Assembly: GCF_004010195.1 (NCBI RefSeq)
Contig: NC_057753.1
Coordinates: 10,503,159 to 10,538,771, forward strand
Direction of reading: 5' to 3'
DNA: 35,613 bases
Source of the DNA: Chiloscyllium plagiosum
Taxonomy: Eukaryota
Positions 1-35,613 of this stretch are shown piece by piece; the first letter of the stretch is position 1; every line of letters starts with the position of its first letter. The notes beneath the pieces are model-generated. The model was not told the DNA's origin, searched no databases, and was given only the letters and a program-made list of their open reading frames with translations. A program made the position numbers and the translations under genes.

Positions 1-140
1 CTCTCATTTATCTCTCCACCCTGCAGGCTCTCTGCCTCTATTCCTGATGAAAGGCTTTTGCCTGAAACGTCGATTTTTCTGCTCCTCGGATGCTGCCTGA
101 CCTGCTATGCTTTTCCAGCACCACTCTAATTTGGATTCTG
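1..140 (+). mobile_element. Penelope-like terminal repeat (pLTR), cut by the window edge
   Basis: Near-identical to 3593-3727. Confidence 0.8.
40..75 (+). ncRNA. Minimal type I hammerhead ribozyme motif
   Basis: attc-CTGATGA-a-aggc[tttt]gcct-GAAA-C-GTC-gatt. Confidence 0.7.
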
Positions 141-1602
141 GTCAGCATGGCCAAGTTGGATGGAAAGGTCAGTTTCCATGCTGTCCAGCTCTATGGTGGG
201 GACTTAACCCGTGTCCACATTCCCCCCCACCACCCTGCCACTTGTTCCCGGGCTCTGAGCTACACAACCTCATTGGGTCATCCAGATCCTGACAATTTCC
301 AAATAGCTCCGGGCATTTCTCACAAGCACCACTCGGATTGTCAGCCGCCGTCAGAAACTTTAGTTGTCCTTCTTGTCCAACCTTCAGCACTGGGCGAGCA
401 TTCTCTGTTCCCGTTGTGGGATCGTGTTCAAATAGCGACCAAATCAGTGAGTGATGAAAATAGTGTCTTTATTCAGCAACCGCAAGGTGCAAAAGTTTGA
501 GGTGGTGATGGATTCGCGAAATACCATCCTTACAGCAGCCTCTTAACACACTGTTCTTACAGAGATTAACACTCCGTCACTATGGTGTTCCATTGTTTTA
601 TCTATTGTACACAAACGCTGGCTGCTACTCCCGATAGGATTGAGATTGTCTGTGTGGTCTGCTTGCAGAATTAAGAGGCGACAGTCCTTTTGTCTTTTAA
701 GTTAGTAAATGTCAGTAAAAATACTAGGCCTGTATGTTGTAAATAAGTTGGACATTGTACCTGCACTGAATGAAAGAATAAAGGATATTAAACTGCTTCC
801 CGTGGCTGGATTGTGTGACATGTTTAGTATTTGCCGGCGTGAGTTTCATTCATTCCTGCAATTTCATGGAAGCGCAGTCTCGATAGTCAGTTTCTTAAAG
901 GGGACAGTGGCTGCGAGTCGGGGAAACTGTTTGATGCTCTGTATCTATGCAAGTCCTGAGAGGTGGTTGGTAAGGACTGATTGATATTATAATCTTTCAT
1001 GGAGACAACATGGCAAGGGATGGTATTGTTCTGAATACGTTACTATGTTCAGAATTAGCTTCTGCTTTAGAAATAGGCCTAAACACTGCCTGTAGCAAGA
1101 GCTGATAAGGGTTGAAGGCGTGAAAAAGCATAAATGAGTTGAAAAGGGTGTTTTAATTTAGTCTATCTTGTAATAGTAAAATATACTACAAAACCGTGGT
1201 TTTATGAATGACTGAATGAAGTCGCATTATAGGAAGGAGTTATGAATGAATGAAATGGGAATGCAGTATTATTAGATATAGGGCTCTTGTGAGCAGGTTA
1301 GAAAAGACTTATGAATGAGTAAATAGAAAGTGTTTGTGAGTGGGTTAGTAAAGAGACCTATAATACAATATCTCACACCATGTTATCGTCCTGGCAGCCT
1401 CATGGGGAAGGGAGAAACTGGAGCCAATCTTTACACAGGGTAGATTTCTTCACAGAGCCAAGCAGGACACATATACAGCTTCTGACTCCACTGCGTGTTC
1501 CAAATCAGTAAGTGTGTCTTAAACAGATGCTCAACTCACCAGTGAATGTGTGCCCTTTTGAATACTAATAGAAGTCACGCCCACAAAGAATCCAAACGTT
1601 CT

Positions 1603-2112
1603 CTACTCGGTGTGACTGGATTGGTGTCTGAACAGATGGGATGACTGATTGAAAGCTTTCCCACAGACAGAGGTGGTGAACGGTCTCTCCCCAGTGTGAA
1701 CAGGCTGGTGCCTCCGCAGGGAAGAACAATCAATGAATCCCTTCCCACACACTGAGCAGGTGAATGGTCTCTCCCCGGTGTGGATCCGCTGGTGACTCTG
1801 CAGGTTGGAGGACTGAATGAATGCTTTCCCACACACGGAGCAGGTGAACGGCCTCTCCCCGGTGTGGACCCGCTCGTGGATCACCAGGGCAGATGAATGG
1901 GTGAACCCCTTCTCACACACAGAGCAGGTGAACGGCTTCTCCCCGGTATGGACCTGCTGGTGGGTCACCAGGGCGGATGTATGGGTGAACCCCTTCCCAC
2001 ACACGGAGCACGTGAACGGTCTCTCCCCAGTGTGACAGCGACGATGGCTTTCAAGCAAGGACGGGAATTTGAATTCCTTCCCGCAGTCCCCACATTTCCA
2101 CGGTTTCTCCAT
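1603..2112 (-). CDS. Tandem C2H2 zinc-finger protein ZNF-A (169 aa; 5 intact fingers plus 1 degenerate)
   Basis: [17 protein letters not shown]... with CxxC...HxxxH repeats and TGE(R/K)P linkers; the last finger has C->T (FTTSVC). First ATG at 2112; the ORF-track start at 2172 is GTG. Confidence 0.85.
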
Positions 2113-2607
2113 CACGTGGGAATCCCCGCCTCTCTCTAGCTTCAACAATCTGTTGCAAGACCACTCACACACGTAATGTGTTCTGTCTCACGCTGCTGCA
2201 CAGGGGGTGTTGCTATTTCAGACTGCATGTCCAGTTAAAGGTCTTCCCACAGTCAGTTCATTTCGTTGAGGTCTGCGTGCCTCAGTCTCACTGATGTTTG
2301 AAACCTTTCAAACAGACAGGACAGAAGAGAAATAAAAGATCCTGTAAGATTCAAAAGCTGATGATATTCCCATGCCAATGAAATAATTGTCTTTATCAGA
2401 TCTTGTTTTGAGATTTCTGGCTGCAATTCTTTCCCTTCTCACATCCTGTAAGCCATCACCGTCTACACAGGATAGAAATTCCAAACACACAATTCTGAAT
2501 CCTGTGGAACTTCTTCTCTCATTTCCCGCCAAAATGTGAATCTCAATGCCACACTCTCCCTCCAGTCTCAGTCTGCTGTAGGTGAGAGGAGACTTAAAAT
2601 CTATTGG

Positions 2608-2835
2608 GCAATCTTTTTTTTACAAAGAGGGTGGTTCACATACAAAATGAACTTCCTGAGGAAGAAGTGGACAATTCCAACATTTAAAAGACATTTGGAT
2701 GGGGAAGTGATTAAGAAAGGATTGTTGGGATATTGGCCAAGAGTAGCCAGGTGGGGACCTAGTTTAGGATCATGTTCAGCATGGACTGGTTGGATTAAAG
2801 TGTCTGTTTCCATGCTATATAACTATGACTCTACA
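2608..2835 (+). mobile_element. CR1-type LINE 3' end
   Basis: NELPEE/TFKRHLD-type coding remnant and 3' tail. Confidence 0.7.
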
Positions 2836-2938
2836 AGTGTACAGCCATGCAGCTAGTGATAATATGCCGTCCTGTTAGATGCTAACCAGATGGGGGAGCC
2901 CCCCCCCCTTAATTGAGAGCATTAGCCAAACAAATAAA

Positions 2939-3758
2939 TTTGGATCCCAACCAACCTTTGCATAAACCAAATCATCGCCCAACATTACCACCAGCTCCAA
3001 ACGGACCCACCACCAGGGATATATTTCCCTCCCTACCCCTTTCCAACTTTTGCACAGACCGTTCCCTCCGTGACTACCTGGTCAGGTCAACGCCCCCCTA
3101 CAACCCACCCTCCCATCCGGGCACCTTCCCCTGCCACCGCAAGAATTGCAAAACCTGCGCCCACACCTCCTCACTCACCTCCACCCAAGGCCCAAAATGA
3201 GCCTTCCACATCCATCAAACTTTCACCTGCACACCCACCAATATCATTTATTGTATCCGTTGCTCCCGATGTGGTCTCCTCTACATTGGGGAGACTGAAC
3301 GCCTCCTCGCAGAGCGCTTTAGGGAACATCTTTGGGACACCCGCACCAATCAACCACACCGCCCTGTGGCCCAACATTTCAACTCCCCCTCCTATTCTGC
3401 CGAAGACATGGAGTTCCTGGGCCTCCTTCACCACTGCTCCCTCACCACTCGATGCCTGGAGGAAGAACGCCTCATCTTCCGCCTCGGAACACTTCAACCC
3501 CAGGGCATCAATGTGGACTTCAACAGCTTCCTCATTTCCCCTTCCCCCACCTCATCCTAGTTTCAAACTTCCAGCTCAGCCCCCCCTCCTCCCATTTATC
3601 TCTCCACCCTTTAGGCACTCTGCCTGTATTCCTGATGAAGGGCTTTTGCCCGAAACGTCGATTTTACTGCTGCTCGGATGCAGCCTGAACTGCTGTGCTC
3701 TTCCAGCACCTTTAATCCAGAATCTGGTTTCCAGCATCTTCAGTCATTGTTTTTACCT
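2939..3758 (+). mobile_element. 5'-truncated Neptune-type PLE (zinc-binding linker, GIY-YIG endonuclease, pLTR)
   Basis: Frame reads PCHRKNCKTCAH...*...IIYCIRCSRCGLLYIGETERLLAERFREH...EEERLIFRLGTLQPQGIN with one stop at 3198-3200; TSD AAACAAATAAA at 2928-2938 and 3759-3769. Confidence 0.88.
3628..3663 (+). ncRNA. Minimal type I hammerhead ribozyme motif
   Basis: attc-CTGATGA-a-gggc[tttt]gccc-GAAA-C-GTC-gatt. Confidence 0.72.
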
Positions 3759-3940
3759 AAACAAATAAACTTACCAAGTTAAGGAAGAAAAGCCGGTCAT
3801 TGTCCTCAACAGAGAGACCAAGTCAGCCTTCCCAGAGACTGCCCCCTCCCTGGTTTCATTTCCTTTCAGTTCATCAAACTGAAGAGTTAAACCCCAGACT
3901 GGGAAAGGAAATAGAAAAGGGGGCGAGAAAAGAGAGTGCC

Positions 3941-4262
3941 GTACTCACAGAAGAAGGAAGTTGCAGTCTGGGGTAAAGATCAATCTTCATATAGAGAGCA
4001 GCAGCAGCAACTTTAGAAGCTCATGGTCCAACTTCCGCGTTCAGACATTAGGGACCTCTGATTGGCGGGAGGACCAGACTCCTTCCGGTCCTCCAGAGAT
4101 TCCAATTGGCCTACGATGGACTACCGTGACACAATGGTCTTTGACCAATAGTAGACAAGCGGTTTGGAACATGGAATCGTCATCGGCCGGATCTGCAGAA
4201 TGTTCCCGCCCCCTTGTGTTGGACGTCACAATGCGGAAGAAGGCCCGTCAGTTTTTCGACCG
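3941..4262 (-). promoter_or_regulatory. Putative promoter and non-coding first exon of ZNF-A (module copy 1)
   Basis: Minus-strand donor ct|GTGAGT (GT at 3948-3947); ETS cores ACTTCCGC 4031 and CTTCCGGT 4082; CCAAT boxes 4061, 4102-4109, 4145; GC box 4205; CRE-like GACGTCA 4222; locally CpG-rich. Confidence 0.65.
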
Positions 4263-4669
4263 AAAACCCCTCCCCCTGGGCAACATCTGAGAGCAAAGCA
4301 ATATCTCCCCCTTTCCATTCCTTTGCCTGAGAGAGAGAGAGGGGGAAAAAATGAATGGGGAGGGGGTGGGAGTGGGATTGGGGATGTACAGGGAATGAGC
4401 ACTTGTGGCAACTGGAGGCAGAGAGTATGAATCTAAGGGAAGGGGGTTTCAGACTCTCTCTGTGAAGGCTTTCTGATCCTTATGGCATTTATAAGGACTG
4501 GAACATGAGAAGGTACAGAGATCTGTCTAGTGTTATTAAACAGTCAATGTGGTATTTGTGGTTCTGTATGATGCGATTATAATTATTTGTTGTAATGTTG
4601 TGTTGTAGGTATGTCATATACTTCCAATTATGCTGTTATTGAAGGGGCTGGTAAGTGGGCATTGGACAG

Positions 4670-4879
4670 AGCTTCACAGAGATGTCCAACACGGAAACAG
4701 ACCCCTTGGTCTAACTCGTTCATGCTGATCAGTTATTCTGATAAATTGCATCCCATTTGCCAGCACTTGGCACAAATCCCTCTAAACCCTTCCTAATTCA
4801 TTCACCCAGCCAGATGCCCTTTAAATGTAATTGTACCAGCCTCCACCATTTCCTCTGGCAGATTATTCCATGCGTACAT
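4670..4879 (-). mobile_element. CR1-type LINE 3' end
   Basis: Homologous to 12475-12790 and 21280-21480. Confidence 0.7.
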
Positions 4880-5285
4880 AGAGAGTTCATTCATCAGTCT
4901 AACAAAGGCAGGGAAGAAACTCTTTCTAAACCTGTTGGTGCGTGATTCAAGATTCTGTATCTTCTGCCTGACCAAAGAGGTTGTAAGAGAGCATTAGCAG
5001 GGTGGGAGGGCACTTTGATGATGTTGGTAGCCTTTCTGCATAAATGAGAAGTGCAGGTGGAGACTGTGGATGATAAGTTGGCTTGTGTGATGGTCTGGGC
5101 TGTGCATAAAACCTATAGTTTCTTCCGGTCCTGGGCAGAGCAGTTGCCATACCAGGCCATTACGCACCCAGATAGAATACTTTCCATGGCGCATCTGTAA
5201 AAGTTGGTGAGGGTCATTATGGACATGCTGAATTTCATAAGCATCCTGAGGGAAAGAGGTGTTGTTGTGCTTTCTTGACTGAGAT
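4880..5285 (-). mobile_element. Rex1/Babar-type LINE 3' fragment
   Basis: LTNFYRCAMESILSGCVMAWYGNCSAQDRKKL resembles the DUF1891 region after the RT. Confidence 0.75.
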
Positions 5286-6079
5286 TGCCCCCATCATTAC
5301 TCCAGATGGTGAGAACACTCAAACAACCTATTGTGGAGTTTGCATTGCTGGCAGAAAGTAGTTTGTGTTCAGCAGCAGCTTAGTTACTCAGGCACTCGAC
5401 TAAAAGTACAGAAGGCCATGAGGAATCAGGGTGTTTCCAACCAACATTCCAACTGATCAGTCTAAACCTTTGAAGTTCCAAATGAAAACTGGAAGTTCAC
5501 TTAGCCAAAAAGCTAATGGAGACATCCTGATAAAATGACCAGGAATACTTGGAAACCTGAGAAGGATTCAAGTGAATCCTAGAGAGATGTTGCATGTCTT
5601 GGAGTATTCCCAGGAAGTGAATGAAATATTCATGTCAAGATTTGTGGGAGCTCTTGCAGGGAAGTTAAGAAATTAGATTTACATTAAAGGCCTTACCTGT
5701 TATTCTGCTAAGTTACTCCAATTAATTGGTAATTTTTCTAGTTAATCACTAGGTATTCAGATTTCTCTTCAGAATTAAAGATCATAACAAAACTGGGTGT
5801 CATTGTGGGATTTTGAATCTGTAGTGTGTGCTTAGTAAAGTTTTAATGAACAATATATCACACTGAATTTTATCATGTTAAGTACTAAGACTTTCTGGAG
5901 AGGAAAGATTTGCCCTTGTGTGTTTTGCAACACTTAACCAAGGTCAGTTCAATAGAATAAGCAGACAGATTGATGCTAGAGTGTGACAGCTGGGGCAAAA
6001 CATCAAAAATAATGCAGGCCGGAGCACAGCAATTAGGGTTAGAAGGTTAGCCAAAAATAAAAAAACTGGTTGGGAAGTT

Positions 6080-6630
6080 TCGTCAGCTTTTTTTAAAAAG
6101 AAGTTAACAAAATAAATGTTGGTTTTGTGAAAAATGAGTCTGGGGATTCAGTAACAGAGGATAAAGAAATGGCAGATGAATTGAAAAGAGCTTGAATCTG
6201 TCTTCACTCGAGAGGATATAAGTAACACCCTAGAACTAGCTGTAAATCAGGAAAGGGAGGGAGGAACTGAAGAAAATTACAATTACCAGGGATGTAGTAC
6301 TGACTAAACTGTTGGAACTATGAGTTGACAAGTCCCAGGTACTGCAAGGATTTCATCCTAGACTCAAAGAAAAATTGGCTAGTGAAATAGTTAATGTATT
6401 GGTTTTAATTTTCCAAATCTCATTAGTTTCAGGGAAGGTTTCTTTAGGTTGTTAAACTCCTTTCTTCAAAAAGGGAGCCAGAGAACAGGAAACTGCAGAC
6501 CATTTACCTTAACATAAGTCATAGGGAAAACGTTCAAAGCTATAATTAAAGATATTGTGAAAAGGCACTTGTCTAAGTTCAAGGTAACCAGGCAGTGTGA
6601 ATGTGTTTTTGTCAATAGGAAATAATGTAA
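6080..6630 (+). mobile_element. CR1 ORF2 internal fragment (decayed)
   Basis: EMADEL..SVFT, DKSQ..GFHPR and PF.KKG...GNCRPFTLT remnants. Confidence 0.65.
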
Positions 6631-6641
6631 TAATATTTCAA

Positions 6642-6890
6642 GAACGGCCTCTCCCCTCTGCGACTGAGCTGATGAATCTCCAGTGCCGACAGGGAATGGA
6701 ATCCCTTCCCTCAATCCCCACATTTTCACGACTTCTCTGCAGTTTTGATGTCCTTTTGGATCTGTGTTTCTGATGAACAATTGAAAGTATGACCACAGTC
6801 AGGAAACTGTCCCCCCCCCACTGCTGCGAATAGTGTAATGTTTCTTCATTCTGCGTAATTGGTTCCCACAGTCAGCTCACGGGGACACTC
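6642..6890 (-). pseudogene. C2H2 ZNF pseudogene fragment (first finger and upstream exon sequence)
   Basis: Minus strand 6740-6642 translates AEKS*KCGD*GKGFHSLSALEIHQLSRRGERPF, a homologue of finger 1 with two stops; flanked by CR1 fragments. Confidence 0.75.
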
Positions 6891-7023
6891 TCTCAACAAG
6901 AGGAAACGACATACAAAAGTTGAGCACCACACTCTTTTTCACTGGAGCACAAGAGGTTCAGAGGTGACCGTATAGAGGTTAATAAATCATGAGGGGTATA
7001 TAATCATGGTTAATAAACCATGT

Positions 7024-7342
7024 GGGCGGCACGGTGGCAGAGTGGTTAGCACTGCTGCCTCACAGCGCCAGAGACCCGGGTTCAATTCCCACCTCAGGCG
7101 ACTGAGTGTGTGGAGTTTGCACGTTCTCCCCGTGTCTGCGTGGGTTTCCTCCGGGTGCTCCGGTTTCCTCCCACAGTCCAAAGATGTGCAGGGTCAGGTG
7201 AATTGGCCATGCTAAATTCCCCGTAGTGTTAGGTAAGGGGTAAATTTAGGGGTATGGGTGGGTTGCGCTTCGGCGGGTCGGTGTGGACTTGTTGGGCCGA
7301 ATGGCCTGTTTCCACACTGTAATCTAATCTAAATCTAATCTA
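7024..7342 (+). mobile_element. Full-length tRNA-derived V-SINE (HE1-like)
   Basis: A box TGGCAGAGTGG, B box GGTTCAATTCC, V-domain gtgtggagtttgcacgttctccccgtg...ccggtttcctccca, (AATCT)n tail. Confidence 0.88.
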
Positions 7343-7500
7343 GATGAGGTGAACGGCGGGTATCCTTTCCCTATGGTGGGGGTTTTAAAATTATCTTTAT
7401 CTGTATCACTCCCTACACCCACCTCCAGTCTTCAATAAGGATTACACCCGAAACATCGACTTCTCCACCTCCTGATGCTGCCTGGCTTGCTATGTTCTGG

Positions 7501-7525
7501 GAGAGAGAGAGAGAGAGAGAGAGAG
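7501..7525 (+). repeat. (GA)n microsatellite
   Basis: About 12 GA units; homologous to the (CT)n at about 17797-17820. Confidence 0.9.
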
Positions 7526-7779
7526 GGGAGGGGGCGAAATCTGTTCACTTGTAGCAACTGGAGTGAACCCAGGGAGGGAGCAGACTCTGCAAACTCTGGT
7601 ATGTGTCTTAATTACCTGGGTGAGGAAGGATAGGATGGGGCTCTTTTGCCCATCATGCCAGAGTCTGAGGGGGTGACATTATGGACTTAGAAAATCATGA
7701 GGGGCATGGATAGGGTAAATAGACATGATCTTTTCCTTGGGATGGGGTCCTAGTGGTCGCAGTAGTCTGGCTGTCATAA

Positions 7780-8358
7780 CAGCACACAAACCAACAGCCA
7801 CTCTCAGACAATACCTCACCAGGACGAAGGACCCGATACCCAGCATGAGCAAAACCAATGTAGTGTACAAAATCCCATGCAAGGACTGCACAAAACACCA
7901 CATAGGACAAACAGGAAGACAGCTAATGATCCACATCCATGAACACCAACTAGCCATGAAACGACACAACCAGCTATCCTTAGTAGCCACACACTCAGAT
8001 GACAAGCAACATGAGTTCGACTGGGACAACACTACTATTATAGGACAAGCCAAACAGAGAACAGCCAGGGAATTCCTAGAGGCATGGCACTCATCCACAG
8101 ATTCAATCAATAAGACATCGACCTGGACCCAATATATACCGGCCACTACAGCGGACAGCTGGAACTGACAACCGGAAGCGGCAGATACAAATCACTATAA
8201 ATGCCGGAGGAAACATCACAGAAGCGCTTCACAGGAGGCTTCAAAGTACTGAGGATGTCACCTAGACAGGGGACGAAACGTCTGCAACACAAATTCCCAG
8301 CTTGGCGAACAGAACCACAACGAGTACCTGAGCTACAAATCTTCTCACAAACTTTGAA
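7780..8358 (+). mobile_element. 5'-truncated Poseidon-type PLE (GIY-YIG domain and 3' repeat)
   Basis: ORF NVVYKIPCKDCTKHHIGQTGRQLMIHIHEH...REFLEAWHS; lacks the Neptune Cys linker. Confidence 0.82.
8246..8285 (+). ncRNA. Minimal hammerhead ribozyme motif (Poseidon-type element)
   Basis: gta-CTGAGGA-t-gtc(acc tagaca ggg)gac-GAAA-C-GTC-tgc. Confidence 0.65.
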
Positions 8359-8639
8359 CAAACCTAGATTGCTGTTAAGTCTTTCATCGTTTAGAATGGG
8401 TTGCAGTTTTCAGTTCATTAATCTGTAAATCCCAGAACATCTTTTAAGTTTCGTTCTCAAGATGACTTAAGGTTTTCTAAAAAAGAAATAGGTGACGTCT
8501 CAGTTTGCATGAGTGTGCACGGAAGAGTGTTTGCATGCTTGGTAAAGTGAGTGTGATGGAGTATAAGCGTGTGTGTGTGTGTTGGGATCTGTATATGTGT
8601 GACTCTGAGAAAGAATTGTCCATGAGAGAGGTATGAATA

Positions 8640-9320
8640 AAGCAAGGGGTTGCGTTTTGCTAAAAGAAGGAAGAGCAGGACTTGTACAGGTAGTGGATTA
8701 GAGTGGTGCTGGAAAAGCACAGTTCAGGCAGCATCCTCGGATGCTGCCTGAACTGCTGTGCTTTTCCAGCATCACTCTAATCCAGAATCTGGTTTCCAGC
8801 ATCTGCAGTCATTGTTTTTACCTTGTACAGATAGTGGTCAGGCTCTGGGTCATGTTGTAGAACAGAGACATGGGAGTGTTCAGGTACAAGGTTCTTTGAA
8901 AGTTGCATCACTGGGAGACAGGGTGGTTAAGAAGGCATTTAGCACCATTGCCTTCACTGTTCACACCATTGAGTATAGGAGTTGGGACATCATGCTGAGG
9001 TTGTACAGGATGTTGGTAAGGTGACTTGCAGAGTACTGAGTCCGGTTCTGGTGGCCCTATTATAGGAAGAATACTATTAGAGAGGGTTCAGTAAAGATTT
9101 ACCAGGATGTTGCCAGGACTGTAGGATTTGCATTATAAGGAGAGGCAGGGACCTTTTTCACTGGAGCACAGGAGGTCATAGTTCCGTGAAAGTGGAGTCT
9201 CAGGTGGACATGATAGTGAAGAAGGCATTCAGTATGCTTCCATTTATTGGTCAGAACATTGAGAGGAGTTGGAAGGTCTTGTTGTGGCTGTACTGGACCT
9301 TGCTTAGACCACTTTTGTTG
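8640..9320 (+). mobile_element. CR1 RT C-terminal fragments
   Basis: VQVQGSLKVASLGDRVVKKAF...IEYRSWDIMLRLYRMLVR. Confidence 0.75.
8694..8821 (+). mobile_element. Foldback pLTR fragment (palindrome 8694-8784)
   Basis: tggattagagtggtgctggaaaagcacagttcaggcagcatcc-tc-ggatgctgcctgaactgctgtgcttttccagcatcactctaatcca; flanking duplication CTTGTACAG(G/A)TAGTGG at 8681-8696 and 8822-8837. Confidence 0.75.
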
Positions 9321-9340
9321 AGGGGTGATCTCATTGAGAG

Positions 9341-9636
9341 GGGGTGGCATGATGATTCAGTGGTTAGCACTGCTGCCTCACAATGCCAGTGACCCGGGTT
9401 CGATTCCAGCCTTGTGCGACTGTCCGTGTGGAGTTTGCACATTCTCCGTGTCTGTGTGGGTTTCCTCCGGGTGATCTGGTTTCTTCCCGCAATTCAAAGA
9501 TGTGCAGGCCGGGTGAATTGGTCACGCTAAATTGACCATAGTGTTAGGTGCATTAGTCAGGGGTAAATGTAGGTCTGTGTGGATAACTTGTTGGGCCAAA
9601 GGGCCTGTTTCCATACTGTAGGGAATCTAATCTAAT
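9341..9636 (+). mobile_element. V-SINE (HE1-like)
   Basis: B box GGTTCGATTCC, V-domain and AATCT tail. Confidence 0.85.
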
Positions 9637-10090
9637 TTATAGCAAAGGCCAATCCATCCTTACCTGCACATCCCTGGGCACTATGGGTAATTTAGCATGG
9701 TCAATCCACCCTAACCTACACCCTAATCTATAAATTACCTTCTCAAGAATGTAATTTAAATGCAGAGCTTTTCTAAGAAAATTGTACTATTTGCATTGTA
9801 CCCTGACAAGTCAGTGACTTTGGGAGGAGAACAAAAATTGGAATTTCTACTTGAATATTGATGCTCCCATTTATATCTCTCAAAAGGAGATTGTTTGATC
9901 CATCAAATTTGTAATGGCTGTTTTGATGAAGTATTTCCCTGTATCCACATATATCTGGAATAATTTCCTTTTCAAGAATTCTGCAAGTACCTTTGCCATT
10001 TACTGGTTCCATCATCCCTTCAAGATCATTTCAAATCGCAACAACTTGCATATTTCTTAAAAATTAAATAATCTTACCCCCAGCTCAACC

Positions 10091-10572
10091 CCCTTTTTAA
10101 AAGTGTCTGCACTATTTCCAACATGGTCATGCTTTTTAAATATTACCCCGTACTTTTAATTACGACCAAGTCTCTTTAGATTTCAATGTATGTTTTTAAA
10201 TAGAAAAATACCCCTTTACATGTAGCTAAGCCCTTTAAAAGTCTTACGTTCCTCTAAGCGCAATTTTGCCTCCCGACAATGTATATTTACTCCTTTAGAC
10301 CTGCCTGTCTCTTAAAAGGATATTTCTGCTTGTAACTAGGGCAACGTCTCTTCGAAATATAGATTCATTTAGATAGGTCTGCGGCACTTTACATATTAAG
10401 ATATCCCTTTGAATGTGCTCACATCCCTTTGAAATATACTTTTGTCTAGTTAAGTCTATTTATTTGCAGAAATATCTAGTTAAAATGTCCATATCTCTTT
10501 AAAATGCAGATTCCCCCCCTTAGATATGACTATGTTTCGTTATTATGTCGGAATATCTCTTTACATTAAGCC
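10091..10572. repeat. Cryptic ~20-bp periodic array of about 24 units (core RTCYCTTTAVAT with variable spacers)
   Basis: Core T|R steps at 10098, 10137, 10157, 10177, 10197, 10217, 10236, 10255, 10296, 10313, 10333, 10353, 10370, 10390, 10410, 10430, 10451, 10481, 10500, 10521, 10541 and 10562, plus weak units near 10118 and 10275. Confidence 0.75.
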
Positions 10573-10659
10573 ATGAGCTTTCACAATGTAGACAGGGCTA
10601 CTCGAAACGTGGCAGTGTCCCCCCTGCAGCTGCAGAGCGAGACAGGAGAGTTTGTTTTT

Positions 10660-10960
10660 GTGAATGAGCAGTTGTAGCGCGAGGTGGCTGTTGCTTGGTG
10701 ACGGTGAGGTTCCCCGGCCCCGCCCATCCCCCCGTGCAGACGTCACGCGGGGGCGAAGGCGGTTGGGAGGAGAAGTCGCTCGAGCGGGGAAGCGGCGGGA
10801 GGGCGGCCGTTAGGAAAACGTCCCCGTGCGGCCCGGGGCAGACACCCGTCACTGGGCACCGCCGCCTTCCTGGCGCAGCTGCTGTGTCACAGCCACACCG
10901 GCCGGCTGTACAGTGGGCAGGAGCCGGTGAGCATTCTGGAGGCGGATGGGGTTAAGGGCC
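10660..10960. promoter_or_regulatory. CpG-rich promoter-like island with no linked gene visible
   Basis: High GC and CpG; X-box-like GTTGCTTGGTGAC 10690-10702, GC box GGCCCCGCCC 10716-10725, CRE-like GACGTCA 10739-10745. Confidence 0.6.
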
Positions 10961-10971
10961 TGCTTGGGAAC

Positions 10972-12410
10972 TCATGGACCTGACGAGGGAGTCGCGGAGG
11001 GAGTGGTCTTTTCGGAACACTGATAGGGGAGGGGAGGGAAATATATCCCTGGTGATAGGGTCCGTTTGGAGGTGGCAGAAATGACGACGAATGATACGAT
11101 GTATATGGAGATTGGTGCGGTGGTAGGTGAGGACCAGTGGGGTTCTGTCCTGGTGGCGTCTGGAGGGGCGGGGCTCAAGGGCGGAGGAGTGGGAAGTGGA
11201 AGAGATGCGGTGGAGGGCACCGTCGACCACGTCGGGGGGGAAATTGGAGCAGGAAGTGGAGGAGATGCGGTGGAGAGCATCGTCGATCACGAGTGGGGTG
11301 AAATTGCTGTCTTTGAAGAAGGAGGTCATCTGGGTTGTTCGGTATTGGAACTGGTCCTCCTTGGAGCAGATGCGGCGGAGACGAAGGAATTGGGAATATG
11401 GGATTGCGTTTTTACAGGGGGCAGGGTGGGAGGAGGTGTAGTCGAGGTAGCTGTGGGAGTCTGTCGGTTTATAGTAAATGTCCGTGTTGATTCAGTCGCC
11501 CGAGACAGAAATAGAGGGGTCTAGGAAGGGGAGGGAGGAGTCTGAGACGGTCCAGGTAAATTTGAGGTCGGGGTGGAAGGTGTTGGTAAAGTGGATGAAC
11601 TGTTCAACCTCCTCGTGGGAGGCAGAATCCTGGTTGAAGAAGTTACAATTCTTCCGCCACCTTTGTCTCCGTGCCTACTTCAACCAGGACTCCCGCCCAC
11701 ACTCTGATGATCCCTTCTCCCGCCTCCAACACTCCCCATCTACCTGGACACCCCGTGCTGGCCTCTTACTTGCTCTCGATCTCTACATAGCCAACTGCCG
11801 CCGCGACATTAACCGCCTCAACTTCTCCACCCCTCTCACCCACTCCAACCTCTCACCCTCGCCGTGTCGAGGTAGGAGGAGATGAGTTCGGTTGGGCAGG
11901 AGCAGGCTGAGACGATGGGTCGTCCGGGGCAGTCAGGTTTGTGGATTTTGGGCAGGAGGTAGAAACGGGCAGTGCGGGGTTGTGGGACTATGAGGTTGGA
12001 GGCGGTGGATGGGAGATCCCCTGAGGTGATGAGGTTATGGACGGTCTGGGAGATGATGGTTTGGTGGTGGGAGGTGGGGTCATGGTCAAGGGGGCAGTAG
12101 GTGTTTGGCCAGCGGTGTAAAGGTCGGTGCGCCAAACTACTACTGCGCCTCCCTTATCTACCGGTTTAAAAGTGAGGTTGGGGTTGGAACGGAGGGAGTG
12201 GAGGGCTGCACATTCCGAGGGTGAGAGGTTGGAGTGGGTGAGAGGGGTGGAGAGGTTGAGGCGGTTAATGTCGCAGCAGCAGTTGGCTTATGAAGAGATC
12301 GAGGGCAGGTAAGAGGCCAGCACGGGGTGTCCAGGTGGATGGGGTGTGTTGGAGAGGGTGGGCGAGAATCCTGGTTGAAGAAGTAGGCGCGAAGGCGGCG
12401 GAAGAATTGT
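10972..12410. mobile_element. Scrambled Neptune-type PLE ORF fragments (RT N-terminus and thumb region) on both strands
   Basis: Peptides FYLLPKIHKPDCPGRPIVS (-), FFRHLCLRAYF (+) and TPLVLTYH...IFPSPPLSVFRKDHSLRDSLVRS (-); 11625-11860 and 12215-12410 are inverted copies. Confidence 0.85.
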
Positions 12411-12474
12411 TCGATGTACTAACCCTTGTTAACATGGGCATAGTTTGTTATTTGTGGAAGTATACTCAGCTATT

Positions 12475-12790
12475 TAGAGTCGCAGATGTGCGGCATGGAA
12501 ACAGACCTTTCCATCCTCCCATCCATGCTGACCAGATATCCTAAATTAATCTAGTCCCAAATTGCCAGCACTTGGCTTGTATCCCTCTGAACCCTTCCTA
12601 TTCATATACCCATCCAGATGCCTTTGAAACACTCAATTACACCAGCCTCCACCACTTCCTCTGGCAGATCATTCCATACACACACCACCCCTTGCTCTGC
12701 ATGGAGAAGTTGCCCCTTAAGTACCTTTTATTTTTCTGCTGTCACCCTAAACCTATGCCCTCTAGTTCTGAACTTCATCCCTACACTGGG
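12475..12790 (-). mobile_element. CR1 3' end (paralogue of 24595-24885)
   Basis: WNDLPEEVVEAG remnant. Confidence 0.75.
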
Positions 12791-12989
12791 GAAAAGACAA
12801 AAACGTTGAGCAGGCAGACAAATGCAAAAACAACAAAATGTCAAGCCACGTGGGGGAAAAAAAATTGTGGCTCTACCCTTTTATTCTCCCATTGGTATTT
12901 GGGCACTTAAAATCTGTCAGTAACAAGAGCATCGCCACAGAACATACTGTATACACTCCTCGATATCAACAAGTAGGGGGCATGTTCGC

Positions 12990-13270
12990 CTGTGTCACCA
13001 AAACATTGGGCATGTTCCTCGCTGTTGGCAGAAAGGGGCAAGATCTACTTTTGATGGACCAATAAGGAGCACTGGAGGACAGGAAGGAAACTTGTCCTCT
13101 TGCCAATTGTCCTCCCCTATTGTCTGAATGTGGAAGTTGAACCATGAGCTTCTGAAGCTCCTGCTCCTCTCTCTGTCTGAAAATTGAGCTTCACCCCAGA
13201 CTGCGACTTCCTTCCTCTGTCCAACATCTGAGAGTATAGCACACTCTTTTCTCGCCCCCTTTTCCATCTA
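12990..13270 (+). promoter_or_regulatory. Inverted degenerate promoter and first-exon module (copy 2)
   Basis: Reverse complement of the 24140-24420 module; donor mutated GT->GA at 13230-13231. Confidence 0.5.
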
Positions 13271-13389
13271 TGTTTCATTCTGGGGTTCAATTGTCGACTT
13301 GGAGCAACTGAAAGGAAAAGGAGTGAATGCAGGGTGGGGAACAGCCTCAGGAAAATTTGGTCCAGGTCTGTGTCTCAATTGGCAAAATA

Positions 13390-13880
13390 GACAGGCAGCA
13401 TCAGGAGTCGACATTTTGGATGTAACCCTTGTTCAGGACTGGTGTGGGTGTAGGGAGAGCTGCAGAACAAGGGTGTGCTGGGGGCAGGGTGGTGAAGTGG
13501 GGATAGGTGGAGACAGATAGAGGGTATGACCTGGTTAGTCAATGGGAGGAACAAATCTAGTTGATGGCAGGGAGGAGTGGAAAGGAGGTGGAGGGCTGGG
13601 AAGGGAGTTGGGGGATGGGAAGGGAGGTAATTTGAAATTGGAGAACTCAATGTTGAGTCCTCCGAGCTGTAGGCCGCCTGGGTGGAAGATGTGGTGTTGT
13701 TCCTCCAATTTGTGGTTTGGTTCGTTGTGGAAGTGGTCAAAGATAGTCATGTCAGAAACGGAGTGGGAAGGGAATTAAAATGGGTGGTGACTGGGAGGTC
13801 CGGTCGGCCTCTGCGGATCCTGCTGGGATGCTCCGTTCCCCAAGTTTATGATCGGTTTCCCTAATGTAGAGAAGACCATA
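13390..13880 (-). mobile_element. Neptune-type PLE 3' fragment, paralogue of 23488-24035
   Basis: KLEEQHHIFHPGGLQLGGLNIEFSNFK peptide; pLTR with decayed hammerhead. Confidence 0.75.
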
Positions 13881-14699
13881 GTTAGCAAATACAGTACCCC
13901 AATGTGAAGTTATAGCCTTTGCTGTGGAAAAAAAAGCAGAAAGGAGGTGTATTGTTTAAATGGTGATATATTTGGGTGTGGACAAAGTGAAGACTGGAAA
14001 CCAGAGTCAAAATGTGTGGTGCTGGAAAAGCACAGCAGGTCAAGCAGCATCCTAGGAGCAGAAGAGTCAAAGTTTCTGGCACGAGCCCTTCATCAGGAAC
14101 GATGTGTGGATGTCCGAAGGGGTGGCAGCGTCCTTCTGTGCCAGTTGTCAGATAAGTGCAGTAGGCAATGAGCAAGACAAGTGGTGTATTAGCAAGAGGA
14201 ATTGAGTTTAGAAGTGGGGATGTCTTCCTGCAGTTAGGGGGACATTGAATATATTCAAGGCTGAGTTCGTCTGATTTTTGAACAACAAAGAAGTGGATGT
14301 TTATGGGGAAAGGCAAGAAAATTGTTTTAAGACCGGTACAGAACAGTTACAGAGTCAAACCCTTTTGCACCCTCTCCAAAGCATCCACATCCTTTTGGAA
14401 ATCTGGCGACCGGAATTGTACGCAGTATTCCAAATGTGGCCGAACCAAAATCTTATACTACGTGACCTGCCAACTCTTGTACTCAATACTCCATCCAATG
14501 ATGGAAAGCATGCTGTATGCCACCTTGACCAGTTCTTTTTTTCCACAACAAAGGCTACAACTTCACACTGTCGAACTGCATTTGCCATGTGTTTGCTAAT
14601 TGAGGCACAGACCTAGACCAACATTTCCTGACTCTGTCCCCTCCCTGGATACACCACCTTTCTTTTCAGTTGCTGCAAGTCAACAATTGAACCCCAGAA

Positions 14700-14960
14700 T
14701 GAAACATAAATGGAAAAGGGGGTGAGAAAGTACTATACTCACAGATGGTGGATAGAGGAAGGAAGTTGTCATCTGGGGTGGAGATCAATCTTCGTGCAGA
14801 GAGAGAGGAGCAGCAGCTTAAGTAGTTAACCTTCCACATTCAGTCAATAGGGGGGCTCTGATTGGCAGGAGGACCAGGCTCCTTGCGGTCCTCCCTGGCC
14901 TCTCATTGGTCCATTGGAAGAATGATTCACACCGTTTCTGCAGACAACGAAGAGAATGGT
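14700..14960 (-). promoter_or_regulatory. Degenerate promoter and first-exon module (copy 3)
   Basis: Aligns to copies 1 and 4. Donor intact (14742-14741), ATTGG at 14861 and 14905, ETS cores mutated. Confidence 0.5.
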
Positions 14961-14964
14961 AAAT

Positions 14965-15280
14965 CTTTACTGAACCCTCTCTAATAGAATTCTTCCTATT
15001 ACAGGGCCACCAGAACTGTTCTCAGTACTCTAAAACTGGCCTCATCAACATCCTGTACAACCTAAACATGATGTCCCAACTCCTCTACTCAAATGGTGTG
15101 AACAATTAAGGTAAGTTTGCTGAATGCCTTCTTAGCCAACCTCCCAACCTGTGATGCAACTTTCAATGAACTATGTGCCTGAACCTCCCCATATCCCTTT
15201 GTTCTACGACACAACCCAGGGCCCTAACATTAACTGTACAAGTCCTGCCTGCACTTATTTTAGCAAAATACAACCCCTTG
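14965..15280 (-). mobile_element. CR1 RT fragment
   Basis: Homologous to 29260-29560 and, inverted, to 8640-9100. Confidence 0.7.
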
Positions 15281-15299
15281 CTTTTATCTATACCTTGCT

Positions 15300-15675
15300 C
15301 ATACGCACGCTCTCTCTCAGACACCACCCCCCCCGCCCCCAAACACTCCCTCTCACAGGCTTATACTCCATCACACTCACTTTACCAAGCATGCGCGCAC
15401 ACTGTCTTACACCCACTTCCACATATAAGGACGTATAATTTGCATTTGCAAAATTATATTTGCAGATACATTCAATTTTGCTCAAAAAGCGCACAAACTG
15501 CAGACAGTCAATCCATGTAATTTTATGTTGCATAATACTGTGATCTTTTGCTATAAAATCTGTCTTATGATCCTGCACCACAGCTACCCGACAAAGGAGC
15601 AGCACTCCAAAAGCTAGTGCTTCCAAATAAACTTGTTGGACTATAACCTGATGTTGTGTGATTTTTAACTTTGTC
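15300..15675 (+). mobile_element. PLE-like family B 3' region
   Basis: Same terminal sequence as 28140-28228, with a mutated hammerhead core. Confidence 0.6.
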
Positions 15676-15928
15676 TAACCAACACCAGCACCTTCACCTC
15701 GTCTCTAGTAAACACAGCCCATACCTCCCGGTGCTGCCAGTAAGCTGCCGATGAAACGATGCAGTACCTGCACTCCTGAAAAATTTACAATTTCTAACGA
15801 AATTATCTACTCATTCACTGCTCCATCTGATCCACGACACTGGAAACAGTGCAGGAAGCTGAAAGAAATGAGCAGTTTTAAAACAAAAACTTCTTGGAGT
15901 CTGAGTCCGGCAGTAAGTTCAGGTAACC

Positions 15929-15934
15929 TTTATT
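15929..15934 (-). promoter_or_regulatory. Candidate poly(A) signal AATAAA for ZNF-B
   Basis: Conserved at the homologous position downstream of ZNF-C (30536-30541). Confidence 0.4.
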
Positions 15935-16474
15935 GTGACCCAACTTTGTTACAGCTTCAGATCCCCCCAGCAAAAGGTGTAAAAAAAAAAAGCAACTGTC
16001 AAAGCGCGCGCACACACACACCCACCCCACCTCACTTTCTTTGCTATTGGTCAGCACAGAGTTGTCCCTTTATAATTGGATCCTTTGTGCAGTCATAACC
16101 TGGAGGAAGTACTGCCTCACTCAGCAATTTCAACCCATACCTTGTCTCCAAGTAAGTTTCTCTCTGCGCATTTGCAGGTGGGGTGTGGGGGCAGACGGGC
16201 AGTGTAGAGTCAACCACACTGCTGTGTCTGGACTCACGTGCAGGCAAGACCGGATAAAGGATGCAGCTAGGTTGACTGAGTGAATCCTTTCCCACTACGG
16301 CAGTTTCCTTCCCTAAAAAGGACATGAGTGAATCAGATGGGGGTTTTCTCCCACCACCACCCCCCACCTGCCCAGAAAATGGTTTCATTGTTACATTCTG
16401 AACAAATTCAAACCTGGGGCTCCCTGGAACTGAGTTGATAGTCCAGTTGATTGTGGCACTCGGCCGTACCTCCT

Positions 16475-17191
16475 TCAGTTTCCCTGCAATGGCACATGAA
16501 CCCGCTGGTGCCTCCGCAGGTGAGAGGACTGGGTAAAGCCCTTCCCGCACTCAGGGCAGCTAAAGGGCCTCTCCCCCGTGTGAACGCGCCGGTGCCTCAA
16601 GAGTGCAGAGGTCTGTGTAAATCCCTTCCTGCACTCGGGGCAGCTGAAGGGCCTCTCCCCGGAGTGGACCCGCTGGTGTGTCAGCAGGGCGAAGGCCTGC
16701 GTAAAGCCCTTCCCGCACTCCGGGCAGCTAAAGGGCCTCTCCCCCGTGTGGACTCGCCAGTGTATCAGCAGGGTGGAGGCCTGGGTAAAGCCCTTCGCGC
16801 ACTCGGGACAGCTGAAAGGCCTCTCCCCGGTGTGTACCCGCTGGTGGGTCAGGAGGGCGGAGGAATTGCTGAAAGCCTTCCCGCACTCGGGGCAGGGGAA
16901 TGGCCTCTCCCCCGTGTGGACACGCTGGTGCCTTAGCAGGGCAGAAGAATTGCTGAAGGCCTTCCCGCACTCGGGGCAGCTGAAGGGCCTCTCCCCCGTG
17001 TGGATCCGCTGGTGGGCCAGCAGGTGGGATGAATTGCTGAAGCCCTTCCCGCACTCGGGGCAAGAAAATGGCCTCTCCCCGGTGTGACTGCGCCGATGAG
17101 TCTCCAGGACAGACGGGGCACAGAAGCCTTTCCCGCAGTCGCCACACTTCCATGGTTTCTCCATGGGGCAGGATTCCTCAGGTTTTTCCAT
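16475..17191 (-). CDS. Tandem C2H2 zinc-finger protein ZNF-B (238 aa; 8 fingers)
   Basis: Eight C2H2 fingers with TGERP linkers (one SGERP). First ATG at 17191 is in strong Kozak context (gccATGG); the track start at 17215 is TTG. Confidence 0.9.
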
Positions 17192-17584
17192 GGCCGAAGC
17201 TTCAGCCGCACACAAACACGTGTAGAATCCCTCCCCGGCGTGAATTCATTTCAAGCTGTATAACCGTTTCAGGCTCCACACAGTGCGCTCTCTCATCCAG
17301 TCCCACGGATGCTGAAATCGTACTGAAACAGGAACCAAAATGCTTTGCTCCTTCTCACTGAATCATAGTTGAAAACCGTTGTGGTCCCGATGGATTGAGT
17401 GACTGTCAGACATTGATGTCAAAGCAAGGTCTACAGACACTGGAGAGCCAGAGTTGAAAAGTGCGGCGCTGGAAAAGCACAGCAGGTCAGGCAGCTGCTC
17501 AGAGGAGCAGGAGAGTCTACGGTTACAGGCCTCAGTCCTTCACCTGTTGATTTTGAAACTTCCGTCTTCAGATCTTCAAATACT

Positions 17585-17822
17585 CTGTAAAAAGAGACTA
17601 TAAAAGTCAATGTCAGTCCAGGGTATAAAAGAAAAGATAAAGTAAAAACAGAAAAGAGATCTACTCCACTTCCTTCCCAATCTCTATCCTTCCGTCCCTC
17701 CTGGGTAATTAAGACAAATACCTGAGTTTGCAGAGTCTGCTCTCTCCCTTGATTCACTCTGGTTGCTTCAAGTAAACAGATTTCACCCCACCTTTCCCTC
17801 TCTGTCTCTCTCTCTCTCTCCA
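17585..17822 (-). other. Putative 5' UTR exon (about 17822-17722) and short intron (17721-17585) of ZNF-B
   Basis: Homologous to 33990-34090; donor cag|GTATTT, acceptor tctttttacAG at 17586-17585. Upstream sequence is CR1. Confidence 0.55.
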
Positions 17823-17844
17823 AGGATGAAGAGTTACCCAAAGG

Positions 17845-19058
17845 GACCGATCAGATATCCCAATCTAGTCCCACCTGCCAGTACATGGCCCATATCCCCC
17901 CAGTTGCCTCTTAAATGTTGCAATTGTACCAGCCTCCACCACTTCCTCTGGCAGCTCATTCCTTACACGTACCACCCTCTCCGTGAAAACATTGCCCCTT
18001 ACGTCTCTTTTATATCTTTTCCCTCTCACCTGAAACCTATGCCCTCTAGTTCTGGACTCCCCGATCCCAGGGAAAAGACTTTGCCTATTTATCATATCCA
18101 CGCCCCTCATGATTTTATAAACCTCTATAAGGTCACCCCTCAGCCTCCGACACTCCAGGGAACAGTCCTTGCCTATTCGTCCTCTCCCTATAGCTCAAAT
18201 CCTCTAACCCCGGCAACATCCTTGTAAATCTTTTCTGAACCCTTCCAAGTTTTACATCTTTCCGATAGGAAGGAGACCAGAATTGCACGCAATATTCCAA
18301 CAGTGCCTAACCAATGTCCTGTACAGCCGCAACATGTCCTCCCAACTCCCGTACTTGATACTCTGACCAATAAAGGAAAGCATACCAAACGCCTTCTTCA
18401 CTATCCTATCTACCTGTGACTCCACTTTCAAGGAGCTATGAACCTGTATTCCAAGGTCTCTTGGACCTTACCATTAAGTGTATAAGTCCTGCTAAGATTT
18501 GCTTTCCCAAAAAGCAGCATCTCACGTGTATCTAAATTAAACTCCAGTTGCCACTTGTCAGCCCATTGGCTTATCTGATCAAGATCCCATCATAATCTGA
18601 GGTAACCTTCTTTGCTATCCACTACACCTCCAATTTTGGTGTCATCACCAAATTTACTAACTATATCTAGTTAGTATAGTATTTTGGGTGGCACGGTGGT
18701 TAGTACTGCTGCCTCACAGCGCCAGAGACCCCAGGTTCAATTCCCATCTCAGGTGACTGTCGGAGTTTGCACGCTCTCCCCATGTCTGCGTGGGTTTCCT
18801 CCGGGTGCTCCGGTTTCCTCCCACAATCCAAAGATGTGCAGGTTAGGTGAATTGGCCATGCTAAATTGCCCGTAGTGTTAGGTGAATGGGGTAAATGTAG
18901 GGGAATAGATCTGGGTGGGTTGCGTTTCGGCGGGTCAGTGTGGACTTGTTGGGCCGAAGGGCCTGTTTCCACACTTAAGTAATCTAATCTAATCTAATCA
19001 TACCTCTTATGCTCACATCCAAATCATTTATATAAATGACAAAAAGTAGTGGGCCCAT
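17845..19058 (-). mobile_element. CR1 3' portion interrupted by a SINE
   Basis: MGPLLFVIYINDLD (RT motif) and RTRGHRFQVRG...VRNELPEEVVEAG. Confidence 0.88.
18686..18999 (+). mobile_element. V-SINE (HE1-like) nested in CR1
   Basis: A-box deletion, B box, V-domain and (AATCT)n tail; CR1 continues on both sides. Confidence 0.85.
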
Positions 19059-19229
19059 TATCAAAGTGGAATTTACAAAATATATTATGTATTGACTGCC
19101 TACAGATTGTGCAGTTTTTGAGCAAAGTAGAATGTATCTGCAAACATCAGGCTGCAAGTACAAAATCACCCCCATGGACTTGCGTGTGTGTGTTTAGCAA
19201 GGTCTATTTCCTTGCTAAATATTTCTATG

Positions 19230-19470
19230 TCTATTTGATAACTTTTCACTACCCTGTGATCAGTGCTTTGATTAGCAGTGCCAACCCTCTACCTTTACCT
19301 AGCTTCCCATTTGACTATCCCCTCAATATTCAGGATCCAATCCTTGTCATCCTGAAGCCATGTCTCTGTAAGGAGTCTCAGATCATAATTATTCACTTCA
19401 ATGTGTGCAGTCAATCCACTCACTTTTGTTTCAATGCAGCGCACATTCAGACACACAGTTTTTAGTTTCA
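19230..19470 (-). mobile_element. CR1 ORF2 N-terminal APE endonuclease remnant
   Basis: Minus strand LKTVCLNVRCIETKV and ETWLQDDKDWILNIEG. Confidence 0.65.
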
Positions 19471-19674
19471 ATTTTTGTGATCCTTAGAATCCAGTTTTGA
19501 TTGCTGGTTTATTTACTCTCCTTGTCCCTTTCTATCATTCTCTGGATGTTCATTTTCCACATCACTACATTGCTTGCTGGTCTTGATTTACATTGGCCAT
19601 GCTAAATTGCCCACAGCGTTCAGGGATGCACAGGTTAGGTGGGTTAGCCATAGGAAATGCAGGCTTATAATTTC

Positions 19675-20430
19675 ATAGTAATAGAAGCAGGAAAAGGCCA
19701 TTTGGCCCGTCCAGCCTGCTCTGCCATTCATTGAAGCTCCTCCTTGCTGCATTATCCCAATCATGCAAAACCCATCCAACTGTGCCTTGAATATACTTCA
19801 TGAAGCTGCCTCTACTGCTTCCTTTGGCAGAGAATTCCATAGATTCACTACTCTCCAGGAAAAGCAATTCCTCCTCATCTCTGTCCTAAATCTACTCCCC
19901 CTAATTTTGAGGCCTAGTCAAATCCACCAGCAGAAATGACTGGATAGAGGAGTGCTTCATCCCCACAGTGCAATGAATTCCCACTTTCCACCTCAGTTGC
20001 TGTCTCACAAATGAGAGATTTCATTGCAACTTATTCTGCTCCCAGTAGGGGCAAAACATCTTGGAAAGTCTTCACAACCACACTTCTGCTTTCACCAAAG
20101 ACGATAGAGTCATACATCGTGGAAACAAGCTGTTAGTCCAAGTCGTTGTACTGACCAGATATCCCAAATTATTGAGTTCCTTTTGCCAGCATTTGGCCCA
20201 TATCCCTCTATTCATGTACTCATCCAGGTGCCTTTTAAATATTGTCATTGTACCAGCCTCCGCACTTCCTCTGGCAGCTCTTTCCAGACATGCGTTGCCT
20301 CTCAGGTCCCTTTCCCTACTCTCCTTAAACCTATTCCCCTCTCGTTCTGGACTCCCCTACCCTGTGGAAAAGACCTTGGGTATTCAGCCTATCCATGCCC
20401 CTAACAACCTTATCAAAGTTTATAAAAGTA
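19675..20430 (-). mobile_element. Two CR1 3'-end fragments (about 19675-19930 and 20105-20430)
   Basis: VVNLWNSLP-type remnants and CR1 tails. Confidence 0.6.
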
Positions 20431-21279
20431 CAGATTTGAGATGACCCAGGGAATTCAACCTGTAAGTCCCTCTTGGTTCGTCCCGGAGATTGTACTCTTT
20501 GGGAGTCTGGAATAAAAGAAACCTGTTACAGACAGTTTAGTTTAATTTTAGTCACTTACCAATAGCATCACTGATACAACATAACACTGATACTGAGAAG
20601 CTAAACTAACTAGGTTCTAATAACCCAGGAGAGTAGGATATCAGTCTTCAAGACCCTGGCATGCTACTTTGCTGTACTGTCTCAAACATACTTCCTTTAT
20701 ACAAAAGGTTTACAAACAACATAACAGTAGAAGACAATAATTCATAAGGGAGAAAACTGAATTGACAGATCTGCGTGCGCTTGACTGATCACTCCTACAG
20801 GCCTTGAGCTGTCCGTCAGGTGGGAAAAACAAATCCAGCCGAGTTAGGTGTCTGCTGACGAGATAAGTTCCTATAAAGAAGTACCAGTCTAAATTAAGTG
20901 GGAGATGGCATAAGGTAACATTGCATAGCTCACATATCTGATACAATTGTTTTACAAAATGGCGTCTTAGCACGGAGGGCAAACTTTTGACTATAAAATG
21001 GCTTCCTGACATACTGTGTCAGAATCTCTTCAATGTTAGGTTTAGAATAATTTTAAGCTGGGAGCAGACTCCTGCTTTTTATCTTAAGCACGGAATCATT
21101 TTGTACCCGAGGCTGAAATGTTACTGTAAAGTTGCATTTAAACTGATTCATTAGTCTCAAATTAAACATGCTTTCTTTTCAGGGTTGTGATTCAAATTCA
21201 AATAAGACATAAGATCTGATTAGTTAGAATTGACAGTGGGGCAGTCTGGGAGGTCTGTAGAGTGGTGTGCAAGCACCAG

Positions 21280-21955
21280 CATGGAAACAGACCCTTCGGC
21301 CCAACTCATCCATGCTGATCAGATATCCAAAATTAATCTAGTTCCATTTGCTGGCATTTGGCCCATATCCCTCTAAACCCTTCCTATTCATGGACCCATC
21401 CCGATGCCATTTAAATGTGACCATTGTACCAGCCTCCACCACTTCCTCTGGCAGCTCATTCCATCACGCACCACTGTCTGTGTGATAACGTTGCCCCTCA
21501 GGTCCCTTTCCCCTTAAACCTCACCTTAAACCTATGCCCCTCGAGCTCGGACACCCCCACCCTGGGAAAAAGACTTTGGGTATTCACCTGATTCATGCCC
21601 TTTAAAACTTCGATAAGGTCACCCCTCAGCCTCCCGGTGCTCCAGGGAAAATTATTCCTGGCCTATTCAGCCTCTCCCCTGTAGCACAAACCCACCAACA
21701 TGATCTCCCAACTCCTATTCTCAATGCTCTGACTAATGAAGGAAAGCATAGGAAATGCCTTCTTCACTATCCTATCTACCTGCGACTCCACTTTCAAGGA
21801 ACTATGAACCTGAACTCCAAGGTCTCTTTGTTCTGCAATACTCCCCTTAAGTGTGTTGGTCATGCCTGGATTGCTGGATCAAAATGCAAACCTCTCATAT
21901 CTCTAAATTAAACTCCATCTGCCAGTCCTCGGCCCATTGGCCCATCCAATCAATT
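21280..21955 (-). mobile_element. CR1 3' portion
   Basis: QRDLGVQVHSSLKVESQVDRIVKKAF. Confidence 0.8.
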
Positions 21956-22104
21956 CTAATTTAGAGTGAACTCTCTTATTCCCTGGAAGCTGAAAATCTC
22001 CATCCGACACACTCCCCCTCCATTCTCACTTTGTTGAACCTTATCCCTGCTGTACCTCATCCTGAAGGGTCTAGTTCATGCTAATTAACAGGCCCACACT
22101 TGGG

Positions 22105-22990
22105 GGGGATCTAATTGAAACATACAGAATCTGAACAGCCTAGACAGGGTGGATGTTGGGAAAATGCTTCCACTGGCAGGAGAGACTAGGATCTGAGGGC
22201 ACAGCTTTAGAGTAAAGGGAAGACCTTTCAGAACGGAGATAAGGATGAACTTCTTCAGCCAATGAGTGGTGAATCCGTGGAATCCATTGCCAACGAATGC
22301 TGTGGAGGCCAGGTCACTGAGGATATTTAAGACTGAGCTAGATAGGTTCTTGAATATCAAGGAGATTGAGGGTTATGGGGAGAAAGCTGGAGAATGGGTT
22401 TGAGAAACTGATCAGCCACGCCCAAATAGTAAGAACAGACCTGATGGACTAAATGGCCTAATTTCTTATCCTATGTCTTATGGGCTCTTGCTGTCCTGGA
22501 CACAGTGAGAGAATTGGGAGCAAGAGTAGGTCATTTGGTCTTTCAAGCCTGCACCAGCATTGAACATCTAGGTGGATGGCTGAGACTTTTTCACTGGAGC
22601 ACAGGAGGTTGAGAGGTGACCTGAAACAGGTTTAAAAACCATGAGGGGTATAGATGAGGTAGAATAGCAGGTGCTGTTTCCTTTGTGTGGGGGTCTAAAG
22701 ATTAGGGAGCAAATTTTTAAGATGAGAGGAGAAAGATTTTAAAAAGATTTCAAAATATATTTTAAAAAAAAGAGATGAGCTTTTTTTGAGACTGGTGTGT
22801 GTGGAATGAATGCCCAGAGGATGCAGGTACAGTTACAACTCTTAAAAGACATTTGGAGAATTACATGAATAGGAAAGATTTAGAGGGACATGGGCCAAAA
22901 ACTGGCAGGTGGGACAAGTTTCGTTTGAGAACAAGTCAGCACAGACTAGTTGGACTGAAGGGTCTGTTTCTGTGCTGTATGACTCTGTAA
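22105..22990 (+). mobile_element. Clustered CR1 3' fragments (about 22105-22485 and 22570-22990)
   Basis: WNPLP..AVEA and WNECPEDAGTVTTLKRHLE remnants. Confidence 0.75.
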
Positions 22991-23246
22991 CTGTTTTATA
23001 CTGGTCTTAAAACTATTTTCTCGCTATCCCCCATAATCACTCACTCCTTTGTTGTTCAAAAATCAGATGAATTCAGCCTTGAATACATTCAATGACCCCC
23101 TAACTGCAGGAAGACATTCCCATTTCTGAACTCAATTCCTCTTCCTAATATACCACTTGCCTTGCTGATTGCTTGCTGCACCTGTCTGACAACTGGCAGT
23201 GACTGGTGCAGAAGGACGCTGAGGTCCCTTTGTACATCCACACATC

Positions 23247-23377
23247 ATTCCTGAACAAGGGCCCATGCCCGAAATGTCAACTTTCCTGCTCCTCGGATGC
23301 TGCTTGACCTGCTGTGCTTTTCCACTGCCAAACTTTTTGACTCTGATCTCCAGCATTTGCAGTTCTCACTTTCTCCT
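23247..23377 (+). mobile_element. Solo pLTR with mutated hammerhead (paralogue at about 13985-14100, minus strand)
   Basis: attcCTGAACAagggcccatgcccGAAAtgtc followed by the ggatgctgc...ccagcat pLTR tail. Confidence 0.7.
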
Positions 23378-23487
23378 CATCCCAATATATCACCATTTAA
23401 ACAATACAACTCTATCCTGCTTTTTTTCACATCAAAGGCTGTACCTGCACATTTGTGGTACTGCATTTGCCATGTGTTTGCCAATTG

Positions 23488-24035
23488 TGGTCTTATCTAC
23501 ATGGGGGAGACCAAGCCTAAACTTGGAAATGGTTCGCTGACCATCACAGCTAGGTCGACAGAGGCTGACCAGACCTCCCAGTCACCACCCATTTTATTTC
23601 CCTTTCCCACTCCCTTTCTGACATGACCACCTTTGGTCTTGTCCATTGCCACAATGAATCAAACCGCAAATTGGAGGAACAACACTTCATCTTCCGCCTG
23701 TGCAGCCTACAGCACAGAGAACTCAACTTTGACTTCTCCAATTTCAAATAACCTCCCTTCCGATCTCCTAACTCCCTTCCCAGGCCCTCCGCCCTCCTCC
23801 TCCCTTCCATTTCTCCCTGCCACCAACCATATTCTTTCCTCCCACTGACCAACCAGGTCATGCCCTCTACCGGTCATCACCTATCCCCACTTCACCACCC
23901 TGCCCCCAGCACCTCCTTTACCTGCAGCTCACACACATCCCAGTCCTTGAAGAAGGGTTACACCCAAAAAGTTTACTTCTGCACCTCCTGATGCTGCCTG
24001 GCTTGCTGTGTTCTTCCAGCCTCCTTCCTGTCTAT
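23488..24035 (+). mobile_element. Neptune-type PLE 3' fragment with TSD
   Basis: CGLIYMGETK GIY-YIG remnant; TSD TTTGCCAATTG at 23477-23487 and 24036-24046. Confidence 0.8.
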
Positions 24036-24139
24036 TTTGCCAATTGCGACATAGAGATGGTTCAACTTTTCCAGAATCTGACCCCACCCAGGATTCACTC
24101 CCTTTCCTGTCTGTTGCTGAAGCCCAAAATAAAAAAAAA

Positions 24140-24470
24140 AGGAAAGGGGGTGAGAAAAATAGAGTGCCGTACTCACAGATGTTGGACAGAGGTAGGAAGT
24201 TGTTGTCTGGGGTGAAGCTCAATCTTGATTCAAAAAGAGATGAGCAGCAGCTTCAGCTTCAGAAGCTCATGGTCAAACTTCCGCATTCAGAGAGTGGGGC
24301 ATTCTGATTGGAAGGAGGACCAGTCTCCTTCCGGTCCTCCACGTTCTTCTATTGGTCCATCGGAAGAGGGTCACGCGCCTTCTCTGCGACAATGAGGAGT
24401 TTGTGCAGTGATTTGCTGACACCGCCGAGCACGCGCACTATGCTCTGCGGATACGCTGCCGTTCTTGACT
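24140..24470 (-). promoter_or_regulatory. Paralogous promoter and first-exon module (copy 4, motifs intact)
   Basis: Aligns to 3915-4110. Donor GT at 24176-24175, ETS at ~24277, 24328 and 24361, ATTGG at 24307 and 24351; CpGs retained. Confidence 0.6.
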
Positions 24471-24594
24471 GATTTTAAGAGTCCAAATGCCTATTTGGAG
24501 GAAAAAACAAGGGCAGAGCTACAATTTTTACTTCTCTCTGTGACTCGACATTTTATTCCTTTTGCACTTTGTCTGGCTGCTCAACTTTTGTATG

Positions 24595-24885
24595 TAGGGA
24601 GGGTGAGTCCAAAATTAGAGGGAATAGGTTTAGGGTGAGAGGGGAAAGATTTAAGAGGGATTCAAGGGGCAACCTTTTCACACAGATGGTGGTGTATGTA
24701 TGGAATGAGCTGCCGGAGGAAGTGGTGGAGGCTGGTACAATTACAACATTTAAAATACATCTGGATGGGTGTATGAATAGGAAGAGTTTAGCGGGATATG
24801 GGCCAAATGCTGGCAAATGAGTCACTAGATTAATTTAGGATATCTGGTCAGCCTGGACTGACAGGTTTGTTTCTGTGCTTTATAG
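24595..24885 (+). mobile_element. CR1 3' end
   Basis: RGNRFRVRGERFKRDSRGNLFTQMVVYVWNELPEEVVEAG. Confidence 0.8.
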
Positions 24886-24944
24886 CTGTTTCTACATAGT
24901 CAGAACCAATTTTACAAGACTACGAATAGGCCAGTCACTCCTTA

Positions 24945-25255
24945 AAGTCGAGAGTGCGCTTATGGAAAAGCATAGCAGGTCAGGCAGCATCCAAGGAGCA
25001 ACATTTCAGGCAAGAGCCCTTAATCAGGAATGAGGGTTGAGCTGAGGAAGTGGAGAGATAAATGGGAGGGGGGTGGTGGGGCTGGGGGCAACATAGCTGA
25101 GAGTACGATAGGTAGACCAAGGTGGAGTAATGGTGATAGGTCGGAAAGCAGGGTGGGGCAGATAGGTGGGAAGGAAGATGGTCAGGCAGGACAGTTCATG
25201 AGGGCAGTGTCGAGTTGTAAAATTGTAACTGGGATAAGGTGGGGGAAGAGGAAAT
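24945..25255 (-). mobile_element. PLE 3' UTR/pLTR fragment
   Basis: Homologous to 26222-26520; decayed hammerhead at about 25000-25031. Confidence 0.7.
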
Positions 25256-26045
25256 TCCCCTTCCCTTCCCTCTCCCCACCACCTTATCCCCATTCCAAAC
25301 CTCCCACTCAGGTTACAAGTGGATCACTCTAAGCTCTACTCCCACCTGAATGTCCTCAGACAATCATATTTTCAATTTGTCCTTCCCCCTAAAACTTGAC
25401 TTTTTTTAAGTTAGCAGATTCCAAGCCTTCCTACAGATAAATGTTAACAACTAAAATACACAAAGCAACATTTCAAAACTAATCAAAGACTGTCCATGTT
25501 CTGTACAAATCATTACAGACGCCAGTGTTCTGGGATCCCCAGTCATCTCCCTGTACAAGCTGTTATTTTCATGAAATAATCTGACAATTGTTGACTTCCA
25601 TCAACCTCTTCAATCCTGAGAAATTTCCTCTGCAAAGTTTGGTTCATGTTAGCAAGTTCAATCCTCCTGTGTTTCTCAGGAACACATTTTATAACGAGAG
25701 GCTTTCTCAATGCCTGTGTAATGTTCAGTGGAGAAATTACTTTCAGTCCAACAGTTAGAATTCCTCAGAACTGTTTTTTGGACAAATGCACTGCTCCCAC
25801 AAGAGATTGTGGTTCCACAGTTAAAATGCTTTTAACAGCCTTTTTTTTTGTTTCCCCGCCTTTCCAAGGTACAGAATTTCTCCCACCAGAAATAATTTGC
25901 CCAGAAAACAATTCAGCAGGAAAATGATTATGGAGCTATCAGTAAAAGTGTCTCATTTGGGTTACCCAAGGGTAGAAATGGAAGAACATATCTTTTCAAG
26001 GTTACTGTTTGATTTGCCCCTTCAACATTCCTAGAATTTAAGGTG

Positions 26046-26081
26046 ATTCCTGAAGAAGGGTTTATGCCCGAAACGTCGATT
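26046..26081 (+). ncRNA. Minimal type I hammerhead ribozyme motif
   Basis: attc-CTGAAGA-a-gggt[ttat]gccc-GAAA-C-GTC-gatt. Confidence 0.68.
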
Positions 26082-26181
26082 CTCCTGTTCCTTGGATGCT
26101 GCCTGACCTGCTGCACTTTTCCAGCAACATATTTTTAAGCTCTGATTCTCCAGCATCTGCAGTCCTCACTTTCTCCTAGTT
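26046..26181 (+). mobile_element. Solo pLTR insertion with 12-bp TSD
   Basis: TSD GAATTTAAGGTG at 26034-26045 and 26182-26193; the insert starts exactly at hammerhead stem I. Confidence 0.85.
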
Positions 26182-26280
26182 GAATTTAAGGTGTTCCAGT
26201 GTAGTGTTTAATTATGATTCAGGTTGAAACTTTATTGCTGGAACAGCACAGCAGGTCAGGCAGCATCCAGGGAACAGGAG

Positions 26281-26316
26281 ATTCGACGTTTCGGGCACAG
26301 GCCCTTCTTCAGGAAT
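26281..26316 (-). ncRNA. Minimal type I hammerhead ribozyme motif
   Basis: Exact reverse complement of 27197-27232. Confidence 0.75.
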
Positions 26317-26702
26317 GAGCAGAGAGTGTTCAGCAGGAGAAGATAAAAGGTAGGGAGGAGGGGCGTTGGAAATGTGATAGGTGGAAAGAGGTCAAGGTGA
26401 GGGTGATAGGTCGGAGTAGGATGGAGGCGGAGAGGTCAACAAGAAGACTGCAGGTCAGGAAGGCGGTGCCAGGCGGGAGGGATTCGTCTGAGACAAGGTG
26501 GGGGGAGGGGGAATGAAGAAACTGGTGAAGTCCAAGTTCATCCCCTGCGGTTGGAGGGTTCCCAGTCGGAAGATAAGACGCTCCTCCTCCGACCGTCGGG
26601 TTGTTGTGGTTTGGCGGTGGATGAGTCCAATGACCTGCATATCCTCGGTGGAGTGGGAGGGGGAGTTGAAATGCTGTGCCACAGGTTGGTGGGGTTGGTT
26701 CG

Positions 26703-27164
26703 NNNNNNNNNNNNNNNNNNNNNNNNNNNNNNNNNNNNNNNNNNNNNNNNNNNNNNNNNNNNNNNNNNNNNNNNNNNNNNNNNNNNNNNNNNNNNNNNNN
26801 NNNNNNNNNNNNNNNNNNNNNNNNNNNNNNNNNNNNNNNNNNNNNNNNNNNNNNNNNNNNNNNNNNNNNNNNNNNNNNNNNNNNNNNNNNNNNNNNNNNN
26901 NNNNNNNNNNNNNNNNNNNNNNNNNNNNNNNNNNNNNNNNNNNNNNNNNNNNNNNNNNNNNNNNNNNNNNNNNNNNNNNNNNNNNNNNNNNNNNNNNNNN
27001 NNNNNNNNNNNNNNNNNNNNNNNNNNNNNNNNNNNNNNNNNNNNNNNNNNNNNNNNNNNNNNNNNNNNNNNNNNNNNNNNNNNNNNNNNNNNNNNNNNNN
27101 NNNNNNNNNNNNNNNNNNNNNNNNNNNNNNNNNNNNNNNNNNNNNNNNNNNNNNNNNNNNNNNN
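26703..27164. other. Assembly gap (N run)
   Basis: 462 consecutive Ns. Confidence 1.
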
Positions 27165-27196
27165 ATATATCTTCTCCTACTGAACACTCTCTGCTC

Positions 27197-27232
27197 ATTC
27201 CTGAAGAAGGGCCTGTGCCCGAAACGTCGAAT
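27197..27232 (+). ncRNA. Minimal type I hammerhead ribozyme motif (perfect stems)
   Basis: attc-CTGAAGA-a-gggc[ctgt]gccc-GAAA-C-GTC-gaat. Confidence 0.78.
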
Positions 27233-27659
27233 CTCCTGTTCCCTGGATGCTGCCTGACCTGCTGTGCTGTTCCAGCAATAAAGTTTCAACTTTGATCTCC
27301 AGCATCTGCAGACCTCACTTTCTCCTCCTTAATTATGATTCAAGCAGTATTCACTCTCATCTGAATGCAGAACCAACTGTCTGAACAAGCATAACAACTT
27401 TTCTGTATGCTCTTTAGCTGTGATATCCTCTTTCCCCCTCTCTCTGTTGACTCAGGATTATCATGGCTAGAAATACCACTCTCGAAATACGATTGCTGAC
27501 CTACAGTTTGCTTGTGCTGCTTAACATAAGGATTTAAAAGCTGCTAGTCTGATCTCACACAAAGCACAAAAACAGACTGTTCAACCGTGCCTGCGCAGAG
27601 GAGGGATTTCACTTGGAATAGATCACAAAATAACAACAGGCACCAGTGTGTTTCCCATG

Positions 27660-28228
27660 GACAAAATTAAAAATCACAACACCAGGTTATTGTCCAGGAG
27701 ATGTATTTGGAAGCACTAGCTTTTGGAGTGGTTGTGGAGAATGAGGTCATGATCACAGAATTTACATCCAAACGAGTCCAGTGTCATGGAGATGTGATTC
27801 ACTAAACAATTTTAGATTAAATCTTTCACCTTTTAAAATTTGTTTCTGTTCCTTGCAATGTTAATCCCAGAACTTGTTTTAAATTACCTTCTCAGGATAA
27901 TTCTAAAATGTCAGTCAACATTGGGACACAGACAGAATTCACACCTACTATTAGAAAAGCTCTGCATTGAAATTACATTCTTGAGAATGTTATTTAAAAC
28001 AAGTTCTGGGATTAACATACCAAAACACAGACACCCATTCTAAAAGATGAAAGATTTAATCTAAAATTGTTTAATATATCACATCTCCATGACACTGTAC
28101 TCCTTTGACTATAAATTCTGTGATCGTGATCTCATTCTCCACAACCACCTGATGAAGGAGCAGTGCTCCGAAAGCTAGTGCTTCCAAACAAATCTGTTGG
28201 ACTTAGTGTTGTGTAATTTTTAAACTTT
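27660..28228. mobile_element. Inverted pair of a further PLE-like family 3' repeat (family B)
   Basis: About 27660-27900 is the reverse complement of about 27970-28228; related copies at 8360-8640 (-), 15300-15675, 19060-19190 (-), 29580-30215 and 34515-34950 (-). Confidence 0.65.
28146..28180 (+). ncRNA. Minimal hammerhead ribozyme motif (family B, CUA cleavage triplet)
   Basis: cac-CTGATGA-a-ggagc[agt]gctcc-GAAA-G-CTA-gtg. Confidence 0.72.
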
Positions 28229-28239
28229 GGCCATATGAT

Positions 28240-28700
28240 AAATTACCTATAGTGCCCAGGGATATGCAGGTTAGGGTGGATTGGCTATGCTAAGTTACCC
28301 ATAGTGTTCACTGTTGTGCAGGTTCAGATGGATTGGTTGTACTAAATTCCCATAGTGTCCAGGGATGTGCAGGTTAGGGTGCTTTGGCCATGGGAAATTG
28401 CCCATTGTATCCAGGGATGTGTAGATGAGGGTGAACTGGCTATGCTAAATTGTCCCTTGATGCCCAGGGATGTACAGGTTAGGGTTGACCTTCTGTGCTA
28501 AATTGTCCCATAGTACCCAGGGATGAGCAGATGAGGATGAATTGGTCACACTAAATTACGCATAGTGTCCAGGGATGTTCAGGTTTGGGTGGATTAGCCA
28601 TGGGAAATACAGGGTAAGGGGGTGAAAATGGGTGAAATGCTCTTCGGAGGGCCATTGTGGACTCAATGGGCCGAATGTCGTGCTTCCACATTGTCTGAAT
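28240..28700 (+). repeat. SINE-derived minisatellite (about 7 x 52 bp) followed by the SINE 3' end
   Basis: Unit approximately ATAGTGTCCAGGGATGTGCAGGTTAGGGTGGATTGGCCATGCTAAATTGCCC, matching the V-SINE segment around 7183-7228. Confidence 0.8.
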
Positions 28701-28797
28701 TCCATGACTCCCCCCACAAAGGAGCATTTTATCTGCATCTATCCTGTCAAGCCCCTTTCAGAATTCTACTGGTTTCAATAAGATCACTTCTGCCTCT

Positions 28798-29560
28798 TAG
28801 TGTGATAGAGGTACACAGCACAGGAACAGACCCTTCGGTCCAACTCATCCATGCCGACCAGGATTCCCAAACTAAATTAGTCCCACTTGCCTGCATTTGG
28901 CCCATATCCCTCTAAACCTTTCTATTCATGTACCCATCCAAATAGTGTTTAAATGTTGTAACTGTACCTGCATCTACCACTTCCTCAGCAAGTTCATTCC
29001 ACACACAAACCACCCTCTGTCAAAACGTTGCCCCTCAGGTTCCTTTTAAATCTCTGTCCTTTCACCTTAAAAAAAATTCCCACTAGTTTTGAGCTCCCCT
29101 ATGGTAAGAAAGAACCCTTTACTATTCACCTTATCTCCCTCCTCATGATTTTATAAATCTCAATGAGGTCACCCCTCAACATCCTACGCTCCAGTGAAAA
29201 AAGTCCCAGCCTTTCCTTATAACTCAAACACTCGAGTCCTGGGAACGTCCTGCCAAATCTTACTGAACCCTCTCCAGTAGTATTCTTCCTATTACAGGGC
29301 CACCAGAACCATACTCAGTACTCTAAAAGCAGCCTCACCAACATCCTGTACAACCTCAACATGATATCCCAACTGCTATATTCAGTGGTGTGAACAATGA
29401 AGGCAGGTGTGCTAAATGCCCTTTTTTCCACCCTGTCTACCAGTGAGGCAACTTTCAAAGAACTATGTACCTGAACTCCCCCATATCTCTGTTCTATAAC
29501 ACAACCCACGGCCTTACCATTAACTATCCTTCCTTGTTTTAGCAAAATGCAACCCCTCCC
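28798..29560 (-). mobile_element. CR1 3' portion
   Basis: GVQVHSSLKVASLVDRVEKRAF...LYRMLVRLLLEY. Confidence 0.8.
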
Positions 29561-29579
29561 TTTTATCCATTCATCTCTC

Positions 29580-30215
29580 ATACACATGCTCCCCCCTCAG
29601 ACACATTCCCCAACACTCACACCCTCTCACAGGCTTATACTCCATCGCACTTTCACTTCACCAAGCATGCACACACTCAAACACACACTCTCATGCACAG
29701 GCACACACATAAATCTATTGTGTGAATTTAAATTTGCAGAATTATATTTGTAAATACATTCAATTTTGCTCAAGAAGCATACAATCTGCATGCTGTGATT
29801 CCATGTAATATTTGATAAATTCTTACTTTGAAAATAGAACCAGTCTGATTAAAGCTTGGGGTACTGACAGATTCAAACCTCACACCTTTAATGCATTGTC
29901 TGAACTGAGGATATCACCTCTTTTTACAAAACCTTAAGTCATCTTGAGAATGTGAATTAAAAGTAGTTCTGGGATTTACATATTAATGAACCGGAACTTG
30001 CAACCCATCCTAAAAGATGAAAGACTTAACAGCAATCTAGGTTTGTTCAATATATCCTATCAGTTGCATGATATCATGATCTTTTGCTATAAAATCTGTG
30101 TCTCATGATCCTGCTCCACAGCTGCCCAATGAAGGAGCAGCGCTCTGAAAGCTACTGCTTCCAAATAAACCTGTTGGACTATAACCTGGTGTTGTGTGAT
30201 TTTTAACTTTGTCCA
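29580..30215 (+). mobile_element. PLE-like family B 3' region
   Basis: Ends with a decayed hammerhead and cttccaaataaacctgttggactataacctgg; homologous to 15300-15675. Confidence 0.6.
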
Positions 30216-30535
30216 CCCTAGTGCAACACTGGAGTGATGGGATTGCTGTTCCAGCAATAAAGTTTCAACTTTGATGGGATTTTCCCACAACAGTCCACAT
30301 CGTTTCTAGTGACAACAACCCACGCCTCCCGGTGCTGCCAGTAAACTTTACAATGCCGATGAAACAATGCACTCCTGAAAAATTTACAATTTCCAATGAT
30401 ACTAGCTACTCATTCACTCATGACATTGGAAACTTAGTGCAGGAGGCTGAAAGAAATGAGCAGCTTTAATACAAAAACCTCTTGGAGCTCAAAACTTCAA
30501 TGAAAGTCTGAGCCCAGTGGTAAGTTCAGGTAACC

Positions 30536-30541
30536 TTTATT
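30536..30541 (-). promoter_or_regulatory. Candidate poly(A) signal AATAAA for ZNF-C
   Basis: Homologue of 15929-15934. Confidence 0.4.
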
Positions 30542-31593
30542 GCAACTCAACTTTGTCACAGCTTCAGAACCCTCCCAGCAAAAAGACGTAGAAAAAGTAG
30601 CTTACATATTTAAACAGCTCAAGGTCAAAGTGCACAACCCCCACACATACCCCCTTTGTCACTATTGGTCAGCACTGAGTTATCCCTTTGTAATTGGATC
30701 CTTGGTATAGCCTTAACCTGTAGGAAGTATTGCCTCACTCAGCAATTTCAATCCATACCCTGTATCCAACTACATTTCTCCCCACGCATTTGTTTTTTTT
30801 GGGAGTGGGGGAGAAAGAGTGTGTAGACTCAATCACACTGCTGTGGATCTGGAGTCACGTATAGGCCAGACCGAGTAAAGGATGCAGCTGGGACAATTGA
30901 GTGACTACTTTCCCACAACAGTTTCCTTCCCTAAAAAGGATATGAGTGAACCAGATGGGAACTGTGAATGGGCGCCCTGCAATATTCATCTATTTCTTAC
31001 AGACTGGGACTCATTCCCAGAAAGAGCCAACAATCCCTTAACTGGACAGAAAGAAACTCGAGTGAAACAGCTGGTTGCCAAAGCCTCCAAAATCTGCAGC
31101 TGCTGGTCCAGAAGCAATTTTCTCTCTTTGTTTAAAAAGAGAATTAACATATCCGGTGGTTGGCTGCTGAGAATCGGTCCTCCCTTGACTGACCAACTCA
31201 ACAACCAACGAGCTGCCAGCCCCAGGCAAGGCAAGACACAGAGCTGTATCATCCACAGTACTCCCTAGGCTAGGAATTAGGATTCACTATCTTCCAGGCC
31301 AGTCACCAATAGCAATCATCTGAGTTGTCTTCCTTCTCTCTTAAGCATGCAGTTTCTCACCTGATCTGAACTTCTCAGTCCCACCCAAATAAAAACAGCA
31401 ACAACTGAAAAACAGTGGCAACAGCAGTGATATATTTCAGGGGAAGCTGGATACAGAAAGACATAGGGAGGAGATGAAGAGGCCGACAGGAAGCAAAGTT
31501 GGGGAGGGGAGGGAAAGAGAGGCCGATCCATTCGAAAACAAAAAAATTCCACCCACTCTCCCACTGCACCCCCCTGTCAGAACAGGCAAGGGT

Positions 31594-32733
31594 TCAGTCC
31601 TGGGAGTGACCCACACCAGTGTCACCGGAGGAATCCGATTGTTGGGAGCGCTGGTGCCCCTGCTGGTGCTTCCGCAAGTTGCTGGAACATGCAAACCTGT
31701 GCCCGCACTCGGGGCAGGGGAAGGGCCTCTCCCCCGTGTGGACCCGCTGGTGTTTCCGCAGGTCGGAGGAATCACTGAAGGCTTTCCTGCATTTGGGGCA
31801 GCTAAAGGGCCTCTCCCCGGTGTGGACCCGCCAGTGGGTCTGCAGGGTGTCGACCCGGGTAAAGCCCTTCCCACACTCGGGGCAGCTGAAAGGCTTCTCC
31901 CCCGTGTGGATCCGCCGGTGCTCTAGCAGGTGAGAGGATTCGCTAAAGGCTTTCCCACACTCTGGGCACGGGAAGGGCCTCTCCCCCGTGTGGACCCGCT
32001 GGTGAGTCAGCAGGTGAGAGGACTCGCTGAAGGCCTTCCCGCACTCGGGGCATGGGAAGGGCCTTTCCCCCGTGTGGACCCGCCGGTGCCTCTGCAGGGA
32101 GGAGGAATCACTAAAGGCCTTCCCACACTCAGGGCAGCTGAAGGGCTTTTCCCCCGTGTGGACCCGCCGGTGCCTCTGCAGGTGGGAGGAATCGCTGAAG
32201 GCCTTCCCACACTCAGGGCAGCTGAAGGGCTTTTCCCCCGTGTGGACCCGCCGGTGCTTCACCATGTCAGAGGAATTGCTGAAAGCCTTCCCGCACTCGG
32301 GGCACAGGAAGGGCCTTTCCCCGGTGTGGACCCGTCGGTGGGCCACCAGGTGGGAGGCCTGGGTAAAGCCCTTCCTGCACTCAGGGCAGCTGAAAGGCCT
32401 CTCCCCCGTGTGGAACCGCTGGTGCTTCAGCAGGTGGGAGGACCGAATAAAGGCCTTCCCGCACTCAGGGCAGGAGAATGGCCTCTCCCCCGTGTGGACA
32501 CGCCGGTGATCCACCAGGGTGGAGGATTCGCTGAAGGCCTTCCCACACTCAGGGCAGGAGAATGGCCTCTCCCCGGTGTGACGGCGCCGATGACTCTCCA
32601 GGACACACGGAGCACGGAAGCCTTTCCCGCAGTCACCACACTTCCACGGTTTCTCCAAAGGGCGGGATTTCCTGGGTTTCTCCATGGCCGAAACGTCAGC
32701 CATAGAAAAGACTGCAGAGCCCTTCCCTGCCAT
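31594..32733 (-). CDS. Tandem C2H2 zinc-finger protein ZNF-C (379 aa; 12 fingers)
   Basis: Twelve C2H2 fingers. First ATG at 32733 (atcATGG); in-frame alternatives at 32703 and 32685, the latter homologous to the ZNF-B start. Confidence 0.9.
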   Translation of the reverse strand: MAGKGSAVFSMADVSAMEKPRKSRPLEKPWKCGDCGKGFRAPCVLESHRRRHTGERPFSCPECGKAFSESSTLVDHRRVHTGERPFSCPECGKAFIRSSHLLKHQRFHTGERPFSCPECRKGFTQASHLVAHRRVHTGERPFLCPECGKAFSNSSDMVKHRRVHTGEKPFSCPECGKAFSDSSHLQRHRRVHTGEKPFSCPECGKAFSDSSSLQRHRRVHTGERPFPCPECGKAFSESSHLLTHQRVHTGERPFPCPECGKAFSESSHLLEHRRIHTGEKPFSCPECGKGFTRVDTLQTHWRVHTGERPFSCPKCRKAFSDSSDLRKHQRVHTGERPFPCPECGHRFACSSNLRKHQQGHQRSQQSDSSGDTGVGHSQD

Positions 32734-33574
32734 GATTTCCACTTTCCAAGCCGTATCACTGTTTCAGGCCCAACACTCAGTGCATTGCAACAGTAGGGTC
32801 TCTCATCCAGTCCCACTGCTACTGAAAATGTACTAAAACAGGAACCAAAAAGCTTTGTTCCTTCTCACAGAATTGTACTCAAAAATCATTGTGGTCCCGA
32901 TGGATTGAGTGACTGTTAGACATTGATGTCAAAGTGAGGATTTCAGAAGCTGGAGGGTCAGTGTCAAAGGTACAGCACTGGGTCAGGCAGTATCCGAGGA
33001 GCAGGAGAGTTGACGTTTCGGGCATAAGTCCTTCATCTGTTGATTTTGAAACTTACGTCTTCAGATCTTCAAATACTCTGTAAATAGAGATTACAAAAGT
33101 CATTGCTGTCAGTCCGGGGTAGAAATTCAGAACAAGCAATTCTACTTTCTACAGAACATTATTTTATTTTGGTTATTCCACAGAATTGAAAGTACCATCC
33201 CACTCTCTCTCCCCCTCTGTTCTCACTCCGCTCTAACTAATTCCCCGGAAGGTGCTGATTCAGGATCTTACAGGGGCAGAAAAGCAAAAACGTCAAGACT
33301 GACATCTCTCTGAATTTTGGATACCTCCACCTGAAAGTTAATATCTTTCACAACACTGGGATCCTGCTGAGAGTGAGCAGGTCTGATTTTGGGAAGCAAA
33401 ATAAACTGTGTCAATTCAGTGTGAACCTGCAATACAGCTTCTTAAGGAACAACCAGACACAAAATGGTTAACGTCCCCCAGGAAGGGGAGAGTAAGCTGA
33501 GACATCTAGGCATTAACACTGACACCAGAGAGAAATTGAACATACAGACTTGGCAAACGTTAGTGGAAAGCCAA

Positions 33575-33970
33575 AGTCATAGAGATATACAGCACAGAAA
33601 CAGCCCTTTTGGTCAAATTCTTCCGTGACGACCAAATATCCTAAATTAATCACGCCCCATTTGCCAGCACTTGACCCACATCCCTCTGAATATTCCTGTT
33701 CATGCCCCCATCCAGATGCCTTTTAAATGTTGTAATTATACCAGCCTCCAACACTTCCCCTGGCAGCTCATTCCATACATGTATCACTCCGTGTGTGAAA
33801 AAGTTGCCCCTAAGGTCTCTTTTAAATCCCCCGCCATCACCCTAAACTTATTACCTTCTATTTCTGGACTCCCCCATCCCACCTTGTCTATTTACCCTAT
33901 CCACGTCCCTCATGATTTTAAAAAGGTCTACAATATCACCTCTCAGTCCCTAGCCCGCTGGGGAAAACAA
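33575..33970 (-). mobile_element. CR1 3' end inside the putative ZNF-C intron
   Basis: Homologous to the other CR1 ends in the window. Confidence 0.75.
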
Positions 33971-34019
33971 CTCCACATTATCCTTCCATCCCTTCTCACC
34001 CGGGTATTTGAGACACATA

Positions 34020-34260
34020 ACCTGAGTTTGCAGAGTCTGCTCCCTCCCTGGATTCACTCCATTTGCTACCAGTGAACAGGTTTCACCCCTTCCCTCTCCC
34101 TCCCTCCCTCCGAGGATGAGGAGTTGCCCAGGGAGTTTCACTCTGCAACTGACAGGGCCACTTCCGCGTTGTGACGCCATCGATACTCGCCGGCACGAGC
34201 CGAGGGGGCTGGGCTGAGGAGACCGACAGTGGGTTCCCGCACTGCGCCTCTGCTGCCCTG
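34020..34260 (-). promoter_or_regulatory. Putative promoter and 5' non-coding exon of ZNF-C
   Basis: Donor cag|GTTATG (GT at 34021-34020); ETS CCACTTCCGC 34158, TGACG 34172, YY1-like CGCCATC 34175; candidate acceptor tttacAG at 33079-33078. Confidence 0.6.
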
Positions 34261-34289
34261 CACCGTTTGCAAAAATCCCTCCCCTTCAG

Positions 34290-34512
34290 AGACTCCTCAC
34301 AGTGTAGAAGCAGGCCACTCGGCCGAGTGAATCCACACAGACCCTCCGAAGGGTAACCCAGCCACACCCGCTCCCCTACCCTCATTGCTCTACATTTACC
34401 CCTGACTGATCCACCGTAATTTAGCATGGCCAACCGATCCCAACCTCAACATGCGATGGGCACTAAGGGACAATTTAGCACGGCAAATCTACCCTAACCT
34501 ACAGGCCAATCC
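34290..34512 (-). mobile_element. V-SINE 3' half with duplicated internal unit
   Basis: Reverse complement resembles 7190-7320 and 28250-28700. Confidence 0.6.
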
Positions 34513-34514
34513 AC

Positions 34515-34950
34515 AAAGTTAAAAAATCACACAACAACAGGTTATAGTCCTACAGGTTTATTTGGAAACACTAGTTCATCAGGAGGTTGTGGAGTACATA
34601 ATTTATGGAAAATCATTACAGTGTCCTGCCACTGAAATGACATATTGAACAAACCCTTTGATAATTTACAATGGGTTGCTGGTATCATTAATATGTAAAT
34701 CCCAGAACTCAGATAACAAGGGTTTTATAACAAAAGCAGACATCTCAGCTCAGACAGAGTTTGTCTGTATTCCAATCTTGAGTCAGACTGGTCCTATTTC
34801 CAAAGTGGGATTTACAAAATATTACCTGTATTGCCTGCCTGCATTGACTACATGCAGATTGTGCATTTTTGAGCAAAGTATAATGTATCTGCAAATATAA
34901 TTCTGCAAATACAAATTCACCCCATGTACGTGTGTGTGGCTGCGCGTGCA
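34515..34950 (-). mobile_element. PLE-like family B 3' region
   Basis: Reverse complement of 29700-30215 with deletions. Confidence 0.6.
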
Positions 34951-35613
34951 TGAGAGAGAGAAAAAGTCTATTTCCGTGCTGTATATCTCTATGTCTATTT
35001 GATAACAGATGCTTTATTTCTGTTGATATAAATACTGCTGTAAATCATAGCTGGGTACTAATAGTTAGACGTAAGGGAGAGAGAATTCCTCAGGTAGAGC
35101 ACGATAAGAATCCTGGCAGACCCCTATTTCTGGTTTACATCCTAATGCACAAACATTAAGCACGATCACCTATTTATTTCTAATTTTGTTTCACTTTTCT
35201 TGTTTTATTCCCTGCGATGATGTAGGAGAATTGTTAGATTTGGATCAGCCATTTTGTCACATATTAAAGCCTGGAAACCATTTTGAATCTCATCTTAGTG
35301 CCTACTTGCTAAAGCTTATGTTTCCCAGGCTCAGCGGAGACGGTTGGCCTTGCAGCTGTACTGCTCCCTGATAAACAAATTCTTTCCTTGCATGGGACTT
35401 TATTTCCATCATCCACAGTTGGCGAGTCAGGCAGGAGATACCCTGGTCCTGCCAGGTCACTGCCAGCGCCCCCCCTCCCCCTTTCTCTCTCTGTTTGAGA
35501 GATGAAATATAGAGGGTGGTTGCTGCTTTTGTCGCGTCCAAAATAAAAAAAGAAAGCTGGCCAGGGACAAAAATGCTGTTAGAAATGCTGATACAATTCT
35601 CGCTACTCAGCCA

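Follow-up and report, generated by a model that had tools for sequence, protein, structure and literature searches.

Upstream of a CpG-rich island in the genome of the shark Chiloscyllium plagiosum lies about 0.5 kb of DNA in which short AT-rich words recur roughly every 20 bp in a single orientation. Is this arrangement a working part of the adjacent promoter, or what is left of an old minisatellite? We addressed this question within the window, that is, the whole stretch of 35,613 nucleotides analyzed here (contig NC_057753.1, positions 10,503,159 to 10,538,771 of the forward strand); all coordinates below are window positions. The array is real and its context is established; its function is unproven and in part contradicted. 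The reading that we favor, with a probability of roughly 0.4, is that of an ancient 20-bp minisatellite, spread by promoter duplication and possibly retained, by constraint that is weak and redundant, as a row of low-affinity sites.

A degenerate 20-bp phased array

The 3-mer autocorrelation summed over lags 19-21 was 80 for 10091-10572, against a mean of 46 and a maximum of 68 for the best three-lag sums of 1000 dinucleotide shuffles, which confirms the ~20-bp phasing proposed in an earlier, sequence-only reading of this DNA. Harmonics also appeared at lags 39-41 and 59-61, and no 400-bp stretch elsewhere in the window showed comparable ~20-bp periodicity. A phased alignment delimited the degenerate array at 10091..10587, with 26 units, all on the + strand, and an unseeded 20-column fit recovered 25; about 24 had been counted earlier. 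The modal spacing is 20 bp and the mean period 19.4. In the unseeded fit, 11 of 24 steps are exactly 20 bp and 19 fall within 19-21; the runs of exact 20-bp steps noticed before, at 10137-10217 and 10370-10430, were found in place, and the phase slips at 10440-10490.

Each unit comprises an asymmetric 12-bp core, RTCYCTTTAMAW, and a weakly conserved spacer of ~8 bp. The core holds specific C/Y and R positions besides its A/T tracts. Twelve of the 26 units differ from it by at most two mismatches and 17 by at most three; sites with at most one mismatch occur at 13.9/kb in the array and 0.14/kb outside, a density to be read with the motif having been derived from the array. Mean pairwise identity in the unseeded fit is 0.52 for cores, 0.33 for spacers and 0.28 for random sequence, so that the spacers, earlier described as unrelated from unit to unit, are indeed far less alike than the cores but still exceed the random level. 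With head-to-tail units of fixed length (25-26 units, period 19.4-20), the array is a degenerate minisatellite. For a putative common ancestor of whole units, the spacers show this slight excess; uniform decay is rejected and biased decay is marginal (see below).

Neither TRF (score 30) nor an exact-seed repeat finder reported the array, Rfam returned 0 matches, and no notable open frame crosses the array or the island. A hairpin-protection model was rejected: single-strand folding of the array gave a z of -1.55, and 9 of 100 shuffles folded equally well.

Two adjacent units at 10403..10435 (+ strand, starts 10403 and 10423) have identical 11-bp cores with CCTTTGAA, which we take to be a TCF/LEF-like motif. 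These units are present as had been pointed out and, being 20 bp apart, recall homotypic TCF/LEF site clusters; the array differs from such clusters in that A, not G, follows CTTT in 20 of its 26 units, and CTTTGWW matches only 2 of 26.

Genomic setting

The window is repeat-dense vertebrate DNA with three C2H2 zinc-finger ORFs on the - strand (1603-2187, 16475-17245 and 31594-32763) and a relic near 6641-6900. Promoter copies outnumber zinc-finger coding exons in it. A different, CCAAT-rich promoter/first-exon type is present in four copies (3829-4260, 13054-13386, 14592-14950 and 23887-24450) that are 71-79% alike, three on the - strand and one, CpG-depleted, on the + strand. A third promoter/first-exon type (7531-7616, 17660-17790 and 34020-34170) is found upstream of two zinc-finger genes with the acceptor exon that transcripts from the array promoter also use, which suggests first-exon swapping among family members. 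A 52-bp tandem of ~7 copies at 28234-28602 originated in the tail of a SINE-like repeat.

A multicopy promoter cassette

Among 24 listed runs, with holders in four coded organisms (organism D, with small shares, left uncounted), four sequencing runs (X1, X13, X16 and X21) were aligned to 9780-11000 at 80% likeness. From the DNA run X1, 528 contigs aligned to this region, one of which resembles the locus itself (9868-10383, 4 differences, depth 9.3). In X1, the ratio of summed depth to window-allele depth was ~1800 at 10821 and 180-370 over the right half of the array, against 39 at 10317; for the upstream flank it was 87. Summed depth is not a copy number, and all that we take from these ratios is that the array exists in tens to hundreds of copies and the core promoter in more. 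The majority (family) alleles are common to organisms A, B and C, and the island belongs to a multicopy promoter cassette found in at least three organisms.

Paralogous copies extend leftwards past the upstream flank (9790..10085, + strand), which is non-periodic and CpG-poor (CpG o/e 0.12). Behind the array, the proximal, TATA-less, CpG-rich promoter (10588..10764, + strand, CpG o/e 0.82) differs by ~3% from other copies and includes what we take to be a GC box at 10718-10725 and, at 10739-10746, GACGTCAC, presumably a CRE-like motif. It is followed by the first exon of the promoter family (10765..10926, + strand), with broad starts at ~10765-10782, and by a GT splice donor with the remaining stub of intron 1 (10927..10973, + strand), where X21 reads have loose ends. 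Neither TATA nor AATAAA occurs in 10588-10973, and the locus does not qualify as an LTR with U3 repeats.

Behind 10973 the other copies (X13, X1 and X21) diverge in sequence, and this copy is interrupted by a retroelement-like insert (10974..12410, no strand assigned) that matches other repeats of the window. The CpG-rich part of the island of the sequence-only reading that extends past 10973 is this inserted element and not promoter. The insert is presumably Penelope-like. It had no hit in Pfam; it matched clusters of the Atlas in which 42-57% of the members carry PF26215 (HTH_animal; score 0.96, low recognition), a match that might be taken as a lead only. It contains an inverted duplication (80.5%; 11645-11861 and 12216-12410) and a 60-bp tandem at 11192-11306. 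An inverted-repeat element family is represented to the left of this copy, at 9731-9776, and also at 27728-28148; judging by loose ends, a copy seen in organisms B and C has a member of the same family at 10325, within its array.

Among metagenome contigs, a 21-letter island pattern found three GC-rich loci, each by a match of only 24 bp, which we judged to be chance and not kinship with the cassette. A degenerate three-unit pattern found 18 loci in viral contigs, 0 of them alignable to the cassette; one viral contig (L020, ~300-800) has its own strong 20-bp repeat with similar CTTT words and does not align to the array.

Transcription and splicing

About 2/100 of the raw RNA run X21 was sampled, and 58 reads aligned. 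Letters that we take to be a template-switch adapter precede 10765, 10780 and 10782 in 7, 3 and 4 reads, respectively, which indicates broad + strand starts over 10765-10782; for single start sites, internal template switching at G runs may be an alternative. Behind the donor at 10927, three reads (agreement 0.71) enter a zinc-finger exon type (loose ends at 10926), five enter a LINE-like exon resembling 15006-15028, and 12 continue unspliced. The LINE-like fragment at 15006-15028 has a + strand AG acceptor and might serve this copy as a cryptic second exon. The exon entered by the three reads fits, with 1 mismatch (0/100 shuffles), the acceptor of a C2H2 coding exon (ORF 16475-17245) at 17564..17587 on the - strand, and a second acceptor of the same type, at 33057..33080 on the - strand, precedes the C2H2 ORF at 31594-32763. 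The support for splicing into zinc-finger exons is thin, namely the three reads and the acceptors before two zf-C2H2 ORFs.

A start, a first exon and a donor are thus all seen in paralogous copies, from which the reads derive, since 27 of 27 X21 reads at 10821 and 10823 carry the family alleles; these alleles are uninformative on this one copy among hundreds. Both acceptors are on the wrong strand for this copy, and no same-strand zinc-finger acceptor or exon for it exists within the window. The core promoter of this cut copy is well kept. We conclude that the cassette is a TATA-less promoter family, some members of which feed C2H2 zinc-finger transcripts. The promoter-like nature ascribed to the island is borne out, with reads of paralogues placing a promoter type there that fires away from the array, and the description of the island as an orphan fits this copy but not the family, which is a multicopy zinc-finger-gene promoter.

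The array occupies ~180-680 bp upstream of the mapped starts. The listed holders carry no record of being RNA, and X16 is taken as RNA by guess; its depth reaches 10088 on exon 1 versus 2-13 across most of the array, which indicates that the array is barely transcribed.

Divergence of units and of copies

The difference between core and spacer identity among units is 0.19, or 0.16 under the coarser search used for uniform-decay simulations. Uniform decay of a perfect 20-mer array gave 0.08-0.09 ± 0.03, and 0 of 490 runs reached 0.19; the 0.16 of the real array is likewise clearly higher than these values. With faster mutation of G/C and CpG, by contrast, the observed value was reached in 3, 0, 12, 7, 20, 15 and 1 of 45 runs under seven settings, in 68 of 1429 biased neutral runs with sampled parameters, and in 15 of 227 such runs matched for mean identity, GC and spacer GC; the summed 20/40/60 autocorrelation was reached by 5 of these 227. 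The earlier argument that a minisatellite should decay evenly fails once mutation is biased in this way, and the core/spacer contrast on which it was built stands above uniform decay but within reach of biased decay. The unit-versus-unit simulations are mild evidence against neutrality. In the matched runs the simulated age of the units is ~0.45 substitutions per site from a common unit (range 0.34-0.58). Compared with the ~12% between copies, this age points to one old 20-bp amplification, which would have taken place long before the cassette multiplied.

Between copies, 40 of the 153 family-versus-window differences were available, giving a comparison of low power within one lineage. Among those listed, 15 array differences fell in cores and 11 in spacers, where 64% would be expected in cores (P 0.54); cores do not change more slowly than spacers, as they would in a selected homotypic array, and the persistence of cores over spacers that had been claimed is not seen at this level. 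Five of the 15 listed core differences remain within the R, Y or M degeneracy. In 10 of the 15 the family allele fits the core better than that of this copy, which suggests that the alleles of this copy are derived, as both main models predict, so that the figure supports neither. No listed difference falls within 10385-10438, around the units with CCTTTGAA, a gap that is not significant (P 0.14-0.16).

Divergence from this copy in the listed contig pieces, once the self-like contig and four pieces spanning more than one zone are set aside, is 11.2% (79/703) in the flank, 12.9% (111/861) in the array and 3.1% (20/635) in the core promoter and exon 1. One organism B contig has 15/129 differences in its array part versus at most 4/128 in its proximal part (P 0.015). 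Some copies carry an insertion at 10325 (X13 and X16), some contigs skip 119 and 182 bp through the array, and contig depth over the left half of the array is below that of the flank. A single RNA contig of X16 is shorter by exactly one 20-bp step in the interval 10346 to 10388, a case seen by eye. At the level of individual bases, the array is not under strong constraint.

Much of this would be expected if a 20-bp minisatellite had decayed neutrally beside the ancestral promoter and had been copied along with it, its AT-rich cores outlasting the spacers through mutation bias and alignment ascertainment. Flank-like divergence of the array, the lack of depletion of listed differences in cores, the insertions and deletions in some copies and the 15 of 227 matched neutral runs that reach the contrast agree with such a passive relic. 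So does the dinucleotide at -1/0, which is TA in 8, TG in 5, CG in 4 and CA in 1 of 26 units, like a decayed CpG, and so does the position-specific mutability within a minisatellite monomer described for C. elegans in the available part of a 2026 preprint (10.64898/2026.08.08.743475). Passive decay accounts less well for the autocorrelation and the contrast, given that only 5 and 15 of 227 matched runs reach them, respectively; moreover, the age of the units would exceed that of the spread of the copies several times over, and a stretch of 500 bp would have escaped insertions amid a repeat-dense window. We regard a passive relic as possible, somewhat less probable than the reading that we favor.

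Helical geometry and CpG retention

The ~20-bp spacing had been interpreted as about two helical turns that keep successive cores near the same DNA face. Two turns of free B-DNA are 21 bp, more than the period of 19.4-20, and at 10.5 bp/turn phase does not survive across five successive units (local R 0.25-0.56 in the left two thirds). It persists over five units only near 10.0 bp/turn and on the left side (R 0.81-0.97), and even then is lost over the whole array (R 0.06). The same-face interpretation is not sustained. The WW/SS amplitude at 10.0 bp was 17.6 versus 10.2 ± 2.6, a significant value that 3 of 500 shuffles attain, as do 2 of 133 tiles of the window, whereas no W/S rhythm was found at 10.6 bp, where 164 of 500 shuffles reach the amplitude.

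The array has 10 CpGs, with an o/e of 0.70 versus 0.28 in 17 AT-rich tiles (P 0.008), and therefore likely lies in an unmethylated zone; the CpG-retaining zone starts at its left end. The insert beyond the start is CpG-retaining as well (o/e 0.95 versus 0.24-0.61 in five similar stretches). Retention on both sides may be the unmethylated halo of a live promoter.

If the 10-bp W/S rhythm itself were what is kept, the array might position or exclude two or three upstream nucleosomes and form a silencing barrier, as nematode PATCs may do. The amplitude at 10.0 bp, the five-unit phase on the left side and the coincidence of the left end of the array with the start of the CpG-retaining zone are consistent with such a chromatin element, and minisatellite-derived barriers are described for C. 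elegans in the available parts of two sources (PMC4947018; 10.64898/2026.08.08.743475). However, the 10.0-bp rhythm follows simply from the 20-bp repeat as its second harmonic, the lack of signal at 10.6 bp leaves intrinsic curvature unsupported, phase is lost over the whole array, and the core has specific C/Y and R positions beyond A/T tracts. We consider a chromatin element of this kind unlikely.

Possible transposon origin

The upstream part of the promoter could have been donated by an old DNA transposon, as its internal or subterminal repeats, whether those of a Helitron minisatellite or of a Kolobok-like end; we assume both likenesses, the latter from YYCTTTAA words, which match in 2 units. 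High copy number and the fact that the left end of the cassette is not seen would also fit. Yet the window holds no second copy of the array and no inverted partner, the start site and first exon are where conservation is highest, splicing leads to host zinc-finger exons, and the AATAAA and TATA of an LTR are lacking. No terminal inverted repeats or target duplication surround the cassette in the window, where both ends of this copy have been replaced by insertions. A transposon source appears very improbable.

A proposed redundant strip of low-affinity sites

The explanation that we prefer is weak, redundant constraint. After its early amplification, the array would have become the upstream module of one zinc-finger promoter class and would then have been duplicated with the promoter. 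It would have been kept as a strip of low-affinity sites for one putative sequence-specific factor. With ~25 interchangeable sites, the loss of a single site would be cheap, and such redundancy could allow near-neutral change in the short term while cores and the 20-bp step outlast spacers in the long term. A factor with a ~20-bp footprint is predicted to load head to tail and to help keep the upstream side of the promoter open. This redundancy makes the constraint model hard to separate from the passive relic.

Weak constraint is supported by the failure of uniform decay to give the contrast (0/490) and by the rarity of the autocorrelation among biased-neutral runs (5/227). The fixed place and single orientation upstream of the starts, the alleles shared by organisms A, B and C, the 5 of 15 core changes that conform to the degeneracy, the loss of one 20-bp step and CpG retention argue in the same direction. 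It is weakened by biased neutral decay, which attains the contrast in 15 of 227 matched simulations and in up to 20 of 45 under single settings, by the absence of core depletion among the listed differences together with flank-like divergence (12.9% versus 11.2%), and by the indels in the array, the lower depth of its left half and the CpG retention of the insert (0.95). The array may be a mere passenger; it changes as fast as neighboring DNA.

Comparison with known systems

The gypsy insulator of Drosophila, part of a retrotransposon, is a Su(Hw)-binding array of about a dozen sites with a known binder and function. The shark array shares with it a row of degenerate cores separated by variable AT-rich spacers; it differs in that its binder is only putative, whereas the gypsy array belongs to a retrotransposon and has a known one.

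The available parts of the sources describe PATCs as 10-bp periodic sequences that license germline expression in C. elegans (PMC4947018) and that derive from Helitron minisatellites by position-specific mutation (10.64898/2026.08.08.743475), so that uneven decay of a monomer needs no binding factor. Like the shark array, they consist of degenerate AT-rich DNA with a period related to the helix, plausibly derived from a worn minisatellite, at genes in fast-turnover regions. As far as these sources go, PATCs have a 10-bp A/T-tract period and no motif and lie mostly inside transcribed germline genes, whereas the array, known from sequence alone, has a 20-bp period and a 12-bp core and lies upstream of the start, where it is barely transcribed; its 10.0-bp W/S signal (3/500) is a harmonic of the 20-bp repeat, with none at 10.6.

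Zebrafish znf genes have sharp TATA and broad TATA-less promoter classes, according to the available text of two sources (10.1101/2021.08.09.455629; PMC10547256). Those on chromosome 4 resemble the present case in being a large tandem C2H2 family with few shared promoter architectures, one of them broad and TATA-less; they differ in that these texts distinguish only TATA/sharp and broad classes. In the available portions, the word "periodic" is absent from 10.1101/2021.08.09.455629, sharks are unmentioned in PMC10547256, and no such array appears in either of them or in PMC5690287.

By analogy, homotypic site arrays or PATC-type elements would come closest to the array in the way they work. 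We found no published description of it in a search of mostly open-access main texts; supplements might hold repeat-library entries, and the array may already be annotated in such a library as an unclassified shark repeat.

Implications

In a bolder version, which we consider improbable, shark zinc-finger clusters would have a promoter class with a built-in 0.5-kb phased docking array, present in hundreds of copies, that licenses genes in repeat-dense chromatin. The array would then be a vertebrate counterpart of PATC-type anti-silencing DNA, bound by a filament of one factor in 20-bp steps, possibly itself encoded by the cluster. Even as a mere relic, the array remains useful for marking one class of shark zinc-finger promoters. 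The finding bears on how, outside mammals and zebrafish, large zinc-finger families with fast turnover maintain active promoters among transposons. The cassette exists in tens to hundreds of natural replicates, some with damaged and some with undamaged arrays, which makes it directly testable, in shark assemblies and RNA data that already exist, whether the array works or hitchhikes.
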